Notes under the pieces: generated by a model | What the model was told of the DNA's origin: nothing | Database searches by the model: none | Seen by the model: only the letters and a program-made list of their open reading frames with translations | Translations under genes and position numbers: made by a program | Part shown: positions 1 to 64,000 of the stretch, in pieces | How the letters are laid out: each line of letters begins with the position of its first letter | Position numbering within the stretch: position 1 is the stretch's first letter | Virus record (IMG/VR): IMGVR_UViG_3300045988_176738 | Span: 32,001 to 96,000 of that record | From: a virus | DNA: 64,000 nt | Strand: one strand, 5' to 3'

Positions 1-1
1 T

Positions 2-352
2 CAGGGTAAAAATCCTACACCTCCATCCGCTTCTGTTTGGGAACGCTATATTTCAGAAATGAATAAAATATTTAATGCAACAAAAAATATAAAAGATGAA
101 ACTGAAATAATAAAAAATGAAACTGAAGCTATAAGAGATGAAACTTTTGGAATAAAAGATGATGTTGTAAAATTAAGAGATGAAACTGAAGCTATAAAAA
201 ATACGGCTAAAGATTTCGTAAGTTCAATAACATATTCTACTTTTGAGGTTACTGATGATATGGAACTTGTCATATATAATGAAGAAAGTCTTGGAAACAT
301 GGGATTTGGAATAGATGATGATACTGGAGTTTTGGAGGTGGAAATAAGTTGA
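2..352 (+). CDS. tail-fibre-associated structural protein, 5'-truncated at the window edge
   Basis: The reading frame is open from nt 2 through the listed ORF 59..352, with no stop. The protein is an acidic coiled-coil with ETEAI/KDET repeats, and its end overlaps (ATGA) the tail-fibre gene that follows. Confidence 0.45.
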   Translation, partial: QGKNPTPPSASVWERYISEMNKIFNATKNIKDETEIIKNETEAIRDETFGIKDDVVKLRDETEAIKNTAKDFVSSITYSTFEVTDDMELVIYNEESLGNMGFGIDDDTGVLEVEIS

Positions 353-1629
353 GTAAGTCTACACGAACTGTTTTAGGGAAAGTCGGAATTTTACTTAGGG
401 GTGAATATGACTCAAATGTTTCTTACAAACGTCTTGATGGTGTTACCTATAATGGCAGTTTTTTTATTTGTAGAAAAGATTGTCAAGGAATTCCAGTAGA
501 AAATACAGATTATTGGCAATTGTCTGCAAAATCTGGTGAAAAGCCCAAAAATCATATAGATTATAATACAGAAGAAGAAAAAGCAGAATTTAAAAAAGAA
601 ATTATTGATGAAGCAACTTCTGAAGTTGGAGCTTATATTGATGAAAGAAAAAGCGAGTTAGATATAAAAACAGAAGAGCTTAAAAGTGAATTATCAGAAA
701 CTGAAAGTGAATTAGAAATTGATTTAGTAAAAAAAAAAGATGAATTAATTAAAGAAGTTGAAAATGCTCAAGTTGGATTTGATGAACATGTAAGTGAAAA
801 AATTTCGGCTTTTGATGATAATGCGAGTGATAAAGCCGCGGCTTTTGATACAAATGCAGAAACCAAAACTTCGGCTTTTGATACAAATGCGGAAACCAAA
901 ACTTCGGCTTTTAATACTAATGCAAGTGATAAAACTTCGGCTTTCAATGCTAATGCAGAATCTAAAACCTCGGCTTTCAATACAAATGCAAGTGAAAAAA
1001 CTGCCAGCTTTAATCAAAATGCTAGTGATAAGGTTGCTGAATTTGATGATGTTAAAGATGGTTTATTAGGACAAGCTGATGACTTATTCGACGCTTTAAC
1101 TACAAATGAGATAAGTGGAACTGAGCTATATATAGATGACGCTAAAGCTTGCAGGGTTATTAATAGCGAGATTGATGGTATGTATCAGCAAGAAACTACA
1201 AGTGGAAAGAATTTATTAGAAGTTGTTGCAACTTCACAAACATTAAATGGTATTACATTTACTATTAATGAAGATAAAACAATAACAGCAAATGGTACTG
1301 CAACTGGCACTGCATTTTTTGTTATTGGAACTTTTAGTTTTATAGCAAATACAAATTACATATTAAATGGTTGTCCAACTGGCGGAGCAATAACTACTTA
1401 TCATATTTTAATAGCAGACACTGCAAATGCCTATGATATTGGAAATGGCTATAATTGTGTATTTACAGAAGATACAACTAAAAATATAGTAATACGAGTT
1501 CAAAAAGGAGTAACTGTAAATAATATAGTATTTAAACCGATGATAATAAAAGGTTCACAAGCAACAGATTTTGAGCCCTATACAGGTCGGAGTTTCATCA
1601 CCAAATCCGGATTATCCGCAGGTAATTGA
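349..1629 (+). CDS. tail fibre protein with tandem 11-aa repeats
   Basis: 426 aa with a coiled-coil N-terminus, about 7 copies of SAF(D/N)TNAxxKT, and a Gly/Thr/Asn-rich beta-type C-terminus. It lies just upstream of the XkdX-like gene and the lysis cassette. Confidence 0.6.
   Translation: MSKSTRTVLGKVGILLRGEYDSNVSYKRLDGVTYNGSFFICRKDCQGIPVENTDYWQLSAKSGEKPKNHIDYNTEEEKAEFKKEIIDEATSEVGAYIDERKSELDIKTEELKSELSETESELEIDLVKKKDELIKEVENAQVGFDEHVSEKISAFDDNASDKAAAFDTNAETKTSAFDTNAETKTSAFNTNASDKTSAFNANAESKTSAFNTNASEKTASFNQNASDKVAEFDDVKDGLLGQADDLFDALTTNEISGTELYIDDAKACRVINSEIDGMYQQETTSGKNLLEVVATSQTLNGITFTINEDKTITANGTATGTAFFVIGTFSFIANTNYILNGCPTGGAITTYHILIADTANAYDIGNGYNCVFTEDTTKNIVIRVQKGVTVNNIVFKPMIIKGSQATDFEPYTGRSFITKSGLSAGN
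808..1038. repeat. 7 tandem copies of a 33-nt unit (gcttttgatacaaatgc...aaaacttcg) inside the tail fibre gene
   Basis: The repetition is directly visible in the sequence and codes the SAFDTNAETKT repeats. It also generates the spurious ORFs 745..1017, 768..980 and 794..1069. Confidence 0.85.
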
Positions 1630-2659
1630 ACAAATAGAAAATGTTAAATTAATGCACGATAGTTCAAATTTATTTAACGTAACAGATTATACCATTTTAA
1701 ATTTAAATCGAAACGGAAATGCAGAAATTACAAAAACAAAAGATAATTTTAGTTTTGTAACTTCTGCCGAAGATTATTGTGGAATATACATAACAACAGA
1801 TAAAATGAAAGAATATATAGACAATGGTAAAAAAGATACAGAATATAATATTTCCCTTGATATTTCGGCAACTCAAAATACAAATATTAGATATGGAATT
1901 TCAAATGTTAAATTTATAACAATAAATACAAAAAAAACTAGAATTTCATTTACAGGGATATTATCAAAGCCATTTTCATTATATTCTATGTCACAACAAG
2001 CTGGTACTACAGTGATTGTTTCTGACATAAAAATAACAAAAAATGAGGATACAGAATATACACCATATCAAAATCAGACAATCAACATAGACTTAAAAGG
2101 CAACAAACTATGTGCAATTTCGGACACTATAAAAGACAAATTGCTAATAGACAGGAATGGCAATGTTGCACTACAGAAAAATGTTGGAAAAAATATCTTT
2201 GACGGGACAAAAAAATGGAAAAAGAGTACTTATACAAAAAACACTATATTTTATTTAACAAATACGCAGAAAGCAAAATCCTATGATGTAGGAATTTGCA
2301 ACTATTTTCCTGTAAAAAGAGTTTGGGACACGGATATATTAGGATTAGAATTATATGACTTAAATAATATTCGTGTTGGACTAACAAGAAATTCCGAAAT
2401 ACAAACAGAAGATGCATTTAATGAATGGTTAACTACACATAATTTGGAAGTATATTATGCATTAGCAACACCAGAAATAATCGATTTAGGACAACTTCCG
2501 AAATTACTAAAAACCTTTAACGGCATTAATAACATTTGGGCAGAAACAAACCTAGGCAACACAGAAATAGAGATAGAGTATGTGCAAGATGTTAAGAAAT
2601 TGTTAGAACAAACACAAGCGATAATATTAAGTAATGCGAGTGAGGAGGTGGTCAAATAA
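1571..2659 (+). CDS. tail fibre / receptor-binding protein (distal segment)
   Basis: 362 aa, rich in N/T/K beta-strand sequence. It overlaps the upstream fibre ORF by 59 nt in another frame, so it is either a separate gene or the product of a frameshift. It precedes the XkdX-like gene. Confidence 0.5.
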   Translation: MSPIQVGVSSPNPDYPQVIEQIENVKLMHDSSNLFNVTDYTILNLNRNGNAEITKTKDNFSFVTSAEDYCGIYITTDKMKEYIDNGKKDTEYNISLDISATQNTNIRYGISNVKFITINTKKTRISFTGILSKPFSLYSMSQQAGTTVIVSDIKITKNEDTEYTPYQNQTINIDLKGNKLCAISDTIKDKLLIDRNGNVALQKNVGKNIFDGTKKWKKSTYTKNTIFYLTNTQKAKSYDVGICNYFPVKRVWDTDILGLELYDLNNIRVGLTRNSEIQTEDAFNEWLTTHNLEVYYALATPEIIDLGQLPKLLKTFNGINNIWAETNLGNTEIEIEYVQDVKKLLEQTQAIILSNASEEVVK

Positions 2660-2940
2660 TGATAGATTTAAGTAAAGCATTTAAAAATGCTGTAATAAAT
2701 TTATATAAAAAGGGGATTTATACAGTAGATTATGCAATCATAGAAGCTTCTAAACTTGCCGATAAAAATAAAATAAAAGCAGATGATTATGAAGAGTTAA
2801 TGACATATTTAGTAGAGCAACAAACTAAAGAAATGGAAGAAGAGACAAAAGAAGATACAGAAACAACAGATGAGAGTCAAACAAGTGGTGATGAAACAAT
2901 AGAAAATCAAGAAGTTATTAATAATCAATCTCAAGAATAA
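2659..2940 (+). CDS. XkdX-like small phage protein
   Basis: 93 aa. The N-terminal block KAFKNAVINLYKKGIYTVDYAIIEASKL..DDYEELM resembles the PBSX XkdX family and sits in the same position, between the tail fibre and the lysis genes. The C-terminus is acidic. Confidence 0.5.
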   Translation: MIDLSKAFKNAVINLYKKGIYTVDYAIIEASKLADKNKIKADDYEELMTYLVEQQTKEMEEETKEDTETTDESQTSGDETIENQEVINNQSQE

Positions 2941-3028
2941 TAGATTTATAAATGATTATTTAAGGATAGATTTAGGTAGTTATCACGCTAAATAATTAAT
3001 TAAAAAATAAAAAAAATTAAAAAATCAC

Positions 3029-3057
3029 TTGACAAATTTCAATTTGTAGTGTATAAT
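3029..3057 (+). promoter_or_regulatory. consensus sigma70 promoter (TTGACA-17-TATAAT, TG upstream of the -10)
   Basis: cttgacaaatttcaatttgtagtgtataat. It belongs to the same promoter family that recurs about 10 times on the – strand. Confidence 0.7.
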
Positions 3058-3286
3058 ATAATTGTCCTCAAAAAGAGGACACAAAATATCTAAAATCGGT
3101 ATACAATGTGTTATGCCTATTCGACTGCCCCTTCCATCTTGGGTGTGTGCGAATGTATTGTTTTGATAAGGAATATAATAATTTAGTTTCTTAAATGTTA
3201 GTTTAAAGATAAAATCCATCAACATTTTTAAACTATATTTTAGATAGTTGTAATTCGGCTATCTAATGAAATAAATATTCTTCTAC

Positions 3287-3316
3287 GAGCACCATTTTGT
3301 GGTGCTCATTATTTTT
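3287..3316 (+). terminator. intrinsic terminator / attenuator in the endolysin leader
   Basis: Perfect 8-bp stem gagcacca/tggtgctc with a 5-nt loop, followed by attattttt. It lies between the promoter at 3029 and the endolysin start codon. Confidence 0.5.
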
Positions 3317-3329
3317 AGGTGGTGATAAA

Positions 3330-3425
3330 ATGGAAGATGAAATCTTAAATGCTGAAAGTGTTTTAGAAGCTAATAATTTTAATGAAGATGTTATTGAAGA
3401 AAGCGAGGTTGAAGATAATGGCTAA
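3330..3425 (+). CDS. 31-aa acidic leader peptide (uORF) translationally coupled to the endolysin
   Basis: Strong RBS aggtggtga, then ATG. It encodes MEDEILNAESVLEANNFNEDVIEESEVEDNG, and its stop overlaps the endolysin ATG at 3418 (ATGGCTAA). Confidence 0.35.
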   Translation: MEDEILNAESVLEANNFNEDVIEESEVEDNG

Positions 3426-4047
3426 TGTCAAACAATTTTCAAAAAAGCAAAGTGGAAGTAAAAAATTAAGTAATAATTTTAAAATAAAAGAATTTGCTTG
3501 CAAAGATGGTAGTGATACTATTTTAATAGATTTAGATATGATAAATGTTTTACAGAAGATAAGAGATCTTGGTGGTGCAATAACAATTAATAGTGCTTAC
3601 AGAACAGCTAGCTGGAATAGAAAACAAGGCGGAGCACGTAGAAGTTATCATTTGTATGGTCGTGCTTTTGATATAAGATGTGTAGGCTTAAAATTAGATG
3701 ATATATGTGCTATTGCTAATACATTAGGTGTTAAGGGAATTATTAGATATGGTACATTTGTACATATAGATAGTAGGACATCAACTTATCATGCTACTTC
3801 AAGTGGTACAAGAAAAAATTATGGTAAATATCATATTCCTTTTTCTACTAATATAAAAATAGGAAGTAGAGGAACAAATACTGGAATAGTTCAATTTAAA
3901 TTAAATAGTTTAGGCTATAATTGTGGAAATGCAGATGGAATTTGCGGTGAAAAGACAAAAAATGCAATAATAAATTTCCAAAAAAATAATGGTCTTGTAG
4001 CTGATGGAATCTGTGGAAAAAACACTTGGGCTAAACTTTTTGCATAA
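3382..4047 (+). CDS. endolysin: M15-family zinc D-Ala-D-Ala peptidase domain plus C-terminal peptidoglycan-binding (PG_binding_1) repeats; likely true start at ATG 3418
   Basis: SAYRTASWNRKQGGARRSYHLYGRAFDI is the peptidase M15 core. GICGEKTKNAIINFQKNNGLVADGICGKNTWAKL is a PG-binding domain. The RBS gaggttgaagat sits in front of ATG 3418 (MANVKQ..). Confidence 0.8.
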   Translation: MKMLLKKARLKIMANVKQFSKKQSGSKKLSNNFKIKEFACKDGSDTILIDLDMINVLQKIRDLGGAITINSAYRTASWNRKQGGARRSYHLYGRAFDIRCVGLKLDDICAIANTLGVKGIIRYGTFVHIDSRTSTYHATSSGTRKNYGKYHIPFSTNIKIGSRGTNTGIVQFKLNSLGYNCGNADGICGEKTKNAIINFQKNNGLVADGICGKNTWAKLFA

Positions 4048-4061
4048 ATTTTAAAAAGTAC

Positions 4062-4090
4062 TTGACAAATTTCAACATATAGTGTATAAT
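4062..4090 (+). promoter_or_regulatory. consensus sigma70 promoter (TTGACA-17-TATAAT)
   Basis: cttgacaaatttcaacatatagtgtataat is a second + strand copy of the recurring promoter. Confidence 0.7.
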
Positions 4091-4528
4091 GAAGATACAA
4101 AGATGTTGAAAGGAGGAAGGTGCGAAATGATAAAAATAACTAAAAACAAGAAGCTAACTATATTTACAATAATAATAGGCATTTTAATATGTGGATTTTT
4201 ATTGTTTTGGTGCGGAAATTTAAGCAGTACGCAAGGAAATTTTATATGTCAAGAAACACAACTTGGTATAAATTTACTTTTAGCGATATGTATTTTGTGG
4301 TTTATGGGCTTTATAATTTATAAAGTTTCTGAGCACGAAAAGTTAATACAGGAATGTCAAAAGCAAAATGAAAAAATAGAAAAATTAGTTGAAAATAATA
4401 ATGAATTGCTAGAATATATAATTGATAAAAATGAAATAGATTTTACTAATTTACAAAACTTTAATCAAAATAATAGAGAACTTTTGTTAAGAATGTATTA
4501 TAATCGTGGAAGTGATACCAATGACTAG
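4082..4528 (+). CDS. membrane-anchored coiled-coil protein (likely start ATG 4126 after the RBS aaggaggaagg)
   Basis: Two N-terminal TM helices followed by a coiled coil. The function is unknown; superinfection exclusion or an Abi-type role is a guess. Confidence 0.45.
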   Translation: MYNEDTKMLKGGRCEMIKITKNKKLTIFTIIIGILICGFLLFWCGNLSSTQGNFICQETQLGINLLLAICILWFMGFIIYKVSEHEKLIQECQKQNEKIEKLVENNNELLEYIIDKNEIDFTNLQNFNQNNRELLLRMYYNRGSDTND

Positions 4529-4865
4529 AGCGGAATTATGGAATAAACAAAATAATGTCGAAGATAATTACAACTTAATAAAAAATTTATTTCAAATTTT
4601 CGGCTTTAAAGAGAATATTAATTTTTTTAAAGACTATGATAATGCAATTAGATTTAAAAGGTGGCGTAATGGTTATGAGCAAGTATATAGAATTGTAGTG
4701 AACGAAAAAATTCATTGTCTGGAAATTTATATACGCTCTGTAAAAAACAATAAATTAATGAAGGAAAATTTTCATCTTTATAAAAATAGAGAGGGAAAAC
4801 CTTTAAGATTTAATGGCTTTGACCCATGGTTTGATTGTATTAAGTGGTTGGGGAAGGCAAAGTAG
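4506..4865 (+). CDS. hypothetical protein
   Basis: A 119-aa ORF in the same operon, with no recognisable motif. Confidence 0.35.
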   Translation: MEVIPMTRAELWNKQNNVEDNYNLIKNLFQIFGFKENINFFKDYDNAIRFKRWRNGYEQVYRIVVNEKIHCLEIYIRSVKNNKLMKENFHLYKNREGKPLRFNGFDPWFDCIKWLGKAK

Positions 4866-5349
4866 TGTTATGGATATTATAAATTTTCTTATTGATTTTA
4901 TGTTTTATTCTTTTATCGATGGTATAATTTGTTACTTATTTATTTGTAATATTAAACCTATAAAAGAAATTAAATTTAAAAATGTTGTATTTAATGCAAT
5001 TTGTTTAGCTTTAATTTTTGCAGTAGTTAGTAGTTTTATTCCAATAGTAGAATTAAGTCAATTTTGTTCTGCAATATTGGCAAGTTTATATTTATACTTT
5101 ATTCGTAAATATAATTTAAAAGATTCTTTTAAGTGTGGTTTGATTTCAGTTACAACTATTTGCTTAATTGAATTTATTTATGGAATATTGTTAAATAAAT
5201 TGGTAAGCACTAATGTGTTTTGTTTTAATTTAGATTCTACCATAAGAATAATTAGTTATTTAGCTTTTAAAATTATAGAATTTTTTATTTTTATAATTTG
5301 GAGGTGTTTTATAATGAAATTGGTATTAGGTGGAATAGTAAGAAGATAG
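4813..5349 (+). CDS. polytopic membrane protein
   Basis: Four to five predicted TM helices. Confidence 0.4.
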   Translation: MALTHGLIVLSGWGRQSSVMDIINFLIDFMFYSFIDGIICYLFICNIKPIKEIKFKNVVFNAICLALIFAVVSSFIPIVELSQFCSAILASLYLYFIRKYNLKDSFKCGLISVTTICLIEFIYGILLNKLVSTNVFCFNLDSTIRIISYLAFKIIEFFIFIIWRCFIMKLVLGGIVRR

Positions 5350-5357
5350 TTTGAAAG

Positions 5358-5384
5358 GGGCGGTTATTTTGACCGCCTTTTGGT
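5358..5384 (+). terminator. possible intrinsic terminator
   Basis: Stem gggcggt..accgcc followed by ttttgg. Confidence 0.4.
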
Positions 5385-5390
5385 GTTGAA

Positions 5391-5975
5391 ATGGATAAAT
5401 TATTAATAAAAATTGCCGATGTATATAATAATTACAGATTTAAACATAATAAGATAAATTCTGAAAATTATTCTGATAAAGATTATACATTTCGTGCAAA
5501 TCTATATAATATAATTGTATTTATTAGTTTTTGTTTGTTTGGAGCTTTAATAGGTCATTTTTTTGAGATGATTATGCTCTTTTTGGTCTTTAATGTTTTA
5601 AGAGATAAATCAAATGGAATACATAGTTATGGAAGTTTAAGTTTTTGTTTTGTATTTTCTCTCGCCTTATTCTTTATAACTTGTTTTTTATGTGATTTTA
5701 ATTTTCCTTACTACATTATTTCGCCATTTAGTATAATATTTACTTATATAAAATCTCCTTACATAAATGAAGGCTATGAACAAAAGCAGGTCGAAGATGA
5801 TATAAAGAAAGTTGATTATTTAATCTTGGCAATTTTATTTTGGATTTTATCATTTGCTCCTGTTGGAGATAATATGAGCAATGCTATAAATATAGCCATT
5901 ATATCTGTTTCGCTTTTTATGAGTAAGAAAGTTGAAAAACTATTTTTTGGAATAAAAGGCTTATTACATTTATAG
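5391..5975 (+). CDS. polytopic membrane protein
   Basis: A 194-aa protein with several hydrophobic helices and no catalytic motif recognised. Confidence 0.4.
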   Translation: MDKLLIKIADVYNNYRFKHNKINSENYSDKDYTFRANLYNIIVFISFCLFGALIGHFFEMIMLFLVFNVLRDKSNGIHSYGSLSFCFVFSLALFFITCFLCDFNFPYYIISPFSIIFTYIKSPYINEGYEQKQVEDDIKKVDYLILAILFWILSFAPVGDNMSNAINIAIISVSLFMSKKVEKLFFGIKGLLHL

Positions 5976-6025
5976 ACCTCGCACTTTCAGAGGTTTATCA
6001 ACTAAAGAACTAATGGGGTGATAAA

Positions 6026-6271
6026 ATGGAAAAATCTTTTGAAACCGAGGTGCTTACAAGGTTGGCAGTAATAGAGAGTAAAATTGATGATTATAAAACA
6101 CTTAAAGATAAAACCGATACTGCTTTAAATAAAAGTGAAAGTAATGAAAAACGCCTAGATGAGATAGAAGATAACAACAGATGGGTATTTAGAACTAGTA
6201 TTGGGGCTATTATAACAAGTGTTGCGGGGATTATATTTTTGTTTATCAAACTAGGTATGGGAATAAATTAG
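6026..6271 (+). CDS. xhlA: XhlA-like haemolysin / holin-associated protein
   Basis: 81 aa with an N-terminal coiled coil (LTRLAVIESKIDDYKTLKDK) and a single C-terminal TM helix (IGAIITSVAGIIFLFI). This is the XhlA architecture, and the gene sits immediately upstream of the holin. Confidence 0.7.
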   Translation: MEKSFETEVLTRLAVIESKIDDYKTLKDKTDTALNKSESNEKRLDEIEDNNRWVFRTSIGAIITSVAGIIFLFIKLGMGIN

Positions 6272-6284
6272 AGGCGGTGATGTT

Positions 6285-6578
6285 ATGAAAGATTTTTTTA
6301 AAAAGATTTCAAAAATTAACTGGGTTGTAAGATTAAAGAATCCAATTTTTGTTGTTCAGTTATTATTGGCGATAATAACGCCAGTTCTTGCATATATGGG
6401 AATTACATTTCAAGACTTAACAAGTTGGGAAAAATTAGGTGAAGTAATTCTTAATGCGTTATCTAATCCCTACATATTAGGTTTAATTATTGTAAATGCG
6501 TTTAATGCCTTGACAGATCCTACAACAAAAGGAATTTCTGATAGCGAAAAAGCACTAACATATACCGAACCAAAATAA
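6285..6578 (+). CDS. holin, phage LL-H family
   Basis: INWVVRLKNPIFVVQLLLAIITPVL...TDPTTKGISDSEKALTY matches the LL-H-type holin signature (TDPTTEGISDS). Confidence 0.8.
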   Translation: MKDFFKKISKINWVVRLKNPIFVVQLLLAIITPVLAYMGITFQDLTSWEKLGEVILNALSNPYILGLIIVNAFNALTDPTTKGISDSEKALTYTEPK

Positions 6579-6588
6579 ATATTTGTAC

Positions 6589-6612
6589 GAGGCGAGTATT
6601 CGCCTCTTTTTT
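6589..6612 (+). terminator. rho-independent terminator ending the lysis operon
   Basis: Stem gaggcg/cgcctc with loop agtatt, followed by tttttt. Confidence 0.75.
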
Positions 6613-6688
6613 AAGAGTAAAAATAATAAAATTCAAATTTTATCAAAAAATCGAGGCTGAAACCCCTAGAGCCATAAGGGTTTCAAAT

Positions 6689-6717
6689 TTGACATTTTTT
6701 ATTTTTTTTGCTTAATT
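6689..6717 (+). promoter_or_regulatory. candidate promoter (TTGACA-17-TGcTTAATT, extended -10)
   Basis: Located upstream of the RuvC/integrase pair. Confidence 0.45.
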
Positions 6718-6729
6718 TCAATAAAATAT

Positions 6730-7383
6730 TTGGAGGTGATTTTTTTGCTATTATCTTTAGATATGTCGACAAAAAAAACAGGATTTTGCGTTTGGGATAA
6801 TTGTCAAATTATAAAATTTGGTTTAATAGAACCTAATATTAAATTTGAATCAGACAATAAAGATAAAGTTTTATATGCTAGAATTAAATTCCTTTATAAT
6901 GAATTAAAAAATATAATTGAAGAATATAAAATAACAGAATGTGTGTTCGAAGATGTTCCTGTAGGATATAATCAAAATTTAGATGTTGGTAAGTGGCTTT
7001 GTATAATTCATGGAATGTTAATTGCACTTTGTTATCGTTATAATATTAATTTTGTAAATTATCATCCGACGGAGTGGAGAAAAAATTGTGGACTTCTTAT
7101 CTCACAATATACATGTAATAAATGTGGAACTAAATTTTTAGATAATTCAGCAGATAAAGATGTCATTTGTCCAAACTGTAAAAATGATAAAAAAAGCACA
7201 TTTTCAAAAATACAACAAAATGATAGATATACATTAAAAGAAAGAGCGGTTAATGAAGTAAATAAATTATTTGAATTAAATTTAGTATATAAAAATAAAA
7301 CTAGCAAACTTAATGAAGATGATATTGCTGAAGCTATTTTAATAGGAATGTCATATTTAAAAAGTAAAAAAGGAAGTGATTAA
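6730..7383 (+). CDS. RuvC-like Holliday-junction resolvase with an inserted Zn-ribbon (possible TTG start at 6745)
   Basis: LSLDMSTKKTGFCVWD is the RuvC motif I, and DDIAEAILIG is the terminal catalytic Asp motif. C-x2-C...C-x2-C forms the Zn-ribbon. Confidence 0.75.
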   Translation: MEVIFLLLSLDMSTKKTGFCVWDNCQIIKFGLIEPNIKFESDNKDKVLYARIKFLYNELKNIIEEYKITECVFEDVPVGYNQNLDVGKWLCIIHGMLIALCYRYNINFVNYHPTEWRKNCGLLISQYTCNKCGTKFLDNSADKDVICPNCKNDKKSTFSKIQQNDRYTLKERAVNEVNKLFELNLVYKNKTSKLNEDDIAEAILIGMSYLKSKKGSD

Positions 7384-7385
7384 TT

Positions 7386-8396
7386 TTGGCAAGAAAACAA
7401 GAAGTATTAGATTTAACCAATCAATATTATGAAAATGCCAATGAAGAAAATAAAAGAATTGCAAATGAGTATTTAGAAAATGCTACGCATTTATCACCAG
7501 AAAGTTTAAAACAATATAAATCTGCGGCAAGAGTTTGGATTTCTTATATTAATAAATTTTTAAATAATAAAAACTTTAGAGATATTAAGCCTATGGAATT
7601 CCAGCGTTATCAAAATTGGCTTTATAATCAAGGAATATATGAAGCTAATATAAAGATGAAACGCAGTTTAGTGAGCAATTTAAACGAATATATGATTTTA
7701 TATTATGGTGATGAAGAAGAATATAAAACATTTCGTAATTTTGTAACTCAAGCAATTAAAGTGCCAGTAACAGGAAAAAAATATCAAAAAGAGCCATTAA
7801 CCATAGAAGAATATGAAAATTTATGTAAATATTTAGAAGAAAAAAAAGAATGGCAAAAACTTGCTTATTTGAAATTTACTTATGTATCAGGTTGTAGAAA
7901 GCGTGAATCTCTTAGTTTATTAAAGGAAGTTGTAAATTATAAACCAATAGAAAAAATGACAAAAGTAAAAGATGAAAATGGTGTGGAACATACAGTACCT
8001 ATAAAAAAGTATAAAACAAATCCAATTAAATGTAAAGGCAAAAAAGGAGATGCTCCTAGAAAATTAACTTTTGATGAAGATACTTTACATTATTTAAAAA
8101 AATGGCTTGCTGTGAGAGGCGAAGATGATTGTCCTTATATGTTTGTTGTTGGTAGAGGCGAAGGTGCTCATCAACCGAATGTAGCAACTCCTAACAATTG
8201 GTGTAAAGAGTTTGAACAATTTATTGGAAGAAGATTGCATCCACACCTTATTAGGTCTAGTCGTGCAACTGCATTAAAACTTAGTGGAAAAAGTATTGAA
8301 GCAATTCAAAAACTTCTTGGTCATAAATCTTCTGAAACAACAAAGATTTATATAGTTGAAGATGATGACGATGAAGAAGATGAATTATTTGTTTAA
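7386..8396 (+). CDS. int: tyrosine recombinase / phage integrase
   Basis: The catalytic core is present: CRKRES, HPHLIRSSRAT (HxxR) and KIYIVED (Tyr). It has a TTG start (MARKQEV) and an acidic C-terminal tail. Confidence 0.85.
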   Translation: MARKQEVLDLTNQYYENANEENKRIANEYLENATHLSPESLKQYKSAARVWISYINKFLNNKNFRDIKPMEFQRYQNWLYNQGIYEANIKMKRSLVSNLNEYMILYYGDEEEYKTFRNFVTQAIKVPVTGKKYQKEPLTIEEYENLCKYLEEKKEWQKLAYLKFTYVSGCRKRESLSLLKEVVNYKPIEKMTKVKDENGVEHTVPIKKYKTNPIKCKGKKGDAPRKLTFDEDTLHYLKKWLAVRGEDDCPYMFVVGRGEGAHQPNVATPNNWCKEFEQFIGRRLHPHLIRSSRATALKLSGKSIEAIQKLLGHKSSETTKIYIVEDDDDEEDELFV

Positions 8397-8408
8397 TGGA
8401 GGTATTTT

Positions 8409-8927
8409 ATGAATTTAAAATTAAAAGAAAAAAAACATATTATTAGATTTTTTGGTTTAAAACCAATAAAATTAAAATCTTATATTACAGATTCTGAAAA
8501 ACTTTTTATGTTAGAACAAATTCAAGAATCTTATGAAGAAAGATTGAAAGAAAAAGAAAATATTGTTCCTTTAATTGCAGGATTAGAAGCGGATATAGAT
8601 ATTTTAATTTGTACTCTTTCTGTTCAAGATATAGATTTTACAAATTTAAAATATTCGGATTTAAATAATTCTGGCTTTTTAAATTTCGTTAAAAAATATG
8701 TATCTAATTATGATGAAATCAGAAAATCTTGCTTTGATATGATTTCTCTTTTAAAAATTGAGAGTTTAATTCCTAATATGTCTGAATTTATGAATAAATT
8801 TTCTGATAATGCAACTTTTTTAGAAAATTTAGCAGAAGGAAAAACTAGCGAAGAAATTTCTGCACTAACAGAAGAATTAAAAAAAATAAATCAAGAGCAA
8901 ATAAAAAAAACAACTAAAAGTAAATAG
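8409..8927 (+). CDS. hypothetical protein (possible tail assembly chaperone by position upstream of the tape-measure gene)
   Basis: A 172-aa acidic C-terminus. The call rests on position only. Confidence 0.35.
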   Translation: MNLKLKEKKHIIRFFGLKPIKLKSYITDSEKLFMLEQIQESYEERLKEKENIVPLIAGLEADIDILICTLSVQDIDFTNLKYSDLNNSGFLNFVKKYVSNYDEIRKSCFDMISLLKIESLIPNMSEFMNKFSDNATFLENLAEGKTSEEISALTEELKKINQEQIKKTTKSK

Positions 8928-8936
8928 GTGAATTAA

Positions 8937-9476
8937 ATGGATATAACTAATAGTAAAATGTTATCAGATGTATTTAAAAGAGAAATACGTACGGCACTTA
9001 ATAACATTTCTAAAACTGTTTATGAACAACTCAGAAAAAATGTAAAAAATATTTATTCTAAATCGGAATCTATTTATTATGCTAGAACCTATGACTTCTT
9101 TAATGCTATAATTAAACCCGAACTAAAATCAGAAAAAGATGGAATTTCGGTCGTTATTGGTATAGATTATTCTCAAATTAAACCAAAAATAGAACATTCT
9201 GGTAGACTTAATGCTCATACAGATATAAATGGAAATACTGTTTGGAATGGCATTTCTATTAGCGAGGCTTTACTTTCTTGGCTTGACGAAGGTACAACTA
9301 ATTCTTCTATTCATAATCAACCTGAAACTAATTACTGGTATAATGTTATGGGTGCTAGAGGTTATGAAGCTGATGTAGAAATTGATTATAAAAAATTAGA
9401 TTCTATAATACAGAATGAAATAAAAAATACTTTTTCTAGGATAGGAAGTATTTCTGTTACAAAAGGCACTAATTAG
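8937..9476 (+). CDS. hypothetical protein
   Basis: A 179-aa ORF with no recognisable motif. Confidence 0.35.
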   Translation: MDITNSKMLSDVFKREIRTALNNISKTVYEQLRKNVKNIYSKSESIYYARTYDFFNAIIKPELKSEKDGISVVIGIDYSQIKPKIEHSGRLNAHTDINGNTVWNGISISEALLSWLDEGTTNSSIHNQPETNYWYNVMGARGYEADVEIDYKKLDSIIQNEIKNTFSRIGSISVTKGTN

Positions 9477-9494
9477 TTGAAAGGATGTGATTAA

Positions 9495-12400
9495 GTGGCT
9501 AATGAATATCAAATTAAGTTAAAAGCAGCTTTAGATGATTCTTCAATTAAGAAAGCTATTCAAAAAATTAACGATAAACAAACTATTGATTTTAAAGTTA
9601 AAGGCGATAAAGAAATATTAACTGTAACTAATAAAGTCAAAGATAATATGGGAAAAATAACTACCGAAGTTGAAAAATTTCAAAGAACTGCTGGTGGAAG
9701 TTTTGAATCTGTAGCAAGGTCTACAAAAACTGTATCAGGTGCAACAGATACATTGGCTGACCATTTTAAAAATGCAACAAATAATGTAACAGAATTTATG
9801 GAAGCTTTTGGATTATTTACTATAGCTCAAAAAGCAGTTGAAGAAATGGTTTCTGCGGTAAAAGATATGGACGATGCTTTAACTGAATATAAAAAGGTTT
9901 CAGATTTAACTGGAGCAAGTTTAGATTCTTTTATTCAAAAAGCAACTACAATTGGTGAAACTGTTGCTAGAACAAGTACCGAAATGGTAGAAGGTGCTAC
10001 TGAATTTAAAAAGTCTGGTTATAGTGATGAAGATTCACTTGAATTAGCAAGAATAGCGGCTTAATGATATAGGTCGAATATATAGGAATATATATAAAGA
10101 ATAGGGTGAATTGCTGGAAAACCCTTAGAGATTAACAAACTAAAACATAGTTAGTAATAACAAATGTGAATGTTTAAAAATTGTTAATATTGGGCAATCA
10201 GCAGCTAAGCAACTATTGAAATGTAGTTGAAAGTTCAACGACTATCGAAAGCAATCAGAAATTGATAAATGTAACTATATAAAATATAGAATAAGCTACT
10301 AAGTAGACGAAGCGAGTAGAGTAGAGCCAGGTGGTAGGTTTTGAATGAAATTAGTTCATATAAATCCTTTAAATCAAAGTGCCCTATACCTAATAAAAGG
10401 TAAAGATGTAGTCTTAGCTTATATGAAAATATAAGATATTAACACAATTAAAGAAATTTATGTTAATATAAACTGGAATATCAAAATGTTGCAGATGAAC
10501 AAATGAGTGCAGGAGACGCTGCTAATTTTATTATCGCTCAAATGAAAGCTTTTAATATTGAAGCAGGTAATGCTGAACATATAATTGATGCGGTTTTTAT
10601 GAGCTGCATGTAAAAAACAGGGTTAATTGCGGGAAAGTCTTTAGAGTTTTATATACCAAACAGTAATAGTAATATTATTGTGGCTTAATTAATTATTAAG
10701 GTATGGTAAAAAGTATAAAAATTAGATAATCCGCAGCTAAGCAACTATTGAAATATAGTTGAAAGTTCATCGACTATCGAAAGCAATCAGAAAAACTGAT
10801 AAATGTAACTATAGAAATATAGAATAAGCTACTAAGTAGACGAAGTGAGTAGAGTATATGGAAGTGCTATCCATAGAAATTCCCTGCCCTATAAAAATTT
10901 ATAGGTGAAGATATAGTCAATTCTTATATGAAAATATAAGTGATTAAATAAATTATAATAAAATGGAGTAATATGAAAAACAAAATAGATACACAATATG
11001 TTAAAAATTATTTAAGTAAATATTCAAAAACGGAACTTTTAGATGAGTATATTAATTATAAAAAAAAAATGAAGTTTAAATGCGAATGTGGTAATATCTT
11101 TTATAGAAATTTTAGTAATTTATTACGAAATAATTATTGTAAATGTAAAGATTGTACTACAAAAATAAGAGTTGATAATAGAAAGTTAAAAATTGAAGAA
11201 GTGGATAAAATTATAAAAGAACATGGATTGATAAGAATGGGCGAATTCATAAATACTCGCAATAAAATCCTCTGTATGAATAAAGATGGTTTTTTAGGAA
11301 AAATAAATATAACTAATTTAAAAAAAAATAAAATGTTTACAGTATTATCACCAAAATTTGACCCAGAATCAACGATTTATAACTCAAATAAAATAATTAA
11401 TAATAAAGGATGTAAAACTAAAGTTTTAAAATTTTTAAATAACGAATCTCTTCAAAATAGTAAAGTTTTGTGCAAATGTGAATGTGGAAATATATACGAT
11501 GTCAAACTTTCAAGTTTAATATATAACAATGCCTATAGGTGTAGAAGTTGTTCTAAAAATGAATCTAGTCTTGAAAAAAAAGTAGATTCTTTTTTAGTTT
11601 CAAATAATATATTATTTGAAAAGCAAAAAAGATTTAATGATTGTAAAGATAAAAATACACTTCCTTTTGATTTTTATATTCCATCTATGAACATATGTAT
11701 TGAGGTAGATGGTAAACAACATTATACAGTAATAAATTTTAGTAATAATTTTGAAATATCTAAATTACAATTTGAAAAAATAAAAAAACATGATATAATA
11801 AAAAATGAATATTGTAAACAAAAAAATATAAAACTAGTAAGAATTTCTTATTTAGAAATTCAAAATGATGAATATATAAAAATTTTAAATAATTTATTTA
11901 ATCTATCATAATTTGCAACTATGATATAATATAAAAGAAATGAAGTATCAAATAATTATGCTGTTTCTAGTGCGGATTTAGCAAACAATTTAGGCATTGT
12001 AAGTTCAACTATGGCGGCTGGTGATACAACTTTGGAACAAACCTTAGGATTGATGACGGGAATCGTTGAGATAACTAGAGATGCTTCAAGAGCAGCAAAT
12101 GCTTTGAAAACAATTGGACAAAGAATAAGAACAGTTTCTGAAGATGGAGAAAGCTATGTCGCTAAATTACAAAGTTCTTTTGATAAATATGGAATAACAG
12201 TAGACATAGTTAATAGAAAAACAGGTGAAATGGAATCAACCTACAATATTTTAAAAGGTATTGCTGCACAATGGGATAATTTAAATGATGCTCAAAAACA
12301 AGAAATTGGTGAATTAGCCGCTGGTAAACAAAGAATTACAGACTTTAACAATATAGAGTCCGTTCCAAGAAATTGGTTCGTAAAATAACATATCTAATTG

Positions 12401-15400
12401 CTGGAAATCCTTAAAGCTATACAACTAAAGCAGAATGATGAAATAAGCATAAATGTAAATGTTACGAAAGTAGAAAAAACAGTATAGATGGTGCATGGTT
12501 AAACCCTAAACACTTTAAAAATAGGAAATCAGCAGCCAAGCTACGAATAGTAGAAGGTTCAACGACTATCCCTGATGGGAGTAGGGCATAAGCTTAATGT
12601 TCGAAATGGTATGCACCTTTAAAAGGTGAAGATATAGTCTATACATATATGAAAATATATGAGAATTTTATCAAAAAAAAAAAAAAAAAGGAAGAGTGTA
12701 TTAAATAAGTAGAAAACTCGACATTCAATATATAACTGAATGTTTTAAAAATGAGGGTTATAAATTGACTTCAAAAGAATATAAAAATAATAAGGAAAAA
12801 TTAACAGTTGAAGATAAAAAAGGTTATAAATATCAAATAAATTATAATAACTTTATGTGTATGAAAAAGAAATCATTAACTAAATTTCATTATAGTAATA
12901 TTTATACACCTACAAATATACAACTATATTTTGATGAAAATAATATAAATTTAAAAATATTAGATATAACTCCAAGAAATATAAAAGTTAAAACTGACAA
13001 AATAAAATTTATATGTGAATGTGGAAAAATATTTGAATCCAATTTTCAAAATATATATTATAATAAAACAAAAAGATGTAAAAATTGTTCTCTTCGTAAA
13101 TCTGAACTTGAATGGAAAATTTCTGATTATTTAGATAAAAAAAAAGTTAAATATATAGAACAATATTCTTTTGATGATTGTAAAATAAAAAGAATTTGTA
13201 AATTTGATTTTTATTTACCAGATTATAATTTAATAATAGAAGTTAATGGCGAACAACATTATTATGAAAATTCTAATTTTAGATTGTCTCTATATGAACA
13301 ACAAATAAGAGATGATTATAAGAAAAAATATTGTATAAAAAATAATATAAAATATTTAGAAATTCCATTTTGGGATATCAGAAATAATAATAATTATAAA
13401 ATAAAAATTGATAAAATTCTAAGTTAGATTAGCGACCTAACTTAAATAAATTAGTAATGCTTTAATGCAAAACTTTGGAACAACATTAAATGCAGTTGAA
13501 GCAGCTGAGAATTCTATGGGTTCGGCTTCAAAAGAAAATGAAAGAGCAATGGATTCTCTTCAAGGAAAAATCCAAGAATTAAAAAGTGCTTTTGTTACAT
13601 TAGCAACTAATACAATAAATTCACAAACAGTTAAGTCTATTGTTAGTTTAGGAACAACTATGTTAAAGTTTGCTAATAGTGATGTAGGACAAGTCATAAT
13701 AAAAGTTTTAGGGCTTGCAACAGCATTAAAAACTGCTAGTAAGGCAATTTCTGCATTAGGTAAGTTTACGGGTATTTCTAGTGCAATGAAATCAGCAACA
13801 ACAGCATTTTCTGAAGCTTCTGCTGGTGCAGTTGGATTTACTGCTACATTAAAAGGGACAGCGGCAGCAACGAAATCATTAACTGTAGCTCTATTATCAA
13901 ATCCTTTATTTTGGGGAACAGTAGCAATTACAGCTGTTACTGGAATTATAAACAAGTATGAAGAATTACAACAAAAGAAACTAGATTTAGTTTCTTCAAC
14001 TCAAGAAGAAGTTAATTCTATTAATGATGAATCTAAAGAACTTGAAAATTTTTCTAATGAAATGAAAAATGCTTATGAATCATCAGATACATTAAAAGAG
14101 AAAAAAGATACTTTAAAAACATATCAACAGCAATTAATTGATAAATATGGGGACGAAATAACTGCTTTAACAGATGTTAAAAATGCAAATGATTTATTAA
14201 ATAAATCATATGATGAAACAGTTAATGTATTAAAACAAGTAGAAGAAGGTTTGTTAGATAAACAAGTTGCGGCATTAAATGAAAATAAAACAAGTAGAGA
14301 TGAACTTTTAAAAACAGAAACAACAAATATATTAATCTCTAAGAAACAATTGGAAAGTATAGCATCAAATGAAAAAGAATATAGTGCGCTTATTAGTTTA
14401 CTTGAAGATTCTGCTAGAAGTGCAGGAATGTTATTTTCTACTAATAAAGCTGGAGATAAGGTTTTAGCAGGTAATGCAGAAGCATTAGTAGATTTTTATA
14501 ATAAAGTAGAAAATGGGATTACAAGTTTAAATGATTCTTCTCAGACTGCTTGGGGAGAGATGAAAAATCATAGTGAATTTATGTTTAAATCTTTAGAGGA
14601 AGATTATAATAAATTTTCAGAATCTGCCAAACAAGCAGATGAATTAGAATATAAATCTTTCATAAAAAATCATCAAGATGAATTCAATACATATAAAGAT
14701 TTGTTAGAAAAAAGGCAAAAATTAATAGAGCAGTACAATTCTTCTAAAACAAATGTAGAAAGACAAAAAATAATAGAAGAAATAAATAAAATGCAACCTG
14801 ATGTTATGGATGCTTATTCAAAATTATTTACTCAAGCAAAATTGGGGGCAGTTCAAGGATTAAAAGATACTTTTGGTGAGGACTCTCAAAAGCTTCCCGA
14901 TTTAGTAGATTTTAGTGGAATATCTGGAGTTAATGCTACGGGTTTAGATACTTTAATGCAAAAATTAGAAAAATCAGCAATTTTAACAGAGGATTTAAAA
15001 AAACAAATTGTTGATATGAGACAAAAGATAGAAGCTTCTGGTAATACAACTGCATTAGAAAGTTATGACAAACAACTTTCAGATTTAGGTATTACAGTAA
15101 ATGATTCAGCTGTTTATTGGCAAAAATTAAGGGATACAGTAAAAAATACTGATGATTATTTTGAAGCAGCATCAGGAATATGGAAAACACTTAAAGATGA
15201 AGGTGTAGATATAACTGATGAAGCCATTACTGGGATGGTAGAAAAGTTACTTTCTGGTGAAACTTCTTTTAGTGATTTCTTTGATTTTTTAGAAGAAAAA
15301 GTTAAAGATGCTGGTGGAAATATTAGTGATACTGTTCTTCAAACATTAGATAATTCTGCGGCTGCACTTTCTGAAGCAATATCGGGTGTCGGACAAGTAC

Positions 15401-17202
15401 AAGAAAAAATAGATTCTTTAAATTCTGCTGTTGATGAATTTAATACTTTAGGAGGATTTTCAGCTGACACATTAAATTCTTTAATAAGTAATGACCTTTT
15501 GCAATATTTGACATTTACAGAAAATGGTGTTAAATTAAATACTGATGCCCTAAATCAAGAAACTGAAGCGGCAAAACAAAATGCACTTGCACAACTTCAA
15601 ACTGCTTATGCAGCTGATGTTTTAGCACTTGCAAATGGTGAAGTAGATAAAATGAGTACTGGTGCAAAATCAGCATTACAACAATTTGAGGCGAATGCAA
15701 GTACTGTTGGTGCAACTGCAAATGCTCAAACAGCTGGTTTATACAATATGGCAACAGCAATGGCAGCTGTTTCAGCTGCTGGTGGAGATACTTCTGCCTT
15801 ACAACAAAATGAAAAAAAAGTTCAGGCATTAAATAGTTATTATAACAAACTAACAACAAGTATAAGTAATATATCTATTAAAGGGACAAAAGCCAGTAAA
15901 AGTGCTGGAACAAAAGGTTCTAGTGGGAAAAAAGGCTCTAGTGGGAAAAAAGGCTCAAGTTCAAAAAGTACAAAAGATACTTGGAAAGAAGAATTTGAAT
16001 CAAAATATAAAGCTTTACAACATGAACTTAATATGGAACAAATTACTGAAGAGCAATATACTGACGAATTAGAATCTCTTTATAAAAAATATTTTTCAAA
16101 TAAAACTAAATATGCAGAAGAATATAATAAGTATGAAGAAGAAGTTTATAAAAAAAGAAAAGAAATAGTAAAAGATGCTTTCCAAAAAGAATTAGATGAA
16201 CTTGACCATAAACAAACTATGAATATGATTTCAGAAAGAGATTATACCGATGAAGTTGAAAAACTTTATAAGAAGTATTTTGCCAATAGAAAAGAATTCT
16301 TAGATGAATATACTAAATATGAAGAAAAAGTATATGAAAGTAGAGCGTCTTATTTAAAGGAAGATTATGATGCTGCGATTTCAGTTGCGACTAATGTTAT
16401 TGATAAACAGATTTCAGAATTAGAAAAACAAAAAAGTGCACTTGAAAAGGTAAATGATGAAACAGATAAAGCAATAGAATTAGAAAAATTAAAAAATGAT
16501 TTATATAATGCACAAAATCAAAAAAATATAAGAACATATTATGCTGGCTTAGGCTGGGTATGGGAAGCTGATAAAAAGGCAATTAGTGACGCAGAAAAAG
16601 CACTTAAAGATTTTGAAGTTGAACAAAAAACTGATGAAATAGATAAACAAATAGATTCTTTAAATGAGTTAAAAGATAACTGGAGTTCAATTGCAAGTGA
16701 TTATGAATCTCAACAAGACAGGATTAATGCAGCAGTTAAATTTGGCTCGGATTTTGAACAAAAAGTTTTAAGCGGAAGATTAGATTATTTAAAATCTTTC
16801 GTTCAATCTTATAATTATGAAATGGACAAATTAAATCCTTTAACTGGTGCACAACAATATGCAAAATCACAATTGACACCTAATTCTTCTTATGCTAATG
16901 GCACTACTAGTGCAATTGGTGGTCTTTCCCTTGTTGGAGAAAAAGGTGCTGAATTAAGAGTTCTTAATCAAGGCGATGGAATTATACCAGCAGAATTAAC
17001 TGAAAATTTAATGAAATGGGGAACAATTGACCCTATTAATATGGTTAAAGCTGGAGGAATTCCTTTGGCTAATAATAACAATAATACATCAAATAATATG
17101 AATTTTAATATTTCTAATTTAACATTACCAAATGTATCAGATAGTAATAGTTTTATAAGTGGTTTGAGACAATATGCCACAACACATAATAAAAGGGGCT
17201 AA
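9495..17202 (+). CDS. tail tape-measure protein (TP901-family core), split into 4 exons by three group I introns
   Basis: The exons are about 9495-10061, 10476-~10597, 11938-12345 and 13455-17202. Joined, they give ..ELARIAA|EYQNVADEQMSAGDAANFIIAQMKAFNIE..IIDAV|NEVSNNYAVSSADLANNLGIVSSTMAAGDT..AGKQRITDF|NALMQNFGTTLNAVEAAENSMGSASKENE.., which is continuous tape-measure core sequence. The long final exon has coiled-coil, SGKKG repeats and a Gly/Asn-rich C-terminus. Confidence 0.8.
10062..10475 (+). mobile_element. group I intron 1 in the tape-measure gene (ORF-less, 414 nt)
   Basis: The 5' splice site follows U10061, where exon cggcu pairs with the IGS ggucg to form P1 with a 10-nt loop. G10475 is the omega G. 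Core blocks attgctggaaaacccttagag, gttgaaagttcaacgactatcgaaagcaatcag and taactatataaaatatagaataagctactaag are shared with the other introns. The exon frame resumes exactly at the splice. Confidence 0.7.
10598..11937 (+). mobile_element. group I intron 2 in the tape-measure gene (HE-containing; 5' boundary +/-10 nt)
   Basis: It has the same conserved core (attgcgggaaagtctttagag, gactatcgaaagcaatcag, taactatagaaatatagaataagctactaag) plus ORF 10973-11911. G11937 is the omega G, followed by an in-frame exon (NEVSNN..). Confidence 0.65.
10973..11911 (+). CDS. intron-encoded homing endonuclease, DUF559/Vsr-like PD-(D/E)xK domain with N-terminal Zn-ribbon repeats
   Basis: FDFYIPSMNICIEVDGKQHY matches the DUF559 (Vsr-fold) motif. 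There are two CECGN..C..C Zn-knuckle repeats. It is a paralogue of ORF 12765-13427. Confidence 0.65.
   Translation: MKNKIDTQYVKNYLSKYSKTELLDEYINYKKKMKFKCECGNIFYRNFSNLLRNNYCKCKDCTTKIRVDNRKLKIEEVDKIIKEHGLIRMGEFINTRNKILCMNKDGFLGKINITNLKKNKMFTVLSPKFDPESTIYNSNKIINNKGCKTKVLKFLNNESLQNSKVLCKCECGNIYDVKLSSLIYNNAYRCRSCSKNESSLEKKVDSFLVSNNILFEKQKRFNDCKDKNTLPFDFYIPSMNICIEVDGKQHYTVINFSNNFEISKLQFEKIKKHDIIKNEYCKQKNIKLVRISYLEIQNDEYIKILNNLFNLS
12346..13454 (+). mobile_element. group I intron 3 in the tape-measure gene (HE-containing, 1109 nt)
   Basis: The 5' splice site follows U12345, where exon gacuu pairs with IGS gaguc to form P1 with a 10-nt loop taacaatata; compare intron 1's loop taatgatata. Core attgctggaaatccttaaag is present. 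G13454 is the omega G, and the exon-4 frame resumes (DF|NALMQNF). Confidence 0.7.
12765..13427 (+). CDS. intron-encoded homing endonuclease, DUF559/Vsr-like (TTG start)
   Basis: FDFYLPDYNLIIEVNGEQHY is the DUF559 motif, CECGKIF..C..C is a Zn-ribbon, and the RBS is gaggg. Confidence 0.65.
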   Translation: MTSKEYKNNKEKLTVEDKKGYKYQINYNNFMCMKKKSLTKFHYSNIYTPTNIQLYFDENNINLKILDITPRNIKVKTDKIKFICECGKIFESNFQNIYYNKTKRCKNCSLRKSELEWKISDYLDKKKVKYIEQYSFDDCKIKRICKFDFYLPDYNLIIEVNGEQHYYENSNFRLSLYEQQIRDDYKKKYCIKNNIKYLEIPFWDIRNNNNYKIKIDKILS

Positions 17203-17219
17203 ATGCCCCTCAAGAAAGG

Positions 17220-18617
17220 GTGATAGTTTTGATATTTAGACCAGTTGACGCATATCCAAATAATGGTATTTTTATTGATGCCAGTCAATATAATGAATTT
17301 ACAGTCAAAGTTCAAGGAGCTTCTTCGCAAGTTAATGCTTATCAAATATTTTTTTATGATGCAAATACTTTTGAACTTATTAATGAAGATAGTGTTAAAA
17401 ATGATTTGTCAAAAATATATGTTTCAGGTGAAACAATAGAAATACCTGTGTTTAAAGGTACTTTAAAAAACGATATGTCTTATTATTGGGTTGTTAGGCT
17501 ATTTCAAACAAACCCCGATATGTTTATATATAAAGCAAAAGTTATAACACAAACAAGTAATACAATAATTAACATTCCTATGATTTCGGGAGTTACAAAA
17601 GGTATGTATGTTGAATATTTAGGTTCATATCATAAAATTACAGATATTCAAAATCAGACAGAAGTTTCTCCTCAAGTTACTCAAATTACAATAGAAGATA
17701 GTATTACGGGAGTAGAAGGTGAATATATAAGAATATATTCTGATTATGTAGATAGTATAGAATTCCCATTTTATACAGAAACAAATATTGTAGCAAGATT
17801 TTCAGATAATATTCCTACAATTGTCACTTCAAGAACACAAGATTTTAAAATGGAAGTTTCTAGTGGAACTAGTATAAAATGGTATAGATTTGTTTTATCA
17901 GATGAAAGTGGTGACATCATTGATGATACAGGGAAAATATATAATAGTTTATTGACATATTCTTTTGATGGTTTTGTAAGTGATAATAATTATATTATAA
18001 AAGGATATGTTTGTGATTCTAATAATAGAACTGTTACAACAGATGATTATTCTTTCTTTGTTGAATATAATGCTCCCGATTTAAATTTACCAGCAACAAC
18101 AACGATAGATTACGATAATGACGCAATAAAAGTTAGTTGGGTAGATGATGCCTATTCTGAAGGAAGAGCAACAGGAGAATATTCTTTTGTAGATAGTCCA
18201 ATAGACGGCAAGAAAGAATTAAAAATAAATAGCGGAACAATTATTTATGATAATATAAGTGGTTATCCTCTTAATACTTCAGAAGAATTCACAATTTTTG
18301 TTGATGTTGAATTTGACCAAGATAAAAGAGGAAAATTAATTGAACTTTTAAAAAAAAATGGTAATTATTATATATATGTAAAAGAAAACAATATTTATGT
18401 TGTTAAAGATGATGAAGAAACTTTATTAGGAAAAGTTTTAAACACAGAAAAAGGTTGTTTGCAGGCTAATAATACAGCTGAGGAAAAAGTAGCTTATATT
18501 TGGAATGATGAAGAAGTTTGGGATGATACAAAATATTGGACAGAAAGTTTACCTTTTAGTCAAAGGTTTAAAATTACAATTTTAGCAAATGAAACTTTAA
18601 TTGAGGAGGTAGTATAA
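17220..18617 (+). CDS. tail structural protein (distal tail region)
   Basis: 465 aa immediately after the tape-measure gene, overlapping the next gene by ATGA. The call rests on position. Confidence 0.4.
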   Translation: MIVLIFRPVDAYPNNGIFIDASQYNEFTVKVQGASSQVNAYQIFFYDANTFELINEDSVKNDLSKIYVSGETIEIPVFKGTLKNDMSYYWVVRLFQTNPDMFIYKAKVITQTSNTIINIPMISGVTKGMYVEYLGSYHKITDIQNQTEVSPQVTQITIEDSITGVEGEYIRIYSDYVDSIEFPFYTETNIVARFSDNIPTIVTSRTQDFKMEVSSGTSIKWYRFVLSDESGDIIDDTGKIYNSLLTYSFDGFVSDNNYIIKGYVCDSNNRTVTTDDYSFFVEYNAPDLNLPATTTIDYDNDAIKVSWVDDAYSEGRATGEYSFVDSPIDGKKELKINSGTIIYDNISGYPLNTSEEFTIFVDVEFDQDKRGKLIELLKKNGNYYIYVKENNIYVVKDDEETLLGKVLNTEKGCLQANNTAEEKVAYIWNDEEVWDDTKYWTESLPFSQRFKITILANETLIEEVV

Positions 18618-20209
18618 TGGCTTATAATGGAATAGTTCTTTTTGATGATGTAAAATATAATTATCTTGTTGTAAAAAAAGGAAGTGCAACCCAAGAAGAA
18701 TTAACTAATTTTAAGAAACCTGATTATGTTCCTAAATGGGAAGAAGTTTCAAAAGCTATGATTTTAGCAAATTTCGATAATACATTGGTTTCAAGCTATA
18801 TCTCTGGTTTACCAAAACAATTTGATTCTTGGGCTGTATATAGGCAAAAAATTGGAGATAAAGTTCAAAAATTTGTTGGAAAAGTTGAAAGAAATAGACT
18901 ATTTATAATAGATTATTTAGTTGGGAATCAAACTGAATATATTTATTATGTTATTTCAGAAACAACAGGTGAAATGGGTGTCTCTATGCAATCACCTATA
19001 ATAAAAACTGACTGGTGGAATTATTCTTTAACAGGATTAAAACAAATTGGTGATAATGTATATGTTGCTGATAAAGTTTGGTTATTTGATTTTAATGTTG
19101 CTTCTACAGAAATTGTTCAAAATACAGATGTTTCTGTTTTCAAAACATTTACTAGAATTCCTAAAATATCTAAAGGATTGAATAATTATCAAACGATGGG
19201 TATTAGTTGTCTTTTGGGAGGCGTAAATTCTGCTACAGAAAAATATGAAGATGATATTGCTCTATTACAAGATTGGCAAAATTTTGTTGCAGAAGATATT
19301 TTATGTTTATGGAAAGATAGAAAAGGTTCAATAAAAGTTGGTGTTGTTACTGATTCTCCTAATGCAAAATATACAGATGAAACGACAGAACAAATAACAA
19401 CAATTACTTTCAATTTTGTTGAAACAAAAGATATTGATGATATTTCTGTTTATAATAGTCAAGATAATATTATTTCTAATGCTTATATAGATGTTACAAC
19501 TTCAGTAGGACAAAAAATTACAGTAAGTGGAATTGGTACAAAAACAGCAAAAGATGTAGTTACTCGCTTTACTGTACTTTCAAATACAGAATATACTGTT
19601 AGTGTAAATGAAAAAGAAGGTTATATAACACCAAAGTCACAATTAATTACAACTGGTGATGAAGGAAGTGTTACAAATATTACATTTGAATATAAAATTG
19701 ACCCAAATTATAAACCTAAAGAAACTATTTCTATTGAAATTACAAAAACTTGGGATGATAATTATGATTTATATGCTTATCGTCCAAAAAGTATAACAAT
19801 TGATTTATATGCTAATGGTGTTTTTAAAGAAAGTAAAGACACAACTTCTTCACAAGATTGGAAATGTAATTTTACTAATTTAGATAAATATGACAATAAC
19901 AATCAGTTAATTACTTATACGGTTAATGAAGGAAATGTTGAAAAATACACAAAAGAAATAACAGGATATACAATAAAAAATACATTTCAGGGATTAACAA
20001 TAGATACACCAGTGACAGAAGAATCAGCAAAAGCTTTCGTAGAATCTGATATGGTTAGAAGAGGCTATACATCAAATGATTTTTCAATAGGAAATGTAGT
20101 CGACACTGGTAATGGCTATTATATTCAAGTAAGAGACCCTAATACTTCAATGACAATATTTTCTTACACAATTTATAGTACAGGTAAAGTTGAAATAGAA
20201 GAAAGCTAG
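18617..20209 (+). CDS. tail protein, distal-tail (Dit)-like with C-terminal extension
   Basis: 530 aa. The N-terminal layout resembles siphophage distal tail proteins, and the C-terminal beta-rich extension could bind carbohydrate. Confidence 0.4.
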   Translation: MAYNGIVLFDDVKYNYLVVKKGSATQEELTNFKKPDYVPKWEEVSKAMILANFDNTLVSSYISGLPKQFDSWAVYRQKIGDKVQKFVGKVERNRLFIIDYLVGNQTEYIYYVISETTGEMGVSMQSPIIKTDWWNYSLTGLKQIGDNVYVADKVWLFDFNVASTEIVQNTDVSVFKTFTRIPKISKGLNNYQTMGISCLLGGVNSATEKYEDDIALLQDWQNFVAEDILCLWKDRKGSIKVGVVTDSPNAKYTDETTEQITTITFNFVETKDIDDISVYNSQDNIISNAYIDVTTSVGQKITVSGIGTKTAKDVVTRFTVLSNTEYTVSVNEKEGYITPKSQLITTGDEGSVTNITFEYKIDPNYKPKETISIEITKTWDDNYDLYAYRPKSITIDLYANGVFKESKDTTSSQDWKCNFTNLDKYDNNNQLITYTVNEGNVEKYTKEITGYTIKNTFQGLTIDTPVTEESAKAFVESDMVRRGYTSNDFSIGNVVDTGNGYYIQVRDPNTSMTIFSYTIYSTGKVEIEES

Positions 20210-20221
20210 AGGTGAATATAT

Positions 20222-30390: not shown

Positions 30391-30405
30391 TTACATAAAA
30401 GTCAA
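30377..30405 (-). promoter_or_regulatory. sigma70-type promoter TTGACT-17-TAGAAT (– strand)
   Basis: The reverse complement reads cttgacttttatgtaattgtgtgttagaat, upstream of the SleB-like gene. Confidence 0.5.
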
Positions 30406-30420
30406 GTATTTTTTTAAAAT

Positions 30421-30897
30421 TTACCAATATTTTTTATCATTAATTACTTTTATTTGGGATGTTATTAATTTTTGAGTATTTTTAACAGCCTTATCGAGAA
30501 CATTAGAAGGTATATCTATATCATAAACATAACCACTACGAGCCATTCCAGCCATACAACAATCAACAACCATTTCTATTACATCTATAAGATTAACATC
30601 ATTTGGAACTCTATCATTTAAATGATGTCTTTCTGTTAAATGTTTTTGCCACCAATCAAGATTTTTAAATTCGTCATCTTCTTTTCTAGTAATAAAATCA
30701 TTGTAAAATTCATCTAAATATTCTATTTTTGTATGGTCATGATTTTCGCCAGCTTTTAAAATCAAATTGGCAATAAATGAACAACCATTTTGAACATCTT
30801 GAATATGAGATTGTGTATCTTCTAAAAGCATATCTTTTGTTACCTCAGCATCTGCTGTTCTAGTATCAGCATTATTACTTTTTTTAATTTCTATCAT
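30421..30897 (-). CDS. hypothetical protein
   Basis: 158 aa, His-rich (HDHTK..H..HH). It could be a metal-dependent hydrolase, but the family was not recognised. Confidence 0.35.
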   Translation of the reverse strand: MIEIKKSNNADTRTADAEVTKDMLLEDTQSHIQDVQNGCSFIANLILKAGENHDHTKIEYLDEFYNDFITRKEDDEFKNLDWWQKHLTERHHLNDRVPNDVNLIDVIEMVVDCCMAGMARSGYVYDIDIPSNVLDKAVKNTQKLITSQIKVINDKKYW

Positions 30898-31735
30898 TTT
30901 CTTCTCCTTCTACATTTAGAGATTTTAATTCCAATAAAAATTGTGCTTTCTTCTCTCCAAAAAAATTATTTAATTGTGTTGCAGACATATAATATGGTGT
31001 TGCATGATAATTTATAATAAATAATAATTCAAATAATTGACCATATGTCATATCTTCATAATCTAAAGATGTTAAAACTTCATATGCTCCTACATTCGGA
31101 TGAATATAAATTGTCTTTCCATTTTTATTAATATCTGTTGTAAAAAATTTTCCATAATCAAGTAAAAAGGTTGCTTTATATTTTATTTTATCATCTTTAA
31201 AGTCTTGTGCTAATACAGAAAGATATTCTAAATCCTCAAATTTCTCTATTAATTCTTCAAATTTTTTTAAATCTTCATTTTCTCTATCAATAAATATTGC
31301 ATCAAATCCTTCTTCATAAAATGGAATTTGAAATGTTTCTCTTTGATGCTTTATTACTTCTTCTGGGATACTTCTTTTTCTGTGTTTATTATTTGCAAGA
31401 CATTTTTCAAATGGTGTTGCTATTATATAAGCAAATTTAATACAATCAATATGCTTAAAACATTCAAGTGCCGCTTTACGATTACATGCTTTTAAATTTG
31501 TAGAATCTAAAATTACATTTTTATTGTTTTTTAATAATTGCTTTGCTTTTTTGTACATTTCATTAAATACAAAACCGTTTTTACTTTGGTCATTAACATC
31601 TTTACAAAATTCTTTTCTAATTTCATCAGAAGATATTATTTCTGCATCTATATTATTTGCAATTTGTTGAGCTATGGCACTTTTACCAGCACCCGCTAAC
31701 CCAACCATCATAATTAATTTTGGTCTATTATCCAT
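30884..31735 (-). CDS. T4 Pnk-like polynucleotide 5'-kinase domain (P-loop) with an unknown C-terminal domain
   Basis: GLAGAGKS is the Walker A motif. ISSDEIR and VILDSTNLKACNRKAALE parallel T4 Pnk INRDDYR and VIISDTNLNPERRLAWE. Confidence 0.6.
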   Translation of the reverse strand: MDNRPKLIMMVGLAGAGKSAIAQQIANNIDAEIISSDEIRKEFCKDVNDQSKNGFVFNEMYKKAKQLLKNNKNVILDSTNLKACNRKAALECFKHIDCIKFAYIIATPFEKCLANNKHRKRSIPEEVIKHQRETFQIPFYEEGFDAIFIDRENEDLKKFEELIEKFEDLEYLSVLAQDFKDDKIKYKATFLLDYGKFFTTDINKNGKTIYIHPNVGAYEVLTSLDYEDMTYGQLFELLFIINYHATPYYMSATQLNNFFGEKKAQFLLELKSLNVEGEENDRN

Positions 31736-31744
31736 AAAATCCTC

Positions 31745-32440
31745 CTAATTTAAAAATATATTAAACAAATCAGTTATTGCTTTACTCAAAATATCTTTTG
31801 ACTTTTCTTCTTCCGCATTATCTACTTTTTTTAATATATCAATCATTCTTTGTAAATCATCTTTAGATTTTTCTGTGTTTGATTTTGTTTCATCATTCAT
31901 ATCTTTATCTTTTTTATTTTCTGATAAAGTATCTAGTTTTATTGTTTCTGATTTTTCTTTCTCTGCACAATCATACTTTTCACATGAAGAACATTTTTTT
32001 TCATTATCACTTTCTTCTTCTTTTAAATCCTCACGAAATATATGCCCTTCATAATAATTTGGACAAACGAACATATTATATCCACTCTTATCTTTTATGA
32101 TGAATACCATTGTATTTCCACTACACATAAAATCATAATTTTTATTTTCTTTTTTAATTCTATTAAGTAGTTCTTTTATCCATATATTTATTTGTTTATT
32201 ATCTATTTCCACGCCCTTTTTACCATCAAAATGATAAAAATGTGTTGGATATTCTATATTGTTAAAGTCAAGTTTTAAATCTTCTTCATCATACAAATCA
32301 ATATTTTTGTTGCAAACTGGACATTTCAAATAAGGAATTCCAAATTCTCCATATTTTATATCCTCTTTTTCATATTGTATTTTTGTATCGCAATCCTCAC
32401 ATCTAACTATTCTTCCATTTTCTTCATTTAAAATTTTCAT
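31745..32440 (-). CDS. hypothetical Zn-ribbon protein with an acidic, coiled C-terminus
   Basis: CEDC..C..C motifs. Confidence 0.35.
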   Translation of the reverse strand: MKILNEENGRIVRCEDCDTKIQYEKEDIKYGEFGIPYLKCPVCNKNIDLYDEEDLKLDFNNIEYPTHFYHFDGKKGVEIDNKQINIWIKELLNRIKKENKNYDFMCSGNTMVFIIKDKSGYNMFVCPNYYEGHIFREDLKEEESDNEKKCSSCEKYDCAEKEKSETIKLDTLSENKKDKDMNDETKSNTEKSKDDLQRMIDILKKVDNAEEEKSKDILSKAITDLFNIFLN

Positions 32441-32484
32441 AAAATCCTCCTTAAAAATTATATTTTATATTTGATAATAGGTTG

Positions 32485-33069
32485 TTAATTTTTAGTTTCT
32501 TCTAAAAATGAACTAGCCCATAAATCAGCAATTTGTAACAAAGTAACTAGCGGTGTTTGTTCTTTTGCACCATTCATTGAAAAATCTCCACCTTTAACGG
32601 CGTTATCAAAACCATTCATATGCCATCTAATTGCAAGTGCTTCATCTCTATTAAGTTTCATAAAGGCTTGTATCATATAAACACTTCCTTCACCATGTCC
32701 CATACAAAGTTTATCATTTATTGTATAAATTTCTTTTTTCTCCCATTGTCCTGTTTCTTCGTTTTTCACATTTCTAAAACCTTTAACATAAAAATTTGTT
32801 TTACATAAATCATGAAGAAGTGCAGAAATTGCGATTGTTTCATCTGAAATTTCATAATCTGGAAATTGTTTTTTATATTCATTAACAAGCATTTTTAAAC
32901 AATTATAAACATTAACAGAATGTTCTACTAAACCTCCTTCATAATTACCATGAAATTTTGTCGAACTAGGTGCAATGAAAAAATCTGTTTTTTCTAACCA
33001 TTCAAGCAAATTTTGACTACCTTCTCTCTTGATTTTATTTTTATAAATTTCAATAAATTTTTCTTTCAT
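32485..33069 (-). CDS. HD-domain phosphohydrolase
   Basis: HSVNV...LLHDLCK is the HD motif. Confidence 0.7.
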   Translation of the reverse strand: MKEKFIEIYKNKIKREGSQNLLEWLEKTDFFIAPSSTKFHGNYEGGLVEHSVNVYNCLKMLVNEYKKQFPDYEISDETIAISALLHDLCKTNFYVKGFRNVKNEETGQWEKKEIYTINDKLCMGHGEGSVYMIQAFMKLNRDEALAIRWHMNGFDNAVKGGDFSMNGAKEQTPLVTLLQIADLWASSFLEETKN

Positions 33070-33184
33070 GTTTTACCTCCTTTTGAAAAATTTTAAGGTA
33101 TATAATTATATTCCTTGTTTTAAAAAACGCCTTAAAATTGATTTTCGTGCGTTGTTTTTTTGCCTTTTGTAATTTACTTTATAC

Positions 33185-33213
33185 ATTATACACTATAAAT
33201 TGAAAATTGTCAA
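33185..33213 (-). promoter_or_regulatory. consensus sigma70 promoter copy (– strand)
   Basis: The reverse complement reads cttgacaattttcaatttatagtgtataat, giving TTGACA-17-TATAAT. Confidence 0.7.
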
Positions 33214-33220
33214 GAGTTTT

Positions 33221-36200
33221 TTATAAAATTTTATATTTTTTTAATGTGAAATAATTATTTTTTGAATAATATTCTTCACATCTTATAAGTGAACCTTTTT
33301 TTATCTTACCACAAGAATTATATGTTTCATTAAAAATTGTAAATCTTGCTTGAACTCCACTTCCCAAACTTTGTGTTATAATAGAATATCCAAATTGGAC
33401 ATTATCTTTTTTTCTATTAAGAGGAAAAATATCTTTAACTAAAAGTGATTTTCTATCTTCCTCTTTGCCTGTATTTGAAATATATCCTAAATATTCTTGT
33501 TGTATTTGTATTTTTTCTTGCAATGTCATATCTGGAATTTTTAATGCTTTTACAAAGTCATTTATCTCATCTAATATTTTTGGCATATTTAATATTGTAT
33601 ATGATTTTAAAATATTTCCATTTTTACCTCTATCATTAGAATAATTTGCAACAATTCTTTCAACTTGAGGATTTTCTAATTTTCCCTTAGTTAAAGTTTT
33701 TGCTGTTCCATTTTTAAGTTTATTAAATATTGTTACCATTTCTAAAAGTTCATTTACATTTCCGAAATCTGAAAAGAAATCAAGTTTAATTAATATATCT
33801 AATTGTCTTGAATTTATTCCTATGCTATTTGTAGCAAATAACAATTGCATAAAATTATCATAATGATTTTGTGCAATGTTATAAAGTTCCTCGGCACAAC
33901 TATCATTTAAATATTTTATACTTCCAATTCCTTTGTAAATAGAATTTGTTGATTTATCTAAAGAATATTGCGACCTAGATTTACCATATTTTATAGGTTT
34001 TAATTTGATTTTAAAATATTTAAGTTCTTCAATTAATTTAGATGTTCTATCTTGGTCATCTTTATATGAATTTAAAACTACGGTATAATATTCCAATGGA
34101 TAATGTGATTTTAAGTAAGCACCATATAGACTGTCATAAGCATATGATAATGAATGTGAATTCGAGGTAATTAGTCCACTTTCACTTATAAAATTATGTG
34201 CTGGTGCTTCCATTTCAATATCATAAACTTTATCAGTTTTTATATATTTTATTAAAACTATTTTCGATGTTGTTACTGAAATCTCTTTTTCATCAGAATG
34301 TTTTTCATAAATATCTTTAACATATAATTCATCACCTATTTTTAAATTGTCTAATCTCATTTTTCCATTAGGCGTAGGAAACTTATGATTCATTGTGCAA
34401 TCTATATAAGCACCACATTCAGTTTTAACTCTATATATATCAGCAATTCCACTATCATAAATATTTACAATTTTATTTTTTCTTACTTTTTTATCATCGT
34501 ACATAGAAAGTGCATTTCCATATCCTTGGCTTTTATATTTTCTATACAATGGAAGATGATTAGTTTCTTTTGCATATACTATATTATTTGCAATATTATA
34601 CATTTCTTCTACTGTAATATTTTTGCCATTAGCACCAGCCTTTTGAATAACTGTATCTCCTGCAATGCAAGCATTAAAAGAATAGTGAGCAGCATCTTCT
34701 ACTACTTGCCAAGTTTCTTCAAAACCTTTGCTAAATCCAGTTTTTTCAATCCAATTTTCAAGAAGTTTCTCTTTTAATTTGTTAAGTTCATCTTCTTTAA
34801 ATTTTTTCTTTGCAATCTTTTTTATGATTGTGTATGTTTCAGATTCTTCTATTCCTAACCAAATAAGATATTTCATAATTGATTCCTGATAAATCATTCT
34901 ATGTCCACTATCATCAAGTAAATCATCTAATTCCTTAATATTTGTAGTATAATCTTTCCTATCTATAAAATCATCTAATAAGCTAGCACAGCCAGGTCTA
35001 ATAATTGCAACAAATGCAGACATATCAGATATACTTTTAGGTTTATATTGTCTTACGAGATTTGTAGCATAATTACTATCCGCTTGATTTATAGTAGTTG
35101 TAAGTCCTTTTTCATAAATTTCATAAGTTTTTTCATCTAAAAGTTGTTCTAATTTTCTTATTGTTGGAACTTCTATTCCTGCAAGTTCACAGGTTTTATT
35201 TATAATGTCCCAAACAGTAACTGCTAATAAATCGTTTTTCAAATATTTATAATTATCTGATTCATAACTACTAATATTAGCACATATAACATCACCCGCT
35301 TTAATCAAACCGACTTCTCTGCTTATAGGTTTATCCATTAAAAGTGTACTACAAGGATGCTGTGAAATACTTTCTACTACACCAACAAAATGTTGACTTT
35401 CATCTATTAAAGTTTTCCATTTATCATCTTTATAATATTTGCTTTCAGTATATGATTTTTTTGCTTGTGCAAGTTCTGCTAAATTAATTGCAACATCATT
35501 ATATTCATTAATATTCATATCTTGAGATTTACAATACAATCTAAAGGCAGAAGATGTTTGTAAAGGTTTGTAAGCCAACATCCAATAACAACCATCATCA
35601 CCCAATAATTTTTTAGATGCTTCATAAAAGGGTTTTTGATTAGAACAATTAAAATCTATATCAGGCAGGCTTTTAGTGCCTAATATTCTAGCAGCACTCA
35701 TAAATCTACTTGGAAATAATGTTATACAACTTCCAATTCTGTCAATATCAGTAAAATGAAGTAATTTATTTATATAAAAACTTGGAGCTGAACCTCTTCC
35801 TGTTTTTGTTATTACACCACCATATTTTGTAGTGGCTAATTTTATTAATTCATAATTTAGTAAAAAATAATCTGCCATATTGGTATTTTTAATTGTATAA
35901 AATTCTGATTTTATTGAATTTTCATACTCTGAAACCCTTGATTTATCAATGTTTATTTTTTCGGATTCCCACTCTTTTTTTATAATTTCTTCTAATTTTT
36001 CAATTGGATTATCATAAATTTTTGGCATCTTGATTTCCTTGTTAATATCTAATTCTTCACACTTGTCAAAAATTAAAGTATTATTTAAAGCTTCTTTTAT
36101 TTGTTCATCATTTAAAATTCCTTGTTTATGGTATCTATCAAAAATTACTTCACTCGTAGGATAATCTAAAATAAAATCATTTTCTTCTTCATAGATTAAT

Positions 36201-36859
36201 CCTTTAGCTTTCAAAAATAAATCTCTATATTTACTATCTTCTGGTGAAATATAATGACTGTCATTTGCATGAATAATTTTTATATTATATTTTTTACTAT
36301 ATTCTAAAATCATTTTATTATATTTTGCTTGACTATCACAATTATGAGCTTGAACTTCTAAATAAAAATTATTACCAAAATAATTTTTCATTTTTTGAAT
36401 CCATTCATCTCTGCCATCTTCATTTCTCATTCTTCCAGCAATACAAGCAGATGTTACAATTATATTTTTAGGATTAATTGAAAACAAAAGTTCATCATCT
36501 ATTCTTGGTTTATAATAAAATCCATCAACATTACTTTTTGACATAAGATAATTTAAATCTTTATAACCATCTGTATTAAGAGCAATTAAAATCAAATGAT
36601 AATTAGATTTGTCCTTTTCGAGTCTATTCTTAACATAATATGCCTCTAAGCCAGCAATTAATTTCAAATTATATTTTTCAGTTAAAGTTTTTGCTTCATA
36701 AACATTTCCTATATAACCATGTTCTGTTGTAAAATAAGTTGTGTGACCTAATTCTAATGCTCTTTTCATATAATCTTCGGGTGAAGTTACAACATCTAAT
36801 GTACAAATATTACTATAATAAGTATGTTTATGATAATTATTATATCTTACATTTTCCAT
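33221..36859 (-). CDS. dnaE: DNA polymerase III alpha subunit (DnaE-type, PHP domain) containing a mini-intein
   Basis: The N-terminal PHP domain is YHKHTYYSNICTLDVVTSPEDYMKRALELGHTTYFTTEHGYIGN. The conserved FN(K)SHSAAYA..AYLKAHYP extein block is split as ..HYSFNA|intein|SHSLSYAYDSLYGAYLKSHYP. Confidence 0.85.
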   Translation of the reverse strand: MENVRYNNYHKHTYYSNICTLDVVTSPEDYMKRALELGHTTYFTTEHGYIGNVYEAKTLTEKYNLKLIAGLEAYYVKNRLEKDKSNYHLILIALNTDGYKDLNYLMSKSNVDGFYYKPRIDDELLFSINPKNIIVTSACIAGRMRNEDGRDEWIQKMKNYFGNNFYLEVQAHNCDSQAKYNKMILEYSKKYNIKIIHANDSHYISPEDSKYRDLFLKAKGLIYEEENDFILDYPTSEVIFDRYHKQGILNDEQIKEALNNTLIFDKCEELDINKEIKMPKIYDNPIEKLEEIIKKEWESEKINIDKSRVSEYENSIKSEFYTIKNTNMADYFLLNYELIKLATTKYGGVITKTGRGSAPSFYINKLLHFTDIDRIGSCITLFPSRFMSAARILGTKSLPDIDFNCSNQKPFYEASKKLLGDDGCYWMLAYKPLQTSSAFRLYCKSQDMNINEYNDVAINLAELAQAKKSYTESKYYKDDKWKTLIDESQHFVGVVESISQHPCSTLLMDKPISREVGLIKAGDVICANISSYESDNYKYLKNDLLAVTVWDIINKTCELAGIEVPTIRKLEQLLDEKTYEIYEKGLTTTINQADSNYATNLVRQYKPKSISDMSAFVAIIRPGCASLLDDFIDRKDYTTNIKELDDLLDDSGHRMIYQESIMKYLIWLGIEESETYTIIKKIAKKKFKEDELNKLKEKLLENWIEKTGFSKGFEETWQVVEDAAHYSFNACIAGDTVIQKAGANGKNITVEEMYNIANNIVYAKETNHLPLYRKYKSQGYGNALSMYDDKKVRKNKIVNIYDSGIADIYRVKTECGAYIDCTMNHKFPTPNGKMRLDNLKIGDELYVKDIYEKHSDEKEISVTTSKIVLIKYIKTDKVYDIEMEAPAHNFISESGLITSNSHSLSYAYDSLYGAYLKSHYPLEYYTVVLNSYKDDQDRTSKLIEELKYFKIKLKPIKYGKSRSQYSLDKSTNSIYKGIGSIKYLNDSCAEELYNIAQNHYDNFMQLLFATNSIGINSRQLDILIKLDFFSDFGNVNELLEMVTIFNKLKNGTAKTLTKGKLENPQVERIVANYSNDRGKNGNILKSYTILNMPKILDEINDFVKALKIPDMTLQEKIQIQQEYLGYISNTGKEEDRKSLLVKDIFPLNRKKDNVQFGYSIITQSLGSGVQARFTIFNETYNSCGKIKKGSLIRCEEYYSKNNYFTLKKYKIL
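34160..34669 (-). mobile_element. mini-intein (170 aa, Hint domain only) in DnaE
   Basis: It starts CIAGDTVI (block A). The C-terminal blocks F/G read VYDIEMEAPAHNFISESGLITSN, followed by a +1 Ser. There is no endonuclease domain, and the penultimate residue is Ser rather than His. Confidence 0.7.
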
Positions 36860-36863
36860 AACA

Positions 36864-37397
36864 TCAAACTCCTATATTATATTTTTCAAATAAATGTTTT
36901 TGAGGTGCGTATTCACCAAAAATTTCTTTTTCTTTTTTTAATCTTACCTTTATAGCATCGTCTAAGTCTTTGTAAACACCTAAATAATAAGATTTTTTTT
37001 CTTTTTGTATGTTCACTTGCCATTTACAAATTTCTTTTTTCCAAGACACACCTATTACACCGCTTACATTGTCTTTTCTAACATTTATATTTATACAATT
37101 TTCACTTCTATTCGCCATTCTTAAATTATATTTTCTATTATTAACTCTGTTTCTATCTATATGGTCACATACTATATCTATTTGAGGTTTTTGTATTCCC
37201 ATTATTAAATTATGAAGAAAAATCTCTTTTCTACTTACTCCGCCTTTGCCACTAGTTTTGGTTACAGGATAACCACTACAATTAATCCACCAAGTATATT
37301 TACTAACTTTTTCATAATCATCTTTATCGAAATAAAATTTCTCATTTTTTTTAGTATAACCAATTACATAATCTTCTTTAAATTCAAATATATTCAT
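36864..37397 (-). CDS. free-standing HNH-AP2 homing endonuclease
   Basis: LHNLIMG..CDHIDRNRVNNRKYNLRMANRSEN is the HNH_3 motif. GVIGVSWKKEICKWQVNIQKEKKSYYLGVYKDLDDAIKVR is the AP2 domain. Confidence 0.8.
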   Translation of the reverse strand: MNIFEFKEDYVIGYTKKNEKFYFDKDDYEKVSKYTWWINCSGYPVTKTSGKGGVSRKEIFLHNLIMGIQKPQIDIVCDHIDRNRVNNRKYNLRMANRSENCININVRKDNVSGVIGVSWKKEICKWQVNIQKEKKSYYLGVYKDLDDAIKVRLKKEKEIFGEYAPQKHLFEKYNIGV

Positions 37398-37408
37398 ATA
37401 TCATCTCC

Positions 37409-38536
37409 TTAATATGGCATTTTAATAGGATATTCTAACTTATCTTTATATACCTTTGTATCCCATTTATATTGATAATTAAATTCAGTTTCATTACTAA
37501 AAAATCTTCTTGTTTGATAATCATAATACATTCCAACAGATAACCCATTTTTACCTGTAAATCTATCTTTCAAAACATCTACAATTACATCATAGGGAAT
37601 AGGTTCTTTTACCCAACCACCTTTCATATTTTTGATTCCTTCTTTGTCTTGTTTGCTAACCCTATATAGACTAAAACATCTATGAGCCAAATCTGTCATT
37701 GACATAGAACCTTGAATATCCATTATATTCATTCTTCTAACCATATCCATTTTATGAGGGTGAATTACTAAAAATATAACAACATTAAACTTTTTAGCAA
37801 AACTAATCAACTTTTTAATAAATTCAGTTTGTTTATCCCAACGACTTTCTTCAGTGTTTCCCAAATCAACCGCAGTTAAATTATCGACAATTAAAAGTTT
37901 ATCTCCAAATTTTCTAACACTATCTTCCATAGATTGCAAAATAGAATCAATATCATTATCAGCTTCATCTTTATAAATATGAACTCTTCCTTTATAAAAA
38001 TTATCCATTTGTTTTTTTGCTTTTGGGTCAACTTTAAAATAAGTTGAATTATTTTTATTATAAGTTACTAAATTTCTTCTGCCAGCAAGAGGATAATTAA
38101 GCCAATTTTTTGCCATAAAATTAGGAAGTTCTTTTGAATAAAGCCAAATATTTAAATCTTGCTCAAGTGCATTACACATAATTTGAGATAAAAAGCTAGA
38201 TTTACCTGTGCCATTAACACCTGTAACAATATTAAAACTTCCAAATGGAATCTTCATTAATGCTTTATCTAATTCTTCAATTCCAAGAATCATACCATCA
38301 AGTTCATCTAAATCAACATCTTGTATTTCTGAATAATCAATAATACTATTTACTGGTGTTTCTGTAGCATTTAAAATCAAATGAGATACCATTTCTTTTC
38401 CACCCCAATAGAGAACTTCATTAATATCTTTTGTTTTGTGCCCATTAATTTCATGTGGAATTTCCACAAATTTTGTTCTCCAACTGCCAAGTCTATAAAT
38501 AATATCTTTTTGTAATTTTTGTCCGAGGTTCATCAT
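37409..38536 (-). CDS. DnaB-like replicative helicase (RecA-fold C-terminal domain)
   Basis: GVNGTGKSSFLSQIM is the Walker A motif. LLIVDNL is Walker B, and HPHKMD is an H-motif-like block. Confidence 0.75.
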   Translation of the reverse strand: MMNLGQKLQKDIIYRLGSWRTKFVEIPHEINGHKTKDINEVLYWGGKEMVSHLILNATETPVNSIIDYSEIQDVDLDELDGMILGIEELDKALMKIPFGSFNIVTGVNGTGKSSFLSQIMCNALEQDLNIWLYSKELPNFMAKNWLNYPLAGRRNLVTYNKNNSTYFKVDPKAKKQMDNFYKGRVHIYKDEADNDIDSILQSMEDSVRKFGDKLLIVDNLTAVDLGNTEESRWDKQTEFIKKLISFAKKFNVVIFLVIHPHKMDMVRRMNIMDIQGSMSMTDLAHRCFSLYRVSKQDKEGIKNMKGGWVKEPIPYDVIVDVLKDRFTGKNGLSVGMYYDYQTRRFFSNETEFNYQYKWDTKVYKDKLEYPIKMPY

Positions 38537-39302
38537 TATCAGAGCAAATAATTATTTCTTCAAATTGTTGTAACCAATCCCAATTTTCATTAATCCAATG
38601 AGTATTTCCTGCACCAAGCGGAACAGAAACAGCATTTGTAAATCCAGATTCAATAAGCGAAGCACAATCTATTTCTCCCTCCGTAATTATTAAAGGTGCT
38701 GAAACATTGATTCTATTCATATTAAAAAGTAAAGGTGTTGTATCTGCATTTTTTTGACACCAACATTTGTTTTCTTTTGGTCTAATTTTTCTTGCTGGGC
38801 GATATTTTACCATAGTCAAAACATCATTTAAATCAAAATAATTAAATACAATATTTCCATTATTATCTTGTCTAATGTCTAAATGATTTAATGTTTCTTT
38901 TGATATTTTTCTTTTAGATAAATAATTTTCTACTTGTTCTCTATGTTCACATTGTTCTTCATGAGGATATCTATATTCTCGTTTTGTTTTTGTTAAATGT
39001 TCACCAAATGTATATTTTATATCGGCAAGTTCAAATAATTTTTGTACGGATTGAATATATGTCAACCCTGTATTCATATAAGCATCTATTATATCAACAT
39101 TTTTTGAACATCCAAAACAATGATAAGAATAGGATTTAGGATTATATACAAAGCTTGGAGTTTTTTCATCATGAAAACAACAAAGAGCTTTTAAATTTTT
39201 CTCATCAAAATGCTCTAAATTTAACAATTCCGCTATTTTATAAGCATTTTTTTCTCCAAGCTTTTCTTTTGCTTCTTTAATTAATTCTTTTTCTATAAGC
39301 AT
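38493..39302 (-). CDS. DNA primase (CHC2 zinc finger + TOPRIM)
   Basis: CCFHDEKTPSF..YHCFGCSKN is the Zn finger. IITEGEIDCASL and ICSDNDEP are the TOPRIM motifs. It overlaps the helicase gene by 44 nt. Confidence 0.8.
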   Translation of the reverse strand: MLIEKELIKEAKEKLGEKNAYKIAELLNLEHFDEKNLKALCCFHDEKTPSFVYNPKSYSYHCFGCSKNVDIIDAYMNTGLTYIQSVQKLFELADIKYTFGEHLTKTKREYRYPHEEQCEHREQVENYLSKRKISKETLNHLDIRQDNNGNIVFNYFDLNDVLTMVKYRPARKIRPKENKCWCQKNADTTPLLFNMNRINVSAPLIITEGEIDCASLIESGFTNAVSVPLGAGNTHWINENWDWLQQFEEIIICSDNDEPRTKITKRYYL

Positions 39303-39324
39303 TTTATTTCTCCTTTCTTTCTTT

Positions 39325-39353
39325 ATTATACACTATAAAGCGAAAATTGTCAA
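39325..39353 (-). promoter_or_regulatory. consensus sigma70 promoter copy (– strand)
   Basis: The reverse complement reads cttgacaattttcgctttatagtgtataat. Confidence 0.65.
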
Positions 39354-39354
39354 G

Positions 39355-40131
39355 CTATTTATCACAAATATTTCGATAATTACATAAATTATTACAATAA
39401 AAATCATCTATTTTCTTTTCAAAAAATTGCTCATTTTCTATAATTTCTACTGTATTAGAAATCCAATTTAATGATTCTAAAAAATCTTCATTGCTGAATT
39501 TTATCTTTTCTATTTTATTTGCTCTAAACATATTAAACCAAAGTTCTTTTGGATATTTCCCATATTTATATTTAACATAAAGTGCATAAACATAAAGCTG
39601 TCTTGTATATTTTTTTAATTCATCTTTGTTTTTCCAATTAGCTTTTGATTTATGATCTATTATATAAAAATCCCCATTTTTATCTTTTGCAATAGCATCA
39701 ATAAATCCATTAAAAATTATTTTTTTATTATTAATTTCAACTAATATGTCAAATTTTTCCTCTGCTGAAATAACCTCTAAATCATCAAAACCAGAAAAAC
39801 TTTCTAAATAAGAAATACATTGTTCTTTATATTTTTCTGTCATATCTTTTTTAAAGCCACTTCCAAAAGTAATAAATATACCTTCAGGAACAGCTTCCTC
39901 AAATTCATTTATAAATGTATCTACAAGTTCAAATTGTAGAAGTTCTCCTTTAAAATATCTCTCTAATATAGAATGAACTAAAGAGCCACAGTCGGCAAAC
40001 CCATTTCCTTCTCCTTCAATTTTCTCATTATAATATAAATCATAAGAATAAGGACATTGATATATAGTAGATAATTTAGAAAAACTATATCTATCAACAT
40101 TAGAAACATCACATAACACTTTTACACACAT
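39355..40131 (-). CDS. Cas4/RecB-family PD-(D/E)xK exonuclease with C-terminal Cys cluster
   Basis: CGSLVHSILE, GFIDAI..IIDHKS and the C-terminal CNNLCNYRNIC (Fe-S-type cysteines) are present. Confidence 0.65.
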   Translation of the reverse strand: MCVKVLCDVSNVDRYSFSKLSTIYQCPYSYDLYYNEKIEGEGNGFADCGSLVHSILERYFKGELLQFELVDTFINEFEEAVPEGIFITFGSGFKKDMTEKYKEQCISYLESFSGFDDLEVISAEEKFDILVEINNKKIIFNGFIDAIAKDKNGDFYIIDHKSKANWKNKDELKKYTRQLYVYALYVKYKYGKYPKELWFNMFRANKIEKIKFSNEDFLESLNWISNTVEIIENEQFFEKKIDDFYCNNLCNYRNICDK

Positions 40132-40171
40132 ATTTCCTCCTTAAAAAAAAAGAGGGGTTTATTGCCCCTCA

Positions 40172-40546
40172 TCAGAATGGATTTTCGTCAGATTCTTCAG
40201 AAGGTGTAGGTTTATTATAAGAATCTTTTATTTTATAATCCATAATAGCCATATTAAAATATGGATTTCCCCATTCACCATTTTCTAATTTTTTTGAAAC
40301 ATTTGTTTCTTTAAAACTATATATTTCAATAAGGTCACCTTTCTTTAATGGATTTTCTTCATTTTTTTGTTTGGCTTTTCCATTTAATGTTGCAAACCAA
40401 CTACTATACTCTCTAGTATCATCTTGTTTTTTTTCACTTGTTCCTAGAATTACTTTTTTTATAATTCCTCCATTTTTTGTCTTTACCTCTACTATCCCAT
40501 TAACAAATGCACTAAATAATGGTCTTTCATTTGTAATAAATATCAT
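40172..40546 (-). CDS. ssb: single-stranded DNA-binding protein
   Basis: OB-fold-like N-terminus, Gly/Asn linker, and an acidic tail ending SDENPF. Confidence 0.65.
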   Translation of the reverse strand: MIFITNERPLFSAFVNGIVEVKTKNGGIIKKVILGTSEKKQDDTREYSSWFATLNGKAKQKNEENPLKKGDLIEIYSFKETNVSKKLENGEWGNPYFNMAIMDYKIKDSYNKPTPSEESDENPF

Positions 40547-40560
40547 AATTTTCTTCCTTT

Positions 40561-41322
40561 CTATTTTTTTAATTTTTCTATTTCTTCAATAGCTTCTTTT
40601 ACTTGTTGTACTTTAAATTTAGAAATCATACCTTTTTGTGGCTCATATTTTTTTAATATATTATTTACTTTATCTCTATTCGCTGAATCTTGTGCAATTA
40701 CATCTTTACACAATTCAACTAATTTATCTTTGCTGGTTTTCTTTTTTTCTTTATTTGCTTTTGTTAAAGTAGAACTATTATCAGATTCTTTCGGTATATC
40801 TTCTTTTTCGTATAATTTTAATCCTATACCAAACATAGCTATATTTTTTGTTAAACAACGCATTATAGAATTACTAATTAAATTACTTGTTAGTTTTTCT
40901 AATTTTACTGGATTATGAGCATTATCCATTACTGAAAGCCACATTTCTTTTACTTTTCCAAAAGCATATATTTTTGTTCTAACCATAAATGTTCCAAATT
41001 GTTCCCAAACAAAACCATCTTCGTTTCTTAACACTTCATAAGTTGCACTAGGGTCTCTTTCAATTAACATTCTATATGCTTTTGCCCAAGATAAATAATT
41101 TAATCCTTTATAATCTTTGTCTATGTCATCTTCAGTTACCATATCATAATTTTCAAAAAATATTTTTCTAAATGTAATGTCATTAACCGAATATAAATTT
41201 AATAGTTCACAAGCACTTTTTTGTTCATTTATTGTCATATTATTCCATAAAGAGCATAATAATTCAACTTTATTTTCTTTTGGTGTATCTTCTTCCACAA
41301 AAATCCTCCTTTTTTTATTCAT
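40561..41322 (-). CDS. Rad52/Sak-like single-strand annealing protein
   Basis: GLNYLSWAKAYRML and NIAMFGIGLKLYEKE resemble the Rad52-family core (..FGIGL.LY). It lies next to SSB and the exonuclease. Confidence 0.5.
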   Translation of the reverse strand: MNKKRRIFVEEDTPKENKVELLCSLWNNMTINEQKSACELLNLYSVNDITFRKIFFENYDMVTEDDIDKDYKGLNYLSWAKAYRMLIERDPSATYEVLRNEDGFVWEQFGTFMVRTKIYAFGKVKEMWLSVMDNAHNPVKLEKLTSNLISNSIMRCLTKNIAMFGIGLKLYEKEDIPKESDNSSTLTKANKEKKKTSKDKLVELCKDVIAQDSANRDKVNNILKKYEPQKGMISKFKVQQVKEAIEEIEKLKK

Positions 41323-41721
41323 AATACTTATAGAAGTATAAGCCTATTTATAAAAATTTTAATTAAAATTCATCTTTTTTTATTTCTCATTTTTCATTTG
41401 CCGATTTAGAGGTTTAACCACTCTTAAAATATAAATAAAATTTAAACTTAATCTAATTATAAATTTAACTTATAAAAATAAATGATAACATTTTTCCTGA
41501 TTGTATATTTTTAATAAATTTAAAATAAATCTAAATTTATCTGATTTTTTCGACTTATACTTCTACTATGTGGGTTGGGATTTGCACCCAACATGTGAGA
41601 GACTTTTAATCTACAACGGGTCAGTCCTTAGAAAAGGAGATAGTTTCCCTGGTTTAAACTATCAAAACACAACCGACATTTCTGCCATAAAGCGTCTACC
41701 TATTCCGCCACCACACATCTT

Positions 41722-42225
41722 TTAGATTTCAAATTCTTCTGAATTTAATTTACTTATTTCAAATTCTAAATCCATAATATCAGATTTTAATTGGCTTATA
41801 ATTGATTTTATATGATCTACATCAAAAGCTGGAAAAGTTTTTATCCAATAAGAATTATTAACTTCTGTTACTCTTTCTTTTTTAGTTGTAATCTTTACTA
41901 AAGGTTCTAAATTTCTAAGCAGTATTTTTTTATTGCTAATAATATTTAAGGTTTTTTGAATAGTATCACCATTAGGCAATGTTAAGCTATTATTTTTTTC
42001 AAATATTATCGCTTTATTTTTATTTATTTCTCTCTCTAATTCTAATATTCTATTCATTGTTTCAGAAAATATCTGTGTATTATCCTCTAAAGATTCAGTT
42101 TGTTGATTTGTTACTTCTATTGCATTTCTATTTTTAGAATAACTAGCTAACGAATAACAAGAATCTTTATATTCCATCTCTTGTTCTTTAACTAGTGTCA
42201 TTAAATTTATCAAATTAGTTTTCAT
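41722..42225 (-). CDS. hypothetical coiled-coil protein
   Basis: A 167-aa ORF. Confidence 0.35.
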   Translation of the reverse strand: MKTNLINLMTLVKEQEMEYKDSCYSLASYSKNRNAIEVTNQQTESLEDNTQIFSETMNRILELEREINKNKAIIFEKNNSLTLPNGDTIQKTLNIISNKKILLRNLEPLVKITTKKERVTEVNNSYWIKTFPAFDVDHIKSIISQLKSDIMDLEFEISKLNSEEFEI

Positions 42226-42236
42226 AAAATCCTCCT

Positions 42237-42512
42237 CTATGAATTAAGATATTTTAAAAATCTAACAGTCTTATCTTTTATTAATTTTCTATAACCACAA
42301 ATTTTTGTATCTTCATCTTTCTTTACTTCATTTTGACAGACTAAAATATTAGTGCCTTCTACCCAAGTCATTTTATTTTTGCATTTAGGGCACATCAATA
42401 CTTTATCTTTTTGTGTATCTGCCCACTCTTTCTGAGGTTTTCTAGGTTTTTTACCTAAATATTTTCCTAAATCTTCAAACGTTTTAAATTTCATAAAAAT
42501 TCCACCTTTCAT
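42237..42512 (-). CDS. hypothetical Zn-ribbon protein
   Basis: CPKCKN..C..C motif. Confidence 0.35.
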   Translation of the reverse strand: MKGGIFMKFKTFEDLGKYLGKKPRKPQKEWADTQKDKVLMCPKCKNKMTWVEGTNILVCQNEVKKDEDTKICGYRKLIKDKTVRFLKYLNS

Positions 42513-43060
42513 ACATAATTATATATTTGTTTAATATTATTTATTTCAGTTCCATTCCAATTGTTATTCCAATCGGCATTTTCCCTATTTCTAAATAATA
42601 TTTTTAAACTAGCATTACTATCATAAAGATTTTTTTGATTGTCATCTATAAATACCCAATCCTTTAAATCTAATGATGATTTATCTTCTATACCTTCAAG
42701 AACTCCTATAAAATTTAAATTTATTTTTTTTATAAGAATATTATTTTTTATAAAATCTTTTTTTAATTGTAAATTTTTTGAACTTCCAGCACTATATATA
42801 ATTAAAGGGTATTTTTTTGATAAATCTTCTAATGTTTCAATTGTATTTGGTTTAAAAGTTAATCTTTGAAACAATCTTTTATCATTCCAAACATTATTTA
42901 TTTGTTCAAAAGTAAGTGTAGGATAAGCATCTTTAAAATCCCACCTATTAACATCACTTGCTTTTGCATGAAGATTATAATCTTCATTAAGTATAGATAC
43001 AATTGCCTCTATACTATTTACTAACACTTCATCGAAGTCGAATGCAATTCCTTTATACAT
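42509..43060 (-). CDS. 5'(3')-deoxyribonucleotidase-like HAD hydrolase (NT5C family)
   Basis: GIAFDFDEVL is the DxDxV motif I, and IIYSAGSSK is motif II-like. Confidence 0.55.
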   Translation of the reverse strand: MYKGIAFDFDEVLVNSIEAIVSILNEDYNLHAKASDVNRWDFKDAYPTLTFEQINNVWNDKRLFQRLTFKPNTIETLEDLSKKYPLIIYSAGSSKNLQLKKDFIKNNILIKKINLNFIGVLEGIEDKSSLDLKDWVFIDDNQKNLYDSNASLKILFRNRENADWNNNWNGTEINNIKQIYNYV

Positions 43061-44045
43061 AAGACACTTCCTTTCTAAATGGATTAAATGTATTTATATT
43101 TTCTTGTATTCTTCTTTGAACTGTTGTTTTAGCATATATACGAGTTGTCATTATACTTTCATGTCCTAAATTTTCTTGTACTACATCAAGTGGAACACCA
43201 TTATTTAATGCAAATGTTGCATAAAAATGTCTTAATGTATGAGCTGTCACATTTTTTTCTTTGACATTTATTCCGGCTTTTTCTGCAATTTTCTTTAAAC
43301 TATTATTAAAATTACTATCGTTCATTTGACATCCAGTTTCACTAAGAAATATTAAATCTTTATTTTTTTCTATTTTATTTAAATAATCTTCATAATTTTT
43401 AAATCCTTTATATTTTACAGTTTTTCTTAAAGAATTAAATGTAGTTCGAGATAAAACAATAGGTTGTTTTCTTTCATTATTTATATAATCCTCAAGCATT
43501 TCAGCTACTTCATCATGCAATATTACATATCTTTCTTTACTACCTTTACCCTTTATTTTAAACACATTTCCAGTAAAGTCAGATATTCTTAAAGACATAA
43601 GTTCGCTAAAACGCATCCCCGTAGTTGTAAATAATGTTAATATAGTATTATATTTTTTTCTGTCTTTTATAACATCAAACATCTTCATAAATTCTTCTTC
43701 TGTTGGAATTTCTTTAATTTTTTTTGGAACTTTAACTCTTACAGATTTTGTAATTATATTCTTTTCGAGTATTTCTTCATCTACTAAAAATCTAAAGAAA
43801 CTTCTTATAACTGCTAATTTAGTATTTATACTGCTTAAAGAATTTCCGTTAGATAAAAGATATTCTTTATATTTTATAATATCTTCTTGCTTTAAATTTT
43901 TTATATTTTCTAAATCATTAATTTGTGTTATATGAAAAAACTCCTTTAAAAATCCTTTATAATAAGATAATGTATTAGTTGGATTTTCTCTATTTGTCTC
44001 AATACATCTATAAAATAAATTTAGCTCTCTTAATAATTCATTCAT
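43053..44045 (-). CDS. tyrosine recombinase (XerC/D-like) under an early promoter
   Basis: GMRFSEL (R), HTLRHFYAT (HxxRH) and TTRIYAKT (Tyr) are present. Confidence 0.85.
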   Translation of the reverse strand: MNELLRELNLFYRCIETNRENPTNTLSYYKGFLKEFFHITQINDLENIKNLKQEDIIKYKEYLLSNGNSLSSINTKLAVIRSFFRFLVDEEILEKNIITKSVRVKVPKKIKEIPTEEEFMKMFDVIKDRKKYNTILTLFTTTGMRFSELMSLRISDFTGNVFKIKGKGSKERYVILHDEVAEMLEDYINNERKQPIVLSRTTFNSLRKTVKYKGFKNYEDYLNKIEKNKDLIFLSETGCQMNDSNFNNSLKKIAEKAGINVKEKNVTAHTLRHFYATFALNNGVPLDVVQENLGHESIMTTRIYAKTTVQRRIQENINTFNPFRKEVSYV

Positions 44046-44059
44046 ATTTATCTCCTCGC

Positions 44060-44112
44060 TTTCTACATTATCTATTATACACTATAAATTAAAATTTGTC
44101 AAGTATTTTTTA
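44060..44112. repeat. 53-bp perfect direct repeat (copy 1), includes promoter
   Basis: tttctacattatctattatacactataaattaaaatttgtcaagtatttttta is identical to 45293-45345. Confidence 0.8.
44074..44102 (-). promoter_or_regulatory. consensus sigma70 promoter copy (– strand)
   Basis: The reverse complement reads cttgacaaattttaatttatagtgtataat. Confidence 0.65.
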
Positions 44113-44147
44113 AAAAATATTTATTAAAATTATAAAAACATATTTAA

Positions 44148-44471
44148 TTATTCTTTAGGATAATCGGAGTATTTTATAATCTCATCTGCATTGAATAATT
44201 CTTTTAAATAAGGAATACTGTCTTGACAAAAATCATCAACAGCAACTACTTTTTTGCCATATTCATCATAATAAGAACAAATGAATTTTGTAGTATTGCA
44301 ATCCATAAATATTTTTAATTTATTTATAAAATCATTTTCTTCTAAAAAAAATAAATCACCAAAAAATCTTTCAAAATTACATATTAATTGACCAAATCTC
44401 CAATCTGGAACTTCAGACCATATTTTCTCAATCTCTTCTAAAAATGGTTTTATTCTTGCTTTATCTCTCAT
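44148..44471 (-). CDS. hypothetical protein
   Basis: A 107-aa ORF. Confidence 0.35.
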   Translation of the reverse strand: MRDKARIKPFLEEIEKIWSEVPDWRFGQLICNFERFFGDLFFLEENDFINKLKIFMDCNTTKFICSYYDEYGKKVVAVDDFCQDSIPYLKELFNADEIIKYSDYPKE

Positions 44472-44928
44472 ATTCTTCTTCCTTTCTTTTATATATTGAA
44501 TTATTAGCTTTTTTTCTTAAATACATAAGGCGATAATATTCTTTTTCACTAAGTTTTGAATTATCAAGTGCAGGTATTGTAATAATTTCTGAATTAATAC
44601 TATCTAAATCTATTTTTTGCATAATAATTCCATTTTCATTAATTTCCAACCTCGCTAAATCTAATCTATATTTAAAATCTTTTAAAATTTGATTAATTTC
44701 TCTTTGAGTTTTTTCGCTTTGTTCATGTAACCATTGATGATTATAATTTGCAAGATTTGCACCATTTTCAATAGATGTTTCACCACCATCGCACCTTCTT
44801 TTTAAATGATGATAACTGATTGTCCTGTCTAATGTTTTTGCTTTCCTAATACGAATACCCGCTCTTTCCATAAAGCAACCATCACCATAAATTTCTTTTA
44901 GTAGGTTTCTTGCTTCTCTATTCTTCAT
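44461..44928 (-). CDS. HNH nuclease
   Basis: SYHHLKRRCDGGETSIENGANLANYNHQWLH is an HNH motif. Confidence 0.6.
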   Translation of the reverse strand: MKNREARNLLKEIYGDGCFMERAGIRIRKAKTLDRTISYHHLKRRCDGGETSIENGANLANYNHQWLHEQSEKTQREINQILKDFKYRLDLARLEINENGIIMQKIDLDSINSEIITIPALDNSKLSEKEYYRLMYLRKKANNSIYKRKEEEYER

Positions 44929-44983
44929 ACTATCACCACCTTTCTTATCTTTTGTAATATGTAAGGCGGTTTAACCGCCGATA

Positions 44984-45214
44984 TTAATTACCTTTTATCA
45001 TCTTTGTAGCATATAATCTAGCGTCATTTGTTAAAATATCTGTTGAATCATCTAATGAAACTGTTTCACCTCTCAATTGAATTGTATAATTTCCTTCTAA
45101 TGAAAATCCAGCTAATTCAAAAACATCTTTTATTGTCTCAACATCATCTGTAATAGCTACTCTTTTAACTTCTCCAGGTAAAACTCCAACACTAATTTCT
45201 AATACATTATCCAT
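44984..45214 (-). CDS. ubiquitin-like beta-grasp protein (ThiS/MoaD-like), C-terminus ..KGN
   Basis: 76 aa with the pattern V..ITDDVETIKDVFELAG...TVSLDDSTDILTNDARLYATKMIKGN, which resembles MoaD/ThiS (..dGD.v.i.p.v.GG). It has its own promoter and lies next to E1/JAB/E2. Confidence 0.5.
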   Translation of the reverse strand: MDNVLEISVGVLPGEVKRVAITDDVETIKDVFELAGFSLEGNYTIQLRGETVSLDDSTDILTNDARLYATKMIKGN

Positions 45215-45292
45215 AAAAAAACCTCCTAAAATTTTTAAATATTTATATAAAGTCTATTGACTATATATCAAGTTTGTTTTATTTATTATTTT

Positions 45293-45345
45293 TTTCTACA
45301 TTATCTATTATACACTATAAATTAAAATTTGTCAAGTATTTTTTA
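45293..45345. repeat. 53-bp perfect direct repeat (copy 2)
   Basis: Identical to 44060-44112. Confidence 0.8.
45307..45335 (-). promoter_or_regulatory. consensus sigma70 promoter copy (– strand)
   Basis: Identical to the copy at 44074-44102. Confidence 0.65.
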
Positions 45346-45352
45346 ATTTTTT

Positions 45353-46030
45353 TTAAATTTCAAATTTTTGTTTAAAACTATCCATATTTCTATAATTTAT
45401 TATAATCTCATTATTATTTATAATATCATCATTATTTAAAAAATCTATTAATTGCCAAACTGCTTGTGAAGCAACGCTCATTGCTGTAGGTAATAATGTT
45501 AAAGAAGTTCCACAAAATGAAGTTTCAGCAATATCATCATCATAAAATTTTTGAGAATAATTTTTCAAACAAGTATAATCGGTTGGACTGATAGTATAAA
45601 TCATTGCTTGATCAACTCCCATTCTTGTTTCAATTAAAAGTCTAACATTTGGATTATTTTTTATACAATTTTCATAAATCTCTTTTCTTGATTTCATAGT
45701 GTCTGTTAATAAAAATACAATCCCTTCAAGATTTGATTTTGCGTTACATTCTTCTATTTTTTTTGTAACATCAATACCCTCATCATTATACTTTTTCATT
45801 TTTTCTGCAATAGCATCAACTTTAAATTTTCCAACATCACATATTTCATAATTTTGATTTGGAAGATTATGTTCTTCCACTTTATCAAAATCATATAAAG
45901 TTATATTATTAAACCCCATTTTTGCTAAAATTGTTGCGACCCAACTCCCAGTAGCACCACAACCTATTATAGTTATTTTATCCTTTAAATTGTAAGGGTT
46001 TATAATTTCTCTATGTCTTGAAATATCCAT
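45353..46030 (-). CDS. E1-like ThiF/MoeB-family adenylyltransferase
   Basis: ITIIGCGATGSWVATILAKMG is the GxGxxG Rossmann motif. LYDFDKVEEHNLPNQ matches the ThiF signature (D.D.ve.sNL.RQ). Confidence 0.75.
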   Translation of the reverse strand: MDISRHREIINPYNLKDKITIIGCGATGSWVATILAKMGFNNITLYDFDKVEEHNLPNQNYEICDVGKFKVDAIAEKMKKYNDEGIDVTKKIEECNAKSNLEGIVFLLTDTMKSRKEIYENCIKNNPNVRLLIETRMGVDQAMIYTISPTDYTCLKNYSQKFYDDDIAETSFCGTSLTLLPTAMSVASQAVWQLIDFLNNDDIINNNEIIINYRNMDSFKQKFEI

Positions 46031-46047
46031 TTTTTACCTCCTAAATT

Positions 46048-46758
46048 TTATGAATTTTCCATATTATTTATTTTGTCCATATAATAATTATCATATCCTT
46101 CGTAATCATAATCCCAGTCAGCATATTCATCATTTAGTTTTTCTGCTAAATCTTTTACATTTTCTTTTTTTTTATTTTTATTATTCATATAATAAGATGA
46201 ATCTCCATATGGCATATAGTTATTCTTAAAATAAGTATTTGGAACTTCATATACTTTTTCCTTAACCTTTTCTGCAAGCTCTTTTTTTATTTCTTCATTT
46301 TCATCACCTTCTATTACAGGTGTCATTTCCGTAACAAAGATATTTTTATCTTTATCGAATAGACTTAAATTTATATTATCATTTTTATTCATAATTAATC
46401 TTATGAAAAAATCATTATTTGAAATAAATTCTTCAAATTGTGTATCATCTTGACTGCTTGGTGCTGTACTCATATTTACATGTGAATGACCCCAAAATTT
46501 TATATCATTAGGTTTTCCAGATTTTTCTCTTTCTAAATATAAATTTATAATTCCTTCTGGTGAAAGCTCGCAAGTTGTACCATTTACTTCTTGTTCTACT
46601 AAATAAACATCTGTAACAATATAAGTTGATTCATTTTTTGTTACTGAACCTAACCACCCAACTTCTTTATCACTATACTTTACATAATATTTCATTTTTT
46701 CATACGCTTTTTTTGACAAAATTATTTTTGGTTCATCTTTCAATAATTTAATATTCAT
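46048..46758 (-). CDS. JAB/MPN+ (JAMM) metalloprotease, deubiquitinase-like
   Basis: SDKEVGWLGS holds the upstream Glu. WGHSHVNMSTAPSSQD is the HxHx7Sx2D JAMM motif. The tail is N/Y/D-rich and low-complexity. Confidence 0.8.
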   Translation of the reverse strand: MNIKLLKDEPKIILSKKAYEKMKYYVKYSDKEVGWLGSVTKNESTYIVTDVYLVEQEVNGTTCELSPEGIINLYLEREKSGKPNDIKFWGHSHVNMSTAPSSQDDTQFEEFISNNDFFIRLIMNKNDNINLSLFDKDKNIFVTEMTPVIEGDENEEIKKELAEKVKEKVYEVPNTYFKNNYMPYGDSSYYMNNKNKKKENVKDLAEKLNDEYADWDYDYEGYDNYYMDKINNMENS

Positions 46759-46768
46759 ATTTTACCTC

Positions 46769-47167
46769 CTAAAATAATAATTCTTCAATATTTTTATAAG
46801 AAATTTGAGTTTGTTCAAATTTTTCTCCAGTTTCATAATTTATAAGGCTGTCTCCATCTTCAATATATAAATCCCAAGATATAACATATTTCCCAGCTGA
46901 ATCTAATAAATTTACAGATTGTAAATATTGAATACATAAATCTATTAACAAATATAAATCATTATTAGATATTGCATAACCCATTAATTCCGATAAATCA
47001 CCTAAACAAGCTATACCATCCCCATCAACATGAGGTGCATTACAATTTTTGCCCCAATAACTTCTTCTTTTATTATTCAAATTAAAAAATTTTACATTCA
47101 TATCATTTAAGTTTATTTTTATATCAAATTTTCCTAAATAAAATTTATATTCTTTATCAGATTCCAT
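46769..47167 (-). CDS. E2-like (UBC-fold) ubiquitin-conjugating enzyme homologue
   Basis: NAPHVDGDGIACLGDL parallels the eukaryotic E2 active site HPNVxxxGxICLDIL. The catalytic Cys would sit in IACLG. Confidence 0.55.
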   Translation of the reverse strand: MESDKEYKFYLGKFDIKINLNDMNVKFFNLNNKRRSYWGKNCNAPHVDGDGIACLGDLSELMGYAISNNDLYLLIDLCIQYLQSVNLLDSAGKYVISWDLYIEDGDSLINYETGEKFEQTQISYKNIEELLF

Positions 47168-47372
47168 CTTTTTTCTATTATCATATTTTAAATCACTAGA
47201 AACCCAGTATTCCCTATCTATTAATTCATTATATCTCTGTTTATCAAAATGAGTTACAAATAAATCTTTAGTAAGAACATGAACTATAGAACCATCATTT
47301 TTTACTTCATCTACATATACATTATCAAGTAAAATATCGTTTAAGGTTTTATTTTCTATTGCTTCTAAATCT

Positions 47373-48056
47373 TCATTTAACAGTTTTATTTTTTTTATTA
47401 TATGCTTTTAAATTTTTAGTATAACTTTGCAATTCTCTTTTATAATAATCAATATCTGATATTAATTCAGTTTTTTTCTTATTATAAAAAGATTTTAATG
47501 TTTCACCAAAAATCTTTTTATTTTTTTCTTGAATTTGATTTTCATTATTATTTTGTTCGGATTCTTTAAAACAAAAAACCCCTGGATATTGTTTCGAGAA
47601 AAAATCTAAAGTTTCTAAAATTAAGTTTAAAACTTTTTTTGTTCTTTCTATTCGTGTAAAACTTGTTAAAAATGTAAAATATATTATATTTCTAGCTTTA
47701 TCAAAAATTGCAATAGGAATATCATTTTTTTCAAAAACACATTCTGTATCTTTATAATCAGGTGCTATCATTGAAAATGATTCTGCACCTATACCTAATT
47801 TTTTTAAATCATTTTCAACACCAGATGTTATAAAATGATTGTTATCATATAAACCAAAAGTAATTTTTAAATTTTCACTATCTAGATCTAATTGGCTTAC
47901 TGTCTCGTTTCTTACATAAAATTTTATGCCTATGTTCTCTGAATACTTAAAAAAATATTTAAGTTTTTCACAAAAAACCTTTTCTATATTCCTTATAGCT
48001 TCAGTTTGTCCTTTAAATAACATGTTCTTAAATGAATCATCAAAATAAATATTCAT
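47373..48056 (-). CDS. hypothetical protein, first gene of the E2-JAB-E1 operon
   Basis: 227 aa. It ends in a Lys-rich tail encoded by an A8 run. Confidence 0.4.
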   Translation of the reverse strand: MNIYFDDSFKNMLFKGQTEAIRNIEKVFCEKLKYFFKYSENIGIKFYVRNETVSQLDLDSENLKITFGLYDNNHFITSGVENDLKKLGIGAESFSMIAPDYKDTECVFEKNDIPIAIFDKARNIIYFTFLTSFTRIERTKKVLNLILETLDFFSKQYPGVFCFKESEQNNNENQIQEKNKKIFGETLKSFYNKKKTELISDIDYYKRELQSYTKNLKAYNKKNKTVK

Positions 48057-48083
48057 AAATTGTTCCTCCTTTTATACTAATAA

Positions 48084-48112
48084 TTATACACTATAAATTT
48101 AAAATTGTCAAG
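48084..48112 (-). promoter_or_regulatory. consensus sigma70 promoter copy (– strand)
   Basis: The reverse complement reads cttgacaattttaaatttatagtgtataat. Confidence 0.65.
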
Positions 48113-48515
48113 AGTTTTTTTTACATTTTTCACAAAGTGGAAGAAAAAAACTTTTTTCATAATCTATTTCAGCTGGCAATCCACAATTTATACAAATGTG
48201 TTTACTTTTTTCTGAATATTCGTCTAATAAATTATTTAATTCTTCAAAAATTATTTCAGGAACACCATTATTATACCAACGCAATTCTCCCCACTTTTCT
48301 TTAATTTCGGTAATTCGATAATCATTTACATAATTTGCTTTTACAAGCAGTTTATTTATTTTTTCACAAAGTTCATCACCAAAAGAAATTCTCCAGCCTC
48401 TTGGCATAGCATCTAATTCACATTCATTTTCATACACTTCACCAGTACAGACATTTCTAAGTTTTAACCAAGGATAAAGTTCAAGTAATTCTTTATTTGT
48501 TTTTATTTTCATCAC
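48108..48515 (-). CDS. hypothetical protein with C-terminal Cys4 motif
   Basis: CINCG..C..C motif. Confidence 0.35.
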   Translation of the reverse strand: MMKIKTNKELLELYPWLKLRNVCTGEVYENECELDAMPRGWRISFGDELCEKINKLLVKANYVNDYRITEIKEKWGELRWYNNGVPEIIFEELNNLLDEYSEKSKHICINCGLPAEIDYEKSFFLPLCEKCKKNS

Positions 48516-48855
48516 CTATACTTATATATAAATTTTCCCATTCGCCATTTATTAAATAAATTTGTTGCTCATTACTTATTTTTTTTGCACCATCAAGCCA
48601 ATCTAATATTAAATCATATTCATATTCATCTAATTGAGAATCAAGATTATTATCATATACTGAAATAATATAAGTTTCTACACCAAAATAATCACCTGAA
48701 ATTATTTTTTCAAAAAATACATCTAATCCAATTCCTATATTATCATACATATCTCCAACATTTTCACCATCAATATAAACTGTTCGACTGCCGCCAACAT
48801 TATAAAATACTATTATTTTCAAAGTTTTATTCGTAATTATCACCTCGAATATCAT
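48493..48855 (-). CDS. hypothetical protein
   Basis: A 120-aa ORF. Confidence 0.35.
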   Translation of the reverse strand: MIFEVIITNKTLKIIVFYNVGGSRTVYIDGENVGDMYDNIGIGLDVFFEKIISGDYFGVETYIISVYDNNLDSQLDEYEYDLILDWLDGAKKISNEQQIYLINGEWENLYISIGDENKNK

Positions 48856-49684
48856 CTATGAATTTTTTCTTTAAAATATCATATTTAAGATTATCTAATA
48901 AATCAATACCTTCTTTATTAATAATATCTTCTTCTGTTTTATTTTTTTCTTTTATAGCATAAGTTAAAGAATCATATTGTTCACACATTTTTTTTGCAAT
49001 ATCTAAATCCATATATTTTTTCCCATCTAAAGTTAGATTCTTTTTTATATTAATAAGCTCTTCTTTTAAATCTGATTGATAGCATTTTTCTAATGGCTCG
49101 CCTGATACAAATTTATTTATAAATTCACAAAGGCGAATACAATGTGAAAGTTGTTTTCCATCAAATCCATATTTATCAATTTTCTTTTTTATTTTTGGAT
49201 ATGGATGACAAAGAGCTTTTACTTTTTCTTTACTCATACCAGAAATACATCTTAAAAATTGATTTCTATTTATATTCGCTACTTTATCTCGATTATCAAG
49301 AAGTTCTTGAAATTCTTCCATATAACGCATATCTATTATTCGTAATTTAGTATAAAGCAATTCTATATAACTAATATTCATTTTTTTGAAACAATCAAAC
49401 ATTAATCGAATATCTTTTATATCTATTTGGTCACCATTTTTTAACTCAACCGTTGTACTTATTGGTGTTTTTCCTTTTACAAAATCCTCAAAACTTGGAA
49501 GTACTATTGCTTTTGTATCAACATCTGAATCTTCATATTCTAAGCCATAATTAAAACTTCCTTGATGTGCTATGAATACGACATTATAACCATTCTTTTT
49601 TAAATAATTATAATGTTCTTTTATTCTATTCATTACTTCTATTTTACTAAGTATCTTTTTTTTCTTCATCATATCCTCCTTCAT
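48827..49684 (-). CDS. Pol-beta-superfamily nucleotidyltransferase (GS-x10-DxD)
   Basis: HQGSFNYGLEYEDSDVDTKAIV is the minimal NTase / CD-NTase-like active-site motif. The remainder is helical. Confidence 0.55.
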   Translation of the reverse strand: MKEDMMKKKKILSKIEVMNRIKEHYNYLKKNGYNVVFIAHQGSFNYGLEYEDSDVDTKAIVLPSFEDFVKGKTPISTTVELKNGDQIDIKDIRLMFDCFKKMNISYIELLYTKLRIIDMRYMEEFQELLDNRDKVANINRNQFLRCISGMSKEKVKALCHPYPKIKKKIDKYGFDGKQLSHCIRLCEFINKFVSGEPLEKCYQSDLKEELINIKKNLTLDGKKYMDLDIAKKMCEQYDSLTYAIKEKNKTEEDIINKEGIDLLDNLKYDILKKKFIDDIRGDNYE

Positions 49685-50540
49685 TTAAAAGATGTAAACA
49701 AGTATCTACATCTTCCATTGTAAATCCACAAGAAGAATTAACCTTTACAAAATTATTATGAAAAATATTCTCAATATCAAAAGATTCATCATCTATTATA
49801 AGAAAATTATAGTTAACTTTATCTTTTAAAAATTCTTTTATTTCTAAACCTCTATTTTGATTTATATATGGGGTTTTGTCTGAAATATTTAAACCATATT
49901 GTGCTAATCGTGAATTTGCAATAACCATATCTTCTTTTCTCAATCTCCAAGTTGAAGAAAGAATAATATTTACATTATATCTTCTTTGTTTTAAATCATT
50001 ACATAAATACATTAATGCTTCGATATTTCTATTGTCAAAAGGTACATCGCTACAAAAGAATGGCTCTTTACATCTTTGATAACAAAGTAAAGTATAATTA
50101 TCATTATTTAATACACCATCAATATCTAAAAAAATATAAAATATTTTTAAATCCTTTTCAATACTTTTCAAACAATTGTTTTCCATCTCTTGACATTCTT
50201 CATAAGATATTTCTTTATTTACGGTAGTATCTCTCCCCAAATATTTATACCAGCTTATTTTTATATCTTTATATTTAAAATTATAAGGTTGTTCATATTC
50301 TTCATCCCAACTATAAGCTTCTACTTCAAACACATCATTTTTATATTTACTTCCAGAATTCGAAAATGGATTTCCGAAAACATTATCATATTTAAAATAA
50401 TGATTTAATGTTGTACTAATTTTTTTTAAGGTGTCCATTAAATAATCAGGACATTGATATATTTGATTTTTATTTGTATTAAATGTTAAATTCCCTAATT
50501 CTAAACTTGCATTTTTCATATTAAAACCATAAAGCACCAA
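49647..50540 (-). CDS. protein with C-terminal HAD-type phosphatase domain (Pnk-phosphatase-like)
   Basis: YIFLDIDGVLN is the DxDGxL motif I. ILSSTWR is motif II-like. Confidence 0.5.
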   Translation of the reverse strand: MVLYGFNMKNASLELGNLTFNTNKNQIYQCPDYLMDTLKKISTTLNHYFKYDNVFGNPFSNSGSKYKNDVFEVEAYSWDEEYEQPYNFKYKDIKISWYKYLGRDTTVNKEISYEECQEMENNCLKSIEKDLKIFYIFLDIDGVLNNDNYTLLCYQRCKEPFFCSDVPFDNRNIEALMYLCNDLKQRRYNVNIILSSTWRLRKEDMVIANSRLAQYGLNISDKTPYINQNRGLEIKEFLKDKVNYNFLIIDDESFDIENIFHNNFVKVNSSCGFTMEDVDTCLHLLNEGGYDEEKKDT

Positions 50541-50985
50541 AATAATCTATAAAATCTCGTGTGCCCCTTTCCCAAATTTTTTGTTCTTTTTTTATTATTT
50601 CTGTCATATCTTCTGTTTTAAAATATTCTTCCAAAGATTCGGTATCTAATAATTTTACTTTAAATGCTTCTATCATATTATTAAGTTTTATTTGCCATCT
50701 TTCTTCTGCCACATTGCTAGGTAAATGCTTCCCATTTTTATCATAACAAAAATATCCAGGTATTGCAAAATGAGAATAATTATCTTTAAAATAGCATAAG
50801 TATGAATAAATTATAAGTGCTAATGTTGTATCTAAGTTAAAAAATTCCGCTTCTATAAAACCTTCTTCATTAGGTTTATATCTTTCATCTACTTCTCCTC
50901 TTTTCTTATTAAACAAGAAAAAATTATCATCATATCCTAATTCTTTTATATATTTATTTTGAAAAATCATATTTCCTCCTTTCAT
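50521..50985 (-). CDS. hypothetical protein
   Basis: 154 aa, the first gene after the promoter. Confidence 0.35.
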   Translation of the reverse strand: MKGGNMIFQNKYIKELGYDDNFFLFNKKRGEVDERYKPNEEGFIEAEFFNLDTTLALIIYSYLCYFKDNYSHFAIPGYFCYDKNGKHLPSNVAEERWQIKLNNMIEAFKVKLLDTESLEEYFKTEDMTEIIKKEQKIWERGTRDFIDYFGALWF

Positions 50986-50990
50986 TTATT

Positions 50991-51019
50991 ATTATACACT
51001 ATAAATTGAAAATTGTCAA
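50991..51019 (-). promoter_or_regulatory. consensus sigma70 promoter copy (– strand)
   Basis: The reverse complement reads cttgacaattttcaatttatagtgtataat. Confidence 0.65.
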
Positions 51020-51081
51020 GTACTTTTTATCTTTTTTCATATCTTTTTTATAGTTCTATATTTAAGAAGAATTATGCGTAA

Positions 51082-51429
51082 TTAAATTCCTTCTTCTTCT
51101 ACATAAAAATCATCATTTGTTAATATTTCTAAAATTTTTCTTAATTCCTCTGAATCATTTCCGCAACTTATTTCATCTGTAATATAATCAATAGCATTAT
51201 CAATATTCTCACTTAAAAATTCATTCTCATTAAAATAAAGATTTAGCTCATTTTGTAAAGCATTTATTTGTTTTTTATGTTTAAATAAAAAATTATATAA
51301 ATCAAGACAATCCTGTGCTAATAAAATTGTATTTTTATCAACACTTTTATCTTCTAAATTTTCATTTTCGTTTAATATTTTTAAACATTTATCAAATATT
51401 TTTTTAAATCTATTCATACTATAATTCAC
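51082..51429 (-). CDS. hypothetical protein
   Basis: 115 aa, acidic. Confidence 0.35.
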   Translation of the reverse strand: MNYSMNRFKKIFDKCLKILNENENLEDKSVDKNTILLAQDCLDLYNFLFKHKKQINALQNELNLYFNENEFLSENIDNAIDYITDEISCGNDSEELRKILEILTNDDFYVEEEGI

Positions 51430-51568
51430 CCTCTCTATCTAAAAGTCCAAATTTACTATTAGTAAACCCCCAAACAAAATGATATAAAACAAATTGTATT
51501 AAACATAACTATATCTTTCATGAAAATTTTCTATTACAAGCTAATCTTTTTTATCTTCTTTTATATCT

Positions 51569-52246
51569 TTAACTTTCATTAATTCTCTCCTGTGCAATAT
51601 TAAAATATTCTTTATCAATTTCAAAACCTACAAAATTTCTATTTAATTTTTTACAAGCAATTCCAGTAGTACCACTCCCCATAAAAGGGTCAAATACTAA
51701 ATCATTTTCTTGACTTGAAACTTTTATAAATCTTTCAATTAATTCTATGGGTTTTTCTGCTGGATGAATTCCTTTTTTACAAGATGTAATAAAAAATTTT
51801 CTAAAATCATTTAATTCTTTATGTTTTGAAAAATAAGTTCCTTTTTCTCTAATCATTATAATATATTCTAAATCACTTAAATGATGATTGTTATAAGCTG
51901 GAATTGGATTTGATTTTGCCATTACTAAAACATCAAATTGATATTTATTTTCTCTTGCAAAATTTATATAATCAGCAATTAACGATTTATTGCAAAAAAA
52001 ATATCCGTAAAATTTTTTCATTTTAGGCTTAATAATATTTAAAAAATCTATTGCATTAAATTCGCAACATTTTATATTTTTAAGACTGTTCAAATATGTT
52101 CTTTGAGTTGATTTGTTTTTAGAATAAAACCCACCTCCCTGATTTTCAAATTTGTAAGGTGGGTCAGTAACTACTAAATCAATACTACTTTCAGGTATCT
52201 GTTGAATAAGCTCTAAATAATCACCACATTTTAAATTCATAATCAT
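51569..52246 (-). CDS. DNA N6-adenine / N4-cytosine methyltransferase (beta-class, orphan)
   Basis: DLVVTDPPY is motif IV, and FDPFMGSGTTGIA is motif I. No restriction partner is present. Confidence 0.8.
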   Translation of the reverse strand: MIMNLKCGDYLELIQQIPESSIDLVVTDPPYKFENQGGGFYSKNKSTQRTYLNSLKNIKCCEFNAIDFLNIIKPKMKKFYGYFFCNKSLIADYINFARENKYQFDVLVMAKSNPIPAYNNHHLSDLEYIIMIREKGTYFSKHKELNDFRKFFITSCKKGIHPAEKPIELIERFIKVSSQENDLVFDPFMGSGTTGIACKKLNRNFVGFEIDKEYFNIAQERINES

Positions 52247-52251
52247 CTTAA

Positions 52252-52518
52252 TTAGTCTCCTTTTTCATTTTGTTCAGCATAATATGCTACTCCCGTATAA
52301 CCTTTTTTAGCAAGTTCAATCCCCTGGTTTAAAGCCCTTATATAATCATCTGTAGTAAATAAATTTCTTCCGATTATTGCATCTTCTGGGCATTCATCTA
52401 AATTAAAAACACTAAAAGATATATTTTCTTCATTTTTTTCGATTTCCTCACCACGGACATCTCCAAAATCATCTTCATATACTTTTATTCTTAATCCTAA
52501 AATTTTTTCATTATTCAT
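52252..52518 (-). CDS. hypothetical protein
   Basis: An 88-aa ORF. Confidence 0.35.
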   Translation of the reverse strand: MNNEKILGLRIKVYEDDFGDVRGEEIEKNEENISFSVFNLDECPEDAIIGRNLFTTDDYIRALNQGIELAKKGYTGVAYYAEQNEKGD

Positions 52519-52541
52519 AATATTTCCTCCTTTTATTTAAT

Positions 52542-52570
52542 ATTATATATTATAATTTGAATTTTGTCAA
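52542..52570 (-). promoter_or_regulatory. sigma70 promoter, variant copy (– strand)
   Basis: The reverse complement reads cttgacaaaattcaaattataatatataat. Confidence 0.55.
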
Positions 52571-52615
52571 GTATAATTTATAAATATTTTTTTTCTTAAA
52601 ATGAAATTTTTATTA

Positions 52616-53074
52616 TTAATTTGTACTTCCAAATCCCCCAGTTCTTTCATCATCGGCATTATCATCATTAGTAATTAAATATTTTATAAACATAGCTTGT
52701 GCAATTCTATCTCCAATTTCAACATTAAAATCCTCTGTTCCATAATTATAGAATAAAATTCCAATTTCGCCTTCATTACTTTTATTGTTATAATAATCAG
52801 ATTCTATCCAACCTTGTGTATTAGCAAGAATTATATTTTTCTTTCCCATAGAGCTACGAACATTAATTATAAGTGCTTCATCACTTTGAAATTGTGCTTT
52901 AATACCAGTCCATAACATATATGATTGATTAGGTCTTATTGTAAAATTTTCTGGACTATAAATATCGTAAGCAACACTATTTTTTGTTGCCCTTTTAGGC
53001 AACTCAAATTTAGGTGTTTTCATTTCATAACCTGTACTCAACATTCTATTTACATATTCAAATTTTCTTCCCAT
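52616..53074 (-). CDS. dut: dUTP diphosphatase
   Basis: The five dUTPase motifs are present: AYDIYS, RSS, GWIESDY, RIAQ and RTGGFGSTN. Confidence 0.85.
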   Translation of the reverse strand: MGRKFEYVNRMLSTGYEMKTPKFELPKRATKNSVAYDIYSPENFTIRPNQSYMLWTGIKAQFQSDEALIINVRSSMGKKNIILANTQGWIESDYYNNKSNEGEIGILFYNYGTEDFNVEIGDRIAQAMFIKYLITNDDNADDERTGGFGSTN

Positions 53075-53343
53075 AAATTATCCATCTCCTCATTATTAAT
53101 ATAATCAATATATTCTTGACAATCCGCTAATTGATTTATCAAATCTCTTCTAGTTTCACTTGCAACCTCAAAACAATTATCGTAAGCTTCTTTCAAATCT
53201 TCATTTTCTTTTTGCAGTTTTTCTATTAAATTCATTATTATTCTTAAATCTTGAATTCCAAGATTATAAAGATTTATTTGTTCTGGATTATCTTCTAAAA
53301 TATCTTTGAAATTTTTAATAACTTTTTCTTCTTTATCAGTCAT
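53050..53343 (-). CDS. hypothetical protein
   Basis: 97 aa, acidic and helical. Confidence 0.3.
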   Translation of the reverse strand: MTDKEEKVIKNFKDILEDNPEQINLYNLGIQDLRIIMNLIEKLQKENEDLKEAYDNCFEVASETRRDLINQLADCQEYIDYINNEEMDNLWEENLNM

Positions 53344-53346
53344 ATT

Positions 53347-53595
53347 TTACAACTCCATATACTTTGGATTTACATATATATCTACATAATGTTTTTTAAT
53401 TTCTTCAATAGTTTTTGGTTCTTTAAACTCAAAGTGTGAAACTTTGTTACCATTCTTATCAAATAACCTATAACCATATGTTTTTTCTCCTTTTTTACCA
53501 AATATGCCTGTTTTGTTAATATCAACAGTTTCCTCTATTTGATAACTGTTTACTTCTTGTATTAACCTTTTGATATAATCTTCATAATTTCCCAT
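53347..53595 (-). CDS. hypothetical protein
   Basis: An 82-aa ORF. Confidence 0.3.
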   Translation of the reverse strand: MGNYEDYIKRLIQEVNSYQIEETVDINKTGIFGKKGEKTYGYRLFDKNGNKVSHFEFKEPKTIEEIKKHYVDIYVNPKYMEL

Positions 53596-53603
53596 AATCC
53601 CTC

Positions 53604-53792
53604 CTATAAAAATAAATCATTTTCTATTTCTTCAATAAAATCTTTTAATGCTTTTAATTCAGAATCAGACATTATTTTTTTTGTATTAAATAAATTAATA
53701 TAATTTTCATTTTCAGAAATATACTCTTTAAGTATTTTTATATATCTCAGCAATTTTCTTCTTATTTTTATTTGCTCAAGAATTTCTTTCAT
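53604..53792 (-). CDS. hypothetical protein
   Basis: A 62-aa ORF. Confidence 0.3.
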   Translation of the reverse strand: MKEILEQIKIRRKLLRYIKILKEYISENENYINLFNTKKIMSDSELKALKDFIEEIENDLFL

Positions 53793-53851
53793 AATTTATC
53801 ACTTCTTTCATAATTATCATTTTTTTTGTTTATTTTATATATTCACATTTA

Positions 53852-54640
53852 TCAATAATTAATCCGATAATAATAATAAATAAAATTAACAGGATCCATA
53901 ACATTCTTATTTATATATGTTTTTAATGATTTCATATTCGTTTGTCTCTTAAATTTTTTTATTAATTTATCTGTATTTAATTCATTTAAATTGTCAGTCA
54001 TATAAAGATACGCTCCAGCAAAACATGGTCTATAAAGATTTGCTCCTTCTAAATTTATATCTTCTAAATTTGCTCCATAAAAACTTGTTCTATAAAGATT
54101 TGCACCCTCTAAATTTGCACCTTTTAAATTTGCTCCAGCAAAATTTACATCTTTCAAATTTGCATTCTTTAAGTTTGCTCCTTCTAGGTTTGCATATGTT
54201 AAATCCGACAGAAAAAGGTCTGCACCTTCTAAGTTTATTCTCTGTAAATCTGCTCCACTAAGCTTTGCACTTTGCAATTGTGAACCTTCTAAATTTGCTT
54301 CATTTAAGTCTTCACCTTGTTCAATTGCACGTTCTAACGCTTCTTTAATTGTATTTGCTATACTTGTTTTATATAATATCTTATTATATTTATTTTTTAT
54401 TTGTATTTCTATTAAACCTTCTTCGATTAAATCATGTAATAATTCATTTTGTAATTCTTCAAAATTGTCCCCACAAAAATCTTTAACATCTATTAATATT
54501 GTTCCATCTCCAAATATTGCTATATAATCGTTATCTTTTAAATCTTTTATATATGCTTTATGATAACCATCATCTTTTACTAATCTATATCCGAATTTTT
54601 CAAGTTCTTTTAAATCTATATCTTTTCTTATTCTATACAT
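53852..54640 (-). CDS. pentapeptide-repeat protein (N-terminal unknown domain + C-terminal A(N/D)LxG repeats)
   Basis: At least 16 consecutive pentapeptide units (ANLEGANLKNANLKDVNFAGANLKGANLEGANLYR...). Confidence 0.8.
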   Translation of the reverse strand: MYRIRKDIDLKELEKFGYRLVKDDGYHKAYIKDLKDNDYIAIFGDGTILIDVKDFCGDNFEELQNELLHDLIEEGLIEIQIKNKYNKILYKTSIANTIKEALERAIEQGEDLNEANLEGSQLQSAKLSGADLQRINLEGADLFLSDLTYANLEGANLKNANLKDVNFAGANLKGANLEGANLYRTSFYGANLEDINLEGANLYRPCFAGAYLYMTDNLNELNTDKLIKKFKRQTNMKSLKTYINKNVMDPVNFIYYYYRINY

Positions 54641-54653
54641 TTTTATTTCCTCC

Positions 54654-55370
54654 TTAATGTAACCAATAAATCATTCTAATATGTTCAATAATCATTCTTA
54701 TATAAAATTTTATTTTTTTAAAGTGCAATAAATTTTCAAATTTAAATATTTCTTTTAAATAATCTATTATTCTTCTTTTATTATATTGAATATCATATTT
54801 TCTATTATATTTATCTATAATCATATCTAAATCAACCATATCATAAATATTATGTGAATGATTTATAATATAAGCATATTTTCCACTATCTCCTGCACTT
54901 TTATCAAAAGTTATATTTTTTAAAATAAATTTAGAAATTGGTGTTTTTTCATATCCATTACCTATACTTAAACCAATTATCACACAATAATAATCATCTT
55001 TATGTCTTATATTATAAACTTTTATATCATTACTTCTATTATTACCTAAAGGATAAGAAATAATTTCTAAATCTAAATTTTCATTAAAATATTGACTATA
55101 AAAATCTTCTTCTTCTATTTCAAAAGTTGAACTGTTAAAATGAATAATTGGAGGATAGCACTTCAAAAATTCTAAACAAAATGAACCAAATGGAATTGTC
55201 GCATGAGCACCAACTTTATTTTTATTTTCAAAATCTATTTTTTCATCTAAAATTTCTCTTTCATCTAAAACTTTCCATTCATCATTTTCACAAATTAACG
55301 CATTATCTGAAAATTCAGGTTTTAAAATCCCATTTTTCCAAACAAATGCACCCCAATTACTATATGCCAT
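54654..55370 (-). CDS. hypothetical protein
   Basis: A 238-aa ORF. Confidence 0.35.
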   Translation of the reverse strand: MAYSNWGAFVWKNGILKPEFSDNALICENDEWKVLDEREILDEKIDFENKNKVGAHATIPFGSFCLEFLKCYPPIIHFNSSTFEIEEEDFYSQYFNENLDLEIISYPLGNNRSNDIKVYNIRHKDDYYCVIIGLSIGNGYEKTPISKFILKNITFDKSAGDSGKYAYIINHSHNIYDMVDLDMIIDKYNRKYDIQYNKRRIIDYLKEIFKFENLLHFKKIKFYIRMIIEHIRMIYWLH

Positions 55371-55372
55371 AA

Positions 55373-55777
55373 CTATCTCCTTTCATATTTTGATGCCAAA
55401 TTCCAAAAATCTGGAATCTCATAAATATTTCCTATTATTTCTAAATCATATCCATTTAAATAATAACTTAAATTTTCATGTTCTAATATTCTATTTGGTG
55501 AAATTAAATTGTAAGCTAAATTTTCTTCCGACCAAATAATTAATGCAATTTTAGGACATTCATTGAATTTATCATTCTTATTTTTAAATTTTATTATGTC
55601 ATTTCTATATATTTCTTTTCCATTCTTGTCACATATTCCTATATATTCCGTTAATATTAATTCAGCACTTTCTGGAGTAATAAAAATATTTTTAACATTA
55701 GTGTCTAAAAATTCATACCAATTTAGCATTTTTTTATTTATTTTATCCCAAGCCCTATACTTTATCTCTTTAGTCAT
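55373..55777 (-). CDS. YopX-like phage protein
   Basis: The N-terminal KYRAWDKINKKM is typical of the YopX family. Confidence 0.5.
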   Translation of the reverse strand: MTKEIKYRAWDKINKKMLNWYEFLDTNVKNIFITPESAELILTEYIGICDKNGKEIYRNDIIKFKNKNDKFNECPKIALIIWSEENLAYNLISPNRILEHENLSYYLNGYDLEIIGNIYEIPDFWNLASKYERR

Positions 55778-55944
55778 TATCCCCTCCTTTTATTTAATAT
55801 ATTTTCTAAAATTGATTTTCTAATAACTTTTATTTCACCATTTTGAAATTTTAAATAATAATATTTTTCATCAACTTGAAAAATCAAAACATTTTCTTTT
55901 TTATAAACAATTCTTTCACCTTTTTTAAACTTATCATTCATCTC

Positions 55945-56220
55945 TCACTTCCCATAATAATCTCCAATTTTAAATCCATAATATTGTTTTTTATTTACTT
56001 CTATCCAAGTTGTTTTATTTCTTCCGTTAAAATCTTTTTGTAATTGTATAAAATAATGAATCCCCTCATTTTCTTCAATTTTTTTATCTATTATTTCACC
56101 TTTTATAACGCCAAACTCATCTTCCATAGGCGTATTATAAAGTAATTTATATAATGAATAAGTACTAAACAATAATCCACTACACAAAATAATTATTAAT
56201 ATTATATTTCCTACTTTCAT
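55945..56220 (-). CDS. small membrane protein
   Basis: N-terminal TM helix. Confidence 0.35.
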   Translation of the reverse strand: MKVGNIILIIILCSGLLFSTYSLYKLLYNTPMEDEFGVIKGEIIDKKIEENEGIHYFIQLQKDFNGRNKTTWIEVNKKQYYGFKIGDYYGK

Positions 56221-56299
56221 ATTGACTATTCTCCTTTATTTTTTGATATATTTGTAACTAAAATCGTTGTAAACATTCCCATAAAACATCCAATTACCA

Positions 56300-57650
56300 T
56301 TCCTATAAAAAACATATTTTACCTCCTTTTATTCATAAAAAGTTGACGCTCCCCCAAGCTTTAGCTCAGGGGATTCTTGCTTCACCCATTACGGTTATTA
56401 TCACACCTTTTGGCAGTTTTCCCACAATGTCCACAAGCTTTTAGGTTCGGTATCGCCCATACCTACCATATTTTTAGATTACTAACAATCTTAATCCTTC
56501 TTGTTTTATATTCTTAGCTGCATTTATATCTCTATCTATATTGGTTGTTCCACAATTAGGACAATCCCAATATCTGATAGTTAAGTCCTTTAGTATTGGA
56601 TTTTGAAAACCACAGCAATTACATATCTGACTTGATGGAAACCATTTATCGACTTTTATAAGATTTCCACCTCGTTCTTGTAATTTGTAAGCTAACATAT
56701 CCAAAAACATTCCATATCCATTATCTAATGTAGCTTTGCCATTTCCAAAACCTTTATTAGATATAACCCTTATATTAAGACTTTCTACACATACATAAGC
56801 ATACTGTTTGGCTATCGCAGTAGACTGTTTATGCAGATAATCCTTTCTCTGATTTGCTATATGTCTATGAATTTTAGCAACCTTTTTCTGCTGTTTATAA
56901 TAGTTCCTGCTACCAATTACTTTATTACGAAGTTTTCTTTGCTGTTTAGCAAGATTATTTGCTGACAGTTTGTAATAATGAGGCATATTAGCAACTACCC
57001 CTGTGTCGCTTACATACAACCCATCTGACTTATAATCTAACCCAGTTGTGTTGTCCTCGGTAGGGGTAACTTGTACTGGTTCTTCTTCTATAATCTCAAA
57101 AAGAATAGATGCCTGATAGGTTTCATCCCTGTTTTGAGTAATTGTAGCTGACTTAATTCGTAAACATCTTGTATCAAGGCTGATTTTAGCTTTTACTTTA
57201 CCAACTTTCGGGAGTTTGACATAATTTTCGCCAACTTCGATATTGTTATTCGTAAAGTTTGTAGTATATGACTTCTTTGCTTTATGTTTATTCTTATACT
57301 TTGGATGCTTTCCGAGATGTTTAAACATCCTCTGGTAACCATCTTCCAAGTGATATATTGCATTTGTCAAAGCAAATTTATCTACTTCTTTAAGCCAAGC
57401 GTATTCTGTTTTAAGATTATGGTTACAATACAAGTTCATATCAAATTTACTGAGGTGACTTTCTTTATTTTTATATCGTTCTTCCTGAACGGAAAGTATC
57501 TGGTTATACACAAACCTTGTACATCCAAAAGTCTTTTGGAAAAGTTCTGCTTGTTTTTTATTTGGATATAATCTGTAAACAATAGCTCTATTGGTTTTAA
57601 TCATATCAAGCTCTCCTTTCTGCCGACTTAGGTCGGCTAATATTTTGTTG
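56300..57650 (-). mobile_element. IS200/IS605-family tnpB-only element, with a left-end hairpin and a putative 3' omega-RNA region
   Basis: It has a TnpB ORF, and an LE-like hairpin gccgacttaggtcggc at 57622-57637 just upstream of tnpB. A GC-richer structured segment (56335-56470) lies immediately 3' of the tnpB stop, which is where omega/reRNA maps. Local GC is higher than the surrounding sequence. Confidence 0.55.
56474..57604 (-). CDS. tnpB: TnpB (IS605 OrfB-family RuvC-like RNA-guided nuclease)
   Basis: The N-terminus AIVYRLYPNKKQAELFQKTFGCTRFVYNQ is the OrfB HTH. The C-terminus CNCCGFQN..WDCPNCGTTNIDRDINAAKNI carries the Zn finger and RuvC-III. Confidence 0.8.
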   Translation of the reverse strand: MIKTNRAIVYRLYPNKKQAELFQKTFGCTRFVYNQILSVQEERYKNKESHLSKFDMNLYCNHNLKTEYAWLKEVDKFALTNAIYHLEDGYQRMFKHLGKHPKYKNKHKAKKSYTTNFTNNNIEVGENYVKLPKVGKVKAKISLDTRCLRIKSATITQNRDETYQASILFEIIEEEPVQVTPTEDNTTGLDYKSDGLYVSDTGVVANMPHYYKLSANNLAKQQRKLRNKVIGSRNYYKQQKKVAKIHRHIANQRKDYLHKQSTAIAKQYAYVCVESLNIRVISNKGFGNGKATLDNGYGMFLDMLAYKLQERGGNLIKVDKWFPSSQICNCCGFQNPILKDLTIRYWDCPNCGTTNIDRDINAAKNIKQEGLRLLVI

Positions 57651-57652
57651 CC

Positions 57653-57886
57653 TTAACCCCTTCGGAGATTGCGGTAACTTATTGTTTCAAATGATGATAA
57701 ATCTTTACTTAAATCATCTTCTAAATAGAATCGCTTTTTATGTTCTTTAACTTTATATATATATTTATTAATAATATTAGAATATTTTACCTTTGAAATA
57801 GTGCAAATTTCATTTGTTTGTTTAATTCTAACCATATCATCAATTTTGAAAAAACTAGAATTAATTCTTTTATTTTTTTTGAACAT
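57653..57886 (-). CDS. hypothetical protein
   Basis: A 77-aa ORF. Confidence 0.3.
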   Translation of the reverse strand: MFKKNKRINSSFFKIDDMVRIKQTNEICTISKVKYSNIINKYIYKVKEHKKRFYLEDDLSKDLSSFETISYRNLRRG

Positions 57887-58133
57887 TAAATCCTCCTCTA
57901 TTGGATATTTCTTCCAATGTTAAAATATAATTTTTAACTTCTAAAAGAGTATTGTAAATCTTCAAACTATTTTGTGGCTTAAAGTTAGGATGACTAAAAA
58001 GATTTATTATTTCATCAAAATCTTCTTTTATATTTTTTATTTCTAATTTGTTTACTATTTCTGTAAGTTCTTCCTTACTTATTCGTCTTAATTGCTTTTT
58101 TATTTGCTCTATCAATTCAGGATTATTCGTCAT
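57870..58133 (-). CDS. hypothetical protein
   Basis: An 87-aa ORF. Confidence 0.3.
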   Translation of the reverse strand: MTNNPELIEQIKKQLRRISKEELTEIVNKLEIKNIKEDFDEIINLFSHPNFKPQNSLKIYNTLLEVKNYILTLEEISNRGGFNVQKK

Positions 58134-58626
58134 ATTGTTCTAAATCCTCCTTTTTGGTTAAAGTCCATGGGAAAGAGATATTTTCTTTAAAATAATATTC
58201 ATCTATTATTCCAGCTAATGTTGCTAAATATTGATATTCTTTTCCACAAAACATACTTCCATTTGCTTTCCAAGGCAAAAAAGTAATAGAATCATCTTTA
58301 TTTATTTTATATCTTATAGGAGTACCAGATTGACCTTCTATTGCTCTATTGTTATTTATTCTAAGATAATGATATTTTATTCCACATACATACACAAAAT
58401 TATCATAATCTAAAAATGATATTCCATATTCATTATGTTTTATTCTTGATTTAATAATTTCAGATAGCTTACTCTCTAAATATTCTTTTATTTTATTATA
58501 ATCGGTTTCAATTACTACTCTTAATGGAGAAAATTTTTGTCCAATTTCATAACCATCATCGCTATAACCAATTCTTGTTAAAAAACTATCAATTCCACTA
58601 GGAGAAAACAAAGCTATTTTATTCAT
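58123..58626 (-). CDS. hypothetical protein
   Basis: A 167-aa ORF. Confidence 0.35.
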   Translation of the reverse strand: MNKIALFSPSGIDSFLTRIGYSDDGYEIGQKFSPLRVVIETDYNKIKEYLESKLSEIIKSRIKHNEYGISFLDYDNFVYVCGIKYHYLRINNNRAIEGQSGTPIRYKINKDDSITFLPWKANGSMFCGKEYQYLATLAGIIDEYYFKENISFPWTLTKKEDLEQYDE

Positions 58627-59053
58627 TTATTTCACCCCACAATTCAAAATCATATTTATATTTATCATATATCTTTTTCCATTCAAATTCTGTTATTCCA
58701 CCACATATCGCCTTTTCTTCTAAATTGTAAATACATTGTCTTAAATATGTTTTATTCATTTTATTCTTAAATAATTCAACATATTTAATATCACTATTAA
58801 TAACATTATATTTTTTGAAAAACAAGATCATTTTATTCATAGAATCTTCTGAAATATTGTAACCTCTTTTATTAAATTCTTCTATTATAATATAGGTATA
58901 AGATAATAAATGTTCTAAAGGATATTTATCCCATAAAAAATTAATTAAAATATGTCTATTTTCTTTTACAAAAATGGAACAAAGTTCTCTCCATTGTGAT
59001 AATAATTGCTGTCGAGGTAATACTTCAATTAAATCCTTATGCCATAATCGCAT
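58619..59053 (-). CDS. hypothetical protein
   Basis: 144 aa, the first gene after a promoter copy. Confidence 0.35.
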   Translation of the reverse strand: MRLWHKDLIEVLPRQQLLSQWRELCSIFVKENRHILINFLWDKYPLEHLLSYTYIIIEEFNKRGYNISEDSMNKMILFFKKYNVINSDIKYVELFKNKMNKTYLRQCIYNLEEKAICGGITEFEWKKIYDKYKYDFELWGEINE

Positions 59054-59076
59054 TCCATCAACTCCTTTCGATTATT

Positions 59077-59105
59077 ATTATACACTATAAAAAAAACTTT
59101 GTCAA
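59077..59105 (-). promoter_or_regulatory. consensus sigma70 promoter copy (– strand)
   Basis: The reverse complement reads cttgacaaagttttttttatagtgtataat. Confidence 0.6.
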
Positions 59106-59124
59106 GTATTTTATTATAAATTTT

Positions 59125-64000: not shown

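Follow-up and report, generated by a model that had tools for sequence, protein, structure and literature searches.

A tail tape-measure gene of a gut phage in four exons, separated by three group I introns of which two carry Vsr-like homing endonuclease genes

In the window analysed here, a 64,000-nucleotide stretch of a viral record from IMG/VR (IMGVR_UViG_3300045988_176738, positions 32,001 to 96,000), the reading frame of a tail tape-measure gene opens at 9495 and halts at a stop codon at 10062-10064, and tape-measure coding sequence returns in frame at three later points before the last segment ends at 17202. Whether such an arrangement represents one gene divided by introns, a set of separately translated proteins, or the remains of a gene in decay is the question that this locus of a roughly 100-kb gut phage raises. 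The reading we prefer, and to which we assign a probability of about 0.9, is a single tape-measure gene of 1613 codons with three mobile group I introns. The earlier note had pointed out that the frame halts and resumes in this way, and all three in-frame resumptions are confirmed; its core reading, a TP901-type tape-measure protein (TMP) with three group I introns and two Vsr-like homing endonuclease genes (HEGs), is borne out by every test that was run.

The four exons lie on the plus strand. Exon 1 (9495-10061, within an open reading frame of 9495-10064) holds 189 codons from a GTG start and closes on ...GCGGCU in phase 0; exon 2 (10476-10594), of 119 nt, encodes EYQNVADE...HIIDA plus GU and ends in phase 2; exon 3 (11938-12345), of 408 nt, runs from phase 1 to phase 2 through ...NEVSNNYAVSS...GKQRITD plus UU and contains the PF10145 core; and exon 4 (13455-17202), a U followed by 1248 codons and a stop, supplies the long coiled coil and the C-terminal part, its reading frame running to 17202. 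Joined, they give 4842 nt and 1613 amino acids with no internal stop, across the junction peptides ARIAA/EYQNV, IIDAV/NEVSNNYAVSS and ITDF/NALMQNF, all of which had been predicted correctly. Exon 1 alone matches PF10145 weakly (16 bits, profile positions 2-42). The spliced protein matches PF10145 at 88.3 bits (cut-off 33.2; profile 2-196 of 201) and TIGR01760 at 102.9 bits (cut-off 28.8; residues 113-418), each in one stretch over all three junctions. The joined gene is a TP901-type tape-measure gene, and exon joining does restore its core, as had been proposed. Uninterrupted TMPs align to the spliced protein without gaps at the junctions, those of Enterocloster phages covering 99% of it in one tblastn piece, and an intron-less allele in another contig (L001) aligns gap-free with the spliced coding sequence at 79% nucleotide identity. 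Exon 2 is colinear with AKIASLYQNVADEQMSAG...HIVDAINEVSNNYAVSS in homologues, exon 3 is likewise colinear with its counterparts, and the exon 3/4 junction F/NALMQNF is colinear with AALMRNY and similar homologue sequences; the same colinearity extends in each case to L001.

Could the tape measure instead be assembled from separate polypeptides without RNA splicing, the endonuclease genes standing free between the gene pieces? Gene callers do return separate open reading frames (189, 125 and 1245 aa), here and in related contigs, and the annotation of Geobacillus virus E3 lists an N-terminal and a C-terminal TMP gene, but the gap between those two genes itself holds a match of 48.7 bits to RF00028, the Rfam group I model. 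Neither exon 2 nor exon 3 has a start codon at its 5' end; exon 2 lacks one of its own and ends out of phase, and the sole ATG of exon 3 lies 24 codons inside. All the breaks lie within a single conserved domain, uninterrupted in relatives, and a group I P1 helix and a terminal G border each of them. Assembly from separate polypeptides is highly improbable on this evidence.

Intron 1 (10062-10475, 414 nt, without an ORF; core 10062-10435), intron 2 (10595-11937, 1343 nt; core 10595-10940) and intron 3 (12346-13454, 1109 nt; core 12346-12661), all on the plus strand, end in AAACUG, AUAAAAG and AAAUUAG, respectively. A covariance search with RF00028, which the earlier note had proposed as a check, matches all three inserts, with the group I core present: intron 3 exceeds the gathering score of 50 bits with 74.4 bits (12336-12661, E 5e-17), and introns 2 (10585-10940, 41.8 bits, E 2e-8) and 1 (10052-10435, 34.9 bits, E 2.4e-6) stay below it, each of these two over the full model (1-253). 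A search run by E-value omitted intron 3 from its listing despite the 74.4 bits, so the sensitivity of the model search is uneven. The model matches stop at the P9 hairpin (10435, 10940 and 12661), and the 3' splice sites lie further downstream, at the terminal G of each intron (G10475, G11937 and G13454). For intron 1, which finishes in a 3'-terminal hairpin (10436-10469), G10475 is the sole G past the in-frame stop at 10464-10466 that restores the frame and also fits the homologue alignment. In intron 2 the HEG follows P9, and in intron 3 it follows a run of 17 A (12673-12689) after the core; in both, a terminal hairpin (11904-11926 and 13421-13443) overlaps the stop codon of the HEG.

In intron 1 the exon end CGGCU pairs at all positions with the guide GGUCG, the last exon U standing opposite G; in intron 3 GACUU pairs throughout with GAGUC, with U·G at the splice site; and in intron 2 AUGCGGU pairs with GCUGCAU over seven exon nucleotides, again with a terminal U·G. 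The 5' exons thus end in U, paired to G in P1, and the introns in G, as had been claimed. The further claim of one P1 architecture for all three holds for introns 1 and 3 and fails for intron 2, which has seven paired exon nucleotides and a loop UUUAUG after a U-A pair; the supposed 10-nt P1 loop uaa(u/c)(g/a)auaua resolves in introns 1 and 3 into a 2-bp P1 extension and a 6-nt loop. P3, P4, P6, P6a, P7 (GACUA/UAGUC), P8 and P9 are fully complementary in all three introns, with compensatory differences among them in P3, P6a, P8 and P9 as the located helices are read; P5 could be placed only in intron 1, and P2 in introns 1 and 3, being absent from intron 2. Free-energy folding of intron 1 recovers P1, P2, P3, P4-P5a, P6a, P8, P9 and the terminal hairpin (z = -2.5), and for the core of intron 3 alone the fold z-score is -1.4, which is not significant. 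From GACUA to the 3' strand of P3 there are hairpin-bearing stretches of about 135, 105 and 40 nt in introns 1, 2 and 3, and all three introns have the extra helices P7.1/P7.2 in the interval from P7 to P3', as in subgroup IA of the Michel-Westhof scheme.

Introns 1 and 2 have in common a 151-nt block at 89% identity, and over aligned columns their identity is about 83%; intron 3 has only short stretches of 36-63 nt in common with either. Introns 1 and 2 are close paralogues and intron 3 is a distant cousin. Close kinship of all three was too strong a statement, and of the long blocks that all were said to share, two, gttgaaagttca..cgaaagcaatcag and taactata..gagtagagta, are confined to introns 1 and 2.

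The 3' splice sites lie about 1.0 kb (intron 2) and 0.8 kb (intron 3) downstream of the core, and the P10 pairing expected to assist in choosing them is weak as read from the sequence: intron 1 has about 6 bp with an offset of 2 nt, intron 2 has 3 bp, and intron 3 pairs 4 of 5 positions. Such distances and pairings lend something to the idea that the introns need a maturase-like factor from host or phage, or splice only partly, with a throttled supply of TMP or an in-frame product skipped for exon 3 as the outcome. Exon 2 joined to exon 4 does remain in frame (GU + U, 4434 nt in total), and group I ribozymes reportedly skip exons in a three-intron gene of phage Twort. That Staphylococcus phage is said to hold three group I introns in orf142, which resembles the present case in the number of introns in a single phage gene and differs in the gene itself. 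Nothing in the sequence requires an additional factor, however, and skipping of exon 3 would cost the conserved PhageMin_Tail domain 136 residues; we consider dependence on such a factor, or partial splicing, extremely unlikely. The nrdD (sunY) intron of phage T4, also IA-type, carries its ORF 3' of the catalytic core, which leaves a long stretch between ribozyme and 3' splice site, although both the host gene and the endonuclease family are other than those seen here.

For a single gene with self-splicing introns, the following course would be expected. The late transcript would fold into three ribozymes, and the guide sequence of each would pair with the last 5-7 exon nucleotides, leaving U·G at the cut. 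Free guanosine would attack the 5' splice site, and the terminal G of the intron would then dock, with exon ligation to follow. A tape-measure gene split by three introns needs splicing for its full-length protein, and ribosomes would pass codon 189 and complete the protein that would set tail length only once all three excisions had taken place.

What the introns carry bears on how they may have come to be there. HEG1 (10973-11911, plus strand; 312 aa), in intron 2, has two zinc-ribbon modules and a putative Vsr-like nuclease domain at its C terminus, with GGAG 7 nt upstream of its ATG; HEG2 (12765-13427, plus strand; 220 aa), in intron 3, has one zinc ribbon and a nuclease domain of the same kind, with GAGGG 6 nt upstream of a TTG start. 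HEG1 matches PHROG 559 at 3.5e-50 and phrog_9084, 'homing endonuclease', at 1.8e-29, and a protein identical to HEG2 is called on 12 metagenome contigs. At the sequence level neither endonuclease matches a solved structure, 3R3P included. The AlphaFold model of HEG2 (pLDDT 89) finds in Foldseek first 3r3p_B, the catalytic domain of I-Bth0305I (E 4.8e-4, probability 1.00, TM 0.69 on the target), and second Vsr (1cw0); as modelled, its catalytic domain is Vsr-like, of the PD-(D/E)XK type, and that of HEG1 is probably so too, given 31% identity to HEG2 over 215 aa. The Vsr-like character that had been suggested for both is upheld, but neither protein reaches the threshold for DUF559: with the cut-off for PF04480 at 20.6 bits, HEG1 scores 14.2 bits (E 0.041) and HEG2 gives no match, and DUF559 is absent from the 25 families listed for 54 relatives, among which DUF2726 and PvuRts1I-like_N are present. 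In the alignment of these relatives D148, E159, G162, H165 and D183 are invariant, E116 is conserved in at least 90%, and four cysteines are nearly invariant; HEG1 and HEG2 keep every family-invariant residue, HEG1 having all six positions. The N-terminal parts are CxxG...CxxC zinc ribbons, for which the relatives match DUF4379 (32 of 54) and DUF723 (23 of 54) in Pfam, and no NUMOD2/HTH DNA-binding region was found in them.

I-Bth0305I, of the 'EDxHD' family, is likewise encoded in a phage group I intron, and the model of HEG2 resembles no solved structure more than its Vsr-like nuclease domain at the C terminus (Taylor et al. 2011, PMC3239194; PDB 3R3P). Conserved acidic and His residues, E116, D148, H165 and D183, are candidates for the motif; the D-to-H distance of 17 equals that of D196-H213 in I-Bth0305I, whereas H-to-D is 18 here and 9 in I-Bth0305I, and the N-terminal motifs there are NUMOD2/HTH in place of the one or two four-Cys ribbons here (PMC3239194). 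During mixed infections the HEGs of introns 2 and 3 may cleave, close to the insertion site, the tape-measure alleles without the intron in related phages, repair of the cut then copying the intron into that allele; intron 1 is HEG-less and closely paralogous to intron 2, its guide sequence being re-tuned.

Related viruses show the variation that goes with mobility. In a survey, 51 of 80 related viral contigs have insertions in the tape-measure domain. The whole three-intron region recurs at 99.97% identity in a 99.8-kb contig, and in seven shorter contigs, from other samples, intron 3 or the HEG2 part of it is found with 94-99.97% identity to the window. A strain 99% identical to this one has an additional HEG-bearing intron at codon 267; at the codon where intron 2 sits here, another IMG/VR contig (L209) has an intron of that type whose HEG has decayed; and relatives of intron 3 in the same site cluster are ORF-less in two viral contigs (L172 and L173) and carry a truncated HEG in a third (L206). 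The tape-measure introns show presence/absence polymorphism and signatures of mobility.

The same recurrence weighs on the last alternative, namely that the tape-measure gene is a decayed pseudogene of a defective phage and its inserts dead relics that no longer splice. Introns 1 and 2 do fall under the Rfam gathering score, intron 2 is without P2, the P10 pairings are weak, and nrdD of the same genome has an apparent +1 frameshift. Against decay stand an open frame with strongly conserved residues in all four exons, fully complementary core helices, retention of all family-invariant residues in both HEGs, and the return of the region across several independent metagenome samples, as expected of a replicating phage. 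Decay is therefore very unlikely, and the gene is a real, well-formed case of an intron-split tape-measure gene.

Such genes, including one that comprises four exons plus three introns, are already known, and the earlier note's view of the arrangement as unusual and remarkable gives way before two published accounts (PMC2504315 and PMC10448857). Group I introns TMP-IVS1/2/3 are described at three tape-measure sites in prophages of the Bacillus cereus group (Tourasse and Kolsto 2008, PMC2504315), as here IA-type and in the conserved part of the same host gene, with or without complete HEGs and patchy among related phages; TMP-IVS1 and TMP-IVS2, moreover, are 80% identical and differ mainly in P1 and the guide, a pattern close to that of introns 1 and 2 with their identity of about 83%. 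In that account at most two sites are filled per gene, against three here, and hosts and phage lineages are others (PMC2504315). Vibrio phage ICP1 has a TMP transcript made up of four exons with three introns, and the gene is termed a 'frequently interrupted gene' (Barth et al. 2023, PMC10448857); its isolates hold one or two HEGs within introns, besides one or two introns that are empty, and intron content differs among isolates while the junctions are kept. RNA-seq and RT-PCR demonstrated the splicing in ICP1, which for the present gene is deduced from sequence; ICP1 also differs in its HNH-3 rather than Vsr-like HEGs and its Gram-negative host (PMC10448857). Five more group I introns appear to lie in the nrdD gene of the present window.

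The tail tape-measure gene (TMP; 9495-17202, plus strand) opens with a GTG start at 9495 and runs for 189 codons to a stop at 10062-10064, and three downstream stretches then carry on its protein sequence. Joined as exons 9495-10061, 10476-10594, 11938-12345 and 13455-17202, these form a reading frame of 4842 nt that specifies 1613 amino acids with no internal stop. Exon 1 alone yields a weak PF10145 match (16 bits, profile positions 2-42), and the first 546 residues of the joined protein give single continuous matches both to PF10145 (88.3 bits, residues 148-353, profile 2-196 of 201) and to TIGR01760, 'tape_meas_TP901' (102.9 bits, residues 113-418). The junctions lie at residues 189/190, 228/229 and 364/365, and thus all three fall inside the PF10145/TIGR01760 matches. 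An earlier note, made from the sequence alone, had claimed that the gene resumes in frame and that joining restores a TP901-type core, and the open frame and continuous matches bear this out. A pseudogene is a very improbable alternative, all four exons keeping an open frame.

Uninterrupted homologues of the joined N-terminus are found by tblastn in GenBank phages, among them Enterocloster phages CB473P1, CB457P2 and PMBT24 (38% identity, 97-99% coverage, in one piece). Aligned with metagenomic homologues at the protein level, the joined product shows no gap at any junction: ARIAA-EYQNVADE at junction 1 faces AKIASLYQNVADE in the homologues, and IIDAV-NEVSNNYAVSS and AGKQRITDF-NALMQNF are likewise colinear. 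The closest relative, protein P0001 of loci L001 and L002 (76% identical), is uninterrupted at all three window sites, and nucleotide alignment of the joined coding sequence with L001 is gap-free across positions 567, 686 and 1094. Megablast with the entire gene found nothing among GenBank phages, and the exon 4 protein found no relative among genome contigs, hence no host assignment by that route. Gene callers render the locus as three tape-measure fragments and two 'hypothetical' proteins, a picture that a TMP protein made in pieces would also produce; with one-piece homologues colinear at every junction, such a product has a very slight chance of being the real one. Most related gut-phage contigs are likewise split. 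Since such splitting is common among them, the tail genes of a large phage group are systematically mis-annotated, and tail-length estimates based on TMP length would be wrong.

The intervening segments, introns 1 to 3 (10062-10475, 10595-11937 and 12346-13454), belong to the group I family that the earlier note had proposed. In the Rfam search all three match the full RF00028 model (1-253) on the plus strand, at 12336-12661 with 74.4 bits (E 5e-17), which exceeds the gathering score of 50, and at 10585-10940 and 10052-10435 with 41.8 bits (E 2e-8) and 34.9 bits (E 2.4e-6) against that same score of 50. Helices were located by string search with a complementarity check. In each intron P1 forms between the 3' end of the upstream exon and an internal guide sequence, the final exon U facing G (CGGCU/GGUCG, AUGCGGU/GCUGCAU and GACUU/GAGUC for introns 1, 2 and 3), and each has P3, P4, P6, P6a, P7 (GACUA/UAGUC), P8 and P9, the last with 7 bp and a GAAA loop; only intron 1 yielded a P5, and P2 is absent from intron 2 by the same search. 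Extra hairpins, P7.1/P7.2, lie between P7 and the 3' strand of P3 in each intron, the mark of subgroup IA in the Michel-Westhof scheme. Helix differences among the introns are compensatory, as in P3 (AUAGGG/CCCUAU, CAGGG/CCCUG, CAUAUC/GGUAUG) and P9 (CUUAUAU/AUAUAAG versus CAUAUAU/AUAUAUG). Free-energy folding of intron 1 without constraints reproduces P1, P2, P3, P4-P5a, P6a, P8, P9 and a 3' hairpin with z = -2.5; that of the intron 3 core has a z of only -1.4.

The RF00028 model ends at the P9 hairpin, and splicing there would keep in-frame stop codons. The 3' ends that restore the frame are G10475, G11937 and G13454, each preceded by a perfect terminal hairpin of 7-9 bp (10436-10469, 11904-11926 and 13421-13443). 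The stop codons of the endonuclease ORFs in introns 2 and 3 overlap this hairpin. Both ORFs are accordingly placed downstream of the catalytic core, between P9 and that hairpin, which puts the 3' splice sites ~1.0 kb (intron 2) and ~0.8 kb (intron 3) from the core. Judged from sequence, there is about a 90% probability that each of the three inserts is removed by group I splicing and that full-length TMP depends on this, with catalysis presumably supplied by the introns themselves. Facilitated or partial splicing with a regulatory effect would agree with these remote 3' splice sites and with P10 pairing that, as read from the sequence, is modest; nothing in the sequence calls for it, and it merits very little weight. 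Likewise, it is quite improbable that the introns are more than passengers, with three distant 3' splice sites and weak P10 making splicing efficiency the determinant of TMP supply. Were it so, exon 3 could be left out by fusing exon 2 in frame to exon 4, for a protein shorter by 136 residues, and strain-variable intron content would modulate tail assembly or tail length. Between the ribozyme core of intron 3 and its endonuclease gene lies a homopolymer of 17 A (12673-12689), at which four metagenome contigs of this phage break exactly.

Kinship among the introns is uneven. The ribozymes of introns 1 and 2 have in common a 151-nt block of 89% identity and are ~83% identical over ungapped columns, differing mainly in P1/P2, in the P5 extensions and in one insertion in the P7.2 region; intron 3 has only stretches of 36-63 nt in common with them. 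The likenesses listed in the earlier note survive in part: its first conserved block occurs in all three introns, its two long ones are confined to introns 1 and 2, and the P1 loop uaa..auaua is common to introns 1 and 3 but not intron 2. The 5' exon ends of introns 1 and 2 are alike (GCGGCU and GCGGU), and this intron type probably spread between sites 1 and 2. Origin of intron 1 from intron 2 by simple deletion of the endonuclease gene, through a TAATAT repeated before the start of that gene and at the intron 2 end, was dropped as unproven because the 34-nt tail is only ~59% identical and the sequence very AT-rich. An exact search of IMG/VR with a 33-nt block of introns 1 and 2 found no match; a shorter 20-nt pattern matches at least 119 IMG/VR contigs, none of them encoding a TMP relative at the locus, which shows this type of ribozyme to be widespread in other genes.

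The endonucleases of introns 2 and 3, HEG1 (10973-11911, 312 aa) and HEG2 (12765-13427, 220 aa), are 31% identical over 215 aa, HEG1 having an additional N-terminal zinc-ribbon copy. Pfam matches are sub-threshold (DUF559 at 14.2 bits against a cut-off of 20.6, and PvuRts1I-like_N), but in PHROGs both fall into phrog_559 (3.5e-50 and 7.5e-38) as well as phrog_9084, 'homing endonuclease'. Among 54 relatives, in HEG2 numbering, D148, F149, E159, G162, H165 and D183 are invariant and E116 and four cysteines nearly so; their Pfam families are DUF4379 (32 of the 54), DUF723 (23), DUF2726 (14) and PvuRts1I-like_N (5). Neither the single sequences nor the 54-sequence profile found a meaningful match among PDB chains, and fold comparison alone succeeded: the AlphaFold model of HEG2 (pLDDT 89.1) best matches the I-Bth0305I catalytic domain (3r3p_B, E 4.8e-4, TM 0.69 on target), then Vsr (1cw0). 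Of the label DUF559/Vsr-like in the earlier note, the second half is thus upheld by the fold but the first falls, DUF559 scoring below its cut-off and appearing in none of the 54 relatives. I-Bth0305I is the prototype of the intron-borne 'EDxHD' family, with catalytic E170, D196, H213 and D222 (PMC3239194). The D-to-H spacing is 17 in both; the N-terminal DNA-binding part consists of zinc ribbons in HEG1 and HEG2 but of NUMOD2/HTH in I-Bth0305I. HEG1 and HEG2 would presumably be active endonucleases with a DNA target.

The elements circulate and vary by strain. An identical HEG2 occurs on 12 gut-metagenome contigs, and one 99.8-kb contig (L003) is 99.97% identical to window 6767-19427, the entire three-intron region included. 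In the strain of locus L007 (sample ERZ945656), whose TMP exon 3 is 99% identical, an additional intron (L007 1-214, matching window ~12052) ends just before codon 267, its endonuclease C-terminus resembling the Vsr-like family of HEG1 and HEG2; by its sequence, this TMP would carry at least one more intron than the window. The TMP of L001 and L002, empty at the three window sites, has instead, at codon 286, a group II intron of ~705 nt that contains no ORF (L001 2619-3325; RF02004 100 bits, RF00029 57 bits). The last 202 nt of the L001 locus sequence are 99% identical to the window, and recent recombination is therefore indicated. The G+C content of the window is 23-29%, and its PolIII-alpha-like ORF is ~54% identical to those of Clostridioides phages phiCD211 and phiCDIF1296T and C. 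botulinum phage c-st.

More broadly, 51 of 80 surveyed IMG/VR loci encoding relatives of the TMP N-terminal domain have at least one insertion (counted at ≥150 nt) in it, 60 in total and at recurrent sites; seven loci have two and one, L213 (IMGVR_UViG_3300028797_000139), has three, each with group I motifs. The ordered P7...P7' motif pair is present in 38 of the 60 insertions, with only 12 such pairs in 1.12 Mb outside them. In window codons, insertions cluster at ~160/167, 230-232, 243, 266-269, 274-276, 282-288, 344, 358-369 and 397-400. Window site 2 belongs to the 230 cluster, where locus L209 has, at the identical codon, a ribozyme of the intron 2 type whose endonuclease gene is decayed, and site 3 falls within 358-369, where L172 and L173 have ORF-less introns of the intron 3 type and L206 a truncated endonuclease gene; site 1 (189/190) has no counterpart among the 80 loci. 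Insertions at codons 160/167 (575-1066 nt) do not contain IA motifs. Those without group I motifs match neither the L001 group II intron by BLAST nor a domain-V pattern, and several open with a P1-like hairpin. TMP is also interrupted, without annotation, in two cultured phages: Geobacillus virus E3 (KP144388.1) has an RF00028 match of 48.7 bits (L015 2160-2461) between annotated 'N-terminal' and 'C-terminal' TMP genes, and Enterocloster phage CB457P1 (OP172753.1; L014 2517-3696) has an insert of 1.17 kb, with no Rfam match, that includes an ORF of 157 aa, a P1-like hairpin (CAGGU/GCCUG) and an AATTGCGG motif. Rfam in 'evalue' mode never reported the intron 3 type, though it scored 74 bits in one gathering-mode run, and a gathering-mode run over 72 kb did not pick up the identical L003 copy; with detection of long-insert group I introns so uneven, missing matches in the CB457P1 and nrdD inserts are not taken as absence.

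The conserved N-terminal domain of TMP in related gut phages would be a hot spot, with at least nine recurrent sites occupied by group I introns and at least one group II intron. Spliced group I introns are known from mycobacteriophage capsid and tail genes (Pope et al. 2013, PMC3706429), and Barth et al. 2023 call TMP a 'frequently interrupted gene', its transcript in Vibrio phage ICP1 having four exons and three introns, as confirmed by RT-PCR (PMC10448857). For Bacillus cereus-group prophages, Tourasse and Kolsto 2008 report group I introns at three TMP sites and describe IVS1 and IVS2 as P1-adapted paralogues, 80% identical, with complete endonuclease genes absent from some copies (PMC2504315). 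The architecture is a fresh instance of this described type, and with TMP introns already in the literature, among them those of a TMP with three whose splicing was demonstrated, it is not the unusual and remarkable case of the earlier note and opens no new question. Particular to it are the three simultaneous group I introns, the zinc-ribbon Vsr-like endonucleases and the density of intron sites in the phage group. The locus offers a compact natural series: paralogous introns with guide sequences re-tuned at two sites, endonuclease-bearing, -decayed and -free copies at the same or clustered sites, strain-variable intron content and a group II intron in a 76%-identical relative. This series fits the cycle of invasion, decay and loss already proposed for such elements.

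With about five introns in nrdD besides the three of TMP, all within 64 kb, the phage lineage would be an unusually dense intron host; read from their sequences, the two genes would together hold some eight introns of group I. The nrdD gene, for an anaerobic ribonucleotide reductase (29421..24397, minus strand), lies in six pieces, four of them on profile NF006732 (positions 3-156, 164-221, 285-384 and 407-681) and two not profile-scored, an inferred mid-gene exon and the C-terminal exon. Each of its five gaps has an ordered, group-I-like P7...P7' pair (28735/28609, 27489/27437, 27065/26968, 26474/26323 and 24595/24541), parts of the inserts are 73-89% identical to the TMP introns, and two include HNH_3 ORFs (28194..27496 and 25252..24578). 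Rfam, with its uneven detection of such introns, reports none of the five. The first four exons (29421..28924, 28581..28408, 27396..27202 and 26941..26615) form an open joined frame with exon-terminal U and intron-terminal G, and in introns B, C and D the P1 helix ends in U·G. These introns, too, vary by strain, as loci of the same phage from other samples (L219-L224) show: L219 and L221 are without the first and last, and L224 lacks the fourth but has in its first an additional ORF of 223 aa. In exon 5 one frame gives ...YYGRFNL and the +1 frame GVCTINLPYIAL..., one extra C (c26197) lying between (UUA C GGA, window ~26200..26194, minus strand). Since this apparent frameshift recurs unchanged in seven assemblies, namely the window plus six independent metagenome contigs of which one is without the neighbouring intron, it is no assembly error; it may be a lesion of a pseudogene, or +1 frameshifting may be decoded there at a rare CGG codon.

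Elsewhere in the window, a RuvC-like resolvase (6730-7383, plus strand) and a tyrosine recombinase (7386-8396, plus strand; PF00589, 1.5e-16) lie directly upstream of two small genes preceding TMP, and the RuvC-then-TMP order is also present in related contigs. Between the endolysin (3382-4047) and the tail genes lies a homologue of AgrB, a protein of quorum-sensing peptide processing (5391-5975, plus strand; PF04647, E 5e-16). Finally, 34 nt on the minus strand (53856..53823), just downstream of ORF 54640..53852, are 85% identical to the P7.1 region of intron 1 and may, by that resemblance, be a further intron or intron fragment.

Follow-up and report, generated by a model that had tools for sequence, protein, structure and literature searches.

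The dnaE gene of this phage is interrupted by an in-frame insert that is very probably a splicing-competent class 1 mini-intein of the Hint fold, left over, and no longer mobile, from an HNH homing intein. The window, by which we mean the whole 64-kb stretch of DNA that was analyzed, can be recognized as phage DNA from its genes for tape-measure and tail fibre proteins, for integrases, and for several homing endonucleases of the HNH type. The interrupted gene encodes the phage DnaE (Pol III alpha-type) replicative polymerase, which is possibly not the only one that the phage possesses, the view being one of 64 kb.

That a replicative polymerase should contain an intein is no surprise. Novikova et al. 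(2016, PMC4760082) describe the fingers domain of PolIII-alpha as an intein hot spot, where sites a–d and g fall within 75 residues and site a is that of the cyanobacterial split intein. Beyond what a first-pass annotation had recorded for this locus, we report a probable HNH-bearing ancestor, an exact empty allele, a family of phage DnaE inteins, and the use of two insertion registers within that family.

The insert and its limits

The insert comprises 510 nt (170 codons) in frame within the 1212-aa DnaE ORF, and its flanks read ...VEDAAHYSFNA / CIAGDTVIQK...SESGLITSN / SHSLSYAYDSLYGAYLK. The first-pass annotation had proposed a 170-aa insert at 34160-34669, beginning CIAGDTVI after the flank HYSFNA, followed by a +1 Ser, and situated in a conserved DnaE motif. 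These positions proved exact when the codons TGC, AAT (Asn170, 34162..34160), and TCA were read on the minus strand, and the insert indeed lies between the FNA and the SHS of the fingers motif. The features of the locus are collected in Table 1.

Table 1. Coordinates of the dnaE gene, its insert, and the neighboring endonuclease gene in the window
Feature	Position	Strand	Evidence or remark
Free-standing HNH endonuclease gene (HEG)	36864..37397	-	phrog_99, E 3e-36
dnaE precursor ORF, 1212 aa	33221..36859	-	PHP, pol3_alpha, finger, and HHH_6 domains; intein-interrupted
N-extein, aa 1-730, end ...HYSFNA	34670..36859	-	NCBIfam DnaE alignments end at residue 730-733
Class 1 mini-intein, 170 aa, Cys1...Asn170	34160..34669	-	PF14890, AlphaFold2, Foldseek, absence from P0007/L001/L002
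Cys1 codon TGC, N-terminal nucleophile	34667..34669	-	Cys in 139/140 family members
Predicted three-helix insert after block A, intein residues 20-48	34526..34612	-	AlphaFold2 secondary structure
Block B, T92-M-N-H95 (TxxH)	34385..34396	-	T and H invariant in 140/140 family members
Deletion scar, D126/E127	34289..34294	-	288 bp (96 codons) fewer than in L003/P0005
Blocks F and G, VYD150IEMEAPAH158NFISESGLITS169N170	34160..34228	-	Family counts, Npu DnaE IntC alignment
Ser+1 codon TCA, C-extein residue 1, first Ser of SHS	34157..34159	-	Ser at +1 in 116/117 same-site family members
C-extein, aa 901-1212 and stop codon, start SHSLSYAY	33221..34159	-	Limits of the ORF and of the insert

Over the whole ORF, Pfam finds the PHP, DNA_pol3_alpha, DNA_pol3_finger, and HHH_6 domains, and the NCBIfam DnaE models align to residues 3-733, where the alignment breaks. 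The same arrangement is not confined to a single record: the near-identical 1212-aa proteins P0001-P0004 are separate database entries that differ slightly from one another (98-99% identical).

The limits of the intein, Cys1 to Asn170, are fixed by an exact empty allele. A protein of 1042 aa in a large protein collection (P0007) equals the window protein minus residues 731-900, with four substitutions elsewhere, and its DNA was found in two separate sample assemblies (L001 and L002), which show 7 mismatches to the window dnaE over 3129 aligned nt, that is, 99.8% DNA identity. The junction reads TTT AAT GCC / TCA CAT in these two loci and TTT AAT GCT [TGC...AAT] TCA CAT in the window; the empty-site DNA of L001 lies around TTTAATGCCTCACATTCA. 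We also considered an intein that starts, in a class 2-like manner, with the Ala before the Cys, and rejected it because the empty allele retains this Ala (FNA/SHS). Intein-free forms account for 37 of the 120 close homologues listed.

Fold, catalytic residues, and relation to known inteins

Taken alone, the insert matches Pfam PF14890 (Intein_splicing) with an E-value of 2.6e-11 and 44 bits (cutoff 35.8), and TIGR01445 (intein_Nterm) matches residues 731-829 of the ORF (E 1.3e-9). Its sequence matches among solved mini-inteins are Ssp and Npu DnaB, gp41-1, and Npu DnaE. An AlphaFold2 model of the intein, for which an alignment of 11 family members served as input, has a mean pLDDT of 89.5 and a pTM of 0.82; its only stretch of low confidence is residues 122-127, some six disordered linker residues at the deletion scar. 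When this model was searched against the PDB using Foldseek, the best matches were the Ssp/Npu DnaB, Mtu RecA, and Npu/Ssp DnaE inteins (E 1e-10 to 1e-8; TM up to 0.87, normalized to the target), and nearly all of the matches listed are inteins, the others being a few hedgehog autoprocessing and bacterial intein-like Hint domains. The insert is far beyond chance.

All of the residues needed for splicing are present, namely Cys1, Thr92, His95, Asp150, His158, Asn170, and Ser+1. Among 140 members of the family described below, Thr92, His95, and Asn170 are found in all 140, Cys1 in 139, His158 in 134, and Asp150 in 120, the residues of blocks F and G having been counted on right-aligned C-termini. 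The insert thereby shows the features of class 1: a nucleophile as first residue (Cys1), a TxxH block B (T92-M-N-H95), a C-terminal Asn170 with a nucleophile (Ser) at +1, a HINT fold (AlphaFold2 and Foldseek), and in-frame insertion into a conserved motif that is continuous in intein-free homologues (P0007, L001, and L002). A penultimate His in block G is common among such inteins and is not obligatory; here Ser169 stands in its place, which does not exclude membership of class 1, since Npu DnaE also has a Ser at this position.

Class 3 inteins possess a WCT motif and a block F Cys as branch nucleophile, and usually lack Cys1. Assignment to this class was rejected, as the intein begins with Cys1 and has Asp150 in place of a Cys at the conserved acidic position of block F.

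No nuclease domain lies between blocks B and F, which makes this a mini-intein. Neither Pfam, which reports Intein_splicing only, nor the family profile detects an HNH, LAGLIDADG, or other nuclease domain in the window copy; the profile aligns to it at positions 1-129 and 225-268 only, the HNH region (130-224) being missing. The first-pass annotation had likewise called a Hint-only mini-intein without LAGLIDADG or HNH, had suggested a Hint-domain search as a check, and had named the lack of a Hint fold as the outcome that would speak against it. That search (PF14890, as above) supports the call, and comparison with the sister allele P0005 adds that the HNH domain was probably lost recently.

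As we picture it, splicing would take the canonical four-step course. The dnaE gene would be translated into a 1212-aa precursor, in which Cys1 would undergo an N-S acyl shift aided by Thr92 and His95 of block B. The N-extein would then move to the hydroxyl of Ser+1, and Asn170 would cyclize with the aid of Asp150 and His158 of block F, not of a penultimate His. A final O-N shift would give a 1042-aa polymerase with a restored FNA-SHS fingers motif, as well as the free 170-aa intein (predicted at 19 kDa); the predicted spliced junction peptide is GFEETWQVVEDAAHYSFNASHSLSYAYDSLYGAYLK.

The penultimate His assists Asn cyclization in many inteins. Its absence here counts against a functional reading, and the efficient Npu DnaE intein does without this His as well.

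One of the closest points of comparison is with the split DnaE inteins of cyanobacteria, Npu and Ssp, which resemble the window intein in host protein, fingers motif, and class 1 Cys1 chemistry. The penultimate His is absent from both sides of this comparison (Npu ...GFIASN, Ssp ...AIAAN, window Ser169), and a review gives Ser or Ala as the penultimate residue of cyanobacterial DnaE inteins (PMC5874633). When the C-terminal half of the window intein is compared with PDB sequences, Npu DnaE matches best (E 1.8e-4): its IntC end, ...VYDIGVERDHNFALKNGFIASN, aligns with blocks F and G, and the Ser-Asn end of the window intein matches the Npu DnaE end, ...HNFALKNGFIASN, residue for residue.

The differences are equally clear. 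The window intein is contiguous, within one 1212-aa ORF, whereas the cyanobacterial DnaE inteins are split over two genes, and its +1 residue is Ser where theirs is Cys. In the Ssp DnaE precursor structure 1zde (...AIAA(A)CFN), the intein precedes C-F-N, that is, it sits ahead of the position at which the window's Y-S-F-N-A-S-H-S has its first Ser, and the window site is 4 residues downstream. The extra three-helix insert and the probable HNH-bearing ancestry also set the window intein apart, and in whole-domain similarity the DnaB and RecA mini-inteins are as good as or better than DnaE. On the grounds of site, contiguity, and this similarity, we rejected the possibility that the window intein and the split DnaE intein of cyanobacteria are allelic.

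The engineered and natural mini-inteins Ssp DnaB, Mtu RecA, and Npu DnaB share the same endonuclease-free horseshoe Hint fold (Foldseek E 1e-10 to 1e-9; target-normalized TM 0.78-0.87), at 17-21% sequence identity, and the loop from which the endonuclease is missing is the same. They measure approximately 137-158 aa, and the helical insert at residues 20-48 accounts for the greater length of the window intein, 170 aa. In the model this insert forms three helices (H20-28, H30-35, and H39-48), and the stretch contains many invariant positions among the family; it makes the intein about 30 aa longer than the matched solved mini-inteins of 137-142 aa.

The Npu DnaE intein splices fast and is prized in biotechnology. 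As a compact, contiguous relative of the Npu DnaE type that would use Ser+1, the window intein is a candidate splicing tool.

Probable loss of the endonuclease and persistence of the intein

A passage in a bioRxiv preprint (10.1101/2025.01.02.630785) cites Dalgaard et al. [quoted passage not shown] In P0005, P0013, P0067, P0120, and most representatives of the present family, the block B-F loop likewise contains an HNH domain in frame; unlike these, the window copy lacks it. The sister allele P0005 (locus L003) has the same junctions and an intein of 266 aa, the splicing domain of which is 96% identical to that of the window. Relative to this allele, 288 bp (96 codons) are absent from the window, in frame, between D126 and E127, and the HNH domain of P0005 (PF01844 at residues 172-214; 22.5 bits, cutoff 21.4) falls within the missing stretch.

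The comparison of these alleles points to a recent origin of the HNH-less state and to derivation of the window copy from an HNH-endonuclease intein. The ancestor would have carried its HNH endonuclease in the usual block B-F loop and would have spread by cutting intein-free dnaE alleles, until one in-frame deletion removed 96 codons including the HNH domain. We take the change to have run from the HNH form to the mini form, and the HNH form to be probably active in homing. Since its HNH domain is deleted, the window copy should be incapable of homing by itself, and it would persist because only its exact removal restores the polymerase.

Similar decay can be seen in the relatives. P0006 has a different deletion, of 65 residues, and in the group of phages next in relatedness 268-aa inteins occur beside others of 204, 195, 190, 189, 184, 176, 164, and 162 aa, with deletion end points that differ among the shortened forms; together with one of 201 aa, these shortened inteins represent independent deletions. 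Polymerase clusters with at most 5% divergence contain a mixture of full-length, shortened, and empty states, which is the pattern that a homing cycle of invasion, endonuclease decay, and loss would predict. The value of the locus is that it offers a natural series, made up of an HNH intein, two different deletion derivatives, and an exact empty site in near-identical phage backgrounds. Such a series is an unusually clean system in which to follow homing, the loss of the endonuclease, and the effect of this loss on splicing, and it is suited to the study of how a Ser/Cys-Asn C-terminus works without a penultimate His, as in Npu DnaE.

The splicing domain is under purifying selection. Comparison with the HNH-bearing sister (L003) gives a dN/dS of 0.15 and comparison with distant relatives one of 0.12-0.40, similar to the 0.09-0.57 of the flanking exteins; in the three distant pairs dS is near or above 1 (saturated), and their dN/dS values are accordingly rough. 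Selection of this kind argues against a dead Hint relic, incapable of splicing, that is either retained as a domain of the polymerase or inactivates a dispensable copy of dnaE. One might suspect such a relic from the absence of the penultimate His and from the 96-codon internal deletion, near which substitutions are clustered (P to S, G to E, and P to S). Against this, the splicing residues are all intact and conserved across the family, all of the DnaE domains are found in an unbroken ORF, and the 170-aa form recurs in the four separate, slightly different entries P0001-P0004. Moreover, the insert splits the FNxSHS fingers motif, and a retained 19-kDa domain at this place should abolish polymerase function. 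We consider a dead relic extremely improbable.

A second alternative is that the intein is kept as a conditional switch that delays maturation of the polymerase, for example, a redox switch through Cys1 and Cys91, the residue next to block B. Conditional splicing has been documented for inteins of replication proteins, such as mycobacterial DnaB (PMC7360933). Cys91 adjoins Thr92, and a Cys occupies this position in 75 of the 140 family members, but it is not conserved family-wide. Intein-free alleles at 99.8% DNA identity indicate that the phage does without the intein, and sporadic presence and absence in lineages diverged by 5% or less is the pattern of a selfish element. A regulatory role is unlikely.

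Immobility might be questioned on account of the free-standing HNH gene (HEG) upstream of dnaE, which could cut intein-free alleles in trans. Its ORF abuts dnaE, and there is a precedent in phage T4, where a defunct element is homed by a neighboring free-standing HNH endonuclease (mobE/I-TevIII, PMC2790892). The HEG is, however, 2.2 kb from the insertion site, and it is not matched by the family profile, of which the HNH region forms part. HEG and intein state segregate independently across six loci: the gene is present in the window (mini-intein) and in L001 and L002 (empty site), and absent from L020 (mini-intein), L003 (HNH-intein), and L019 (partly deleted intein). With no correlation between the HEG and the state of the intein in these loci, trans-mobilization by this gene lacks support, and we judge it very unlikely.

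A family of phage DnaE inteins with two insertion registers

An exhaustive HMMER search with the 170 residues returned 1373 cluster representatives at E <= 1e-3, including 63 at E <= 1e-30, and the window intein is 36-66% identical to the best 150 of the 1373 (E down to 2e-59). Both junctions can be read in 131 of these 150, and all 131 lie in DnaE at the FNxSHS motif. In 117 the site is Y[SG]FNx^...^SH[SA] (junctions marked by ^), with Ser at +1 in all but one; the x residue before the insertion is most often K (56), followed by R (26) and A (22). The HNH signature CxxC...HH...CxxCH was seen in 87 of the 131 representatives. Family members share the blocks CxxGxT...TxNHKFPT...VYD[VI]EM..P.HNF...G[IL]VT[SC]N, and the window intein has both these blocks and the site.

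The penultimate residue is Ser in 69, Cys in 63, Ala in 3, and Gly in 3 of 140 members, and His in none. A Ser-Asn end is therefore the norm of this DnaE intein family and no oddity of the window copy. The first-pass annotation had described a penultimate Ser as uncommon but known; known it is, from Npu DnaE, while within the family it is anything but uncommon.

This FNx^SHS HNH-intein family, which is defined here from metagenomic proteins, is a large and essentially unannotated family of DnaE inteins of uncultured phages, ending in Ser-Asn or Cys-Asn. Members occur in IMG/VR viral contigs of up to 133 kb, in four contigs from metagenome-assembled bacterial genomes, and, within GenBank, in one unannotated gut-phage record. 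This record (MT835601.1, "Bacteriophage sp." from human faeces) contains a mini-intein at the identical DnaE site, ...FAKYSFNK^CVSFRT...GIVTCN^SHAAAYAI, which is 142 aa long, 27% identical to the window intein, and without the helical insert. Megablast of the dnaE gene against GenBank phages gave no match, and tblastn of the intein gave distant matches only, the best, that of MT835601.1, at 27% identity and none close in an annotated GenBank phage. The family HMM detected no second intein copy within the 64-kb window.

Two registers, one codon apart, are observed in this one family, each matching the extein nucleophile that is available. The window clade, P0067, and P0120 read FNA^[C...SN]^SHS. 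The 75 other intein-bearing sequences among the 120 close homologues listed, which constitute the nearest outgroup of the window, read FN^[C...VVSN]^CSHS, that is, one codon upstream and with Cys at +1. Inteins of both registers are homologous, being 63-66% identical and having the HNH domain at the same place. Among the same 120, the intein-free relatives of the upstream-register group retain the Cys (FN-C-SHS, 35 sequences), in contrast to the K, R, or A that usually occupies x elsewhere, and two further intein-free sequences have FN-A-SHS.

The two registers could reflect a hitherto undescribed "sliding" of the intein by one residue, of which the unusual extein Cys would be the footprint; we offer this tentatively, as a possibility worth entertaining and not as the favored explanation. 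Sliding might proceed by compensating one-codon indels at both junctions or by mis-registered homing, and a plausible route would be loss of the x codon at the N-junction with gain of a nucleophile codon at the C-junction. A neighbor-joining tree of the inteins did not distinguish between one clade and several for the upstream-register forms, and our search of the literature, to which access was limited, found no relevant publication on a one-residue shift of an intein site or on the extein string CFNKSHS. If sliding is real, the register difference could throw light on the ways in which inteins adjust to their insertion sites or remodel them. The upstream register also extends beyond the close homologues, as 13 of the 131 family representatives use it, with either Ser (FN^SSH, FN^SPH, and FN^SAH) or Cys at +1.

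Free-standing endonuclease genes and a group I intron

The window contains free-standing endonuclease genes and a group I intron alongside other features (see table). The 177-aa HNH gene lies on the upstream side of dnaE, only 4 bp away from it, and is found in the window and in the two metagenomic loci that carry a nearly identical, intein-free dnaE (L001 and L002). At L003, where dnaE contains an HNH-bearing intein, and at two related loci with a mini-intein (L020) or a partly deleted intein (L019), a 50–52-aa ORF stands in its place. Because it is present in the first three and replaced in the others, this gene is mobile and segregates separately. Among more distant relatives (L004, L005, and L008), an HNH_3/NUMOD4 ORF overlaps the start of dnaE. 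The third free-standing endonuclease, of 232 aa, occurs as the same gene in L001 (12831..13529).

Selected features of the window
Feature	Coordinates	Strand	Details
Tyrosine-integrase-like and transposase-like ORFs (three in all)	7386..8396; 43053..44045; 56474..57604	+; -; -	
HNH/homing-endonuclease ORF	10973..11911	+	312 aa; phrog_559, E 3.5e-50
Group I intron	12336..12661	+	Rfam RF00028, 74.4 bits, E 5e-17
Third free-standing HNH_3 endonuclease ORF	27496..28194	-	232 aa; Pfam E 2.3e-21
Antisense ORF at the intein region	34385..34777	+	130 aa; low-complexity, AT-rich composition
Free-standing HNH endonuclease gene	36864..37397	-	177 aa; phrog_99, E 2.9e-36; weak Pfam HNH_3
Primase and DnaB-like helicase ORFs	37409..39302	-	

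Within the structural-gene module, the group I intron is situated just 3' of the 312-aa endonuclease ORF, and the two together probably represent a mobile intron, endonuclease included, inserted in a phage gene. Both tyrosine-integrase-like ORFs match phrog_1 (E 3e-35 and 2e-53), and the transposase-like ORF, of 376 aa, matches phrog_506 (E 8e-103). No tRNA genes were found by ARAGORN within the 64-kb window.

Variation in and around dnaE

When the dnaE of L003 is compared with that of the window, the 114 mismatches are clustered at gene positions 0–450 and 1250–1750, a distribution that indicates a mosaic gene produced by recombination. The interval separating dnaE from the HD-domain gene (10002..10722 in L003, versus 33070..33220 in the window) also contains two additional small ORFs in L003, of 156 and 67 aa, which are missing from the window and L001.

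In two DnaE proteins representing the phage intein family, P0151 and P0212, we observed an apparent second intein of the same family farther upstream, after ...RPGCME or ...RPGTLE; some phage DnaE genes therefore appear, from these sequences, to carry two related inteins at different sites.

Antisense and primase-helicase ORFs

The 130-aa ORF antisense to the intein region is most likely spurious. In the window, L001, L002, L003, and L020, two ORFs with a 44-nt overlap encode a 269-aa primase (Zn-ribbon DnaG and Toprim) and a 375-aa DnaB-like helicase, whereas L019 (89% related) has one 630-aa primase-helicase ORF (798..2690); this difference may reflect true splitting of the gene, fusion, or programmed frameshifting.

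Follow-up and report, generated by a model that had tools for sequence, protein, structure and literature searches.

A predicted ubiquitin-like conjugation cassette with a capped modifier in the early arm of a temperate gut phage

Why would a phage carry an E1, an E2-like protein, a JAB protease, and a ubiquitin-like protein (Ubl) side by side, and do the four work together? The question is raised by positions 44984 to 48056 (minus strand) of a 64,000-nucleotide stretch of viral DNA (IMG/VR record IMGVR_UViG_3300045988_176738), referred to here as the window. Our preferred answer, to which we give a probability of roughly 0.55, is a phage-encoded Ubl conjugation cascade that is expressed early from the phage's own promoters and is pro-viral; its target and role are not established.

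RESULTS

The cassette is carried by a temperate gut phage. The window encodes a tape-measure protein, tail proteins, a DnaB-like helicase/primase, an integrase (43053-44045), and a DnaE that is 54% identical to that of phiCD211/c-st phages; the integrase and a candidate att site are the basis for calling the phage temperate. When we checked open reading frames and motifs, all were located exactly where a preliminary description had placed them (Table 1), and its core reading, a full set of E1, E2-like protein, JAB, and beta-grasp Ubl on a phage, was supported. The composition is also as undescribed as had been claimed, in that we found no description of what is a large phage and prophage family.

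Table 1. Features of the cassette and its flanks in the window
Feature	Position	Strand	Description
107-aa ORF	44148-44471	-	Holds candidate attP core 44247-44269
HNH-like nuclease	44461-44928	-	155 aa; only a weak IscB-HNH match, 0.011
GC-rich hairpin	44965-44979		GGCGGTTTAACCGCC; directly after Ubl stop codon
Ubl, beta-grasp	44984-45214	-	76 aa; C terminus ...KMIKG75-N76
Promoter-like element, second copy	45307-45335	-	Upstream of Ubl gene; perfect TTGACA-N17-TATAAT
Minimal E1, ThiF/MoeB-type adenylation domain	45353-46030	-	225 aa; Pfam ThiF 9.2e-27
JAB/JAMM metalloprotease	46048-46758	-	236 aa; exact JAMM HxHx7Sx2D motif
E2-like gene	46769-48056	-	428 aa when intact
Downstream E2-like ORF	46769-47167	-	132 aa; C-terminal two-thirds of UBC-like domain only
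Upstream fragment of broken E2-like gene	47373-48056	-	227 aa; last 9 residues out of frame
A8 homopolymer (T8 on plus strand)	47389-47396	-	One extra A puts E2-like gene out of frame
Promoter-like element	48083-48111	-	TTGACAATTTTAAATTTATAGTGTATAAT; upstream of E2-like gene; 12/12 sigma-70 consensus

We established the identity and fold of each of the four proteins. The smallest is a beta-grasp protein; failure to adopt this fold had been named in advance as a ground for rejecting the Ubl assignment. No PADLOC, Pfam, or PHROG model matched it; members of its family score above the Pfam SAMP2 cutoff, and one carries the JGI label "sulfur carrier protein ThiS." The conserved Gly, capped in the window by Asn76, is obligatorily capped across the family: none of the ~117 Ubl family proteins is Gly-terminal, and the next residue is Asn in ~80% and Ala in ~17%. 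In relatives, what follows the Gly ranges from a single Asn or Ala or a short run of residues to another Ubl repeat or an entire tail domain, and each of the di-Ubl and Ubl-tail precursors has a K-G-N junction. The sole relative in which a protein at the Ubl position ends in GG is a Xanthomonas jumbo phage, and it has no JAB within 4 kb.

The claim of a JAMM metalloprotease rests on HSHVNMSTAPSSQD, an exact motif match that supplies catalytic residues H91, H93, S101, and D104, with a conserved Glu region upstream. These motif residues are invariant in 21 homologues. The protein matched the PADLOC JAB model at 5.9e-5 and Pfam Prok-JAB at 0.045, the latter below cutoff. The E1 contains GCGATGS, DFDKVEEHNLPNQ, and TDTMKSR; the first two, together with the Pfam match, bear out its proposed ThiF/MoeB type. 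Its Cys173 (SFCG; codon 45512-45514) occupies a ThiF-Cys184-like position and is conserved in 19 of 19 aligned homologues. Matches to the NCBIfam ThiF, MoeB, UbaA (1e-6), and PRTRC-ThiF models all fell below the respective cutoffs, and PDB matches were to ThiF-type proteins, MccB, TcdA, MoeB, and UBA5. The PADLOC E1-E2 models, which are of CBASS type only, matched just the N-terminal nucleotide-binding part (1.5e-13), as did NCBIfam 6A-MBL cap2_3 (1.2e-14, below cutoff).

The E2-like protein required a correction. An unknown 227-aa first gene and a 132-aa E2 had been described as separate, but they belong to a single 428-aa gene of which the 227-aa part is the N-terminal half. The two frames overlap over 47373-47407, at the A8 run, and the reading frame of the 132-aa ORF extends a further 70 codons upstream with neither a stop nor a start codon. 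Because it covers only part of the UBC-like domain, the alignment of which begins ~56 residues upstream of its ATG, the 132-aa ORF is probably not functional alone. Once one A is removed from the run, the product matches the homologue P0004 in length and domain layout; P0004 is 96% identical to our query (P0001) across the last 220 residues. This layout comprises an N-terminal alpha/beta domain (~1-160), a coiled coil (~184-235), and a C-terminal UBC-like domain (~241-410). The motif APHVDGDGIACLGDL lies within the 132-aa ORF; catalytic Cys350 is encoded at 47006-47008, and the [H/A]-P-H motif reads A-P-H in the window, with Ala in place of the first His of HPN. The Cys at the catalytic position is invariant. 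The E2-like family has 976 cluster representatives. Lack of a UBC fold or of this cysteine would have refuted the preliminary description; both are present. Support from scores is only moderate, as a Foldseek search of the PDB returned no significant match, the Pfam UQ_con and Prok-E2 profiles did not match, and the family has no match among Pfam, PHROG, PADLOC, or PDB-sequence entries.

Seven related contigs (L004, L005, L007, L009, L010, L012, and L015) have A7 where the window has A8, and a single intact 428-aa gene is called in six contigs. Upstream of the A-run by 60 nt, L004 has a TCA-to-TGA stop, and the homologue P0002 lacks ~135 nt in the same linker. The frameshift here and the lesions in these two relatives count against a pro-viral reading and could mean that the E2-like gene is dispensable.

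We demonstrated linkage of the genes in 24 related loci with an E2-like gene, mostly on viral contigs and including two bacterial assemblies. JAB adjoins the E2-like gene in all 24, E1 is next in 23, and the Ubl was found wherever the flank permits. The same four proteins are co-located throughout, which excludes chance assembly. The usual order is Ubl-E2-JAB-E1, upstream of phage SSB, DnaB, DnaG, and DnaE, and distant lineages keep this position, even where E2-like identity is only 20-35%. A distant version is carried by Xanthomonas jumbo phages that were isolated on a host. In Dehalobacter and Tissierellia genome assemblies, the cassette has ordinary cellular genes as neighbors and precedes an element-borne DnaB/DnaG/DnaE set, an arrangement that looks like a prophage end. 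Among neighbor genes scanned or with precomputed Pfam labels, we saw no CapH/CapP- or BrxR-type regulators. The neighborhoods examined were also free of rhodanese domains, cysteine desulfurases, sulfurtransferases, and biosynthetic partners; MoaD/ThiS-type sulfur partners had been proposed as a possible refutation of conjugation.

In the window, the cassette sits in the early arm beneath two copies of the phage's repeated promoter-like element, which is 29 nt long, is present in 10 near-identical copies against 0.1 expected by chance, and is common to other early phage genes. The proposal that the Ubl has its own consensus promoter was confirmed (Table 1). The hairpin after the Ubl gene has no clear T-run after it on the minus strand and is possibly a weak terminator or RNA-stability element. 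Beyond it, the operon had been taken to include the HNH gene and a small ORF of 107 aa, but neither belongs to the conserved cassette; both are confined to the window's close relatives and contig L006. The candidate attP core shares 21 identical nt with a Kineothrix sp. MSJ-39 gene, at that gene's 5' end, and is supported by a junction with bacterial DNA in contig L013. In the prophage state, the cassette is at the extreme end of the element, adjoining att. This location, under sigma-70 consensus promoters, speaks against a pro-viral reading; prophage ends near att are a typical place for defence and lysogenic-conversion genes. A hint of CBASS drawn from a neighboring Pol-beta NTase was dropped because the NTase, which is outside the cassette core, is of the RlaP/RNA-repair type and paired with HAD_SAK_2, and is not a CBASS cyclase.

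DISCUSSION

What we propose about the chemical steps, the sequence of transfers, and a pro-viral role is all inferred, without biochemical evidence. The Ubl would be made as an inert precursor, and the JAB protease would strip Asn76 to expose Gly75; it would probably also reverse conjugates. The minimal E1, probably as a homodimer, would adenylate the Gly carboxylate with ATP, and its Cys173 likely takes the Ubl as a thioester before handing it to Cys350 of the E2-like protein. There, the coiled coil and N-terminal domain may do the E3-like job of picking the target, and the Ubl would be attached to a target lysine. The target could be a host or phage protein whose modification aids phage multiplication; we favor this because linkage to phage replication modules is constant.

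With the E2-like gene frameshifted by one A, the cascade would be off in this genome, barring a sequencing error at the extra base or slippage that bypasses it. It is possible, though we doubt it, that the frameshift is real, no E2-like protein is made, and the cassette here is a decaying, non-functional remnant. Three independent lesions in one region (the window's A8 against A7 in seven relatives, the L004 stop, and the P0002 deletion) point that way. However, no error is commoner in assembly or sequencing than a one-base change in homopolymer length, the remaining cassette genes are intact, the two E2-like halves otherwise match intact relatives at 96-97% identity, and the gene is whole in six contigs. 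We consider it unlikely that the same enzymes and chemistry instead serve defence, as a prophage-borne, Bil-like tagging of superinfecting phage proteins (e.g., tail) that protects the lysogen. Bil, with the same four parts, is proven anti-phage (PMC10557695; bioRxiv 2023.09.04.556158) and shares its gene order with distant relatives of this cassette; the phage is temperate, the promoters at its prophage end could fire in a lysogen, and the Dehalobacter and Tissierellia loci look like prophage ends. Replication-module synteny across such divergent E2-like proteins, by contrast, suggests a core phage function more than swappable cargo, and the host-isolated jumbo phages, the promoter element common to early genes, and the failure to see regulators typical of bacterial Ubl defence operons also weigh against defence.

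Very improbable, in our judgment, is a ThiS/MoaD-type system that conjugates no protein, in which the Ubl thiocarboxylate would be a donor for thio-modification of tRNA, DNA, or a cofactor and the JAB would only trim the carrier. JAB enzymes do trim sulfur carriers in Mec+/CysO and QbsD/QbsE. ThiF and MoeB are the best named matches of the E1, one family member bears the ThiS label, and there is precedent for carriers that have additional residues at the C terminus and are trimmed by a JAB (Iyer et al. 2006, PMC1779556). Yet the ThiF/MoeB equivalog scores are all far below cutoffs, sulfur-pathway partners were absent from the neighborhoods examined, and an E2-like protein with an invariant Cys, for which sulfur pathways have no need, is always there. 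Moreover, the Ubl ends in K-G rather than G-G, and its poly-Ubl and Ubl-tail precursors resemble ubiquitin genes, not sulfur carriers.

The conjugation cascade that we prefer has partial counterparts elsewhere. Like archaeal sampylation (SAMP1/2, UbaA, HvJAMM1) and the eukaryotic UFM1 pathway (pro-UFM1, UBA5, UFC1, UfSP), the cassette has a small MoeB/UBA5-like E1 with its catalytic Cys in the crossover region. Sampylation also shares the JAMM partner and the SAMP2-like Ubl but lacks an E2. UFM1, too, is made as a precursor whose short C-terminal extension has to be cut off, but there the protease is a cysteine enzyme and the E2 is a different one (UFC1). We know of no viral sampylation or UFM1 system.

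BilABCD (type I/II Bil) shares several traits with the phage set: separate Ubl, E2, JAB deubiquitinase, and E1 proteins, the order seen in distant relatives, the absence of an E3 gene, and a Ubl Gly capped by one residue; pre-processing of this cap by the JAB is shown experimentally for E. aridi BilA/BilC (Gly97-Ala98; PMC10557695). It differs in its E1: BilD combines an inactive and an active adenylation domain with a CYS domain, while the phage E1 is a single adenylation domain. In Bil E2s, the canonical His is missing and one farther downstream serves instead (PMC1779556, PMC10557695), whereas the phage protein keeps P-H at the HPN position and adds an N-terminal domain and coiled coil; the phage cassette also adjoins replication genes, without CapH/CapP. 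The characterized bacterial relatives (Bil and type II CBASS) are anti-phage, an observation against the pro-viral reading.

Type II CBASS Cap2/Cap3, 6A-MBL, and Bub likewise place E1, E2, and JAB chemistry on mobile elements. Cap2, unlike the minimal phage E1, is an E2-E1 fusion that conjugates CD-NTase, and the cyclase and effector of CBASS are absent here. Bub works through Ser/Tyr oxyesters, with its proteins fused and with a DUF6527 protease (PMC11601596), in contrast to the separate phage proteins with conserved Cys in E1 and E2-like protein. The head-to-tail di-Ubl and Ubl-tail forms recall polyubiquitin and Ub-ribosomal fusions in needing a protease cut, here at K-G-N ends, although the phage Ubl has no sequence relationship to eukaryotic ubiquitin beyond the fold. 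In lambda-like phages, a Ubl (TAPI) is likewise accompanied by a JAB (TAPK) (PMC1779556), but that pair comes without E1 or E2 and lies in the tail module rather than the early arm.

Gene structure of the cassette

All ORFs and motifs listed in the preliminary description were found in place, and its reading of the cassette as a ubiquitin-type set of E1, E2-like, JAB, and ubiquitin-like (Ubl) proteins is supported. The gene structure, however, had to be corrected, as five ORFs make up four genes. The E2-like protein had been placed in a 132-amino-acid (aa) ORF, preceded by a separate 227-aa first gene of unknown function. The only close relatives of the 132-aa ORF in the databases are longer (214 to 220 aa). 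Upstream of its ATG, the frame of the ORF continues for another 70 codons without a stop or a possible start codon, and at a run of eight A residues (A8) it overlaps the last part of the 227-aa ORF. With one A deleted from this run, the two frames join to encode a single 428-aa protein. An exhaustive HMMER search recovered an E2-like relative of exactly this length (P0004), whose C-terminal 220 residues are 96% identical to the query (P0001), and a single 428-aa gene was called on six related contigs. Because the ORFs join and intact 428-aa relatives exist, the 227-aa ORF encodes the E2-like protein's N-terminal half.

The run is A8 in the window versus A7 in seven related contigs. The window copy of the E2-like gene carries a +1 frameshift, in which the extra A may be either a true mutation or an artifact of sequencing. 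Programmed frameshifting at the run was considered and rejected as unlikely, since the seven A7 relatives are in frame. Within the E2-like gene, this linker region carries a different lesion in each of three sources: the one in the window, a TCA-to-TGA nonsense codon in a related locus (L004, at about position 626), 60 nucleotides upstream of the A-run site, and the loss of about 135 nucleotides between two A-rich repeats in the E2-like relative P0002. These could be assembly errors, recurrent inactivation, or phase variation.

Coordinates of features in the window (unless another locus is named)
Feature	Position	Strand	Remarks
Structural arm	1-23455	+	Tail tape-measure, tail, and tail-fibre proteins
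Second integrase-like gene and large HNH homing-endonuclease gene	7386-8396, 10973-11911	+	Within the structural arm
Replication genes		-	DnaB-like helicase/primase, DnaE-type polymerase
Other early-arm genes		-	Sak, SSB, exonuclease, DNA methylase, dUTPase, pentapeptide protein, TnpB, RNA-repair pair
Tyrosine integrase	43053-44045	-	
Candidate attP core	44247-44269; L013 1046-1068; L034 3000-3020		Within 107-aa ORF, beside integrase
Promoter 5' of Ubl gene	45307-45335	-	Perfect TTGACA-N17-TATAAT
E1	45353-46030	-	Pfam ThiF, 9.2e-27
JAB	46048-46758	-	Exact JAMM motif H91-x-H93-x7-S101-x2-D104
E2-like gene	46769-48056	-	
A-run in E2-like gene	47389-47396		
Promoter 5' of E2-like (first) gene	48083-48111	-	Perfect TTGACA-N17-TATAAT
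29-nt element, copies	3029, 4062	+	
29-nt element, copies	33185, 39325, 44074, 45307, 48083, 50991, 52542, 59077	-	
RlaP/HAD_SAK_2 pair	48827-50540	-	Immediately upstream of cassette
TnpB/IS605 OrfB-like gene	56474-57604	-	Early arm
Tad2-like gene and RtcB	L006 11488-11742 and 11774-13003		A few kb from the L006 cassette
MIB_HERC2/SH3-like genes	L023 8040-9149; L024 5023-5871; L114 13857-14699		After E1 in distant relatives

The E2-like protein

Motif and fold evidence combined make the E2 assignment well supported. The core of the family alignment, [H]-P-H-V-x3-G-x2-C-L-G, is invariant and is followed by L-x-S-x-N-x2-D-x-A-G. The His-to-Cys spacing of HPHVxxxGxxC equals that of HPNINSNGSIC in UbcH5, with the Cys about 10 residues past the HPN position. 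The HPN tripeptide itself reads H-P-H in the family, with an invariant His at the Asn position, and A-P-H in the window clade. We aligned the family by hhalign to four canonical E2s, of which the sequence of UBE2D2 alone was checked against the PDB. The alignment (probability 81%, E value of 1.2e-5, 115 columns) places HPH over HPN, Cys350 over the catalytic Cys85 of UBE2D2, and the D-x-A-G block over PNPDDPL. With Cys350 also invariant across 60 homologues, the earlier proposal of an E2-like protein with a catalytic Cys is supported.

Other searches were empty. No Pfam family, including UQ_con and Prok-E2_A to Prok-E2_E, matched the window ORFs or any of the 60 family members, and PHROG, PADLOC, and NCBIfam searches likewise found nothing for both window halves. 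Against PDB sequence profiles, the family gave only spurious matches to coiled-coil and zinc-finger proteins, and Foldseek found nothing significant for the E2-like model in the PDB. The E2-like region does meet the criterion for a UBC fold, a beta-meander followed by helices, but without a significant Foldseek match we grade the fold evidence as moderate. The N-terminal domain has a weak likeness to class-I glutamine-amidotransferase (GATase1)-like folds, and conserved catalytic residues are absent from it in the family alignment.

JAB, E1, and the capped Ubl

The JAB, previously read as a JAMM metalloprotease, has the exact HxHx7Sx2D motif of that class, with the residues of H91-S-H93-x7-S101-x2-D104 invariant in 21 homologues. 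It matches the PADLOC model JAB PDLC00890 over residues 7 to 122 (5.9e-5) and falls below the cutoff for Pfam Prok-JAB (14.1 bits; cutoff, 25). The E1 is of ThiF/MoeB type, as first described, scoring 94.1 bits against Pfam ThiF (cutoff, 28.1) over residues 18 to 223, and its single ThiF domain spans the whole 225-aa protein. The GxGxxG and Asp/Arg ATP-Mg motifs are conserved (GCGATGS, the D of LLTDT, and R115). Cys173 (S-x-C-G), in the crossover region, is conserved in 19/19 homologues; its equivalence to ThiF Cys184 or UBA5 Cys250 is inferred from position, with no structural test. The E1 has sequence matches to MoeB, ThiF, UbaA, and UBA5, and in these and in its size, it resembles the small single-domain E1s, unlike BilD and Cap2. 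Small single-domain E1s act as homodimers.

The 76-aa protein is a Ubl with a beta-grasp fold, in keeping with the original assignment: its model, built with 60 homologues, has a pLDDT of 88 and the topology beta-beta-alpha-beta-beta-beta, and two members of its family pass the Pfam SAMP2 cutoff. No match to the Ubl was found in Pfam, NCBIfam, PHROGs, or PADLOC. As these four collections contain no model for this E2-like protein or this Ubl, both are likely to stay annotated as hypothetical.

The C-terminal Gly of the Ubl is invariant, and among about 117 family proteins it is never the last residue. At least one residue always lies beyond it, Asn in about 80% and Ala in about 17%, and then 0 to 5 more. 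Several relatives have two head-to-tail Ubl repeats, or repeats plus a 135- to 260-aa tail, with the same K-G-N junction at the end of each repeat; such genes provide a case of polyubiquitin-like precursors in prokaryotic viruses. The presence of the JAB tracks the Gly cap, as the sole relative with a GG-ending protein at the Ubl position, from jumbo phages, has no JAB within 4 kb. The Ubl HMM does not match this GG-ending protein, and its status as a Ubl is our own reading. Exposure of the Gly by the JAB is inferred; experiments on the Bil system of E. aridi offer a precedent, in that the JAB BilC must trim Gly97-Ala98 before the E1 acts (PMC10557695). Since MccB is the second-best PDB match of the E1, an MccB-like reaction on the C-terminal Asn was considered; we rejected it because the roughly 17% of the family ending in K-G-A leave the Gly, not the Asn, as the invariant residue.

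Distribution and conserved unit

At an E value of <=1e-3, a library clustered at 50% identity yielded 976 representatives of the E2-like family; members of the Ubl family fall into more than 120 clusters. We examined 24 loci: 11 came from IMG/VR, one from a Dehalobacter genome, one from a Tissierellia MAG, and the others from metagenomes. For the locus scan, a 60-sequence alignment (A2) was too divergent, and a closer subset (A3) gave results. The JAB directly follows the E2-like gene in 24/24 loci, the E1 is next in line in 23/24, and the Ubl was found wherever the contig extends far enough. The order is E2-JAB-E1-Ubl in the window clade and Ubl-E2-JAB-E1, as four separate genes, in distant relatives (L021 to L033 and L114 to L116). 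The HNH nuclease gene and the 107-aa ORF, which had been counted as parts of the operon, adjoin the cassette only in close relatives of the window and in a 46%-identity relative (L006), and this distribution led us to reject them as members.

In a distant lineage, the cassette lies upstream of an early module encoding an SH3-like (MIB_HERC2) protein, an unknown protein, SSB, DnaB, DnaG, and DnaE. The MIB_HERC2/SH3-like domain of the gene after E1 scores just below the Pfam cutoff (best, 4.7e-8); elsewhere, the domain is a feature of eukaryotic E3 ligases. Directly downstream of E1, a small HTH protein is encoded in other loci (L028, L030, L031, and L023). Jumbo phages of Xanthomonas and Erwinia have a more distant version, consisting of the GG-ending protein, an 892-aa E2-like protein, and an E1. 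Neither blastn with the cassette nor tblastn with the proteins P0004 and P0041 gave a match in 50,697 phage genomes; IMG/VR pattern scans with single E1 and E2-like proteins and a scan of GTDB genomes with P0004 found none.

Flavobacterium FpV4-type and crAss-like phages have homologous E1 (1e-37 and 4e-34) and JAB (8e-4 and 1e-6) proteins. The E2-like HMM does not match their protein at the E2 position and so gives no support for FpV4 gp52 and crAss gp028 as family members, despite their homologous neighbors. At these loci (L001, FpV4 gp50 to gp53; L002, crAss-like cr85_1 gp027 to gp030), genes annotated as "thiamine biosynthesis ThiF" are the E1 homologues beside the JAB homologues. The protein at the E2 position has YMHSH...C[LI]G; in the protein encoded upstream, KSGG or KSGA lies about 85 residues in, and a long tail extends beyond it. 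The two loci may hold a second unrecognized phage Ubl system in replication modules, with the identities of E2 and Ubl unverified.

Phage, promoters, and integration site

The window has a G+C content of about 25% and two divergent arms. Its tail genes, replication genes, and integrase together identify a large temperate siphovirus-like phage with the cassette in the early arm. The DnaE-type polymerase is 54% identical to the counterparts in Clostridioides phages phiCD211 and c-st, and near-identical contigs of 105 to 110 kb come from human-gut metagenomes.

The consensus promoter reported for the Ubl gene is present, and the first gene of the cassette has a second. Both are among ten near-identical copies in the window (0.1 expected by chance) of a 29-nucleotide element, TTGACAAwTTTyAATTTATAGTGTATAAT, in which a perfect -35/-10 pair encloses a conserved spacer. 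This places the two cassette sites in the phage's own promoter type; the elements look like a promoter family of the phage, and the spacer possibly holds a regulator site.

The other landmark is the candidate attP core. In a contig found in two samples (L013), the phage 107-aa ORF is fused to Lachnospiraceae DNA exactly at this core, and an FAD-oxidoreductase gene of Kineothrix sp. MSJ-39 begins with the same 21 nucleotides; no prophage occupies the site there. The junction and the Kineothrix match suggest the host and the integration site. In the integrated prophage, the cassette is located at the end of the element.

Comparison with known systems

The closest system is Bil, which shares the four parts, the gene order of relatives, and the capped Gly with the cassette. 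It differs in its E1: BilD combines an inactive and an active adenylation domain with a CYS domain (PMC10557695), whereas the cassette E1 is a single ThiF domain. Membership in Bil also fails because the cassette E2-like protein and Ubl have no sequence-profile match. In type II CBASS, Cap2 is an E2-E1 fusion accompanied by a CD-NTase and effector, while the cassette has separate E2-like and E1 proteins, and PADLOC found no CBASS cyclase or effector around it. The adjacent Pol-beta nucleotidyltransferase, earlier taken as a hint of CBASS, is of the RNA-repair type (Pfam RlaP, PHROG 388) and is paired with a HAD_SAK_2 protein, so this link was rejected. Bub works through oxyesters on a Ser of the E2 and a Tyr of the E1, with fused proteins and a DUF6527 protease (PMC11601596). 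The cassette has instead an invariant Cys at the E2 position and a conserved E1 Cys, and DUF6527 had no match in the neighborhoods examined. Sampylation works without an E2, and the lambda TAPI/TAPK pair is without E1 or E2, both unlike the cassette.

To our knowledge, all characterized prokaryotic Ubl conjugation systems (type II CBASS, Bil, Bub, and 6A-MBL) are host owned and interpreted as defence against phages; in the present case, it is a virus that has the full cascade. The preliminary description knew of no characterized phage-borne system of this composition, and we found none described in the full-text literature, including Iyer 2006, the Bil and Bub papers, a jumbo-phage survey, and a January 2026 defence review, with subscription-only papers outside our scope. 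Among systems of this known kind, the cassette is set apart by being carried by a virus, by having an E2 family of its own and a minimal E1, and by Ubl precursors that are always capped or made of repeats.

Proposed mechanism and role

The scheme that follows starts from what we observed of protein identity, residue conservation, gene linkage, and the Gly cap, and all of its chemistry is inferred. The pro-Ubl would be inert as made, and the JAB would cut off Asn76. The E1 would then adenylate Gly75, probably form a thioester at Cys173, and pass the Ubl on to Cys350 of the E2-like protein. The coiled coil of the latter (dimerization) and its N-terminal domain may pick the target in place of an E3, a lysine would be modified, and the JAB could perhaps reverse the mark.

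We lean towards a role that serves the phage, given the linkage to the replication module across very divergent phages, the phage's own early promoter element driving the cassette, the lack of any host-type defence regulators seen, and the distant version in jumbo phages. The main rival is that the cassette is a prophage-borne, Bil-like defence protecting the lysogen, a reading supported by its position at the end of the integrated prophage, marked by the L013 junction. A sulfur-carrier pathway, in which the Ubl and E1 would act as ThiS/MoaD- and ThiF/MoeB-type proteins, is unlikely: ThiS and MoaD have a GG terminus, where the cassette Ubl has K-G-N; no rhodanese, desulfurase, or biosynthetic partner was found in the neighborhoods examined; the E2-like Cys protein is always present; poly-Ubl precursors exist; and the NCBIfam ThiF/MoeB equivalog scores of the E1 are far under the cutoffs.

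The most far-reaching interpretation still compatible with the data, to which we give a probability of roughly 0.4, is that of an undescribed ubiquitination system of tailed phages of anaerobic Firmicutes and, distantly, of some jumbo phages. It would comprise a Ubl precursor that is capped or made of repeats, a JAB that licenses it, a minimal E1, and E2 proteins of a new family with their own target-recognition domain, and, tied to the replication module, it would modify host or viral proteins in infection. If so, it is a viral counterpart of bacterial Bil, CBASS, and Bub that acts for the other side of the arms race. If the cassette conjugates, phages tag proteins posttranslationally with their own Ubl, and the targets, as well as effects on replication, on blocking of defence, or on exclusion of rivals, become testable. 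It would also offer a compact system for E2 specificity, consisting of a 225-aa E1 and an E2 that incorporates a recognition module, without any E3. In annotation, phage "ThiF thiamine biosynthesis" genes of the cassette type should be corrected to E1 enzymes of Ubl cassettes.

Neighboring genes

The RlaP-type nucleotidyltransferase and the HAD_SAK_2 ("Swiss army knife RNA repair") protein stay syntenic with the cassette among relatives and are probably an RNA-repair counter-defence. Near the cassette of L006, a Tad2-like (anti-Thoeris) gene and RtcB are consistent with an accessory counter-defence region. In the window, the structural arm contains another integrase-like gene as well as a large gene for an HNH homing endonuclease, and the early arm has a TnpB/IS605 OrfB-like gene with Cas12f1-like TNB, HTH_OrfB_IS605, and OrfB_IS605 domains, where the local G+C content rises to as much as 0.30.
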